Below the pieces are notes generated by a model. It saw nothing but the letters and a program-made list of their open reading frames with translations, did no database searches and was not told the DNA's origin. A DNA stretch of 61,631 bases, counting the filler, from Perkinsus olseni (Eukaryota): assembly GCA_013115125.1 (NCBI GenBank). It is 6 parts of 6 records of this genome, joined end to end, with 100 filler letters (N's around TTAATTAATTAA, not from the genome) between each part and the next. Parts side by side here need not be neighbours in the genome. Positions count along the whole stretch, not along the records: positions 10,347 to 20,573 come from JABANN010000893.1; 5 more parts are not named here. One strand, written 5' to 3'. This document shows positions 1 to 61,631 of this stretch, one piece after another (position 1 is the stretch's first letter; every line of letters begins with the position of its first letter). The position numbers and the translations under genes were made by a program.

Positions 1-71
1 GGTTCTACCGGGATTTGAACCCAGATCGCCAGATTCAGAGTCTGGAGTGCTAACCGTTACACCATAGAACC
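1..71 (-). tRNA. tRNA-Gln(CUG)
   Basis: Reverse complement GGTTCTATGGTGTAACGGTTAGCACTCCAGA-CTCTGAA-TCTGGCGATCTGGGTTCAAATCCCGGTAGAACC folds as a cloverleaf with anticodon CTG. The discriminator base is cut off by the window start. Confidence 0.95.
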
Positions 72-259
72 GCACGTTCAAGGTTTACTCACCGCAGCTT
101 CTCTCACCTGAACGAAACGTATTTACGAGTACTTATCATCTATCCCCTCGCAGCCTCACTGCAGGAACGAAACATGCAACTTCGTAAGAAAAATAATCGA
201 TTGTTCTGATGGTCAGTCCATTGGCGTATTCCATGAAGGCATCATCTCTATCCCTGTTC

Positions 260-2026
260 TCATCTTGACAAAAATTCTCGCAACTGTTCCCACGAAACGC
301 TCTCGTCAGACCGCGTCTTCCAGTCAGGATGCCGATAATGGCTGTGACGAATGAATGATGGGTATCTCTGCGGAAGGGCACGCTAACGAGTTGCACAGTC
401 GCGATGTGATTGCGTGTAACAATGACATCGTTATGAACGATACCAAGTAGACTCCACTTAGTGGAGAGCCAGCCTTACCTTTCCTAGTCGCTCAACAATA
501 GGTCCACTGAGCTCCCTCAGGCTTGATACCAGCGCTGCCTCGCACTCTTCCGATCCTGCATCGTACCTTCGGGGTGAATTGAAAGCTCGCTTGTCGGTGC
601 CGCACGACGAGGCACATACTCCTGTTTCTGACCTTTAGACCGAACTTCTACATATTCTTACTCTATATAGAAACAGTAATCCCAGTGTTGGCTACCCCCG
701 GGCAGCGCCTCCCTGAAGGATGGGAACATCGCCAGGGGCCGTAAGACCTGACTTCAAGTTTTGCGAACAAGTGGTCCACGCCGCGATCCTACCACGCTCG
801 TGATATTCAGATCCCGCAGGGCAAAACTAGCTAGTGCCTTAAATAGGGCACTTGGTTCATCCTGAAGTTAGGTTCTTATGGGCCACTCGGTAAGTGGTCC
901 CCACCTTTATTGACACGCATATAGCAGACTTCAAGGGTACCGAACCAGGACACTCGAGGATGTTATCGGGGAGTGTGCCCGGTCCAACAACAACGTAACG
1001 CGTCTGAGCGTTCTCGTCATTGGCAACATTCTCCTTGACCTAATCAGTCAACCCATAGAGTTATACTTCAAAAACAGCTCAATTCTCACGATATGCAGTC
1101 CATGCGTCTCGGCCTGTACAGAGCTGCCTACTGCAGCTATAGTCGGGTCGCCTCGGTTGGCGGCAACGAGCTCAACAGCATCTAAAACGCTGGGTACGGG
1201 ACGTTCGCGCGTCCAGCCGGTTAGACTAGCAGCGACATAGGACTTACGTGAAGTAGAGTTAACTTCAACTCTGGAAAAGCCATGGCGATCAGAGAACTCC
1301 CTGCCTGTCCGAGAAAAAAGCACGTCATTGGTGTTCACAACCTGGAGCCACCGCTGCAGTCATTACTGTTGCGCAGGATCCATGGGTGCGAGTACACCCG
1401 CTTGATGCTTGCAATGGTTGTTTCATCGGTTCCGCCTGGGCACATGATAGATGACCAGTCGGCGGGTAGCGGGCCCACCTATAAGGCAGTGCTTTTCGAC
1501 TTGGGAGCACTCGGCGAAGATTTTCAAACCACCACGAAGCAACTGATCGTAGATGTGGATATACGGTCCCAAGAGAGAGGACTCGAATGGTGCCTGAGAG
1601 TGATGACACACTGACTACTCCTCAGCATCCAGCAGTTACAATGGCCAACTCGGCAGCGACGGAGGCTTCGGTCGTCGCCTCTCGGGGCGCAAAGTCGAGT
1701 AGCTCCTCCGATGAAGAATAACCTCCTTTCAGCGTAACTGAGTACACCGTCTTCGAGCTGGACTTGTCATAGCCGACTCACATTTAGATTCAAACCTTCC
1801 TCCGCCCAACGACAATAATGACTGAGCCGCTATCTGAGCGGAGAGCATTAGAAGTAGCTGCGAGTGGTTGATGGAAGACCTCAGAGAAGCTCTCTCGATG
1901 GCCTATGTGACGGATGGTGTAATGATGGCTTGTGGTGTGAGTAGCCATACCCCGCATGCAAGGTAGATGGGATCTTGTGAGATGGGGGCGGTAAGCACGA
2001 AGGATGGGGGCACTCAAGGCTGTCAT
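260..2026 (-). CDS. Prephenate/arogenate dehydratase (PDT + ACT domain), multi-exon, divergent
   Basis: Exon pieces occur in PheA order: IRHIGHRESFSE, APFESSLLGPYIHIYDQLL..LKIFAECSQVEKHCL, IKRVYSHPWIL, ENVANDENAQTRYVVVG, EPSALFKALASFALRDLNITSV/VLRP, HWDYCFYIE, LGKRYP. Boundaries approximate. Confidence 0.8.
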
Positions 2027-2359
2027 ATTTCGGGACAGGATTAATCATCCCTGTTGAACGGCCCTACCCAGTGGTATTGAGCCTATGTCCTGCCCAGAGT
2101 AATACCTAGTGAATGATGAGCCGCGACCGGCGCAGGTTGCGCTCAAGAATCACCCGTCACACTGGTGGTGCCGCCCTCCCTGTGTATATAAGTTCCTCCC
2201 GCTCCATGTGTAGCCCCTCCTCCCCCGTCATTCACCACACATTAACACAGTATGCAGTACGATCAGGAGAGACGATGATCACTATGATGAATATAATAAT
2301 AGTAATGAGTAGTACAACAACAGCGGACACCGCAGTATCTTAGAGTTAACGGTCGCCGC

Positions 2360-4299
2360 TTAAAATTCATTCCCCTGACGCCGGATGTAGGATGACAGCG
2401 CCTCGTAACCCTGATAATAGGAGGACAACAGCGCAGGTCATAAGCCATCATCGACGTAACTACCTTGGAAGCATACTGAAGCCCCTTCTCGGCTGCAACC
2501 GCTGCAGAGGTCTTCAGGTCATCGAAGCTGAGGGAAAGTGGTGATTCCAGAGTGGCCATGCCGCAGAGCTTACTCCATGCCACTATTGCCCTCTCTTCGG
2601 CCTCCTCCCGGGGTTAGGTCCTCGCTGCCAAAACTCTGACGTGTAGCGAAGGAGGCAGGCAACCTCTCTGACTGAGGGTTCTCATTATAAGAGGGACTTA
2701 GGGCATCGTAGAAGTCATCAGAAGATATGCCTGATAGTAGCGGTCGATGGTCTTCGGCGGGGAGAATGAGCAGGCTAACCTCTCTTGCTCCGCAGTCGAT
2801 CTGGCACACTGGCGTCCGAAGCGTTGTACTGGTGAGTCGGGGAGATAGTGGGCGAGGCTACCGCAGTCCCGTGAGCCCAGGATGATGAAGGGGCTGATGA
2901 TGAGCTATATGGGGAGAGAACACTCTACAGTGAGGACGGCATACCTCTGATTTGCTCGGGTTCCTTGACGAAGCCCCCAGTAGTCGGGGAGGGTTGGGCG
3001 GGCTTGGAAGGGGTCGAGCTGAATCGTGCGAAGTTGCTGCCGCCGCTGGCTGGTTGCCGTGGGTTGGCAGCCGCCTCTTTCTCTAGGCGGTCGAAGAAGT
3101 CATCGACCTGAGGCGTGAGCTCTCACCATATCTCGCGGATTTGCACGCATGCCCACGAAAGAATCGGCCTGACCTAACCTGTTTCACGTGTATTACCTCT
3201 CCTGCATCATCCGAGAATATCGTGTTATTGTGTGGTGGGGGTGTAGGGCGAGCTTTGATGACCACTGGTGCTACTGGATTCTTACGTATCACTACAGGAG
3301 GGGTACTCTTCTTCACGATGAGGGGAGCTTTGGCCGCAGTATGGTAGGCAGCAGCACTGCCCGAGTTCTGAACAGATCGAACTATAATGGTAATGAGGAG
3401 ATGAAGACAATCACCGTAGCAGCAACGCGCCCATTGGCCTCCGCTGACGGTTTCTGGGTATCTTTCCGTTGCTCTGCTTTGGGACTGTCGGAGGATGTTG
3501 CGGTATCTCCCAGAGAGTCCGAAGGTGGGAGGTCGTATTGAAGGCTAATGATTGATAGTGAGCAGTAGAGTGATACTATTATGTCCTACTGGCTCATGAC
3601 CTCATCCACCTCCTTTTGTAGCATTTGTCGGTACTTAGCTGCCCACCTGTGAGGAACTGCTGTCGCTACTCGACCCTTGTGCCTGCATTACTACTACCTG
3701 CCATGATAGTCAATCGGCTTGGAACAGCCAGGCCCCATGTTGTGCTGCTTGAAGTAATCTCGAGCCCTCTCGTTGCCACCGAGCTCCATTTGAATCTGTA
3801 TGCTCATGCACAACGCCATTGGAGGGTGTGGTAGTATTACTAGATATTGTGGTGGTAGTTTGTCCATCTCACAGCTTCTAACAAAGGTAACGTGGACCTA
3901 ACATGTACGGGTGGTTCACGGATGATGGCCAGGGATGAGTAGTTACCCCCATTTGCCGATGCCTCCCGGAACAGTTCAAACAAACGAATACCCCAAAGCC
4001 AGTACTTATCCATACTGGATTACGGGTCATGCAGTCGATACACGCTCGATTAGCCGGCTGAAACAACGAGAGTAAAGGGAGGATACCGAGGCGACGAGAG
4101 AGTAGACTGCGATTATCGCAATCACTACCTTCGATCGTAGAACCTTGAAGAAGGCATTCCGGACCTCATCGGATACCATACCCCGGGCGTCCAGCTGCCA
4201 TGACTGGTATTCCTTCAGTTTATCCTCACTCACTATAGGAAAACCTCCCCGACTTGACTTCGATAAAACAGCTGATCCACTCGATGTTGTAGTTGTCAT
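2360..4299 (-). CDS. ADP-ribosylation factor GTPase-activating protein (ArfGAP2/3, Glo3-like), multi-exon
   Basis: ArfGAP zinc finger NRACIDCMTRNPVWISTGFGVFVCLNCSGRHRQMGV (3878-4066), a Glo3-type ISSDDFY motif near 2710, and a last exon GYEALSSYIRRQGNEF* ending at 2360. Confidence 0.85.
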
Positions 4300-4471
4300 G
4301 GTTAAACTAACACTGAAATGACTGAAGGGCAGCCTGGGGCGACTGTGGAGACTCGTACAACGTATGGCTATGAAGGCTGTTCCACACCATCTGGCGGTAG
4401 CCCACTGAACACAAAGCCGAGAGATCGTAGGTGGCGATACAACTGTGACTAAGCATGCATATTGGAGACGC

Positions 4472-4750
4472 CTACGATGCCTGACGAACTCTCCGACGGT
4501 AGGAGAAGAGTGGCCCACAGCAGGTAGGGGTGGGGCTGCTAGCTGCTGCTGATGCAGCTGGGTCGTCGACTGGGGACTTCCTACTACGGATCACTGTATG
4601 GTTGCCTCGCTGGCCGGATGTCGGCAGGGGACCTATGCTCTTCGAACTATCCATGATGATCGAGCCAATACTGGGACCACTCACTCGCCAGCGAGGTAGT
4701 ATCCTCTCCTTGTGAGACTCCCAGTAGTGCATCAGAGAGTCCTCTCTTCA

Positions 4751-4789
<39 letters not shown>

Positions 4790-6721
4790 GGAGTGGTAGT
4801 AGACTAGTATGGCTGAGCTCACCTGTTGCATATGCTTCATTTCCTCCTCTTCGTCCAACTCATCAGCATATCTGAGTAGTACTGCAAGTGCTGCAAAGTA
4901 AGCATGTTCGTTGGTGTAGGCGTCAATGGTGGACAGCTTGGCAAACTGGACATCTCGTATGATGGTGAAGTCACCGTTCCTGAAGGGCAGCTCCAGTTTT
5001 ATGAATCATATCAAGGGTAGCGCGGAAATACCGGGACACTTACTCGAAGCGCCTGACGGTAGCAGTCCTTTTCTTCTTATTAACCGCTGTGATCTGAACA
5101 ATCTGCGGCGACTCACCAGCCCCGTGCGGTGAATAATGAACCTGACACTCACTTCTCGCGTCACCGGTATGTTGACACATGTACCATGGTGTTGACGGCT
5201 GACAAGTCGCCTGAGGCTAGCTTATCAGCCAGACTGTGGAGGAGGTTGTCTTCACTGGATGCACCGTCATCCTTAAACCCACCGAGCCAATGATTGAGGA
5301 ATGGCCTGCAAGAGCAGTGAGTAGCACCGACAGTGGAAGCCGCAGCAGACGAGGACCTGAGTATCCTCGCCAGACCACTGTTCATGAGCCGATGTGGCAT
5401 GTTGAGTATCTCCTGTGGTATACCCCTTTGAAGCAGGAACATCGATACATCATTAGTAAAGTTATTGCAGTTATTGGTTATAACATCATAACTATCGGGA
5501 GTGTACTCCAGAGACAGTCTCTCTACCAGGACCTGCAGGCCATGAACGACAAACGAGGGCTAAGACCATACAGCGACCCCCCTGTGATCTCCCAACGGAT
5601 CTCACATTATAAAGTTCACGCTCAGTATGCAGAGTATAGCCAAGTTGAAGACGCTTGAGAGGCGAGCCAAATGGTGTAGTCTCCGGTACACTGCGGAACA
5701 CCTAATACTGTATCTGGGCACTGATAGTGGTGGACTGAACTCACGTTGCCACCAAACCACCATTCTCTATTGAATGCCACAATGCTCGTGTGCCATATAC
5801 CCTCTACTCTACGACCAAATAGTATCGGGCCGAGGGTCTTCGATGCACCATTAGAAATGTCGTAGCTGCAGGAATAGTGTAGCACTCATGGCATGCATGA
5901 TGAACCTCACTAGAGCAGTTCAACCTTCTCCTTCCGTCTACCCAAGGTATAGTACAGGTATTCATAGTAGTCGATGGAGCCGTTCTCATCAAGGTCCATA
6001 GTCTTTATTGCCCCTTCCTGCAGAGCACTGCCAAGTCGATTCATTCGGGCACTCAGTGCTGCTCACTTTGGAGCCCTCACCATGGCTAACACGGGGGAGC
6101 AGGCCTTCGTAGATCTCCTTGTAGGTGAGAGTCCCAGCACCACTCTTATCTAATCGCCTGAGGAGGTAGTCTGGTAACTAGAGGTACTACCACTCATACA
6201 TGAAATCATCTATGATATCGTGCAATAGCTCGGGGTCCTTGCGTAGCTTCCGTCGCAGCAGCTCATTGACTTCCACAAGATGGTTGGGCATGGAACCTGC
6301 AATCCTCTGGGATGTGGGCATAAAGATGACGGTGATAAGCACCGTTAATAAGCATAGCATGCTTGAACTCTTGCAGATCGACAGTACCATCACCATCAAC
6401 ATCCATAATACCCAAGGTACGGGCCACTTCGCTAGCCATCAGCTCTACGTCGATGGATCTGTCGCATGGATACAGTAGCGTATGCAGCTCAGTGACGACC
6501 AACCTGTGCTGAGATCCCTTCTTCAATGCAGCTTTCCAGGCCTCAGCCAGCTCCTCTGCGTCTATCCTCCCATCCCCATCCTTATCCTGTGCCTTGAACG
6601 TGTTCTCAATGTTGTGCAGTGAGGAGGGCGGCAGAATGATCTCTGGTCTGACCAGCGATGGGCTCACTGGATCCTCTACTCTATCATCTTCACTGTGTGG
6701 CATACAGAGGAGATTCGTCAC
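4472..6721 (-). CDS. EF-hand + PPPDE/DeSI (C97) peptidase fusion protein, multi-exon
   Basis: EF loops DKDGDGRIDAEE, DVDGDGTVDLQE, DKSGAGTLTYKE and DLDENGSIDYYE precede the PPPDE motifs YDISNG..GIWHTSIV..EWWFGG, PFGSP and YDVITNNCNNF. Start uncertain. Confidence 0.8.
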
Positions 6722-7096
6722 ACTACACTAGCGGGCTGCCCTAACGTAGATACACTCAACTCAACACCAGTCACAACAAGATTAAGAAAGATGACTATCA
6801 TCATGTGTGGGTGGTGTTGTTGCTCATGATTGGAGGTACAACGTGATGCTTGTCACATAGCACGAGGAGCTCACGCCTCATTAATTGAGCACAATAGGCC
6901 TCTAGCACAGAACTAGATAGGAGAGTCTCACAGAAGTCCCGAACTGCTGATTGCCTCAGAGTCCCCAATTCATCGGCAAGGATAGAATCACGTAGTTGTA
7001 CCTATCAGCTGCGCATAACTGTTGCTAGCGGGGGGAGGGAGGAGCCCACAAGTCTTTGGTAAACAGGTATATCTGCGTTCAATAGTCGTTCTCTAT

Positions 7097-9925
7097 CTAT
7101 CGCCTGCTGCTGCTCTCGTTGTTTACTCTGAGATAGTAGTAGACTGCCGAGAGAGGTACCCCAGTCATCGACGCTACCATCCATGATGATCTACCAGGCA
7201 AGGTTTTGGCCCCAAGGGGGATGATGCCAGCTCGTACTACCTGTACTAACTCATCAGCAGTTGTTGTTATAAGAGTTGCCACTGCAGTGAGGGCATCAGC
7301 TACAAGAGGCCCAGAGGCAGGTGGTAGGTGTATCTAGCAGTCATCCTACACCGGGCCACAGTAGCATCATCCACCATTACATCATTGATGACGGGCTCTA
7401 CTCTGCCAACAAGTAGTGTACACTCTTCACGTAGTACCGTCTGGACACAGGGTTCCAAGGCCGCATCAAAGTCACGGTGTGGTAGTCGTAGAGGGTGACG
7501 GGAGGATTGCCGTGCCTGGTAGTAGGACCTTAGGTTCTTAGACAATGCTCCTCTACCACGGTTACTACCTCTTGAACCGAGTCTATCATCGAGCGTTGAC
7601 AAGCATGAACCATGTCGACCACAACCCAAGGTAGCTCAACCGGCCTATGGTGGCCGACTGACGGCCCTTCTTCCGATAACTCCGCTGCCTACAACAACAG
7701 CAGCAGTTACCATGCACAAACAATGGACCTACGATCTGGCTGGGGCCACTCGACGTTGATTGCACGTAACCTTCCGTGCTTGACGGTGAAGCCCGAGTAA
7801 CGATCGAACCTGGCCGAGTAGGGGACCGCCAGAGAGATGTAGAAGACTCCTGCGGCTGTTCCTCCCTACCCCACTGGCTTGCTGCTGCTGCTGCTGCTTT
7901 TGTCTCTAACTCTTGCCGGGCCTTACGGTACTGCTGAATTGACTGTAAGCAATCAGATATCATCGATGTCTGTTGAACACCACTTGGGGAAATACAATTG
8001 TCGTCGTACAGTACTGGTGCTGTTGCTGCATTGTCCTGAATACCCATCCACTGTCCAATCGTGTATACCCTTGCCTACTGCTTTGTATGTCATGTTGGCA
8101 TTCTCTGATTCTTGACTGCCATGCAACAGGTCCCGAGTAGTAGCGTCAGTGGGAGCCTTCACACCATGTTCGACCGCACCCTGTGGCGGGTGTCCGGTTG
8201 CCATCATAACCTCAGGGCGCTGATGATGATAGACCCAGAGGGCAATGTACCTTGACGATGATTATGGGCAGCATTGTACAGCTGGAGCTGTCACATAAAA
8301 TATCCAACTTCAACTAGGGGCTGTTGCTCATGGTCCTCCGTGTGATGATGCTGCCCGACAGCTTCCCCATCCCCGCCACCAGCCTTCGTGATCTCATCTG
8401 TAAGTACCTAGGGGGACTGCTGCCATCCTGCCTCCAATAACGACACAACCGTCATACATGTAGGAATGTGTCGTATATGGTCTTCTGGTCCCGACCAAAC
8501 ACCCTGATGACCCATGAACCATGGGAGCAGATGGTGCTGTTGAGGAGGATAACTCACTTCTTAGCCAAAACCTTGATATCATTCAGGGGCAACTGTACTA
8601 TGATAGGCTGATGATGATTATGATGACGATGGGCAGCCTTAGGTGACTTATCAACCTAACTGCTATAGTGCGTGAAATACCGTTGTCCACTACTAGTCCC
8701 TACCTGCACATTAGCACTGACAATAGACCGGACATAGAGGAAGAAGAGAAGATCAGTAGCATCGTAAGATCCTTCCAAAAGCCGAGCAAAAATATCAGCC
8801 TGATTTGTGATGTGAACGTGAGGTGTAATCTTGAGATCACCATCATATCAGCCTCCCGAGATCGATGTACCAGAAGGAGGGTCTCCATCATGCCCTGGTC
8901 AGTGAGTCGTCGCAAGCCTAGACGACCAGTGAGCCAATGGACCTGTGATGCAGCACTCGGATGACGCATTACTCTTAATACTACTGCCATACGAATATTG
9001 AAGCCACCGATGTTTGTTGCTGTCCTGTTGACTGTAGTGCCTTGGCTGCATGAACAGTAGCGTCTTTGACACTTCTATCAGCGTAAAAGGCTTCCATCGT
9101 CCTCTGAAGTTTCCCACCACTGGCACCGGTGTCTGAACAATCATTCGAGTACGATCAATCGACAACAGTGATGCACTTTACCAGTATTGGTACTGAATAC
9201 AGCCGGGAGATGCCGCCGATCATGGCCAGTGTCCCCTAGAGCCTCGAACACCTACACGACCCTGTCGAAACCAACCAGTGTAGGTTGTATACCGGTATGT
9301 AGACAGATCTCAATTGGGACAGGGCCTCCTGCCAATCTCCATCCTTCTCTGATACCACCGAGTGCTGTTGTTGTTCTGGACACTCGGAGACGGTACCACT
9401 GACGGTGAGGGAGGACATCCCTACTACACAACCCTTCGAAGCATTGAGTTGAGTGTTGCATCACCTTCATCACACTGTAGTGGCCTTGCTGCCTGCCTCC
9501 GTGCAGCACTACTGTCCTCCCCTTTGCTGAACAATGGCTGCTTCCCTGCCACCCCGGTGGATGATGGGCGTTCATGGTCATCACATAGTATCCTCAAGTA
9601 GGCTACGTTGTGAACCTATCGTATAAGGCTGTAGTCCATCACTCTGTCATCCTTCTCCTTCTCACGTGCCCTCCTCTTGCCATGATCTTGCGGAATTGTA
9701 TACCATGATTATCGAGTATCCTTGCTAGCTGCTCTTGTTCGCTTGCCTGATATTCTCCTTCCAGGATATCCAGTGGATATTATCCACCATCACCGCCCTT
9801 ATTACCGTCAATGACGCCCATCTTAGTATACTACCATTAGACGGTGTAACAATAGACGGTCTGCTGCTACTATTAGCTCTACTGCTGCTGGTAGGGGTCA
9901 TCGAACGTGATCTCGCACGTCGCAT
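7097..9925 (-). CDS. Hypothetical multi-exon protein
   Basis: A series of minus-strand coding-like segments separated by short GT-AG introns, probably starting at MRRARSRSMTP. No family recognised. Confidence 0.35.
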
Positions 9926-10246
9926 TATGGTATACTTAAAAACACAACCATCCATCCACTTCCTCTACACCATCCACGAGATGACCGGGCTGTTCAATGA
10001 ACCGTTCCTAAGTTTCAGGAACGGTTCCTGGGAACGAAATCGCGCTTGTCTATTGAACAGCCCGGATGATGAGCGCAAGATCTAAGGCGCGCGCGGTATT
10101 TCGAGGCGCGCGACATTGGCCTTGTCGCGACGTATCCTTGTGCGATATGCGTTGCGCTGATGGCGGAATCTGGGCGAAGATAACTTGTTATCGTATGTTA
10201 AATACGGGGACGCGAGCGGCGCTTCAGTGCGTGGCTGACGGGGACA

Positions 10247-10346
10247 NNNNNNNNNNNNNNNNNNNNNNNNNNNNNNNNNNNNNNNNNNNNTTAATTAATT
10301 AANNNNNNNNNNNNNNNNNNNNNNNNNNNNNNNNNNNNNNNNNNNN
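10247..10346. other. Artificial contig spacer (N44-TTAATTAATTAA-N44)
   Basis: Stop-in-all-frames linker flanked by Ns, identical at all five gaps. Confidence 0.98.
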
Positions 10347-10919
10347 AAGGAATGTATTCAGTTGTGTTGGATCAATTAACGGGAGTCTCTCACGGATAGG
10401 CAGTCGGACGAACCAAACACGTACGCCTTGGCAATCGATGCGCTGGATAGACCTGGACTGAGTACCCTCTTCAGCAAACACGCGAATGAGTAGTAGTTCC
10501 TTTCGAGTTGCAAAACCCTCAGGGCTCGGCGTGTGTGAAATCAAGAGCGAGAATTGTCACGCTGAACGAAGCAATTGCAGGCAGGGAATTGGGACCTGTT
10601 CGGACCAGGTACCTCGGTATCATTCCCATCGGCTACCCCGCTTCGACTGTGTCGTAGTTTCGCAGGAAGTCTCCTTGTCGACAGAGCTCTTAGAGACCTT
10701 CAGCCTCACTCACAGCGCATTCCCACCCAACGCCTCCAATCGACTGATGCGGTGTGGTGCGGGTTCCGTATAGCACGAAATGAATGCGGTGAAGGTGTTG
10801 ATTGGCGACATTTTGAAGTCTTCTAACAAAACAATTAGTTTCACACGAACATCGTCGAACAACAGGGCAGCTGAATGAATAGTCGCAGAGAGTGCTTGGA
10901 GGGAGAGAGGTTAGCTACC

Positions 10920-12197
10920 TTACGCGTCTATGCAACTTTGAATTACCCGGGTGGCGCCAGAGGGGATTTGAACTACTCGTGTGCAGGGAGGTCCCAATCT
11001 CTCATTCCACGCTTTTGTGGTGAAGCTCTCCTTAACAACGGGCTCCGCGGGAGCTTTGATACCGATAAGTCTGCTACCATGATCGATGAAGAAGTCGTGT
11101 GCGGCAAAGAAGGGCATGCCGAGCAGGAAGGCACTCTCCGAGTCATCGAGCGAAAGCCGATCTTTTATTTGAACTGTACACCAGAGGTCGCCACAAACGA
11201 AGGCGTAGTCGCTCAAATTAATTTCAAAGGCCGGTGAACCGTCAACTTGAATATCGATACTAGGGAGTCGATTCACCATGGTCTTGCGGCACCAAATCCT
11301 CCGATGCCCGTCGAGAAATGCGACCAAGTTGCGCTTCTTCCCTTTATAAAACTCTCCTGTCCAGTCGATGCGCTCCTCGCCGAACTCAGCTTCAATAGTA
11401 TCCAATATCATTGAGAAGACCTCACTTGGGATAGTGGAAGTGTCGCTGCCGGTATCGAGGACCACGTGGAAGTGTCCTCCTTCGCCCCAGAGTTGTTTCC
11501 CGTGAGCGGCGTCGGACGAACTCTTCACCCAAGCCGCTGATGCAACCATAGCGCTCATCGTCGCAGCCCAGGGCGCTTCCTGGATAGGGAAGAAACGTGT
11601 ACCTCTAACGTGTTCGGGTGACCTCCCGAGAACTAGCCGGCCAGTTAGCCCGATGGAGAACTTGGACACATGAATGGAGGCGGTAGGGTTGTTGAAGCGC
11701 AGCAAGTGTTCAAGGAACGATGGTTCTTGAACTGCATTTTGCACGCGCGGATTGAAGCTCACTCCGAGCACTGCATGCGGTTGATTTTTCTTTATCATCG
11801 TAGCGTTGACCACAAGGCCGATTTGTAGGTTCCTGATCTTTTGCTCATCGTACTCCAATGCCACTCTTCGGTTAACGAATTTGACCACGTCTTTGTCGCC
11901 GTAGCTGATGGTGCGGATACGCTGGGAGAGCAGACCTTTCAGGTCGCACGGGTCATCAAGGGGACAGAAGTAGCAACCCGATACAAGATACTCGCATGAA
12001 CCAGGACCATAGACGCTCTCATACCAACCGCCATAAACTAGGTATGTCTGCCGACTTCCAGTGTCGACATACAGTGCTATCGTACGACCATCAAACGTCA
12101 TTTTTACTTTGTTGTGGCTCATCGGAAAAATCAGTGGTGAAATGGCGTGAACCACCTTCCAAGCCACTGCCGAATGGACTAGCGCGCGTCTTAACAT
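10920..12197 (-). CDS. Pepsin-like (A1) aspartyl protease, intronless
   Basis: 425-aa ORF with two catalytic motifs, LYVDTGS and VVLDTGS, plus flap-region ISYGD, AVLG and a C-terminal LLGMPFF...IG. Confidence 0.88.
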   Translation of the reverse strand: MLRRALVHSAVAWKVVHAISPLIFPMSHNKVKMTFDGRTIALYVDTGSRQTYLVYGGWYESVYGPGSCEYLVSGCYFCPLDDPCDLKGLLSQRIRTISYGDKDVVKFVNRRVALEYDEQKIRNLQIGLVVNATMIKKNQPHAVLGVSFNPRVQNAVQEPSFLEHLLRFNNPTASIHVSKFSIGLTGRLVLGRSPEHVRGTRFFPIQEAPWAATMSAMVASAAWVKSSSDAAHGKQLWGEGGHFHVVLDTGSDTSTIPSEVFSMILDTIEAEFGEERIDWTGEFYKGKKRNLVAFLDGHRRIWCRKTMVNRLPSIDIQVDGSPAFEINLSDYAFVCGDLWCTVQIKDRLSLDDSESAFLLGMPFFAAHDFFIDHGSRLIGIKAPAEPVVKESFTTKAWNERLGPPCTRVVQIPSGATRVIQSCIDA

Positions 12198-14215
12198 TTG
12201 TAATCTGAAGAACCCTGCAACAGACGGAGCGTAGTGTGCAACCGAGTGCTCTTACGGCGTAAGTCCAGATTAAAATCATCCCCGGCATCCGATGTCTAGA
12301 TCATTCGCTATAATCCATCGTGCGCTTCAAAAATTCAACTTGCGACCCAAACTTCCGTGAAATCGCGGATTGGTGAGGGAATGCTGTGAGCGTTTGCTTC
12401 GCCGAGGCTCACTCTCGATCACTCCGGGTCAAATCTCGCGAGAACGGTATCTGTTTTGCGGCCTGAGCTACTCGTAGGCTCAGCCGTTTCGCCTACGAGG
12501 AACGTCAGCAGTAGTCTTGTACCGAGCCCCGTGTAATCTCGACCGTTCACGCGCCACCCACTGACACGAAGGCGTCAAAACAAGAACCGCCACCAAGAAG
12601 CCACTTGAAATTTCGCTCTCGAACTTTGACATCGCAAGCGGTGGTTCACGATATCTCAATTTAACTAGGACCTAGGAACAGAAGTTACGCGGGAGCGAGG
12701 GAAATAATTAGCCGCACGAAAGAAATAGAGGCTAGCGAGATTGGAATTCCGGCACGGAACTGCTGGAATTGCCATGCGAAACTCATGCGTTGCTCCTGCG
12801 AGAGAGGAAAATTCCTGGGACCTGACGGAGGATGTTGCTCAGGAAGAGCTCAATGCCGGCTCGAGGCCAAAAATAGCAGCATTAATGCCATATACATAAG
12901 GCTCGAAGCGCACCGACGAGAAGTGAACACACCGCGTTGAACGAACAGGTTGGTTCCGCATTCACCAATCAAACGCCCGACTCATGAGTTCGATTGGTCA
13001 CCATCATTAGTGAATGCGGTAAGAGCCCTCGGCAATGGAGACACGCCTAGCGAGCCACCGACGCTTGGGACGCTGCCGCATTCAAGTATTTGCACGTCCG
13101 AGCCTTCCTGGGTTATAGTGTATCATGGCGCTCGACATTATTATTAAGGATGTTGTCAAATGATGGTATCAAACGTATCACCAACTTGCCACTTTCGTGG
13201 GAGATTCCGTTGTTCACAGGTGGTACATCCCTACAGATCACTTGACAATATTCTGCGAGTGGGCGCCCGCCGCTTTCCCGTTCGAGGGTGTTCTTGCGAC
13301 CAGAATCCCTGCGATTGCACTTTGTGAATATCGAATCTCGAATCAGCCAAGCGTTGTGGTAGCCAACGCACATTATTGTTCTTAGATACTAGCTGAGGCC
13401 CAGCTACTGGGCTACGTTGTCATTATCATACCTTCTCGTTTCGCGTTCCACAGAAAGTGGGTTGCCGGCCATGAGTACGGCTCAGTGGCAGAGAATAGGC
13501 ATGCAGACTTGAATTTCAAGTCTTGAAACTCAAGCCATTCGAGCACGAGACAGATCACAATACCAGTCGATCAGCAGTGACGGAAGAAGTTGCTTTTTGG
13601 CCATGTTGTGTGCCATGCTCGACCCAGCGGTGACAAAAAGGAAGGCGGGCGGCCTCCATTCACCGTCTGCCATCCTTGTACGACATAGGGCGATACAGAT
13701 GGCAGAGGTCTCGTATAAGAGAACCGCGTCGATCGAGTTGGCGATGTCACTCTTCTCATCCGCGGCGCGGTGGACACTAAGGTGTTTTCTGGCGACGGCA
13801 TCAAGTGCTGCATCTGATTGGATTCTTCGAGTCGGCGAATCTTTCGAGATAATAGTCTGAGCTTGGACAAAATCTCCTCGACCTCTCCAGCGACCGACCC
13901 AGCTCGCTCGCGGCCCGTCCTCGTAGGCGGTATCGGAGTGGCCGGAAACCTGTGAGACGCGAAAGGCATTAGATGCCTGTCCTGAAGAAAGACACTCCAC
14001 TGCTATTGCTCCTTACTGCGGAGGGAGAACAGCGTCGATGTTATTGGATTGCTTCGTGACACCTGCTGGCGACGGAGATGCGTTTCCCTGAGCTCAATGA
14101 GCTCCATTAAATGAAGGTGGACCTCGCAGTCACCGGATTGCCCGGCTCTCTGTCAGCGGCTCTCAGTCGCTTGGGAAGCTAGTAGCTTCAAGCTACCTCA
14201 GGGCTCCTGATGGAT

Positions 14216-14542
14216 TCACGACGACCCCCTGGGGGGCTGCGGTAGCCGCCACCTGGCGAGAGTAACGGCAGACGGTGCAACTTGATCGCGTCGTTCACTT
14301 CTGGGAAGAATTTTCATCTGATAAGCCTGATTCGATTCTAGTTTACCATCTTCTAAGGCGATACGCGCAGCTGGATGGATCTTCAGTAAGGCACGGTCCA
14401 AAATCTCATGCAGTCTTGAATTGAGGCGGGTTTGTATCCGGTCGCGTTCCCTAAGGGATGGCCACGCTGAATGCGCCGGCCGCGACCTACCCCATACAAA
14501 CCTCAAACGATCGAGATCTCGAGACATTTCGTCAAGCTTCAT
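14216..14542 (-). CDS. Hypothetical protein (possibly continues into 13571-13969)
   Basis: Coiled-coil-like ORF (MKLDEMSRDLDRLRF...). No family recognised. Confidence 0.25.
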   Translation of the reverse strand: MKLDEMSRDLDRLRFVWGRSRPAHSAWPSLRERDRIQTRLNSRLHEILDRALLKIHPAARIALEDGKLESNQAYQMKILPRSERRDQVAPSAVTLARWRLPQPPRGSS

Positions 14543-15169
14543 TTCATCTCGCTCTCGACCGAGACGATCGACTCGATCGTGAAGGGTTCGTAACTGAGAG
14601 CTTTCACAATCCAGAAGCTAGAGGCATCTGATCGCTAGTGCAGACGAGCTCGACCCTCGGGGGGCTGAGCTAGAATTATGGTGCATGATTATGGTGGGAG
14701 CGCTCCTCATATGATATGCTCACCGTTGGGGAAGGCCAGAGTTCACCGCCTCGAGGCGAGATCCTTCTCGTCAGCTCTTCGTTTTCACGTTTCAACCTGC
14801 TTCAAGAACTGTCGTCTTTTCTTACTTTTTCATACAATTCACGTACGATCGCTACAATTCGACGCCTGATGGCCGTTTCGTGCTACTTGTCGTTCAGCCG
14901 TCTGGTCTTTTCGAGCTCTCGAAAGGATATCTCCTCGTCCTCATCCTTGGCACGGTGATTGTTCGAGCTAGCAGCGTGATCACAAAGCATCACAGAAATC
15001 TGGAACTCCCCGTCACCTCACAAGTCAAGGAGCCGGCAGCCATGCGTCAGCTCTACGTATTGAGGACGCCTCCAACGAGACAGCGGAGGCTACATTAACA
15101 TCAGTAAACATGCAACAGCAAAATGACATGCGGGAAGCAAATAATTGCAAGAGACGAAAGCCACAGGAC

Positions 15170-16461
15170 TCAGTCGTCTTCTGGTTCGCCGATGCAACTG
15201 CGCACAAGCCAGGCGATACCGGTGCGGCGTTGAACAACTTTTCTGCAGGCTGGTCCATTCCGTTTATTCCACGATTTCACAGTGCTGGTCTTCCGTGTGA
15301 CGGGTCTCCTTGGAGCTCTGAGACCAATCAACTTGCGGCCAAAATCGAAGGAGACTTGGCAGTCGGCGAAGAAGTGATTGCTGAGTATGAAGAAATCCAT
15401 TGATTCATCAACAATGAGTTGGCCTTTCACTTGAAGTCTACACCAGACCTCATCACATACCTGCACGTGATTGCTCAGGCGGATCTCGAGCGTGGATGCA
15501 TCGGCAACTTGAATACCGATTACAGGGAGGCGCTCGGTGAAACTTCTGCGGAAGCAAATCAGGCCAGTAGCATCGATGTACGCTGCCAACGTCGGATCAT
15601 CCGTGGAGTAGGCCTCGTTTGCCTGGGCAACGTGATCTGGCCCAAACTCGACCTCAATAGCTTCCCATATCATCGAGAATAGCTCCTTGGGAACAATACT
15701 GATTTCAGCGCCAGTATCGAGAACAATGTTGAAATGCCGTTCTCTATTTGATAGTATCGTCATTCGATCGGTATCAGAGGGACCCTTCACCCAGACCGCT
15801 GCTGCAACCATCGCATTCATTGTCCCTGCCCAAGAGACTCCTCGAGAGCAAGGACAGTCGTCCCTTCGGTCTGTTTTGTAGACTCTCCGAGCACCAGCTT
15901 CCCAGTTATTCCGAGGTATCTCTTCGATACATGCACAGAGACGGTGGGCTCGGTGGAACTTAGAAGCTTTTCGAGGAAGGAAACTTTGCCGGCTGCACGT
16001 AGCGCTTGGGAAGCGAAACTCAGTCCAAGCGCTGCCAACGGTTGCTTCTTCTTGAGAATGCGTGAACTGCCAACCATCAATCCGATTGTTAGGTTCTCGA
16101 TCTTGCGTTCACCAACTTTCACGTTCACTTTTCGACTTACGAATTTATTGACATCTCCACCGCCATAAAGTTGTTCGTCTACTTCCTGAGCCAGCAAGGT
16201 GTCGAGGTTACACGGGTCGGTCGGAGGACAGAATTAGCAACCCGAGATGAGATATTTGCAGGTACCAGGGCCGTAGAGACTTTCATACCAGCCACCGTAC
16301 ACTAGGTAGGAGAAGTCGCTTCCTGTATCGACGAGAAGTTTAATCACATGACCATCGAAGTTCATATTAACTTTCGTGCGCTTCATTGACAACGACAGCG
16401 CCGAAGGGGCGAAAGGCAGTGCCCCCGTCACTGCCAAGCGGAGGGTCGCGGATCGCGGCAT
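15170..16461 (-). pseudogene. Pepsin-like aspartyl protease paralogue, disrupted
   Basis: Collinear with 10920-12197 (LLVDTGS, YLVYGGWYESLYGPG, IVLDTGA). It has an in-frame stop at 16234-16236 (SGC*FCP versus SGCYFCP) and a frameshift near 15820. Confidence 0.8.
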
Positions 16462-16679
16462 TGGAAACCAAATAAAGCCTGCCACAGATAGAAAGCGGCA
16501 TCGTAGAGCCTCTTGACGAATGTGTGTGTGCCACTTTATGATAAAGTCTTTATCGTCACCAGCTCAGGAAGATCCACGGCGACCAGCTGAGGCAATAAGA
16601 TTGAGCTCTTTGTTGACTCGACATTACCGAGTTATTTAGTTAGCTCCTAGGTGAGTCACCTGAGGTGACAGAACTACAT

Positions 16680-16829
16680 TGTAAAGGGGACAATTATTGT
16701 GTACCACTAAGATCTGCTTGATCGATCATTCAGCGTAGCGTAGCTATGCAACACTATCGATCCGTCTAGGATTAGATAAGTATATCACTTCCTACCAGAC
16801 CACCAAGGTTGAGTTGGCTCCAATCTACA
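16680..16829 (+). repeat. Putative 5' LTR (150 bp, TGTA...TACA)
   Basis: Begins TGTAAAGG and ends ATCTACA, one base before a TGG PBS. No second copy is in the window, so the left edge is inferred. Confidence 0.65.
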
Positions 16830-16830
16830 G

Positions 16831-16850
16831 TGGTGCCCAGACCCAGGACT
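16831..16850 (+). promoter_or_regulatory. Primer-binding site complementary to a tRNA 3' end
   Basis: TGGTGCCCAGACCCAGGACT. Its reverse complement AGTCCTGGGTCTGGGCA-CCA reads as T-stem, acceptor strand and CCA. Confidence 0.8.
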
Positions 16851-16878
16851 AACAACAACATCGACATCACCTCTCTTA

Positions 16879-17889
16879 ATGACAGCTGACTCTACAACGA
16901 CTCAATCGGCTCCAGGTGGTCATACTAGCCTTCCCCCGCCTTTCGGAGGAGTTCCTTCCGAATCCATCACAGAGTTTTTAACTCGTTATGGTCTCTGTGC
17001 AAAAGCCAACGGCTGGGATGAGCAAGAGGCTTGCTGCAAGCTTTCTACTTGTCTCATTGGTCGCGCTTCGCAGGTTTATCTTTCTCTGGATCCTATGATT
17101 CAGTCCTCTTACAACGCTCTTCTTTGTCGACTCATCACTCCTCCCTATCAGGCAGCGGCTTCCTTACGTGATCGTGTACTCCAACCCGGTGAATCTGTCG
17201 ACACTCTCCTCTACGAGCTTAATAAGTTGTACTTCGAAGCCCATTTCGTCGCCCCAAACTTGGCCTTAGCCCCGGACAAGTTCCCTATCTTTGACGACCT
17301 TATCAAAAGCGACACTTCTGATAGCTACCATCGCGATATGATTTTGAAGGTATTGGATGCTCTACCTCCTGAGATATCTTCACGCCTACGGGTTATGCAG
17401 TTTACTAAGGTGGATGACTTGGCTTATCAAGCACGGATCGAGCTCGCTACTCAGTCCTACGACTCTGCAAGGACTTCAACTACGAGTACTCCCGATACTA
17501 CACCTTCGATCTCTACTATCTCTCTCAGCGACGAGCAGCAAGAAGTTGAGGAACTTCGAGGACAAGTTGCAGCCCTTACTGAAGCCGTCTATGCCGGCCG
17601 CGGTCCAAATCGACGACAATATGGTTTCAACGGCCGTAATGGCAAGAACGGCAAGGGGCAAGGTGGCAAGGGCTCGTCAAGCAAGAGATGGTGTATCTAT
17701 CATAAAACTGATAGTCACTGGACCTCCGAGTGCAAGGCTATTACGAGATTGGCTCGGGAGCGCAATGGTGATAGTGGTAACATCTCTAATATCTCCACTG
17801 GTAACTACCCAAACGGGGAAGGGACGTCGGTATCTACCGGTCCGTCGTCCTCACAAGTACCTTTGTTGGATCAAGAAGATTCACAGTAA
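16879..17889 (+). CDS. gag: Retrotransposon Gag
   Basis: PPPFGG..ESITEFL...NGW capsid-like start, QPGESV motif, and a C-terminal CHHC knuckle WCIYHKTDSHWTSEC. Confidence 0.88.
   Translation: MTADSTTTQSAPGGHTSLPPPFGGVPSESITEFLTRYGLCAKANGWDEQEACCKLSTCLIGRASQVYLSLDPMIQSSYNALLCRLITPPYQAAASLRDRVLQPGESVDTLLYELNKLYFEAHFVAPNLALAPDKFPIFDDLIKSDTSDSYHRDMILKVLDALPPEISSRLRVMQFTKVDDLAYQARIELATQSYDSARTSTTSTPDTTPSISTISLSDEQQEVEELRGQVAALTEAVYAGRGPNRRQYGFNGRNGKNGKGQGGKGSSSKRWCIYHKTDSHWTSECKAITRLARERNGDSGNISNISTGNYPNGEGTSVSTGPSSSQVPLLDQEDSQ
17808..17850 (+). promoter_or_regulatory. -1 programmed ribosomal frameshift signal (C CCA AAC plus downstream hairpin)
   Basis: X XXY YYZ heptamer in the gag frame. The -1 frame opens just after TAA at 17802 and runs into LVDTGAS. 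A GGACG..CGGT-ATCT-ACCG..CGTCC stem follows. Confidence 0.75.
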
Positions 17890-20573
17890 ATCCGGTATCT
17901 TGTCGAGCTCTTGTCGATACTGGTGCGTCAGCATCGTTCATTGACCAGAAGCTCATCTCTACTCTTGGACTCGACAAATATATTCAAAGGCTATCGAAGT
18001 CTCTACAGTTCTCTACTGCTCGGTCTACTCTCTATGTACATTCCAAAATCGGTCTACAACTTCATCTTGAGGATAATCCATCCCAACAATTCACTCACTT
18101 CTTTTACATTGCCGCCTTAGGTAATCTTTCTTCATGTATACTTGGTCACGACTTCCTCTCCAAATACTCTGCTAAGTTAGAGTTAGGTCATCATCATCCA
18201 CAAGGAGGTCATCTTACATTTGCAGCCTCGTCTCGTATTCAGGACACTCCCAGTCCATCTCACTCTACGGCTACTCCATCATCGGCTCAAGTTGACCCAC
18301 AACCACTTTCAGAAAAGGCCCAAAAGCTACTATGCCCTTGGCGACCTTTACGAGCCTGCTCCGGCACCGGTTATCAGTTCCGAGTACGTCCACTACGACC
18401 AGATGAGGTCAAGGATACTCCAGAACAAGAAGTCACATGCGAAATCCGGTGGCCTAGAAGCGACGATCGTGTACAAGTTCAAAATCCGGCTGACTATTCG
18501 CAGAATCTTCTGTCTCTATTATCGGACGAGGAAAACGCTCTTTAATACCAAACAGCATTCTCCGACACTGGAAAATTTTATTACCCGTCCTGACATAGAA
18601 CGGGTCTACCGTTCTGAAACGATAGTAACATTTTGATAGATCCAACACCATCAGTTCATCACCGACATTGAAATGAGAGCGCAGAGAACCAAGCACTTCA
18701 GCAGTGCTGGGACCGGAATAACTCGAAGGTATACCGAGAGCATTATTAAAGGATCGTAGGTCTATCACCGGTCTCACCGGCGTACTATGGCCGGGTTGAC
18801 GAATAGGAAAACATACAGCAGTTGGGGCTCCTTGAGGTAGGTCTGCTGGAGAGACCTCTTTCCACCATCCTTTGGACTGATACGAGCTGATTTCCGACCA
18901 GCAATTGCGGCCCGGGGGCATTGCAGGAAGCAACCCATCACTTTGATGAAGTACTTCTGAAATGGTTTTCGCGTTCTGCATTGAAATACCATGCTTGGTA
19001 CTATGATGATCTCTCTCTGGTAGGTCAACATCTCTCTCAACATGCCGGATACATCTCATCGTTCGCTCGAGTCTTAGGATGGGACTTTCCCCCTTCTAAG
19101 CGTTCTCTCCTTCATCATGATCATGGCTCTACCGCTTGGGTGCAGCATCTCGGTTATCTTATTCGTCTGGAAGAAGGTGGTGATCTTGAGTACCGATGTC
19201 AGGTCAAATCTCTACCAGAAATCGACAGTGACCATATTACGAAACGTATCGCCTACTCCATCGCTGGTCACTTCACGGACTTACTGAAGCTCCACCCCGA
19301 GTGTAGGAGCCTCTGTGATGCTATCCGTTCTTATGCTGGAAAATTGGAAAAATGGGATGCTGTTATCACGAACTCGTCTGTTCGTTCCTACTTGCTATCC
19401 CTCATTGATGCTCTGAAGGCCTTCTTACCCAAGTCCTCTTGTATTCATACTGCTTCCTTCAACAGTACCAAAGCAAGGTTATTTTCAGATGCATCGGCAA
19501 CAGCTTCCGGCTACTCTATTTTGGTTGGTGAAGTCCCTCTGGAAGAAGTTTCTCGGACCTGGTCACAGCGAGGGTCTATCTGGCATATTAATAAGGAGGC
19601 GAGGAGTCTCGCGGAGGCTCTCAGCGCCCTGGTAACATGGCATGAAGAACGACGACTTTCTATTTCCTCTATCGAGGCCTATGTTGATAGTAGCACGGTG
19701 TATCGGTGGTGTAAAGGTTCTCCATCAACTATCAAGACCAAAACTGTCGAACGCCAAGCTATAAATAGACTGCTCAATGCTATACGAGAACATGTCGAAT
19801 ATTTTGCTGAAAATGGTGTCAAGTTCCAACTGAAGCTCATCACTAGTGAGGAGAACACCAGAGCTGACTACCTCAGCAGACAAGCTTGGATTCCCCTCTC
19901 TCCCTCTCCAACAAGCCCACCGGTCCTACAACTTTTGGGTGCTATTTCGGCATCGCCGCAATCTACTTCTACTGCAACTTGTAACTACCAGAATGACCCA
20001 GATCTACGAGCCCTTTTCCAGTCAGTTCGTGACCATCGACCTCTGTCGTACGCCATTCCTCCTCAGTACCGACGTTGTTACAAGCAGCTTTCTGTTCAGA
20101 ACAACACCTTATACCGGTCCCATATATCTCTCGATGTTGGACATCCGGTGACGGTCTCCATTCCGGCAAGAAAAGTACGAGGTCGACTAATTGCTGACAT
20201 TCATAAGGAGTTCAACCATGCGGGTGTTCCCAAGATTCGAGAAGAATTGTCAAAGCACTACTATTGGCCCGGCATGGATCGTGACATCGGCACCTACATC
20301 TCTACTTGTGAAATCTGAGTGCAAGTAAAACCCAATACGGGCAAGTCCTACAAGCACACTGGTTCTCTCACGAAGTTCCTCACTAAGCCCATGGAACGCC
20401 TCTACTTTGACGTACTCATCCTCATCCCCTTCTCGGACCGGTGCTTACTATTATTGATGGCTTCTCACGCTATGCCTTTGCTTTCGAACTCGTTTCGGGT
20501 GAGAACACCAACAGTGTTATCAAGGTCTTCACCTTCTACTTCTCCTTATACCCTCTACCACAAGAAGTTTTTT
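17808..20573 (+). pseudogene. pol: Retrotransposon Pol (PR-RT-RH-INT), disrupted by an internal inversion, a nonsense codon and a frameshift
   Basis: Protease RALVDTGASASFI...ILGHDFL. The RT N-half is on the minus strand (18544-18902). WYYDD, LFSDAS and ADYLSR follow on the plus strand. The integrase has CEI*VQ (TGA 20316-20318) and a frameshift near 20430. Confidence 0.88.
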
Positions 20574-20673
20574 NNNNNNNNNNNNNNNNNNNNNNNNNNN
20601 NNNNNNNNNNNNNNNNNTTAATTAATTAANNNNNNNNNNNNNNNNNNNNNNNNNNNNNNNNNNNNNNNNNNNN
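20574..20673. other. Artificial contig spacer
   Basis: N44-TTAATTAATTAA-N44. Confidence 0.98.
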
Positions 20674-20915
20674 CATCGGCAGGGCGGGACGAGTCGAGTT
20701 CGACGAGTTTAGGGTGGGTCGTGTGCATCGGAGCAGGATTTGCACGCGTGATCCTTGAGCATGCGTCCTCGGTCTTGGGTACGATGAACTATCGGATAGC
20801 TAATGTGGTACCTGTCTGCGTTACGGCAGGTTCCCCCCTATCTCTTCCCCGTATCTCTAACCTGGGCCACTGTGCATGAACCTGTTTCCATACCTTATGT
20901 AGCTTCTTTGTGTCT

Positions 20916-21365
20916 ATGTCTATTCTATCGCTGTTCATCGTCGTGGCATTTTGTATCCTACCCTGGCCATCCCATGGCCAAGCTTGTGCGGGATGTCTTC
21001 TCGGTCGCTACGAGTTTTTCTACGACGGCACGGACTTGAATCCACCGGTCACCGATCTAGATTTCAACTTCACTCCCGAGGGCGACTGTATGGTCACTTT
21101 CAACTTGCAAAAGGACAACGCTGAGCGGGCCCGCTTCTCAGCTCTGTACGGCATTGTCAAGCATCCTGACAATCATATCGAGGACTTAGTTCTCCGTTCT
21201 GTCGATCCGATACCAGCTGCTTACAAGCCTGACTTCGAGGCCCACAGTACAGATTTGACCCTCACGGTGCTTCTGGTCGTCAAACGCAGCAGCGTGGTTC
21301 TGATCCGCTGGAAAGGGGGAACCACTCGCTTCAGGCTCTCGGTCATACCGCCGCCAGATCTTTGA
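20916..21365 (+). CDS. Small putative secreted protein
   Basis: Intronless ORF with a hydrophobic signal-like N-terminus (MSILSLFIVVAFCILPWPSHG) and a beta-rich body. Confidence 0.5.
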   Translation: MSILSLFIVVAFCILPWPSHGQACAGCLLGRYEFFYDGTDLNPPVTDLDFNFTPEGDCMVTFNLQKDNAERARFSALYGIVKHPDNHIEDLVLRSVDPIPAAYKPDFEAHSTDLTLTVLLVVKRSSVVLIRWKGGTTRFRLSVIPPPDL

Positions 21366-22407
21366 GCTCCTGTCTCTCTTCGTGCTGTCTGCCTGCTCAT
21401 CGCAGGGAGTTTTGTAAACGTTTCAGGGGTGCTTGACACTAGCAGCTCTGTGACAAAAAGGCGCAGCTATCATAATCATCATCGTCCTCCGGAGAGGGTA
21501 AGATCTACCTACTTGGGCAAGATTGAGATGAAGAGTGGAACGCCCTGTGAAATATTCAACCCCCTTTTTTCTGCATCGAAGGCAAGTTTTTTAAACCGTC
21601 CAATGATAATGTGGCTGAGGTCTCACTACGGCACAGGACGGGAGCCTCGATGATAGTAATGAGAGCATCACAATGTTGCTGTAATAATGCTACCTTTGAA
21701 GGTGGTATACTTATAAGACTAGGCTTTCGTCCAGGTCTCTAATCCTGCTTTGAGTTTGATGAATAAATTCCTATAGGCAGTTGACGGTGCGAGACGTAAC
21801 GCACTCCGATACTCCGCAATGCGGAGTCCGCATGCTTCAAACATATATGCAAGGACTCGTAACAATTGACTTCGGCGTGGAGCCAAGCACGACAGGGCGC
21901 GATGCCGATATACATCAATGAATCGGACGCCGAAATTGCCCCTCATAAGAAGAGAAGAGAAGAAAAAATGACCGCGCACAAGAGTCCTGCAAAGGGCTGA
22001 CACTCGCGGCAGCTGAGACCGACAGAGTTGTAGGCCAAACACAATCTAGGGGACTAGCAAGGTGAGGTAACGCCTCCGGCTCGAACTGTACCTCCAAGCA
22101 CACGTCCTTTCCAACTCAGAGTTCGTTCAAAAGCTCCATCCGATCCCCGCATTCCCAGAAGACGTTTGAGGAGCCCTCAGAATCAGAGACCGTCGGAATA
22201 CGACAATCTGAGCATTTCCAGGGCGGACCGAGTGAACGCAGGGCGCGCATGAGCTGGCTTCGGAACATGTGATTTCGAGCGCTAATAGATCGGCATTGCT
22301 TTCTCCTCCTCTTCCCACTGGATATCCCTGAAGAACCGCTACCTCAGTTCGTACCGGCCTCCAGGGCTCGGAGAGAGCTTCGAGATAGAGGTGATGGGAG
22401 GAGCGAA

Positions 22408-24120
22408 GTGATGAGCATTGAGGAGGCGGAGCGAAGATTGGATCGACTCCGGAGAGAAAATCAATTCCTGCAAAGGCAGCTGGGGATCTTGTTGGCGGTT
22501 AAGGCCGTGAAAGGTCTTCAGTCGCTCACACAACAGAAATACGAGGAGAATAACTTGAGTAAAATGGTGACGCTGCTGACTGGAGCGATTCAGCAACAAG
22601 GAGTCCCGAAGAGAGGTATGCAAGTAGATGGCCGGAATGCTGACCTGAAGCTGGAGGTGGTGGGAGAACGTGGAGAGGATCTGAGCAGATCTGGATCTAG
22701 GCCTGTTGATGACAGCTCAGACCACGGGAGAAATGGGCAAGCTAAGAAAAAGAATGAGGAGAAGAAACACTCCAGCAGAGCGAAAAGGGCAAAGAACGAA
22801 GAGCGTGCAGTCAAAGACAGACGGGAGGACGGAAGATCTATGAGAAGCGGGTCTGAGGAGACTGGCGAAAGAAGGAAAGGAAAATCGGGGAAGAGGAAAA
22901 GCTCATCAAGGAGCACATCCCGAGGGAACGACAAAGAAGAGAGGGAGAAAGAGTTGACGGAGAAGAGGTCAGCTAGAGGTAGGTCCAAAGCAGTTGATGA
23001 TGGAGAGAGGAAGAAATATAGGAGAGTGAAGAAATCGGAGAGGAGCAGTTCTAAAGAGACTGATAACGGTAAGAAAGGAAGATCCGGTAGGGAGAAGAGA
23101 CCAGCCAGGAGCCGATCGGAAGAGGCTGATGATGGTAAAAGGGAGAGATCTTCGAGAGAGAAGAGGGCAGCGAGGAGCAAGTCCAAAGGGGCTGATGATG
23201 GTGAAGAGCAGAGATCTTCGAGAGAGAAAAGGTCAGCGAGGAGAGAGAATAACGAAGTTGCGATGAAAACAAGCGAGACGAAAGGAAAAGCAGGGAGCGA
23301 CCAGAAGGATAATGTACGCTCGAGAGGTGGGCGCTCTGGCGGATCTAGCGACGCGAAGGCAAATAAGAGTGAGAGAGGTATGAGGAGGGAGAAAAAAGGG
23401 CACGAGAAAGAAAAGATGAGGAAAGGTCACTCGAGGGAGAGGCAGAAGCACAGAACACGATCAAAGGAAAGCAAACAGAGGGGAAACCAGGGCGATGGGC
23501 AAAAAAACACGAGTGGACCGGCAGACGAGCCTAAAGCGCATTCAAAGGACAGGAGGAAGGGAGATCGGAGCGATAGAGACAGAGCTCCAGAAAGGGAGCA
23601 CCGCAGAAAAGAGGGGAAACGGAAGAAGGAGAGGAGATACAAAGATAAGATTACTGGTGATGCTGCGAGATCCGACGGGTCTGAGGGGCCGGGCAAGGCA
23701 GTAGAGCACACAGCTGGTAATGGAGACGCTTCTGAGCAAACCATTGCTGATAAACTGGTTGACCTCACCTCGTCAATACTGGCAAGCACACGACCATTGC
23801 TAGAGCCAACAGGGCCGGCCCGACCAACTGCCCTTACACAGGGGAATGCCCCACCTGCGATCACGACTGTAACACAACAAGGGACATACCAGACGGGAGA
23901 GGCCCCTCCTCCGAGCACAGCAGCCAATCACAGAGCACACGCTCCCCCTCCACCTCCTCGGGAACTAGAGCGACATGACCTACCTCGAATGCCCAGCCTT
24001 CCACCGTTCAAACCCGGCGACTTCGCCATGTGGAAGGAAACGGAGGCCCGAAAGGCTATGGCAAGAGCCAGAGCCCTGGCTAAGAAGAAGAGTAGAGAGG
24101 ACGACTCAGACTCGGATTGA
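22408..24120 (+). CDS. Highly charged K/R/E/S-rich protein with 22-aa repeats
   Basis: Uninterrupted 570-aa purine-rich ORF with an N-terminal coiled coil, EKRxARxRSxxADDG repeats and a Pro-rich tail. Confidence 0.6.
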   Translation: MMSIEEAERRLDRLRRENQFLQRQLGILLAVKAVKGLQSLTQQKYEENNLSKMVTLLTGAIQQQGVPKRGMQVDGRNADLKLEVVGERGEDLSRSGSRPVDDSSDHGRNGQAKKKNEEKKHSSRAKRAKNEERAVKDRREDGRSMRSGSEETGERRKGKSGKRKSSSRSTSRGNDKEEREKELTEKRSARGRSKAVDDGERKKYRRVKKSERSSSKETDNGKKGRSGREKRPARSRSEEADDGKRERSSREKRAARSKSKGADDGEEQRSSREKRSARRENNEVAMKTSETKGKAGSDQKDNVRSRGGRSGGSSDAKANKSERGMRREKKGHEKEKMRKGHSRERQKHRTRSKESKQRGNQGDGQKNTSGPADEPKAHSKDRRKGDRSDRDRAPEREHRRKEGKRKKERRYKDKITGDAARSDGSEGPGKAVEHTAGNGDASEQTIADKLVDLTSSILASTRPLLEPTGPARPTALTQGNAPPAITTVTQQGTYQTGEAPPPSTAANHRAHAPPPPPRELERHDLPRMPSLPPFKPGDFAMWKETEARKAMARARALAKKKSREDDSDSD

Positions 24121-24530
24121 CGGGTATTGTAATCATGCATCATTGAAGTTTTACGGGTCTTGCGTTCAACTGGGCTGATCTTGAGGGACGGGGCAGCTGC
24201 CAAGCCAATTCTGTCTATGAGTACCCTTGAGAATGGCTGGCCCGTGGGTGCGGCACCCAGGGTGCCTCTCGAGCAAGTTGTGGTTGCGCCAAGTTTACAA
24301 CAGGGGAAAAACCATATTTCTAAAGAAAGTTGCCATTTTCTAAAGAAGTTTCTCGCTCGCCCGGGAGAGGATTAGGACTACGCTTTTGACTCTCGGATAA
24401 CCTATGACATATAACCCTAGGCCTTCGGGTTTGAGGTGATGGTCGCCCGGAGGGCGACCTGAGTCGGGTTTCGGGTTGACGGGGGTTACGGTCAGTACTC
24501 CACTAGGTCTTTTTCTCTTTAGTTTTTCTC

Positions 24531-24590
24531 CTTCTTTAGATTTTCGCCCTCTTGCTTAGATTTTCGCCCTTTCGCTTAGATTTTCACCGT
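24531..24590 (+). repeat. Three 20-bp tandem repeats (core CTTAGATTTTCGCCCT)
   Basis: cttctttagattttcgccct / cttgcttagattttcgccct / ttcgcttagattttcaccgt. Confidence 0.85.
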
Positions 24591-24710
24591 CTACCTTTAC
24601 AACAGTGCTCCGTTGAGGAAATACGGGTATTGCAAGATTTGCCAGATTGGTTTTTCCTCTTCGCTGGTGTTGCCTTCCATCGTCGCGATCGAAGCGATTT
24701 TATCCATCCC

Positions 24711-27051
24711 ATGTCCCGGGCCATCCTACAAGTATTCGAAGAATACCAGCAGTCTCGAGTAACGTTCGTCCAGACCGTGGCTGAGTTGGCCAATCGACCT
24801 CAGAACATCGATACCCTACAGAATGCAGGTGGAAAGATACCTCTACCACTCTCGTCGCGGTGTAAGCATCTTTGCAGGTGTTATGGCCTTACTGAGACCA
24901 CTGCTCCTCGACAACGTGGCTTCGATTCAACAGAGTGCTGCTCTGGCTCTTGGACGTAAGTAGCTGTAGTCGTTTGCTGCCGAACGGCGCCTTGCCAGGC
25001 CTGGCCAATCATTCGGACGAACTTGCTGAGTCCGTTGTGACCCATGAGATACTGCCCCAGTTGGTCCACGGGTTGGGACAGCAGAACAGGTGCAACGCCC
25101 CGTTAACGAACCATTCCGTTACATACTAGGATGGTGATTAGATTCTTTAAGAAGGCAGCTGCCTTCGTGCTAAGGGCCGTCGCCAAGCATTCACCTCAAT
25201 TGGCCCAAGCCGTGGTGGATTCAGGTAGGCCGCTTCTTCTCTCTCGTACCCCGGCCCCATCGTGCTCGCAGGTGCTCTCGAGTCTTTGGTAGAGTGTCTA
25301 GAAGACTTCGATCCTTCAGTGAAGGAAGCCTCGGCGTGGGCTCTGGGGTACCGCCGTACGGGTTCACAGAGGACTTTCGTATACCCTACTCCGAATCAGA
25401 TACATAGCCCGTCATACTAAGGAGCTTGCCTTGGCAGTTGTCGACGCCGGAGCTGTTCCCCTGCTGGTACTATCTGTTACGACCTAGCTTTGAGCTTGGA
25501 TACGCCTTGGAAGGTTCTATGTTTCCAAGAGCCAGAGTTGACGTTGAAGAGAATGTCAGCGAGTGCCCTGGCGGACATAGCCAAGCACACTCCTGAGCTG
25601 GCTCAAACGGTGATAGTGACGGGTATGAGGACTCGATTCACGTGGCATGTTTTCAGGTCGTTGATGCTGGTGGGGTATCATTGATCGCCCGTGAACTGGG
25701 CCATGCTGATAGCGGCCTCAAACGACAGGTGTGCTCCTGCCTGGGACAGGTTGCCAAGCACAATGTGGATCTAGCTGAGGTCATAATTAGCACGCTTACC
25801 GAGAGTGACTGAGACAGTTCAGGTTGTCGTAGAGGCTGAGGTATTCCCAAGAATCCTCCATTGCCTTAAGGATGTTAACGAGCATGTAAAGCCTGAGCGT
25901 ACTTGCTGTAGCCCCTCTACTGCTGGTCGCAGGTCCGGAAGAATGCTGCTACGTGTATTCGCGAGATAGCCAGGCATACTCCTGATCTTGCTAAGGTGAG
26001 TAGAACCAGAAGCGTGATATTACTCGAGATGAATATCGTAGTTAATCGTGAATGCTGGTGGAGTGGCGGCAGTTGTCGACTATATCACAGAAGCTCGTGG
26101 GAACAATAGGCTGCCTGGCATCATGAGCCTTGGGTACGGAACTGGGGCTCACCGCGATCGCCCAATTGTGTATTCGTAGGTTCATCGCAGCTTTCAGCGA
26201 GACGCTAGCTCTGGCAGTTATCGTCTCTAAGGGCATCCCTCCCTTGAAGGATGGTAGGGTGTGCATGGGGGTGGGCTGATGTATTTTTTTGTTCCCAGCC
26301 CTTATCAACGAACCGGAGGATCACCTCAAGGCAGCGAGTGCTTGGTAGTGCCTCCCTCAACTGGCTTCCCTCCAAGTAGAAGCCTCAGGTCGCTAGGGCA
26401 GATCGGTCGTCATGGCCCTGATCACTCGAGGGCCCTTGCTGAGGCTGATGTACTCAGACGGTGAGTTCTTCCGTCCCCACCATCCATGGGGATCCGCATG
26501 CCTGTGTAGGCTACTGGCCGTATATCTGCACCAAGATTCTTCGGAAGATCTTAAGACTAAGGCCAAGCGTGCCTTGAAGAGTGTCATTCAAAAATGCACT
26601 CACCTGCCGGCATTGGAGCCCCTCCTACAGGTAGCGGCGGCTGGCTATTATACGGTCCTCTAGGACTCGACCTCGTGTAGGAGGCCCCTCCAAACATCCA
26701 GAAGTATGTCGTGCATCAGTTCGCCAAGGTCCTGCCAAATGATCAGCAGGCAAGGCGGAGCTTCGTCCAGTCTGGAGGGTTACAGAAAGTGCTGCTACGT
26801 CTAGCTCCGCTAGGGTTGTATCATTCGCTGCGGCCTCAGGTTCAGGAGATTAACGCTGAAGTAGGATCCCAGTTGAGGGACTACATCGACCAAGTGAACC
26901 AGATGTGAGGATGGTCGCTTTGGGTGTAGCCTCTCGTACCATGTCTTGTTGTTGCAGGTATCCTCCAGAGATTGTTAATTATTATTCTCCCAGCTATCCA
27001 GAGCAGCTACTACGTAAATTGGAAGACTACACGCCTGCTGCTGCATCGTAA
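24711..27051 (+). CDS. PF16: Axonemal central apparatus armadillo protein PF16/SPAG6, multi-exon
   Basis: MSRAILQVFEEYQQSRVTFVQTVAELANRPQNIDTLQNAG, FFKKAAAFVLRAVAKHSPQLAQAVVDSG, SSEDLKTKAKRALK, QFAKVLPND..ARRSFVQSGGLQK and YPPEIVNYYSPSY. Confidence 0.95.
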
Positions 27052-27262
27052 TTAGGGTTGGTATCAGCATGCTGCTCCTCCTCTTCATGCTGCTACTCAA
27101 TTGTGACGTTCACAGTGCCGTTTGTCTTGAGTTGAGTTGGCCGGCAATGGTGATAGATTGGTCGTCATGGCCAATCTCCTACATTGCCATGTCTGTGGAA
27201 TGACCGATTCAGGCTTCATCCAGGCTCTTATTGTTGTTGATAGTAGTTGTTAGTATTTTATT

Positions 27263-29117
27263 ATGGGAGCATATCGTTCCAAGCCGCAAACCGATAAGGA
27301 GCTGGACGACGGCTTCGATCCACGGATCGCCTACGGCAGTGCCGCGATGCAAGGTATTAGTACTCTAGTCACTGCTGGTCTGTTGACGGAAGGCTGTGCT
27401 CAGGTTGGCGGTCGACGATGGAAGACGCGCACGTCCACCAGCTGGCATTTGACGGGAAAGATAACGAAGGACTGTTTGCAGTTTTCGACGGGCATGGGGG
27501 CAAGGAAGTTGCCCTGTTCTGCGCTGTACTAGTCTAGCCGGGAAGGCTCGCTGTCGTCGTTTTCGCGGCCCTGGTTCGAATCTCGGATCGCGCTGTTTTC
27601 AGCGGCATTTTCCCAAGTGCATATCCTCTCTAGAGGATTATCAAAGAGGCGACGTCAAGGAGGCAATGAGGAAGGCCTACCTCAAACTCGACGAGATGAT
27701 GGAATCTTCCGACTACCGGGAAGAGCTTATCGAGCTTATACGGTAGAGCATATCCGCTGTGTTAGTAGTTCCCTACTAGGTTCTCAGGCATGGGGATGGT
27801 CCTTCGAGTAATGACTCTTGTGAGGAGGGAGGGGAGGCAAGGAAAGGATGTGACCAGAAGGTGCCTATGCACGATCTTACCCAAGCCGGGTGTAGGGCGA
27901 CTACTGTTACTTTATCGATCGTCATGCCTGGGCTCAGGTACTGCCGCTGCATGCCACGTCGTGTACAATAAGGCGATAACGATAGCAAACGCGGGAGACT
28001 CGAGAGTAGTCCTTTGTAGAGGTACTAGTATCCAGGGGAATGGGAATCGCAGTTCTTGCTGCTGCGCAGGTAACAAGGCTGGCACCAAAGCTGTGCCGTT
28101 AACGGAAGATCACAAGCCTGATCTTGAAGAAGAGGCCGAACGTAACCTTCACCGCCGCACGACTGTTGTCGACTATCATCCGCGTTGCAGGTATTCATAA
28201 TGCAGGAGGTATTGTTATGCAAGGCCGAGTGAATGGCAACCTCAACCTCACTCGTGCCATTGGGGATTTGGGGTAGCATTATCAGTGGTCGTAGCATCAC
28301 GCACTTTTCATTGCATTACAGCTACAAACAAGATCGTATGTTGAAGCCTGAGGAACAGATGATTACTGCCAATCCAGATGTATCCACGATACCGATAACA
28401 GATGAGGACCAATTCTTGGTAGGACATGTGTTTTTGTGACGTACCAGCATCCACTTCAAGATACTGGGCTGTGATGGCATTTGGGAGATCCTGGACACTG
28501 AGGGAGTTGTTGATTATGTAGTTGGGACTCAGGCTGCATCGCTTACCGAGTGCCCATTGTCAGGTCCAGCCATTAGTTCGGAGAGCCAGGCTGCTCCGAA
28601 AGGAAGGTCATGCTAGCGATGATGACGCGAAGTTGAGCACTGTAGGGAACTGGTTTCCTCTTACTCACTGGCCATGCCTCCTGTCGAGGGATATCATCGA
28701 GGAACGACTACTACCTGGCTTAGGTCACCTCCCAACTTTTGGACGCAGTGTTAAGTCCGAATGTGTCCGACAGCTACGGACTCGGTTGTGACAATATGAG
28801 CTGTGTGAGTGTTATTACCCGGGTTTGAACCTGCACAGGTTGTATGACTCCGGCTGTCTCTAGATAATTGTCGATCTGCGCCCTACTGATCCGGATTCCC
28901 TTCCTGACACTCCGCTGCCGGAGCCCAAGTCCCCAGTGGCGGCCTCTGAGGAGTCGGGACAGAACCTGGGCGGTCTTCCATTTGAGGAGACTCGTGAGAG
29001 TCATCATCCAGTAAGAGCCCGCCCAGGAACCTTCGAGGACCCTCTGTCATTTTGTAGGGTGAAGAAACTAAGAAAGAGAATAAACACAGTAGAGTAGAAA
29101 CGGTAAGCATTCGCTGA
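27263..29117 (+). CDS. Protein phosphatase 2C (PPM family), multi-exon
   Basis: MGAYRSKP, AMQG/WRSTMEDAH, FAVFDGHGG, ANAGDSR, DHKP, RVNGNLNLTRAIGD, LGCDGIWE and GCDNM. The 3' end is approximate. Confidence 0.92.
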
Positions 29118-29164
29118 GGGCGCTTATCTGGTCATACTGGCGATTTTGTCAGGTTGCTGATGTG

Positions 29165-29740
29165 ATCTCGAAGATTTCATCGTAGTCAGCTTTAGACAGC
29201 AGCTATACGATTGAGTATCTTCTCTTTTGTCCTCATCGTTATCAGTCTGCAGTAATTCAATCATTAGTAACGTTGCCTACTTTTCTTCTTTTCTTCCCTG
29301 ATGTTGTTCACAGCAGTTCCCTCGTGATTGATGCGAGCATCGTTGTCTGTCTATGCCCGGTGGCTGCTGATGTCAGTGGTGAGGGTGTCACCGATTGTTC
29401 ATTCAACCTGCCTAGCAGCATCATCCTCCGCGCTTGCTGTTGTTCATTGTCATTATATTAACACATAGTTGATGAACCTTAACGATACCGAGTGATGATA
29501 CCGTTGCCTTTCTACCTCCATCTCATTGTACATAATAATTCCCTAGCCTTTGCTTAGAGCCCAAAGGCTGTATCCGACGAGTACTTGGCTTGTATTGGCA
29601 TCATCGTCGTCGTGGTCGTCGACGTAGCAACTGTGGCAGTATCGTCGTGACTATGCCGTAGATACCGCAGTCTAGTTGTACCACTACGCTCCCTCCGAGG
29701 AGAAGTAATTTGTCGTCCTATGTCTGAGCAAGCATGGTGA
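29165..29740 (-). CDS. Hypothetical multi-exon protein
   Basis: Coding-like minus-strand pieces (e.g. EVERQRYHHSVSLRFINY, NEQQQARRMMLLGRL) separated by short introns. Confidence 0.25.
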
Positions 29741-30440
29741 GCAAGATGTTGATGCTGAAAGCAAGTCCTGGATTATTCAAGAAAGAGGTCCAACGTGAAA
29801 GCTGATACTCGTCTGTGTGAACAGTAGAAACCTTTCAATCTTCAGTGCAGCTTCTGTGATGGTGGGAGTGGTTCTTGTGTTCGAAGACTAGTCGACTCAG
29901 TTGTCGGGCAGAAGACCTCGGACGAGGAACCATGGGGTTCTTCTGGTTGCCATAGATTTGAGGGCATTACCGGTATTAATACTGGAAGATCAGACACGAC
30001 CATTGTTATGCCTCTGAGTTGCTACAGAATGGGGACAGCGCGCGTGATGAAAGATCACACAGGAAAGGGGACGGTGACACAACACAATAGCTATCCGAGA
30101 CTTGAAGCAACGGAGTGATCGCGCCGAGCACAATTATAGACAAGACTTGTGTGTACATAGAGAGAAGCCGAGTGTTACTAGTATGTGATCAATTAGCATA
30201 CTAGGCGTAGCTGCCGGCCGATTGCCAGCGATCCGGAGGATCAGCTCATAAAAGATGGTTCAGATAGGCTAGTAATAGATTGATTTTCATCGTGAGGAGG
30301 TAGTCGATTCCTCTGCCCTCCTCTGCCCACGTGTTGGGGATTGGCTGACATAGCAGAGCACATAGTTTGGAATAGGTGTACTGTAATTAGTGATAGTGAT
30401 CAGATCTGGTTGCTCAGCCCTATTGCTCTTTCCGAGAGAG

Positions 30441-30891
30441 ATGTTTTCCATCGTCACAACCAGTGCCCTGTTTCTATCGTGTATATTGTTGGAAAGAGCT
30501 GGAGCTTCTTCTCAGCTCCGAGGCTTGAGCTCTCCTTGCCTCTCGACAGGAGATGTCTTCTGCCAAGAGCCGCAAGTTGAAGGGCCTGGTTCCTACTGCT
30601 CCACCAACTCTCATGTATGCCACGGCGGGGTCATCCCTTGTAACTGCGTTGACTCTAGCAGTGAGCAGTTATCACACTATATGGCTGGTGGTAGCCCCAG
30701 TGTTGTTACTACGACCTCTTCTTCCCCAAGGGAAACTACTCAAATGCGGCCGACAAGCGAACCTACTAGCTGTCTTACGACGGGTGACGAATTCTGTCAA
30801 GACGCTCGGGTACAGGACGCGGCATCTTACTGTATGGGCAACTCTCATGTGTGCCATGGTGGTTCGATCTCTTGTAGTTGCGCCATACCGG
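30441..30891 (+). CDS. Secreted protein with tandem 6-Cys modules, truncated by the gap
   Basis: A signal peptide is followed by two copies of CLxTGDxFCQ..V....SYC..NSHVCHGG.I.C.C, joined by an S/T/P linker. Confidence 0.75.
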
Positions 30892-30991
30892 NNNNNNNNN
30901 NNNNNNNNNNNNNNNNNNNNNNNNNNNNNNNNNNNTTAATTAATTAANNNNNNNNNNNNNNNNNNNNNNNNNNNNNNNNNNNNNNNNNNNN
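30892..30991. other. Artificial contig spacer
   Basis: N44-TTAATTAATTAA-N44. Confidence 0.98.

Positions 30992-31064
<73 letters not shown>
30992..31064 (+). repeat. (TAA)n microsatellite at contig start
   Basis: Perfect TAA run. Confidence 0.97.
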
Positions 31065-31267
31065 CAGCAAGTTATCAGGCATACTATTACCTCTATCTCA
31101 TCTGTGAGGATGTGTAAGAATCTATCATGATTCTTAACTCTAGTACTCGATAATGCCAATGCTATATCGGCTAATTCACGTGGTGATGGCGGCGGAGTGT
31201 TCGGCAACCATGTATCACAAGCATGATCCATAACAGACCTACTCGGAATCATAGACCATGGAGTGTT

Positions 31268-31300
<33 letters not shown>

Positions 31301-32161
31301 TTGTTGTTGTTGTTGTTAGTATTACCTAATCCATTGTGGATGATCGATAGCTGATCTTGCGTAAGCTGTGAATAAGGCCAACAATACTTTAGTATTGTTT
31401 ATTGATGTAGGCCTGATAGCCTGATAATAATAGTGGTGATATTATCACCGTGATAATGGGGGGGGGATACTAGTAGTATCACTATTTCATAGGGCAATGA
31501 TGATGATGATGATATTACTTGATAAAGAGATGTCATAAATGGTTGATTGATATAAGCTAATGGTCTACTGAGGAAGTATCGCTGTGGATGGGCAGCTCCT
31601 GACAACAACAACAACAAGAGCAGCAACGATATCAATGCTACATGATGATGATTTGCCTTTATTATTATTACTGTGTATGAGTTTGGGACGTATCCTATCG
31701 AATGCTAGGAGTATTTTGATTAATTGTGTATCCGTTAAGTCAGGCAACCTTTCTTCCACTCTACTGGATACCCGTTTGAGTATATTATCATCTGATAGAA
31801 ATGATAATAATAACAACGAGGAGCATCGATAGTAGCAATAGTACCTGGTACCCTTCTACTCCTATTGGATGGATGATGATACTTATACGCGAATGGTACA
31901 GTCTCCGTTACTGCTAGTGTGAAGTCATCCATATCAATACCATCAATATCACTAATAATGAAACAACTACTCTATCATGATCATGATGTGTTTATTACCC
32001 TAATGCTACCTTAACCCTATTAGGATGCACCATGATCGGTGGCCGTCGTGGTCTTCCTGCTCTCTCTTCTTCTTCTTCTTGTTGTTGTTGTTGCTGAATA
32101 TGTAATGATGCCCCCATATCGGGTAGTTTAGCACTCCATCTCCTCCATGGCGGATGATGCA

Positions 32162-32203
<42 letters not shown>

Positions 32204-33010
32204 CATCAGTCTTACTGTAGTATCGACGATTCTGAATAATAACAATAACATTAGCACATGAATACTAACGAGGATGATTCACCAACATACTTGATTAATG
32301 TATCTATCGCCGCCGCTTCCAGTCGATGTCGATATCCCACGCTGCAATAACACACAGGATTGTATCATCATCATCACACCGCCACGAGTATCATAACAAG
32401 TAGTAGCATGGAATGGCATTTACTGAGTATGAAAATGATAATGACATGATGGTATAATATACACTCACTGTGTTTATAGCGAATCAATACATAGCTTAGG
32501 TCTCACTAGAAGAAAGTGCAACAACAACAATGATGATTCCTGATGAATGGTACTCCGACACTATTCATCACATCTCCCTGCTGATGATGATGATGGCCAT
32601 GATGAGGTTGGTGTTGATGATGATGATGTCGTGTTACACGATGATACAGATAGGTGACGATACATGGATTATCGTTGTACGTACTGGGGGCCATATTAGA
32701 GGTATTGATCAATATCTCCTGGGTGCCCATAGTAGTACCATATCTTCGACTAACTAAGTATTATACTATAGAGCAATACTGTATATCATAATTGATGTTA
32801 CATGCAGGATCATTATGATGATGATCGATGAATGATACTGTCATATGCTGTGTAAGGGGGCTATGATCCATATCTTCATGACCATAATCAGGTAACATGG
32901 TCAACAAGAGTAAGATTACCACTACCCTATACAGTTGTTGTCATCACTCGCCGCCAACGCAACAGAGTGTCATGCTAACATTATCACAAATAAAAGTATA
33001 ATGACCATCT
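31064..33010 (-). CDS. Helical-repeat (RAP/heptatricopeptide-like) protein, multi-exon
   Basis: Exons such as RVEERLPDLTDTQLIKILLAFDRI and PSPRELADIALALSS resemble organellar RNA-binding helical repeats. Weak call. Confidence 0.4.
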
Positions 33011-33382
33011 GCACGTAGTACTGCCTCCCATCATTATCATCTACTACCAGATATATCAATACCCACGACAACTGATAGCAATTGAATAATGATGATCATG
33101 ATGAATGCCCAAAGGAAGATACACTAGTCATTATTATATCATTAACCACATGCTCTCTAGTTGACTGCCTGTTACTGCTATCACTAATGCTAACAGCAGC
33201 AGCAGCACAACAATGTCCTACTCAATGATAATAATAACAACAAGAAAAGTCCTAATGAGCACCATCATAAGATACTTATCGCATAATGAACGGAAACAAA
33301 ACTTCATCTTCTTCGTCTTCTTCAATTGATAAAAATAGTGTAGCCGTGTGTCGACTGTTGTTGTGATTATGCATGGATAGTA

Positions 33383-33742
33383 TTATATACCCTGTTGCTT
33401 CTTGACGAAGGCAATAAGGTCAGCTCTTTCCTTCTCTTTCTTCATACCAGCAAATACCATTCTCGTACCGGGTAAATACTTCTTAGGGTTGACCAGGTAG
33501 AGGAATAGATGTTCAGGAGACCAGGTAATACCAGAGTTCTTATTAGCAGCAGAATAATCAAAATTGGCCACAGTACCAGCATCACGTCCAAATAGACCAT
33601 GTAGAGGGGGGCCTTGTTTACCAGCACCACCCTCTTCACATGTATGGCATTGGGCGCACTTTGCTTTGAATATCTTAGCACCACGTTTAGCAGAACCATC
33701 AGGTACAGTAACCTCGGGATTAGGTCGTGCAGGGGTCGACAT
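33383..33742 (-). CDS. CYC: Mitochondrial cytochrome c
   Basis: [14 protein letters not shown] (CxxCH), [12 protein letters not shown] and [15 protein letters not shown]. Intronless, 119 aa. Confidence 0.97.
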
Positions 33743-34037
33743 TATAGTGGAAGGAGAAGAACGAGTGGGGTGAAAAAACTAAGGGGATGGGCACGAGACG
33801 GGAATGATGACACTAACAATGAACAAAAACAAACAGGATTTATGGCGAGCGAGATATTCTTGGTGGTGGTAGTAGTGAGCACATCGATATGCGCTCGCCC
33901 CTTTTGGGCGAGCGGGAACAGCAATTAAAGTAGCAGTAGCAGTAGTAACAGTAGTAGGATCATCAGAATTGGTTAGACAATAATAAAGTAAAGTAGTAAA
34001 GTAATAAAGTATAATAAAGTAGTAGCTTGCCATCGAG

Positions 34038-35401
34038 TCATCTAGATGGTGATGCTAGACGTTGAATGACGTTTTGGATAACTTGAGCCCCTTTAACGAG
34101 GTTCAATATTGGTATCTGATAATGAGTATTGGCACCTCTCCTCCTCCTCCTTCTTGTTATTACACTCTCTCCTTCCTCATGTGGCATATCTTTTGGGGTT
34201 GCTAATGGTATCTGTACTGTCGGGGAATGTAATATATCTTGTAATAATGATAGAACAGCCATAGATCCACCTTCTCTAACAAGTAACACCTGATGACCGA
34301 TACTAGTACCACTAGTACTACTAGTAGTAGTATGATGATGATGACATGAATAGTGAACATACTTACCTCATCGTCATTATCTAATCCCCATGCTTCCTTT
34401 ACTGCATTCCGAGTATAATTCAGCAGCCTCAAACTACCTCCAACCATATCATCACTACCATACCATTCCTCCCCCTGATCGTCTCTTGATGAAGCCGCTG
34501 CTGCTGATGTTGTATGTTCCGACTCCCAATAATTCCAACAACTAGTAGTCTTGATGGTAACATGATTACGTGAGCGGCGCTGGAGAATAGTGAGTCGACT
34601 ACAACAGTAGTAGTATGGTGGTGGTCAATACCTTCATGAATTCGTGTTTGATGTGCTTATCAATAAGATTGATCAGCCTTCGAGCATCCTGGTTAGGAAC
34701 AAAACGTATCTACATACGAAGACAGCATGTCGTCGTCGTTCTTCTTCTTGTTGTTGTTGTTGATGATAATTACACTAATATTAGCTGTAGCTGATTGTGG
34801 TATGATCCTTGCATGAGCACAGTGACCATTACCCCCACTACCATCAGGGGATGTTATCCCAGTAGATACATCCAGTACGGATAGTGATGGTAATAACCAA
34901 GTTCCTAAGTTGTCCAGTAATGATGATATGGATGATTACCGATATGGAGTATTACGTTTGAGCCTATCAACAGTGTCATGATAATAATTACCTCCATCCT
35001 CCTCCTGGACCTTTCCAAGGCGGCAAGTACTACCTGAATGCCGCTATCGAACATCGCAACCATTACTACTAGTAATAGTACTGTTCTTATTGTTATGGTA
35101 TTCATTATTAATGGCGATTGCTGCAGCAGTAATGGCGTCATCATCACGACGTTGAGTAGGGGCTCGAACCTTATTTAACTCTATCCATCATCATCGCCAT
35201 CGCCCCATTATTACATCATCGTAGAATGATGGTATGCATATAAGACCACGAGGATCAACTAAGCTCTGACATAAGCTCATGAGGTCCAGTAGAGGTTCCG
35301 ATGCAACACCACCATGAATACCTAATAGAGAAGGATTAGTCATACCATCATCAGTAGAAGCAGGGTAATTACCGCTTGGTAATCCTCTGGACATGATGCT
35401 G

Positions 35402-35453
<52 letters not shown>

Positions 35454-37143
35454 CAGCAACACGGTGAGCTGGGTAGTCTAGAGTAGTGGATCCCGAAGCC
35501 GTTACTTGGATTGATACATCGATAACCCCACGCATCGCGTAGCATACACATGGACGATTCTAAGCACGGTGAGAGTAGAAAGGGAAGAAGAACGGGTTTG
35601 TCGGGCTTGTATGAGGTTGTTGTTGTTGTTGTTACTTCCAATATCCATTGACTATTAGTAGATATAACAGCAGATGCTTCATGTTGGCCTATCCAATTGT
35701 TATGTATAGCCCATTTAATAGCATCTTTGAATCCAGTTGATCCCCTCTCCTCCATCCCTTCACTAATCATTACCTAACCATCATGATGTTGGGCGAAAAG
35801 AATAAGTGTAAGACTAATATTACAATGTTTGGTAATCTATTAGTATTTCGTCGGCGTGAAGTGGTAGTATCAGCGGCATTGCCCTCTCCAGACCACTCTC
35901 TTCCTTCTTCTTCTTCTTGTTGATGATGATGATGCTGCGCTAGGATACTCTTGACTGCCAGTAGCTGTGCTCCTAGAGGACCTTTACAATCAGCTGACCC
36001 TCTGCCATACAGTCTCCCATTTACTCCATTAAACAAATAAGCATCATGAGATAATGCCGGTACCTACACGCGTGATACTCAAGAAGGAGAAGAAGACCAA
36101 GGGCGACTTGAAAGGGATAACTGATATTAGTGTTATTATTATTATTACCACATCATAATGACTGTATAATACAACGGTTGTTGCCAATGGATCCCATCCA
36201 AGACGTGCAATGATAACAGGATTAATAACAGTATGATGCTCATCGTGCTGATGGTAACCTACGTATACTGTGCAATCATCACAGAGCCATCACATTGTAA
36301 TCATCATCACTCTCACTTGAAGAGGCCCGCTCCCAATCAATAGTGGTGGAAGATTGACTACCATTCTCATTGTTGTGGTTGTTGTTGTTACCAATTAGGC
36401 GTACAGTAAAGCCGATATCCTCCATCTTGTGGGCAACATACTGGGCACATTTAAGGCATTCAGCATGCTCCAAGGTCTCCGAACCTGATACAATTATCAT
36501 GTGATGATGCTAGTAGTAGTGGTTGGTAACCCACGATATGATCCGCACTGTCTTATGAAATCTAAAAGCCAGCCTTCATCTGAAAGTGGTAGTAGTGGCA
36601 ATCCGCTATGTTGACGTGTTGGGAGGAAAGAGTGAGCTGCGGCTGCTGCTGCGGCTGCATTGTGTAATGATGTGGATGATGATGAGGTAGTGGTAGTAGT
36701 ATTGTTAGTATAATCATCCAGCAGGGATTGGCGTCTCCTGGTCCTCATCATAATCCAAGACGGGTGATGAGGAGGAAGGGATTCACCTACAAGGTACCAT
36801 AACAAGACTACGACTACCATGATGATGATGATGATGGTTCATTTCATCATGAAGGATGATGATAATATGTCTCGTTGATAGTACTAGTAGTATACTCATC
36901 ATACCTGTTGGGTCCTGTGGCTTTGATGATGATGTTGTGGGTGGTGGTGGTGGTGGAGTTAGATTGAATATTCTAACTCTAGCCCCACCAGCAATGGCCA
37001 GCGTATTGGGTAATAGAGGGCCAAGGGATAGTAACTATTACTATGAATAAGGATGATGATGGAGTAGTAGTTGTATGACTGATACCTTGGCTGGGAAGAA
37101 AGGGTCCTCATCACTACGGGTCCGAACATCCTCAACACTATAG

Positions 37144-37175
<32 letters not shown>

Positions 37176-37365
37176 ATTTTTATCCATCATCACCATCCTC
37201 CTCCTCATTGAAGGTGGTGGTGGTGGTGACGTGAGGTGCGGATTAGTAGGGTGGTGGCATATCCGTGATGATACAGCTACTAAACGGAGCTTCTCCGTGG
37301 AGGCTCCATCCAAACCCCATATTGATACGTGGGTAAGGGAGCTTGATATGAGGAGCATCTAAAAG

Positions 37366-37399
<34 letters not shown>

Positions 37400-37684
37400 G
37401 CAGCATACCACCTTATTAAACCATGATAAGCATTGACACTCTTCATCTTGAGCTTTATCTCCTACTTCATCAATGCAACCTTCTGCATCTTCTTCTTGCT
37501 CCTGTCCCCTTTTGATAGACGTCTTCACAACTGCCAGTGACAGTACTGCTGCTGTACTATAACTCCTGGTAGACTTCAACAGCTTGTGATGACGGGATAC
37601 TCTTCCTTTCTGTTCTTCTTCTTGGTTTCCGTGCCAGTGATACAAAGTTTGACGGCAACGCCATATCAATCGTTCTGGTGGCGC

Positions 37685-37734
<50 letters not shown>

Positions 37735-40700
37735 CTCGTCCACAAACCTTATCATCACGTCTGAGAGAGCTGAGGGTGATAGGAGGTTAACGTGATAGTG
37801 TAACACGATGGTGGCTGTGATGGGGGGAATGTGATAGTTATATAATTGATACGTGATTGATGACCATGATATCACAAGGATGGTATATACCGATATATAT
37901 CATTGCTAGGCTCTACACTCAGCATTTGCTATACCTAATCTAGTGACTAGGTTATCTACAGTTTAGACAAAGGGGTTAGCAGGGACAAAGATCATATTCA
38001 TACCTGCCGGCCGATGATGATGATGATGTTGATGGTAAGATTCTTCTACTCCATACTCTCACAGTTCCTGATAGGAAGATAAGGAAGTCTTACTTCTAAG
38101 TAGTCTTACTACTACTACCATCAGCACTCCCTGAGTACACCTCTCCAGAATAGCCTGCTGCTAGACAGAATACAGCACCTGTAATGGATGACTCCTGTAA
38201 TAGTATCACTTCTCAGCTACTACCTCTGTGTCCAAGGAGAGGGACTACCTCTTGACTACCAGTAGCGTTATTGAGGTGTAGAGGCCACCAGAGCAGTTGA
38301 CCATCACCACTGCCAGATAATAGACCAGTATCATGAGGTAATAGACATGACCTGAGAGCACCATGAATGGTCACTATCATCATTATACTCGATGATGTAT
38401 GAAGTAATACTACACTGGACCGTAATGTTGCCGTGTTGTGGTGGTTGGCATCATCATCGTTGTTGATGATGATGATCTTAGCATGGTTACACAGGCTCTA
38501 CTAGCCTCTTGTATACGGGCTTTCTTCTTATTGCCTCTCACTATCTTCGGTCTCTTGCTCTTCATTGATGACGACGACGTTATACCACTGTCAGATAAGG
38601 ATGCTTGTTGTTGTTGATGACGATTGTTGCCTGATGATGATGATAATGGCGTGTTGGTAATTTGATCGTGAGTAGATAATGATACAGTACTGTTATACCT
38701 GCTAGTGCTGCTGCTGTTGCTGTTGCTTCATCATCATCAACAACAACAACAGCCGTTACATCATCACTAACACCTTCATCATCAGTAGCCGTAGTATCTT
38801 TGTGAGGTGTGCAAGTATCGGATGGTAGATCCAAATCTGAATAATGATAAGACGAGAAGAAGTGAGAGTATTATGATAATACAGTATGGTGATATCACCA
38901 ATCTTCAAGAATTTAATGGTCTTCGATTTAGTTCGTATTGATCCAAATGACTTAATGAAAGAGAGGACGTCTATTCTCACCTACAGCAACACTTATCATC
39001 AATGTGATGATTATGATGATGACTATGTTGGTAGTATTATTATTACTATGGAGGTATTATTAAACCCTGCATAGAGGTGACCAGTATGTCCATTGACAGC
39101 TAATGATAGTAAACGTCCTGGATTAGGATTGAACTGCATAAGAAGGATGTATTATAGCATCATCATCATACTACTATTAGTAATGCTTGGTGGCCTACTT
39201 TAATACAGTAAAGGCAAGGTGTGCTTGTTGTTGTTGTTGTTGTTGTTGATGGTGGTGGTGGTGGTGGTGGAGGGTGCTGGTGGTCATGCACTGCACCTAG
39301 AGTCCGTATTGATACTATCATCATAACTACTACTTATGTTAGTGATGTCCCTGCTGTTGATACTACTGTTATTAAATTGTTCATGTTGGTCGTTGTCATC
39401 GTCCTCCTGTGAGAATTGTCGTTGTTGTACTCTACGACGATTGGTTATAATACTAGACCATATGGTCACATCCCATATACGAAGCTCGTTATCACCACCA
39501 GTAAATAGGAGATAACGATACTCAGTATCAGTATCAGCATCACGAGTAGTAGCAGTATTAACATTACAACTGCTACGCACTTGTTGTGTGGTTCTTATGG
39601 TTGTCATACTTGCCATGCTAACTACTGGACTTAGTTGTGTTCTCATATCCAATAGTTGCCAGTAGTTAGTATCATAGAATCTTATATGGCCATCTTGAAA
39701 TCCTACAACAAGTATTAATACTGATGATGGGGGTGATGTTGTTGGCGTTGATTTAATAACCTCCATCTGAAGGTATGATAAATGTATGATTATGATGATG
39801 GTACAATGAGTATTATTATTATTACACTGCATATAGTATTATTGAGTGGTGAGGCGCTATCAGCAGTAGGCAGGGCAGCATGTGATGATGGACTGCACAG
39901 ATGAAGCCCTCCGACGTGTGATGATGATGATGATAATGATGCCTTTATCTCCATTAAAGGGTCGTCCAAACCTATATGTAGCGGAGTTGTTGATGTATCA
40001 TGAACACTATTTGAGGTAACAGGCTGGCGAGCATAATCATCAAGCATATCATCATACCCATTCATATTCTGGGTTGATAGAGATGCTGAAAGAAAGAAGG
40101 TTGTTAATATGCAGCTATAATAGGTGTGGTGTTAGCTGTGTCATCCACTACCTATGATGTGCCTTAGATTACTTGGCCCAGTATCGTGTACCGGACGTGA
40201 TGTATGATGGTAAGAAGCACCGATGTCGAGGCCAAATGCTGATGATGATGATGGTGATGATGATATCTTATTAGTATTATCATCAACATTATCAGCAGTA
40301 TCTTTCCTCGATGGTATACTCTGTTTTGTAGAGACTGCTCCTGCTGGGTAGGATGTGCACTCTAATGGTGCCAAGAGAACTGTAACGGTATCAGAAGTAT
40401 TAGGAGATGTTATCAACCTAAAGGATCGACACTAATAACAAGACCAAGTATCTTGCTCTCCTTGTCATTGTTATTACACTAATGTATGGTTATGTGGTAC
40501 TGGAGTCCATTCATCATGTATTGTATTCAATGGCTCTGATGATACTATAGCAACCTTTGGTCTCGGATCAGTATGAACCTTCATATACCACTAGTAGTAG
40601 CGCTTGGTGTGGTATCGACTGCTAACCACATTACCATATGATAGTTATCATTGATCCCTTTCTTGCCACCACCACCACGCTGTTGTTGTTGTTGATTATT

Positions 40701-41100
40701 ATTATCGTCGTCATGTCCCGGAAAGTAAGTCCATCTAGAGCCACTTATATAATACAAAGAGCAAGATGCTACTACTTCCCCTTCTCTACCTAAAACAACA
40801 ACAACACGATAACATCATTATCATCACTTCTTATACACTAATATTACCCCAGGCATATCTAGTGGCTATTATTGTACGACCATCTGATACGAGGAAATTA
40901 GCCAGACTGCAGGGCAGTCGTGAAGGGTTGTCTTTGAATGCCACTTCACATTCATGACGTATCTTTAATACCTTACACGAACAACAACAGTAACAAGAGC
41001 CCGGGTGTCGTACGACGAGCAGGTGGTGATCATTATTACTGTTATTTCCATAGCTCTTGTTAATGCATCGGCATCATATATGGCCCTCTCATAACTGGCA
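34038..41100 (-). CDS. WD40 + M20A peptidase-domain protein (Dug2-like architecture), multi-exon
   Basis: M20 motifs LYSHYDV, LYGRGSADCKGP, EGMEERGS, ISTNSQW, HGGVASEP, IRFVPNQ and REGGS (34038-36500). WD40 pieces VGFQDGHIRFYD, LFTGGDNELRIWD, LLSGSGDGQLLWW and GTVRVW lie upstream on the same strand. A single-gene link is inferred. Confidence 0.7.
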
Positions 41101-41122
41101 GCACGACAGATGACGATACCAC

Positions 41123-41192
<70 letters not shown>
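41123..41192 (+). repeat. (GTT)n microsatellite at contig end
   Basis: Perfect GTT run up to the gap. Confidence 0.97.
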
Positions 41193-41292
41193 NNNNNNNN
41201 NNNNNNNNNNNNNNNNNNNNNNNNNNNNNNNNNNNNTTAATTAATTAANNNNNNNNNNNNNNNNNNNNNNNNNNNNNNNNNNNNNNNNNNNN
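41193..41292. other. Artificial contig spacer
   Basis: N44-TTAATTAATTAA-N44. Confidence 0.98.
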
Positions 41293-41530
41293 CGCTCGCC
41301 CGAAACGACAACATCATCTCCTGTGCGCTGCTATTTCACCTTCCGTACCTAAACGGTACTCCTCAATCCAGTTCCCAGAATAAACAATGGGACTCCTGTT
41401 AGTAAACAGGGAAGTGATGAGCCCGCCCAAGTAGGCTACAACTCCAGTACGTGCCTCGACGGAGAAGGACGAACAGTCCAGGCGACGCACACGACTCCCG
41501 AGGTCGACAGGAAAAAAGGCGGGCGAACGG

Positions 41531-42199
41531 ATGCTCGAAATTCTCGAAAATGTTGTCAAATTTTCCGGCGCTCCCGGAGAGGACGTCGAAGAATGGCTCA
41601 GCAAACTGGATCTGATTTCCGGTCCAGAATGCCTCAATCTCAACTATCACGATCGAGCACTGCTCCTGCGCCTTTCAGCCACTGGCGATGCATACCAAAC
41701 CGTGCTGATGGTTCAACCGGATGATCCGAAGACCGATCCACAGCAAAGGGGTTACTTAGCACGCCTTCGCGCCCAACTACGGAGCAGGTTTGGTAACAGC
41801 CCCGACCAGGCCATCAACCAGCTGTGTAGCATCAGCCTCGCCAACTACAGGGCCATCGACGACTACGCTGCTGCTATCACTCGGCTGGTGATCCAGGCCA
41901 GCCCAAAGACTGATGGAGCGTGCCAAGATGAATGGGAGAAGATGTTCTTCTGTCGTGGATTGCCCCGCAGCACGAGTGTTGCCATCAAGGCGTCTCGCCT
42001 GGACGATACTTCGACGTTCGAGGAAGTCGTGGACGAGGCTAGGCTCTACTTCGATACCCCCCCCCGGAGGACGTTACTACTGGTCCAGGTCACCCAGCAT
42101 TGCGCTAGGAACCGTTTCATTGGTATTCATCAACTACTTGATACTTTCCACAACTTCCCTAACACTTCTTCCAAGAATCTTTCGTCTGCGTTGCGTTAG
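41531..42199 (+). mobile_element. Gag-like ORF of a degenerate LTR retrotransposon
   Basis: KFSGAPGEDVEEWL...LRSRFG...IDDYA...FCRGLP...TFEEVVDEAR, a retrotransposon capsid pattern. No intact pol follows. Confidence 0.7.
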
Positions 42200-43423
42200 G
42201 TCATGGAAATACATACCCAAACAATCCGTGGCTATCGTCGGGCTACCACGACTCTATTATTATCTTCCTTCAAAAATAAATAAAAATGTCAACCAAATTC
42301 AACCCTCCAGCGGCCCTTTGGATAACGACTGCAGCGCCGTACCAACCATCAGAGGCCACTACCACGGAGGACAGTTCATCGAAGCGTCGGCGAGAACAGC
42401 GCAGACCCCGTCTTACTTGTATATGCTGGGCGGCCCAAATTGCCTGATGAACCGTTTGCTGGTCGATTTTGGACCGAAGCCTTGAGGGTCCACTGGAGCT
42501 CCTACCCGGCACTTGGGCACTCGTTGAGATTGCAGTAGCAAGAAGTCATTCATTGCCGGCTGAAGACACAGCGGCCGTCGTGAACGCTATTTTGCACAAT
42601 TCCCCGACCACTGGTGGATCTCTATCGATAGACTGTCGCTGCTATCAGTGCAACGCGCTGTGCGCAGGACAGAGTATGAAAGCCATCGTGCTGCAGCTAG
42701 TCTACACAGTGCGAATGACGAAAAATGATAAGTCAAATGTGACGAGAACCACCGTGAGAGAATGAGAAGTGAGGTTGTATTATTGAACTGAACCGTGGTT
42801 AGTTGAGATCTTCCTACCTCCCATGGCATCGCCCCCGACAGCTCCTCCAACCGTGCACTAGACAGCGGAACTGTGTGGATATGATCCGCCCTTCTGTACG
42901 CTGATGGCGATGACGGCCGCGGATGCCTGTGAAAGACGCGGCAGGACGGGTCGATCCGGGCGGACAATTCTCGCTCGCCACGAAATTGCGGCACGACCAC
43001 GTCAGTGGTAAGATGATTTGACGAGCGATTGGCGCGCGCTACGAAAATAGGGAACCATACGACTTCGAGTTCAGCCGGATAGATGAGGCTTCTCGGCTCT
43101 CTTACCTCCACTCTACCCGTCTTCTATCACTCGCACGCTGAGCAGCCGCTAGACGTTCCTTAAGACTCGGCATCCCTTGGTTCACTGAAGTGCAGGCTCC
43201 AATGCAATCGACCCGGGTTCGACCCCAGCGCCCTACTTCTGCCTAGGTCGAGCGTGTTGCTCAGACACTCTCGACTGGCTGCAGCCTTGCTGGAGGGGTC
43301 GGCAGAGACTAGATCATCCGCACCCGCCGAAGCGAAAGAGTAGATACCTCGAGTGAACTGAGAAGAGCTGACGCTGCCTCCTGCTGTAATGCAGCCCTCG
43401 AGTTGTGGAGTCGCAATCATATA

Positions 43424-43496
43424 GCCTCGGTAGCTCAGTCGGTAGAGCGCGTGCCTTTTAAGCCCGTGGTCGTGGGTTCGAGCCTCGCCCGAGGTG
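43424..43496 (+). tRNA. tRNA-Lys(UUU), possibly a pseudogene
   Basis: GCCTCGG TA GCTCAGTCGGTAGAGC G CGTGC CTTTTAA GCCCG TGGTC GTGGG TTCGAGC CTCGC CCGAGGT G, followed by TTTT. It has one T:C mismatch in the anticodon stem and two G:T pairs in the T stem. Confidence 0.85.
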
Positions 43497-46400
43497 TTTT
43501 AACCTTTCTTACATCATTCCGTAGCCGCTTTTGCTCCTTCGTCACCACCGAATTGTAAGTCTGGATCGAATAGTTGAACGGGCCACTCGCACCGTCATAC
43601 GTCCGTCTACTCTGCAGTGCCCTTCTAATAGACTCTGGTAACCGCAGACCACCATCACTACCCTCGACGGCAACCAAAGGGGTATCCCACCTTCAAGGGC
43701 GTTGGACTCATTCTTCCTCTCCATCTTTCCTTTCCTTCGACGCCTTTCACGCAGAACCTGATGGTGTCACTTCCTCACTAACCAATTCACATAAATCCAG
43801 TGGCAAAACAACAAATGAAACTGCCAACTTGCTGATTCAAAGCGACTGCCGGTAGCGCAAAATCGCTATCACGACCTACGAGCCTCACCTGCTCAAAAGA
43901 GGAGTTCGAAGACTCGACACCGCCAGGGCGCTCTTGCGTCCCAAACTCCTCTCCCTACATAACCAACACCATACGTCACCAACGACACTCACTTCAACTT
44001 ACTACTGCAGTACTCTCCTCAGCTCCCCCTTCACGTTGTGATCCCTCCTCTGTACGTGGCGATGACGCTGCTGTCGTTACCGAGTTGGACCGGCCTACAC
44101 GAAAAAATAGGGCGTGAAGAAATAAAGGATTAGACACGGTGCGCACACCACCACCACCACCACCACCAACTAGGAGGGTCGCGAAATACATACCAAAACT
44201 TTCACAACAATCAATACATACCACAACATGCGATACTAGCATATAAACTTTAGACATACCATGACAACCAACTCCGCCGCCACAACCGCCCCAACCCACC
44301 CATCCGCCTCTTGCTCGCCCGATCCTCCTCATCACCAACGCATCCCCCCAGCAGTTCACTATCCGACACGAAGTCTCCGTACCTAGAACAGCCCATACCG
44401 CCACCACTGGGAACACGCCCTACTTCGTGTGAATATCGTCCAAAGCCTCCACCGTAGGCCACATGGATCGCATCGTCTTCAAATGCCAAATGCTGCGGCA
44501 CAACTGCAACTCCCCCAACCTCGAAAGGGAGTCATCGCCGCAGTCCACTCGCGCAACTGCAGATATCAATGACGAAGATCATGCAGTCTGATGAGCTCAC
44601 TCAGAAGATTCCTCAGTGCCCTCCGCAACTTCACCACGTACAAGCGCAGAGGGAGGGCGGCATAGAGACGCTCCGTCCAACGACACTGCGGATGGTACCT
44701 GAAGACCACAGGCGATCGACATGAACAGCACCGGCTGCCCAGGAGACTGCATCAGATCCATTCTCAGGAGATGATACGTAACTGAACCCCCCACAAAATA
44801 AGGGAGAACTCATTTATTTCATTTCTCTGCTATTACTGCGACTGAGGTAGTGAGGATTCCGGTGTGAGACTATCACTTATCGAGAAACAGAAGTGCATCA
44901 GAGTCGATTCAGTATTCGTTCGCCCTTGTAGAATCTCTGCAGCGGCATGCAAATCTTTACTTATGACAATGTTCCTGCGGCGGACACATCATTTCATATG
45001 TATCCTTCTGCGCCGTTCCCAGCTAATACGTGATGGGCACGTGATACACGATGCGTGGTCCAGTCTGATCGTACTAATGATAAGAAAAAGACAATCATTG
45101 CGGTTCGACACACTGTCTCTCCAGTTGTGCCAGTGAGTCTCACACAGTAAGTCTGGACAGCCCTACACTGACTTTTATTAGCCCGATCGAAAGGTTGCTG
45201 TTAGAGGAATAGAAAATGATGAGAAAAGAAACCCCAAAAATACTAGAAAATATTGTATGAGTGCAACCCCAATCGAAGATTCACTCACAGTGCTCTGCCG
45301 TGTTTTTGAATGCTCGTCTGAGTAGACACGAACTGGTACAGATCGGCCGCTACAGAAGGAGGGCATTCAAAGCACCAAATCCGCTGCTTCTTATCCATAA
45401 CCTGAACTCATAACCAAATTTTCCACTCGCGAAACGCTTCGCTCCGCTCACCAGCCACCCCGTCAGAAGCTGCTTCCTCTGCTCCTCAGTGACCTCCACC
45501 AGACGCGACAAAGTCCCTCCCATCACCCGCTTGTTGTAATCGTCCATGTACTTCACCAACGCCCTGCGAGAAGCGCTGTTGGTCCGCCACTGATGCCGCT
45601 GCTGCTGCTTTACCTCGAGCCGGCCTTCGCTGCCTTGTAGCCGTATATCAAACCTGAGGACGATATGTTCCAGCAGCTACCTCCTGGATACCATGCATGC
45701 TTCAACCTAAGATATCATTCAACGGGGTGCCCCACAATCTCAACGACAACCTCATCCCCGATTGGAGAAGGTCAGATGACGTTGTTTTGGTTCTCCCCTT
45801 GAAGGAGATTTATGCAATTCTGTCGGTTTAGATAATACTACTGCTGCACGGTTCGCGGATGATACTTGGTCTTTGCATCAATAGCCTTTCCCCCTGTCCG
45901 TTACGTAAAACGGGTTCGGTCAGTACAGCGCAAAAAATGAGCAACCCCAGCAGCCCCTCCCGAGACCCACACAGTCGGGAGACTCCTCCCCCATCATCCG
46001 CCTCAATCTGTCCTTCCGGTACAGCTGGCCCATCCCTGGCTACTCCCCTCACCGGCAATGCTGTACGGACGCTGTACCGTACACTAGACCCTACGATGAG
46101 GCACTTATCAGACGACACTGAGCCACCCTCGCCTCACCATGCTCCAGCCAAGGTATCAATGGCAATCTCCTTGGTCTCTCACTCAGGGAACTCGGCTCAT
46201 TCGAGAGTATCTTTGTGCAGTCTAACTCGCCTGAGTGACCCGAAAGATACTCCCTCGCCGCCTGGCCAATCAATCCAGGTTTCACCTCCGCCACCAGCCG
46301 CAGTAGCCTTTCGAGCAGCATCCTTAGGCGGAATGATATCCGCCACTCCACTACTCTCAACTAACAAACAGTACCCCATCAACAATATATACAGCGTTAA

Positions 46401-47391
46401 GGAATTGCAAGATTGCAAGATCGTTATATCTCCACTCTCGATCCTCTCGCACCAGCGGCGGTTCGAGAGCTGCCTACGTCTCCTCACCCGCAACGAAGGA
46501 CCAAGAGCCACCGTCGCTCCCCTCCAACCAGCAGCAGCCCACCCGATTTAAAGGATAATAGCAACCCAAGTTTACGAGAGCCAACATCACCCCCGAGCAG
46601 ACCTACGGACTCACCAGTGTCGGGCCTCAGGAGATCCAGTGTAGAGAGGAGGGCAGTGCCTGAGATGGCCTGCTATCAAGTCAGCGTAAGCTCTCCCAAT
46701 CACAGAAACGCAACCATGTCGTCTCGAGGTCTTACCGGCGATGACTTCCTCCTGGTCGCCCAGAAGGAGTTGTAGGGTGGGGGCGGTCGTCGCCTCTCGA
46801 CAAGCTTCCCAATAATGGCGAGTGTGATATACCCCAGGAAAGAACCTGCCAAAGCCCATCTTCAACCTAAGATACTCCCTCATAGCATCGCATTACGCAA
46901 ACTGCAGAGGATATTCCGAATTAGAAGACACCGGTGTCGCTGGGAAGCCACAAAAAGCTACCCTAACCTTCAGCCTCTCCGATACCTGACAGACACTTCC
47001 ACCAGCCACAGGACGGTCGAGACTTCCACGTCACCTCCGGTGGGATGCGCTTGAGCGCGGACGTCCGGACGACCATCGGCCGAAGGGCATCGAGGAGCTC
47101 ACTGGAGAGGACCGGTGCGTCTTCCGCTGCAACTCCGACGGTAGCTAGAATAGACGACTGCAGGGATCGAACCTCTGCGGGTTGGCCGATCAATAGAGAC
47201 GCCAGGTGCACTGGCACTGAAAAAGGAACTGTCTCACCGGTGATCGCCTCGAGCCCGCCGCGCTCGCAACCCCGCCTCTCGAGAGGTCGAAAGGCCATAG
47301 GGCAGCCTACCACGCTCCGACGTCTTCTCAACATCCGTTGGCGTCCCTTCACCATCCTGCGAAGTACGAGTATCTAAATGAGGGAAAATAT

Positions 47392-47457
47392 ACCTTACGG
47401 GGATCGAACCCGGGTCGCTACCAGTAATGTCAACCCACATAACCGCACTCGCAAGAT
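47392..47457 (-). pseudogene. Degenerate tRNA-like element
   Basis: 7-bp acceptor-like stem ATCTTGC/GTAAGGT, B-box GACCCGGGTTCGATCCCCG and downstream TTTT. D and anticodon arms are not recognisable. Confidence 0.35.
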
Positions 47458-49357
47458 TCTTGGCTGCATCAAGATCAACTTTAACAGGGAACTCCTTCTC
47501 CCAGTAGCGTCCACCTGAAAAAGGCGTCAGAGGCTCCTCCCCTCGTCACAGCCTGCCATCCACCACCACCACCACTAGACCCTCTAGATATTTATCCATC
47601 AAATCTTCTATGACAGAGTAAATGACCGATAAAGCAGCGTCAAACAAATCGTCCAGAGATCACAAACTCACGATCTAATTACCCTCGCTCCGATATTCGC
47701 ACTGTCACTGTCAGTGACTCACTGATTCAGACCAGTCCTGGACCATTTTCCCGACCAGACAGTATGACAGAGCAGTGGGGTAGAACTTCTATCATACCGT
47801 TGCCCGTATCTTTAGCCTGCGTTACTAATACCATTTCATCGCATCACTCGCTCGCCATTCCCATACTCGAGTACGAGTATTGAGACGATTTCTAGTCGAA
47901 ATCGCATGCTCCGTCTGGTACTCGGCACCCAGAAGAAAACTCCCAAGCGTCCCAAAGGAGCAGAACCTAGCGCTATGCATTCCACGACTCACCTTCGCCC
48001 TCGGTCCACTCAGTCAGTGCATCTCCGCAGTCTATGCTCGTATGCCCCTCGGAATCCAAATTCGGCCATTCTATAGAGACCGTTAGCTGACGGCGTTCCT
48101 CCCGCTCATCGTCATCTAAAGGCCTCCGTCAACCCTACGCCACCACCGACAGAATCTCACCCGTTCTACCCTCGTCAACTTCTACCGCCGTGCTCAGTCG
48201 GACTTTCACCGTAGCGGTACCTGAAGGCGCTCACTGAGCACTCCTATGCACAACGTACACAGTAACAAGAGTCATAGACTAGTAATTGTGAGAGACGCAA
48301 CTCAACCCTAACCCAGACGGCAATAGTGGAACCCGGAATAAATTTCCCATCCCATCCTCCGCACTACCCGGAGTCAACTTTCGCAGAGCTTCCTCAGTCC
48401 ATTCCTCTCCATCATCTCGCCGTCGTCTCGGGACGCTCGCCCAATTCCGCACAGGATCGAATCCCCCCGACGGCAATTCTATATTATTATCCTTCATACT
48501 GTCAGACTTCCTCAACCATTACCAATTGAAAGTGCTGAAGTTGACGCTTTCAAGATCCTCGGAATTCAGCCGGGCTACGACGGCACGCTTTTCCCAGACA
48601 GCGAGAAGCACTGCCGCGGTCTGACAGTATACACCGGCCCAACCCTTCAACCTCATGCTAAGGACCCGTCCCACCAGCCAAGAAGTTCTATTACATACGG
48701 CAAGATTTGTCACGTCTCTGCCGTCTATCACAGACTGACCTATCCTGTGCTATGGACCACCTGTGGCGATAGAACGACCCATCCCATTGAAGACGCAACA
48801 AACCCAGAGAGCATGCACATGGTTTCAATCATGCAGATCACCAATTCCATCAGCTCATTGCGTCACGTCCCTGCACGGTCCAACCCTTCGACAAATCACC
48901 AACTCTTCAGGAGTACTCATCAACTCGAGCACCATCGAGATCGGGGAAGTTGACCCTCCTTGACCGGCGACTTCCATTTTCATCCACACCTTCCAGTTCG
49001 TCCTCGCTGCCTTCGCAATCCTCAACTCTCTCATCGTCGCGCCTGAGTACAAACATTCAACCTCCACCGCCCACGCCCAGCACCGTATCCAGAGCTTCAT
49101 AGCAAGCTACGCAGTGAGATATTAGAACGGCTACTGCGGAAGACCCGGAAGTACTTCATCGAATGGCCGATAACACCGTAAACCCCCGGAAAAAATTTTT
49201 CCTGATATTTTTCCCCTCCCCTCCTACTCTCGCTCGACGCAGTTCGACCCAGAAGATGACCAAAAGGAGGACAGATACGAGAGCGCACTGGAGAAGCTCC
49301 TGATAAAATCGCGGACAAATCTCCCGTCCGACGTGTAATATAAAAACAGATGGCAGC

Positions 49358-51300
49358 TTACCATTCGGTGCTGACTCTAGCACCCTTCCTCTTGAGCATC
49401 TTCACACCTCCGCCGTCCGCTAGACACCGGCACATCTTTTCGTATCTTTTCTTCGTTTTAGGATACATCGGAAGGAGCTTGACAACCTCCGCCCTCTTCA
49501 AAGCCACGGTCTCACTGAATCTGATGCACCTAGCCGTCCCTTCCCGTAGGCCCTCCAAAAACAACGCCAACTCGCCAAAGTAACCACCAGCATCCACAAA
49601 CTCCTCACGCTCGGCTCCTCCGAAGTACACCACCTTCACTCTACCACTTACCAAAAAATACATCGACGACGCCAACTCGCCTTCCTCATAGACGACATCA
49701 CCCGGAGCATGCGCCGCCTTGGTCAAGCATCGCTCGCACAACCGTCGCAACATCGACGATGGTATGTCCGACAAAAATGGGGTAATTCTGATACAGCTTC
49801 CCAGCAACTGCAGCATCACCTCTCCTCGGAGATGGTTGCTCATCAACCCCAAAATCCCCTCATCTCGATTTTTGTTTTCCTTCCCGAAATCCCGACCATT
49901 CGCCCACAAAAATTGTAAGTATCTTTTCACCTTCGTTTGCAATGGCAAAGGAACGTCCCGCTCCACCAAAAATTTCTTTATCGCTTTATTCTTCGCTCGA
50001 AACTTGGCCGACTCAGAATCCAGCGACCGAATCAACCCACCGATATTACCGATAAAAAATGCAAAGACTCCGCAGGCCAACAGCATCGTCAGCATTCCAA
50101 AAATTTGCTCTCGAGAATTTACGGGATGGATTTCGCCGTAGCCGACCGTAGTCATTGTCGCAAACGACCAGTACAGAGCCGCTATGTAGACTTCCAAGAT
50201 AGGCTTATCGCGGTAACCGAAAGCATCCAGCCAGGTATTCTCATGAGGGCTCTCCGAGGCCGCTACGATGTACCACACGCAAGCGATCCAATGGGCGATG
50301 AACAGCACAACTAGAACTAGCCTTGTTAACTGTAGGAGTACCGATACCGCCGCTGAGCTCACAGTGTCTTCAATCTGATCGCAAGAGACGGTGTAGTTTT
50401 AAGGATTGGGTACTCCCTCAACCCACCTTAGTTAGAAGCTTCTTTAATTTGAAAACCCTCAACAGTCGCAGGACCTTCAACAGTCGGATGAACTTGAAGA
50501 ATCGTAGCAATTGAACGCCTTCAAGATCCGAATCTGGCGCGACCCAATCGTAAGGGAAGGAGGCGACGAAGTCAAGCAGGAAGAGGGTCTCTACGTAATG
50601 CCTGGCGATTGATCTCAGACGGTACTCCTGAAAATAAGACGCCATCATTGTGGCTCGGAGGTAGCCTCCTACCAGCATCCCTGAAGCATAGTAGGCTGTG
50701 AAGAAGGTGAGTAGAACGTCCAGAATGAAGTATAGCGTGATGAGGGTTTCCCAAGCATGCCATGTCCCTTCAGGTTTCTGGTCAAAGCTCAGCCGGTAGG
50801 GTATTATGATACACTGAGAATGGACAACGGTGTGAACATGACCGAGAGATAACTGACTATCGACAACCCCATATTCAACATGGCGCCGAGTTGAACGGTT
50901 CAACTGCCAAACAAGACCATGCCCTCGAACCAAGTCGACACGGGAAGAGCTAGCGTCCAAAGCAGTGATTCGGATGGACTACAGGATTTCTTGGAAAGAA
51001 CAAGTGACTACAATGGAACAACGAACAATGGACTTAGTAACGCACAGTAGTGCTACTTCATAGAGGATGAGTATCATTCCAGCCAGGTCCCAAGCAACAT
51101 GGCCGAGACTCTCGGGCGACATGATATACCATGGCTTCTCCGACCCAGCAACAGCCGCGTCGGTAGTGGCACCTGATATGCAGGCATTCGATGGGGTTGA
51201 TACAGGACGATAATACTGGCGACTGGTGGTGGTTCTGTGTTGGCCTGCTCCTCTATGTAAAGCGAGCTGCTACGCCCGGTCAAGAGCGACATGTTGGTCC
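49358..51300 (-). CDS. Cyclic-nucleotide-binding-domain voltage-gated K+ channel (EAG/HCN-like), multi-exon
   Basis: S4 LLRFFKFIRLLKVLRLLRV, S5 AHWIACVW, pore ALYWSFATMTTVGYGEI, C-linker, and CNBD GGYFGELAL..R. Ends approximate. Confidence 0.88.
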
Positions 51301-51463
51301 ATGATCGAGAGACTAGGCTCATTAAAGCGAGACCTATGTGGTCACTGGAAGAGTCGGAAGCAGTCACAAGGCCTTCGCGACAAATGGGCGGGAATAATTT
51401 GAAACTGTCAGTAAATATCTGAATCGTCAGTCAGACCGCACGAAGAATCTGGCGGGGTTTACG

Positions 51464-51563
51464 NNNNNNNNNNNNNNNNNNNNNNNNNNNNNNNNNNNNN
51501 NNNNNNNTTAATTAATTAANNNNNNNNNNNNNNNNNNNNNNNNNNNNNNNNNNNNNNNNNNNN
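51464..51563. other. Artificial contig spacer
   Basis: N44-TTAATTAATTAA-N44. Confidence 0.98.
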
Positions 51564-51998
51564 TCCGTCGAGTTCAAAGGGTGGCGAGATTCCTGCTGTT
51601 TCTAGTGAACGGCCTGGTCAAGCCGGGAACACTACAATGATCATGTGCTATGATTGATGTTATCCCTCGTGGAAATATCTTAGCTTGAAGTTGACATATG
51701 TATCATCCCGCCGGGATCCCAAAAGAATCGATATCGTCTTTTGAATAGGACTCTTTCTTAGTCTTCCGAGGATCATGCCCTCCGCAAAATATTCGTCATA
51801 TCTAGAATCATCATCGCTGCCAGCGATGATGATTCTAGATATGACGGGTTCTCCCACTTCATGAAGATCACTGGAGGCGTGGAAGGTGCCAGAGATCGCT
51901 ATTCATGCACGGTCAGCAAGCAGGAGAGCCTGGCCGAGGGGGCCCACCTGCTTGCGAACATTGATGGAGATTGACACAACAGATGGTGAGATAGAAAC

Positions 51999-52655
51999 TC
52001 AGCTTGATGCTCTGCCACCATTCTTGTGGATACTCTCGAGTATTGTCTCACGCAAGATCGACACATGACGAGGGAGAACACCGAGTAAGTTGGCAGGAGT
52101 ACCATCACCCAGCAGGCTCGCCTGAAGTATTCGCTTCGCGAACTCCAGTACGTACACGCCACAATCACTGCAGTTGCTCTGTTTGCTGCACTCACCAACC
52201 GTAATACGAACATCACTATCGGTCAGTTTTTTACCGACACCACTAACCCATGAAGGCATCTTCCGTCCAGCAGCCGAGTCGTAGTAAACACCCGACCAAG
52301 GCCTTGATAACGCCGTACGAGACAGCACTAGCAGAGACCAGTGAGCACCACCGCAGGGCAGAGCAGGGTCGCTGTTATCGTTAAGAGGGACGATCAGGCA
52401 TCGTCTGTCCTGCACACGAAGACCATCGATGAGTAGGGCCAAGTCTTCCTCGTCGTCCTCGAAGCGTATTGCAAAGGCAGTGGATGGGTCCACCAGCAGG
52501 AGGTGCTCCCAATTGTTATGTCGGCTGTACTCGTCATACAGGAGTACATCGAAATAGTAGAGGATACACATATCATTCAACCACTCGCCTTCATGGAACA
52601 GTTCAGCATCAGACGGGAGAAGCCTTCCACTCGCCCAAGACACGACAGGAACCAT
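51999..52655 (-). CDS. SENP8: NEDD8-specific C48 cysteine protease (SENP8/DEN1-like)
   Basis: WLND, PLNDN..GGAHWSLL, YYDS and QSNCSDCGVYV give a His-Asp-Cys triad in a 218-aa protein. Confidence 0.85.
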   Translation of the reverse strand: MVPVVSWASGRLLPSDAELFHEGEWLNDMCILYYFDVLLYDEYSRHNNWEHLLLVDPSTAFAIRFEDDEEDLALLIDGLRVQDRRCLIVPLNDNSDPALPCGGAHWSLLVLSRTALSRPWSGVYYDSAAGRKMPSWVSGVGKKLTDSDVRITVGECSKQSNCSDCGVYVLEFAKRILQASLLGDGTPANLLGVLPRHVSILRETILESIHKNGGRASS

Positions 52656-52852
52656 TGGACGACGACGCCGAGGATCAGTGACTGCTGAGCGAGGATGTCA
52701 ATCAGCCGTAGGAAGCTACTCCCATCAGTATCCGTTGTCCCTCTATCGAGAATGACACTGGGAAACTCAAGAGCAGAATGATTAACGCTTGAACCGCTTG
52801 AACCAATTCACCATCACCACTGCAAATTGGGTAATGATACATATTATACAAA

Positions 52853-54076
52853 TCAGACGTGGATGGGAAGACTTTCACCGGGGTAGCCACCGTCGTCGTC
52901 AATGAGTGAATCATAGTGTATAACGAAGGAGGAATCTTGCGCCAGGTTACTGTACAGTTGTTGCTGGTCTCCAGCATCCCCACCCTTCGAGCTCGACCTC
53001 ACCCCCATATGCTGCACCAGCGATGGGTATGTACGAAGGATCTTCCCTTCTTGTTTGGCCCAGTTGAACTGGGAGAAATCGAGGTCGTATCCGTCGCCCC
53101 CCTGAGGCCCACTATCCAGCTCCCGCTGTAAGTAGTCTTTGATAGACTGTACCCGACCTTGTGGGTACGCAGTTGCCACGGTACTGGCACGAACGTTGGT
53201 CTCCATAAGACTGACGGGAGAATGCAATCCTACATAACGGAACTTTAGCAGTTGCTGTTTAGTAATCAACAATGCCAATAAAATAAGCATCCCGCTGACG
53301 GCGGAGGCGTACAGCAGGGCCTTCACTCGACTGGGCACTTGCTGACGTATAAACACCATAGTGAGGAGGGCCGAAGAGATAATAAAGAAGAGGATGAAGT
53401 AGGGGACGTCGACATCCTCGTAGCCCGACCAGTGGTCAGACACGAACAGCTTAACCATTGCAGTATCGGGGGCAGCCTTCCCGACGTATTTGTGGAACTT
53501 GGTGAGGAAATGGTCAGTCAGCATCGCATCGTTCTCAAAGATGATGCACCAAGTGGAGTTGAGCTTCATACATTCATCCAGGCCACCGATGTGATCGACA
53601 TAAAGATTCCTCCGCCACGAGTTATAGTCGAGCGTTGGCAATGGGTCCAGATCGATGACTTCCACTGAGGGAGAGTGTCGGGCTTGGACGGGGATATCCG
53701 GATCGCCACGATTGAGGATATGCAACACTGGGAGCGGTCGCGGAGCAGCACCATCGTCGTTGAGGGCTAGATACGACCAGAGGAAGGTCCTGATGTAGGG
53801 GCCCTGCCTGGGAGTGGTCAACACGACCAGGCTTGGTGAGGGCTCAAAGTAAACCTCCGCTTCCTTCATGAACTTATCGTGTGCAAGTCGCTTAACCCTC
53901 GAATGAGGATCGAGTGGAGAGTACGGCCAGGGGTCGAGGATGCCGTAGACCAAGAATAAGATACCGAGAGAGGCAACCACCACCAGCACCACCCAGGAAC
54001 GACGGCAGGAACCCGAACAATTGAATAGCCGAACAGCATTATAATACGACCTGACAGTCTTATGAAACCGTCGCAT
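52853..54076 (-). CDS. GT-A glycosyltransferase with inserted TM hairpin, PGAP4/TMEM246-like
   Basis: N-terminal TM anchor, IIFENDA (DxD-like), MVKLF, two internal TM helices, STVATAYP and a C-terminal PSLVQHMG..SS. Confidence 0.65.
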   Translation of the reverse strand: MRRFHKTVRSYYNAVRLFNCSGSCRRSWVVLVVVASLGILFLVYGILDPWPYSPLDPHSRVKRLAHDKFMKEAEVYFEPSPSLVVLTTPRQGPYIRTFLWSYLALNDDGAAPRPLPVLHILNRGDPDIPVQARHSPSVEVIDLDPLPTLDYNSWRRNLYVDHIGGLDECMKLNSTWCIIFENDAMLTDHFLTKFHKYVGKAAPDTAMVKLFVSDHWSGYEDVDVPYFILFFIISSALLTMVFIRQQVPSRVKALLYASAVSGMLILLALLITKQQLLKFRYVGLHSPVSLMETNVRASTVATAYPQGRVQSIKDYLQRELDSGPQGGDGYDLDFSQFNWAKQEGKILRTYPSLVQHMGVRSSSKGGDAGDQQQLYSNLAQDSSFVIHYDSLIDDDGGYPGESLPIHV

Positions 54077-54531
54077 ACTAGCAATGAGAAAGTTAACTGA
54101 GGACACGTCCCGAGAGGCTCAGCCATGGTGATTATAGTAACGCAAGAGAGAAGATCTCATCAGTCGAAAACACCGGATGGAGGGGAGGTACTTATACGAG
54201 GGGGCATGTGGTCTCAAGACAAACCCATAGATTCTCCCAATCGCCACCATTCCCTGATGTGAGCCTGCCAATCTCCTCCACTGGACGGGGCCGCTAAGAA
54301 GAAAGACGTCCGCGAGAAGCGTGGAAGGTGATGGTGGGACGTCTGCGACGTATCCCAGAAGAACGAGAATGTAAGTAGACTGGTGATACCAATCGCCGTG
54401 GCAGCAGCGATAGCGACGACGATGATGAATGAAACAAAGTTCTACATCGGATAACTCCGAATCAGAGTCGTCCATCAAGTTCAACCGCTTGATAATGAGT
54501 CAAATCAAATTATCAAGGCTTGATAATCAAG

Positions 54532-55182
54532 CTAAACATGCTGGAATTGGAGGTTATTACCAGTAGATTGTTGTTGTTCATGTAGTTTCCGACCGATCTT
54601 CAGCCATCTCCTCTTCACGTCTTCTATTTCATCCTCCTCTTCCCCCTCCAGCAGCATCGCTACGCTTCTCTGTGTCATATCAATAGTACTCACAGTACGA
54701 TTATCCCCCTCGCCGCCGCCTCTGCCGTCCACTACACCATCAGTGTCAGCCAGTAGTAATCTACGGATCATTCGAATCAGCTTAGCAGCGAAGGTGACAG
54801 CCGTCATGCAGTTGGAGCAGTCGTCCTCATCTTCAAACCGCTCGACTAGATCACTTTCCACATCCAACTCTAGCTGGGCGAAATATGTATCGCTCGACGA
54901 GGGCGAGGCCACCTACATGCCCACGACAACAACTTCACGCGCCACGAAATTGTCCACCAGTGCCCCTCTCACCTCTCCGTCATAACGCCCTGGGTCCCCC
55001 AGCTCTCCTCGGCGTGCTGCCGCTTCTAGACGCTGTGCTATGCACTCACATGCCTGGGTGTACGGCCATTGCCTGGGGTCAGCTGCTAGGCCGCTGTTGA
55101 GGGCTATGTCCATTACATAACGCTTACACGAGGATGATGGTGGCGCTGATGCCGGTGGGGAGACATCCCCGCCACCTTCCAT
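54532..55182 (-). CDS. Hypothetical acidic protein
   Basis: Two adjacent minus-strand ORFs that look coding and could be joined by a short intron. Confidence 0.35.
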
Positions 55183-55797
55183 TTTTCAAGTCCAATAGGT
55201 AGGTTACTAACAAGCGGTAGGTCGTCGGAGAGCAAGCTTGGCCTTGGTCACTTAGTTGAACTCAAACGTGAAGGAGAATGGTTGAAAAGAGATGATGAAT
55301 GAGAGGGGGGAGGAGGACACTGCACTTCATGCTTCGTTCTTTGTCGGCATCATGGATGACCTCATGCTGAGTGATCGTCATTAAAATAACAGCAGACTGG
55401 ACCATGATGATGATGGTTAGGGTAGTAGTAGTAGCATAAGCGATAATAATTAATGTACAATGATGATAAGGGGCAGTAACATGATGCAGAGGACAGTAGT
55501 ACTGGATGCCTAGATACATGTCTAGAGTACTATGACGATGATGATGATGAAGCTGTTGTCAATGCTGAGATGCCTGATGCGGCATATTAATTAGAATAAT
55601 AATAATACTACTGTTACTAGTCGCAGTGGTGATGTGATACTTCAGTTATAAATGATGATGATCCATATGTTATATAACGATGATGTATATCGGTACTATG
55701 CTGAACAACATGCACTTGAAGATGATGATGATGACTAATTAGGATTCACGACTGTAACGACTACTGCTGCTCCTCTAACCGTTCACAGAGGGGCTTC

Positions 55798-58017
55798 CTA
55801 ACAACTCCAACGATGATAAGGTGAATAGGGCGCCTGACGAGTAATAAAGCATGCGCGAATCGAACCCGGGTGAATCGATACACGAACCATCCCCTCTCCC
55901 GCAGTACCATCATGACCATCCTCCATCATATCCCCCTGATGACCCTCTCCCTTAGGTCCCAGTGTTGCCATTAGAGCATCGATTAAGAGCTGCAACTGTC
56001 TAGCTGTAAGATGATTGCCCCTAGACGCCCTGACGCCCTCCTCCCCAACCGTCCCCTGCTGCACAACCGTTGTAGTGGTGGTGGACTCTAGGGTGTGGGC
56101 GGCTGAATGATGGCTGTTGTTGCTGTCCAGGGAGTTCGATCCACACCTGATCACATTGGCCTTGAGCGAATTAGACCACGATCTATACGGAAGCGCCTCG
56201 CCATATTATCCACTACAACGGCTCATTAATGAGGACGCGATGTCCCATATGAGTAATGAGGAGCGATACACCCAGAATTTACTACCCCCATGAATATATC
56301 CGACGGAGGGATAGATCCCATGACCATTCTCACTGTAAGCAGACATTCAATCCAGCTGAGCCGGCGACCTCCACCAGCTCACCTCATCATCGCCCTCATT
56401 TTGGTATAATGAACTGTATCACCCTTAGACGCATTTGTAGCGGTAGAAAGACTTCCTAGTCCTTGGAGAGAGCCCGATGACCGAGCAGCACGGTGCTGCT
56501 GCTGGGAGTAGGTCTGAATGTAGGTAGGGGATAGTCACGAGGATTTCTGATGAAAATATTGCCAAATTGATAGCATGCTCGAAGAGATGAGGGTTCCCTT
56601 GAATAGCGTCCATTATCTCGCAAGCTGCAACAAGTACCCTACTGCTTGTACCAGTAATGCTCACTACTCGCTGAAAATGACAAACACGCATCGCTTCGCT
56701 CCGTCGCTCGAGGCTGCCCCACCTCCACCAGGCCATGGATGCGTGGCGAGATTTGAATGTGGACACCGCAACCCACCGCGAGATTCCTGCCCGGAAAACG
56801 GCGGTGCCTCGGATCGAACCCACGATGTCGACCTACTTGATCTCACTACCGTGTTGCCCCATTAGGACTCCCACGGCGGAATTGGGCACCACCAAACGCA
56901 TGACCAACGGGCGGGCTCGGCAACCGACACTGGTACAACCCTCCTGTCCGAAATGAGCGTATCGTAGTCTCAACGACGCATACTATTGCTATTAATCATG
57001 ATAATCAAGGCCCAGGCTGATGATGATGATGATGATGATGATGACACTGACTGGAGGCAGCCCAGATGGTGAGATACGATGACTCACTGCTACTGGCACG
57101 AAGCGCTAAGAGGAGGGTATTCGCCAGAATGACCTCACATCCCAGTCACGGAAGTAGGGCGATTTCGTCTCTTCTTGTACTTGTAAGATCTCATTACAGT
57201 ACTCGAACTTAGATGTTATATCCTGTAGTGCCTAGCCATCGATAGGTCCCTGGTTCTAGTCCCACACTCGTCAGTATTACTTCTCTAATGTTCATACTCT
57301 CCCCAAATATAACCAACACCCTCTCCTGTGTGCCGGGGAAGAAGCAACCGCTAGGTGACACTTTGATGGACACTCTCGCTGCCTGACTTCCACAAGGACA
57401 ATAGAAACCCATACTAACCATCATCTCCAACATCAAGGGAGAGGCTCTCATCATCACTAATAATATTTCCCCCACGTTACGAAATAAAGAGACACTGGTC
57501 ATGTCTCCGCCTGAGTTCACGACTACTAGAAGATGATAATTTTCATTATCAGCCTTCCGGTGATTATAACCTGTTCTATCTGGGAAATCTCCGAGCCACT
57601 CTTCCCTATGATCGCCCCAGCCTGCTTATGTGTAACCAATAGTTTGCAGGAGCACTTCTGGTGAGGACTCGTATCTGGCTGATGTCTGGAAGGTTGATAG
57701 ATCTCCCCTGAAAGACGCTCATCATTCTGAAGAGAAGGGCGACTCACCAGTCAGGGAGGAGTTACTGCAGCCACCAATGGTGGAGCAAGATACGGCTGGT
57801 GATGATGGACTAGGAGAGGCCACACTACTACCTATGATTTGGGGGATGATTGGTATGAACATGCATGTGAAGTACTTGCTGGCTGCCTGTAACTGTTCCA
57901 GTCAGGCCTACTGTAATGGCTGGTGGCGGCGTTCGACGAGGTCGTCGGGCAGACACTTGGGAGAGAGAACGATGGTTGTGCAGCAGCAGCAGAAGAAGAA
58001 GGGTGACGCTGCCACAA
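55798..58017 (-). CDS. KH-domain RNA-binding protein (NOVA/PCBP-like), multi-exon
   Basis: KLLVTHKQAGAIIGKSGSEISQIE, FFPGTQERVLVI, a second KH PNSAVGVLMGQHGSEIK, and RVVSITG. Ends approximate. Confidence 0.8.
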
Positions 58018-58140
58018 TGCTGACGATGGTACGAATGCTGCTGCGTGGGGGCTCAGGGTGGTGAAGCTGATAGAACATGAACGATAAAAGAGGATACATC
58101 AATCGTACACTACCCAACAGGATGACGACGATGAGGGCGG

Positions 58141-58181
<41 letters not shown>

Positions 58182-58406
58182 CATGATAGGACCAGAAGGG
58201 AGCATGGGAATTATGACGAAGCTAAGGCTGCAACAACGAGTATAACATCACGTCCAGCATTAACGGCATAAGGCAACAAAACATACTCCTCGACATGGCA
58301 CGATGCAGCACGAGCTCCTCGATCTCATCCAAGATCATCTCGCTGGTGATCGCCATCACGCTGGGGTAATATAAATCGGCCAAAAAGTTGTTCCGTTGTG
58401 TCTTAA

Positions 58407-60615
58407 TCACTCCCATTCTCTCAGGGCTCCTGTTAGTGACAGCATAGCCGTCGGGTAAGGGCCGCCAATTACCCTGCTCATACTGTAGTCCTTACAGCTG
58501 ACCTCAGGACACCATCCATCCTCACACAGGAAAAAAGAGCTGCCCCAGTGTATTCCGTCTCGTGACAGTTCCTGGCGGGCAAGAGTCATCTCATAGACAT
58601 CCCATAACACCTTCACGCCGTATCTCCGTGCAACCTCCATTGCAACTTCATTAGCTCTCCTCAGTCGTTTACGAGAGTAGAAGATATCATACGCGCAGGA
58701 CGATATACCACTAGCCCTCCCACAGGGACAGAGCCTCCCTACAGGTTGCTTAGTTGGCAGGAGGAGTACTAAACAGTCGAGGCATGAAGACGTCACTACC
58801 GATAACAATCTGTCCAGTATCATCTCATAGTGGCTGACACCAACTTTCTTTAGCGTGTGAAGATTCTCGCCCAAGATTATGACAGAAGGCTTTAACTGCT
58901 CAACACCGTCAGCAACGTCTTGGACACGACGCCAACCATTGAGGGCCATCACCTTCTCATCGCACAGGAAAGGATTCCTTGCATCGGAATACATGCGGTC
59001 GAAGGTGCCCCAGACCGATTTGAATTCCACGCTCAAGTCGCGCGTACTGAAAATTTCCGTCAACCCGGATGCCCTCCAAAACTTATACACCTCTTCCACA
59101 GTCGAATCACCAATAAACATGATCCCCCTTTTCTGATATCGACTGCTGCTGTGGGTCAGCAAACCTAGCGTATCTTGCAATTCCTCAACGCCCCGAGTAG
59201 AAGTCCTCCCACCCTTGGGAGCGAATCATATATAATTGTCGTACCCCGGCCAGTCCCTGACGGACCTTCTGCACTTCTTCATCGAACGTTTGAGAACACT
59301 ATGATGAACCCACAGTCCGCTCCTCGCCATACCAACTTTCTCACAAATCATCTTATGACCTACCCCCTCCACATGTATCACTGTAATCCTCGGCGACACT
59401 TCTACTCCTAGATACACCCCCGTAGCGTTCAGTGGCCAAAAATTGTCAACCGATGATAGTTTGAGGTAGCTCTTCGAAGCCCTCGCACAAATCCGTGTCC
59501 GATTGGGTCGTGAAATCTCAGGTTCGACCTCGGCCGCGCCAAAGATTCTCTCGATCCAAACTATCATAGAATATCTTCTTCCAACGAGCAGGTCGACATC
59601 TGCTGAGTATCTACACCTCCCATTGACCACTCCCGTGGAAATTAACTCCACAGGGAGGACGGAAGGTCCCCTGAGGACGCCAAAAAGCTCATCCGAGCAG
59701 CCATGCAGCCCACTAAGCATATGTGTCCGTTTCGGCCCTAGTACTGTAACAGCCAATACCATATCATCCGTTATACTAACATTCTCATAGTAGTACTTAC
59801 TCCGCTCCCTCCGACACCATTCATCCTCACTGCACCGCTCTTCACAGTTATTAACAGGGCATAACGTGTGAGTGTTGCCTCTAGTAGTCGACCCACAGTA
59901 GCCCCCATGCGTTCTAGTGGGTAGCTCCTTATGATGGCATGTACTGCTGCTGTCATGTTCGACAGTATCAACCCGCACTGATACGTTCAAGTGGGGTCTG
60001 TGCATCGGAATAGAAACCTGAACGTGTTTTTGCCAACCGTCATTAAATTCGGTTAAAATAACAAGAGAATAAGCAATACCGGAAGGCCTGGTGGCCTACA
60101 TGATGCAGAGAGGGTGTCTATCAGTTAAGGTGAGCCTCAGGATAGATGCTAGAGGTCTCTCTCAATCACTTTCGGAATAAATCCAAGAATCAATGCCGCG
60201 CCCCCTCACAACCTAGGACACCCAACCTAGGATTCACCGAATACCCCTAGTGACTGGCAGCAGTAGTAGGGTAGGAGTAGAAGCCAAGACTTGAGTCGAA
60301 GTGCAAGCGCTTTGGAAAGATACGACTGAGAATGTGCTCGACGACGGGAATATTAGGAGACCCAAAGAAGGGCGAGAGCCCGAGGGTCGGTAGTAGCAGT
60401 TCAGACGGATAACATTATCTCACCCGTTGTGTGCTTCGGGATGATGCATCTTTGATTGATGCGAAGTTAACCCAGGTTACCAGGATTCCCAAAGATATTA
60501 CACATGTTAAACACACCGATAGACTGTTCAGCAGCAGCCGACGGGGATGTCTCATTGACCAGAAACAAATCTGTGGAATTGTATCATAATCGAGAGTGTC
60601 ATTCATTGTGAACAA
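58407..60615 (-). CDS. Type II membrane SGNH/PC-esterase (NXPE/TBL-like) protein, multi-exon
   Basis: N-terminal TM (LSVCLTCVISLGILVTW), a Cys-rich stretch, an Ig-like segment (LRGP...GRCRYS), then IMFIGDST and SRDGIHW (GDS / DxxH). Confidence 0.7.
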
Positions 60616-61631
60616 CGGGACAGGTTCTAGTCATCAACAATCCCTCAGGACATACAACAGATTTTTAAGTCGAATACTCCCGGGAAACCCCAAGACAGAT
60701 GGAACATTCATCGAGGACTATGATGCTCTCAAGTGACCACTTACCGAATCGTATGGCACCTACCGAAAGTGACCTCTCACATTCCTCGATCTCGGGGACG
60801 TAGAGAAATGAGTCTCCTGTGCGTAAAACGATTAGTGATTGCCAAGGTTGGCTAGAACAATCGACGAATTCGTAACTTAGGAATCGTAAAGGCCCTGGGC
60901 CTCTAAAAAGAAGATTAATGTTGTCGTGTCGCAGGCGCGCACGCCATTGTTTGTGAGTGACGGGTGACCCAAAATGACGGGTGTGCGGATAGACCCAGGG
61001 TAGGTTTACGGCATCGAATCAGCAGTTAGCTGCTCTCCCATCAAACCAAAGATCCGGAAGAAGCGGCGTGGCGGCACCACTCCGCATCCGGTAAGTAAGA
61101 GATTAACTCGGAAGCTTGAAGTGAGAGCGGATAATTCCCGAGTTCCAAGGAAGCATCTTCGGTAGCTTGGGCAAGAGTTCGGGACCCGAACTTCAGGTAG
61201 CAGAAACCCGAACTCTTACCCAAGCAACCAGTGGTTGCTCTGTTGGGTCTCGAGAGGGGTTTCTGATTTCTGGCACGCTTGGATTTTGCCCTTCACCCGA
61301 GTGAGAGCTTATGCTACCCTGGCATGGCCAATACTACTTTCAGTCTCGATTTTCTCACACCCCGCAGGTCCCGGCCTCTATGAAGCGTTCACAACTCACG
61401 ACTCGTGAGTCAGGAGTCATCAATTCTCGCGAATGATTCGCGCGGCGAATCGGAGATCATTGCTATGCTGCTTCGCTCCCCCCCCCTATCCCCCCGTCCA
61501 ATGTTGTTATCTTAATTTTGAGTATCCGCGATTTGATTCTGCAGGATGAATCATAGCAGGGAGTAGCTGAGAGGCTCTCACTCAGACCCAATGAGTGCAT
61601 GAGGTTCGGCTAGCTCGTACAACATTGGCGG

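Follow-up and report, generated by a model that had tools for sequence, protein, structure and literature searches.

How does one half of a reverse transcriptase (RT) come to lie backwards inside an LTR retrotransposon, with every base apparently kept? The question is raised by a pol gene of Perkinsus olseni (GenBank assembly GCA_013115125.1) lying in the window, which here means the whole stretch of DNA that was analysed, 61,631 nucleotides with filler included, made up of six contigs each about 10 kb long with artificial spacers between them. The plus-strand pol frame runs into a TAA stop at 18543-18545, as the original prediction had described; it contains 7 stops within 18543-18888, and is open from there to 20315. 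The answer reached here, held with good confidence, is that a real one-off inversion of 357 b took place in a single dead copy of a multi-copy element.

The inverted segment and its bounds

Comparison with a sister copy on contig C531 and with the family-majority contigs of four out of four sequencing runs places the N-terminal half of RT on the minus strand, as a flipped piece of 357 b at 18545-18901. Residues 46-164 of the natural C531 reading frame match 18900-18544 on the minus strand (95% identity) and residues 165-311 match 18903-19343 on the plus strand, and a P. chesapeaki protein (P0001) and a Logan protein (P0002) change strand at the same places. The DNA comparison with C531 gives the same split: 18261-18544 and 18902-19930 align on one strand, 18542-18901 on the other (E 2e-162), which is far beyond chance. 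An RT N-terminal half inverted within pol had been proposed from the window alone, and these three comparisons, which fall on the minus strand there and on the plus strand either side, bear it out. The piece holds 119 codons, including the first catalytic, invariant Asp; its right break cuts inside the conserved FG..GP motif, and the YYDD motif lies outside it.

The two junctions, 18544|18545 and 18901|18902, are exactly reciprocal, show no microhomology, and have 0 bases lost or gained. The earlier claim that flipping the piece costs no base thus holds against both C531 and the majority contigs. The return of the same frame downstream was seen as well; it is no separate surprise, because any inversion without gain or loss preserves the frame. 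The proposed bounds of 18544-18902, and with them a 2-bp TT/AA microhomology, did not survive. Within 5 b of both breaks those bounds and their TT/AA equivalents leave 3 mismatches to C531, against 1 for 18545-18901, and the majority contigs of all four runs give 18545-18901 with 0 letters fitting both sides. Since the latter placement fits better and no letter is shared by the two sides, the 2-bp microhomology is probably an artefact of break placement, a choice that alters homology calls in human variants according to the available part of PMC10327140.

The element and its surroundings

The element begins after the 5' copy of a 4-b target-site duplication at 16676-16679 on the plus strand, the orientation of all features of this copy except the inverted piece. 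A 5' LTR of 150 b with TG...CA ends occupies 16680-16829, followed at 16831-16848 by an 18-nt primer-binding site complementary to the 3' end of the host tRNA-Phe(GAA). That tRNA was identified by a second pattern search; an earlier pattern had matched 9 times, and ARAGORN, run on 5 loci, detected no tRNA. In several loci (L131, L132, L136) tRNA-Phe(GAA) is followed about 280 b on by tRNA-His(GTG). A gag-like frame at 16879-17889 is 54% identical to the corresponding part of P0001 and has no Pfam match. The 5' part of pol, at 17805-18544, encodes an aspartyl protease (PF13975, 36.5 bits, above cut-off) and a spacer up to the left break. The gag and pol frames overlap by about 85 b (17805-17889; 2605-2614 in L009), and since they do so in different frames, pol is probably reached by ribosomal frameshifting. 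Beyond the inverted piece, the 3' part of pol (18902-20315) carries the RT C-terminal half with YYDD, followed by an RNase H-like domain and the H2C2 zinc finger of integrase (PF17921, 46.9 bits). That zinc finger is interrupted by an in-frame stop at 20316-20318, across which P0001 and a P. olseni protein (P0004) continue, and a frameshift near 20413 (20412-20414) in the integrase core changes frame relative to both proteins and is a length difference to all four runs. The element-bearing contig, C3225, ends at 20573, inside the integrase, and is followed at 20574-20673 by an artificial spacer made of an N run, TTAATTAATTAA and a further N run.

The 3' end of this copy most likely lies on contig C345 (L010), where the 3' copy of the target duplication follows a 3' LTR differing from the 5' LTR at 4 of 150 positions. 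The link is made by the matching duplication and by similar divergence, not by contiguity: C345 is 93% identical to C1088, a divergence close to that of the right part of the copy in the window. Together, the two point to one element from end to end. The C345-side 3' flank is a loose end in runs X1 and X7. Across the assembly six 5' LTR flanks and five 3' flanks were found, and 4-b duplications pair four of the six with four of the five; the family therefore occupies at least 7 insertion sites, some of them perhaps solo LTRs. A purine run (polypurine tract) precedes the 3' LTR in L008 and L010.

The insertion lies just upstream of a pepsin-like aspartyl protease gene (15170-16563) split by frameshifts, one of a tandem series of intronless copies (PF00026) on the minus strand at 10920-16563. 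A 7-8-7 fold-back scar of hAT-excision format (+14 b, one mismatch) occupies 16648-16669, 10 b upstream of the LTR, and run X8 appears to be without both the scar and the retrotransposon (3 short records). Involvement of a hAT element in the inversion was considered and rejected, neither junction having a 14-b fold-back scar or a gained base.

State of the copy

Judged by its sequence, the copy is dead and decayed, bearing the inversion, the in-frame stop, the integrase frameshift and LTRs 4/150 apart, and its pol frame would yield no RT, RNase H or integrase. Of the description as a precise inactivating inversion, the first part is the best fit; the inversion need not be the event that inactivated the copy, other lesions being present besides. 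Divergence from the family majority varies along the copy from 1 to 7%, and short length differences to the run contigs occur at about 17117, 18466 and 19592. Coding differences comprise 14 synonymous and 14 non-synonymous among 28 sites, drawn from 40 of 273 rows and too few and too selected for a test of selection. The inversion may have persisted because a dead transposon copy is nearly neutral and collinear copies exist.

Classification and relatives

The inversion sits in a Ty3/gypsy-like LTR retrotransposon whose host is a Perkinsus species, most likely P. olseni. The element resembles Ty3/gypsy (Metaviridae) elements in its TG...CA LTRs, target duplication, tRNA primer site and polypurine tract, in the order gag-PR-RT-RH-IN, and in its integrase with H2C2 and rve domains; the order PR-RT-RH-IN is common to Ty3/gypsy and BEL/Pao elements, unlike copia. 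It differs in a divergent RT, which scores 20.3 bits against RVT_1, under the cut-off of 29.6, and in that the RNase H of P0001 scores better with the cellular-type PF00075 than with PF17917. A single-sequence search of the PDB gave 0 matches and a single-sequence fold reached a pLDDT of 34.6. A profile built from 13 natural RTs of the group placed Ty3 RT first among solved structures (4ol8, E 1.2e-7), with HIV-1 and MMLV RT close behind. The nearest sequence over RT is P0001, at 54% identity, and P0004 is 93-98% identical over the integrase part. A large group of Perkinsus elements (55 matches; L022-L048) includes the family; its divergent RT mostly falls under the RVT_1 cut-off, and its RNase H carries an HIN.KE motif (window 19470-19900; P0001 1403-1541). 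The group may be an undescribed lineage. Listings from the literature searches include no paper on Perkinsus LTR elements and none describing an LTR element with part of its RT inverted internally.

Orientation in other copies

In the assembly, two of two candidate copies cover the inverted region, namely the window copy and C531; the latter is collinear, with one reading frame across both break positions. C531 is itself decayed by frameshifts and stops, and carries a 500-b insertion with TGTACGA-type degenerate repeats between protease and RT (L009, about 1710-2207). The majority contigs are collinear in all four runs used, which come from 3 studies, and 19 of 26 distant family loci cross both break positions in one alignment. 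In the comparison with other genomic copies, every other copy seen is collinear and the inverted form is seen in one copy only. A wider survey of strand switches gave the same picture: among 96 loci with retroelement matches (182,793 b covered), the window copy alone switches strand. These loci, some overlapping, come from 108 given; 15 were left out because they duplicate the window locus or C531 or are not retroelements. Intact elements are favoured in the set, which would also miss short inversions. Junction reading frames were also sought among proteins. On the minus strand one of 68 candidates matched (P0002), and it is collinear; on the plus strand there were two among 8000 scored, neither spanning the junction. 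A metagenome scan of 54 candidate stretches returned one locus, a match of 17 residues only.

Evidence from sequencing runs

Four of 20 runs were used (X1, X2, X7 and X8), as assembled contigs and not as raw reads. Contigs with 0 differences to the window cover 16000-16707 and 19141-19465 in X1 (depth 108 and 111) and X2 (92 and 75), depths at the single-copy level, and 19887-20099 is identical in X7. The same insertion exists, then, in the samples X1, X2 and X7. In X8 an empty-site read indicates at least one allele without the insertion (3 short records, a weak basis), which suggests that the insertion is polymorphic among samples. Over 18295-19059 only the collinear majority contig was found, at depths of 698 (X1), 399 (X2) and 1378 (X7); as a rough guide, in X1 and X2 the depth of the collinear majority is some 4 to 7 times the single-copy level. 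Among the pieces listed (32 of 298), none from X1, X2 or X7 carries the window junctions.

The last result is one ground for a rival explanation, that the copy is collinear in the cell and that the piece was reversed by the assembler or by chimeric library molecules. The junction contig is seen in none of the four runs and the collinear form only in all four. The missing contig is nevertheless weak counter-evidence, because X1 and X2 likewise lack copy-specific pieces over 19825-20570, and contigs drop minor paths. The piece is also closer to the majority than its flanks are, differing at 4/357 positions (1.1%) against 26/689 (3.8%; Fisher p = 0.017); 17525-18018 is similarly close (9/494, p = 0.57), and the window copy may be a mosaic. 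Family contigs overlap by 73 identical bases, typical of de Bruijn assembly, and in simulation a piece with 4 differences almost surely shares a 73-b stretch with other copies, which could serve as a shared graph node. Against such an origin, the piece has private letters with respect to the majority, 4 in X1, X2 and X7 and 7 in X8, and so is not a collapsed consensus. De Bruijn junctions must be read through, and with inverted repeats of at most 5 b the graph would offer nothing on which to turn the piece, which favours a real event. Chimeric library molecules are unlikely, since the reciprocal junctions, with nothing gained or lost, would need making twice independently. Religation of restriction fragments was rejected, a palindrome lying at one break only and none being common to both, and the single strand switch among the retroelement loci also counts against an artefact. 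On the contigs available, an assembly or library chimera, which had been put forward as an alternative, is accordingly disfavoured and rated unlikely.

A further rival is a reciprocal rearrangement on a larger scale, in which each of two copies broke once and the assembler merged the result into what looks like a local inversion. It would account for the closer likeness of the inner piece, compared with its flanks, to the majority, and a shared 73-b node is available for the merging. Breaks would, however, have to fall at near-homologous places in two copies of a small family, which is very unlikely, and C345 matches the 5' target duplication while its divergence fits the right part of the copy in the window. 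Such a rearrangement is given a very small probability.

A mechanism for the inversion

With a real inversion preferred, the question becomes how the piece was turned. The likelier route would be Ku-dependent end joining, in which two breaks lying 357 b apart were sealed blunt after the segment between them had turned round; the alternative, a possible though less favoured one, is a double template switch during replication or break repair. Junctions without homology and with little or no loss are expected of end joining and are seen here, and the available part of PMC10327140 states that NHEJ requires no breakpoint homology. A Ku domain of the host scores above cut-off on C3024; the part of PMC8062965 at hand does not document the end-joining genes of Perkinsus. 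A search for inverted repeats at the breaks found pairing at 8 of 40 in-register positions, against a null mean of 10.0 (P = 0.81), and a longest inverted word of 5 b, against a null mean of 5.9. One point against a real inversion is the rarity of two independent breaks in such close proximity. The idea that a fragment of dinucleosome size (357 b) was the cause, speculation from one case, was dropped.

Does the inverted copy act?

A further possibility is that the copy is still transcribed and acts as a natural antisense decoy: an LTR-driven transcript would contain 357 nt of antisense RT, which would pair in trans with RNA of collinear copies and feed Dicer/Argonaute silencing. An LTR is present, and the genome appears from its sequence to have RNA-silencing genes, with two Piwi-domain loci (L124-L126; C1637, C1548) and two neighbouring long reading frames with RNase III domains, Dicer-like, on C1880 (L127, L128, L130). 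In X7, which is RNA only by guess and whose contigs give neither level nor strand, a window-identical piece has a depth of 33 against 0-4 in the 5' flank. In the same run the collinear form has a depth of 800-2400 and, over 17000-19600, one of 1378-2364 against 0-4 in the unique flank, which hints at strong transcription of the family, should X7 be RNA. A family at that depth does not look silenced; moreover, no intramolecular hairpin can form, the sense piece having been replaced, and the insertion is absent from at least one X8 allele. The antisense decoy is accordingly considered quite improbable.

An orientation switch, on which the original prediction had speculated, is, in the form of a programmed, reversible device of the invertase or shufflon type that turns RT on and off, practically negligible and unsupported: in its favour, the change is precise and the family taken together has both orientations, but these sit in different copies 4-7% apart with the inverted form seen in one copy only, the breaks lack inverted recombination sites by the pairing and word-length counts above, 7 reading frames scanned on the contig contain no recombinase domain, the downstream integrase is broken regardless, and RT is supplied by collinear copies.

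As it stands, the inversion matters little, rearrangements in dead transposon copies being expected. If true, it offers a clean junction pair, free of homology and of loss, in an organism about whose break repair little has been described, and, the insertion being polymorphic, an isolate marker. It would gain greater weight only if the antisense RT stretch drove small RNAs against its own family, in which case the inversion of an internal segment, with no hairpin involved, would give Perkinsus a means of controlling retrotransposons.

Comparison with known systems

DNA invertase switches (Hin/Gin, fimS, shufflons) bring about a precise change of orientation in place. The window copy shares that feature, but is without inverted recombination sites, the reading frames scanned around it encode no recombinase, and the collinear orientation observed is that of other copies, so that two states at one locus were not seen. 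In maize, Mu killer is a rearranged transposon copy that silences its family. The defective window copy could likewise make RNA complementary to active copies; it differs in having no inverted duplication, hence no hairpin, and in giving no sign of family silencing.

According to the available part of PMC4965816, ectopic recombination depends on inverted repeats, and duplications are left behind by staggered breaks. The present case is like the break-and-repair inversions of that source in having no repeats at the breaks, in being a single, non-recurrent event, and in its reciprocal junctions; it is unlike them in size, 357 b against chromosome scale, and in its blunt ends, with no inverted duplications. 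Primate microinversions, attributed to template switching or microhomology-mediated break-induced replication, measure 17-33 b and all have flanking inverted repeats of at least 3 b in the part of PMC8755829 at hand. With these the inversion shares a pure in-place replacement by the reverse complement, and it departs from them in its 357 b and in an inverted repeat of 0 b, or 2 b only under less parsimonious bounds. In conclusion, because repeats, duplications and flanking inverted repeats are all absent, blunt end joining would be the simplest explanation that remains.
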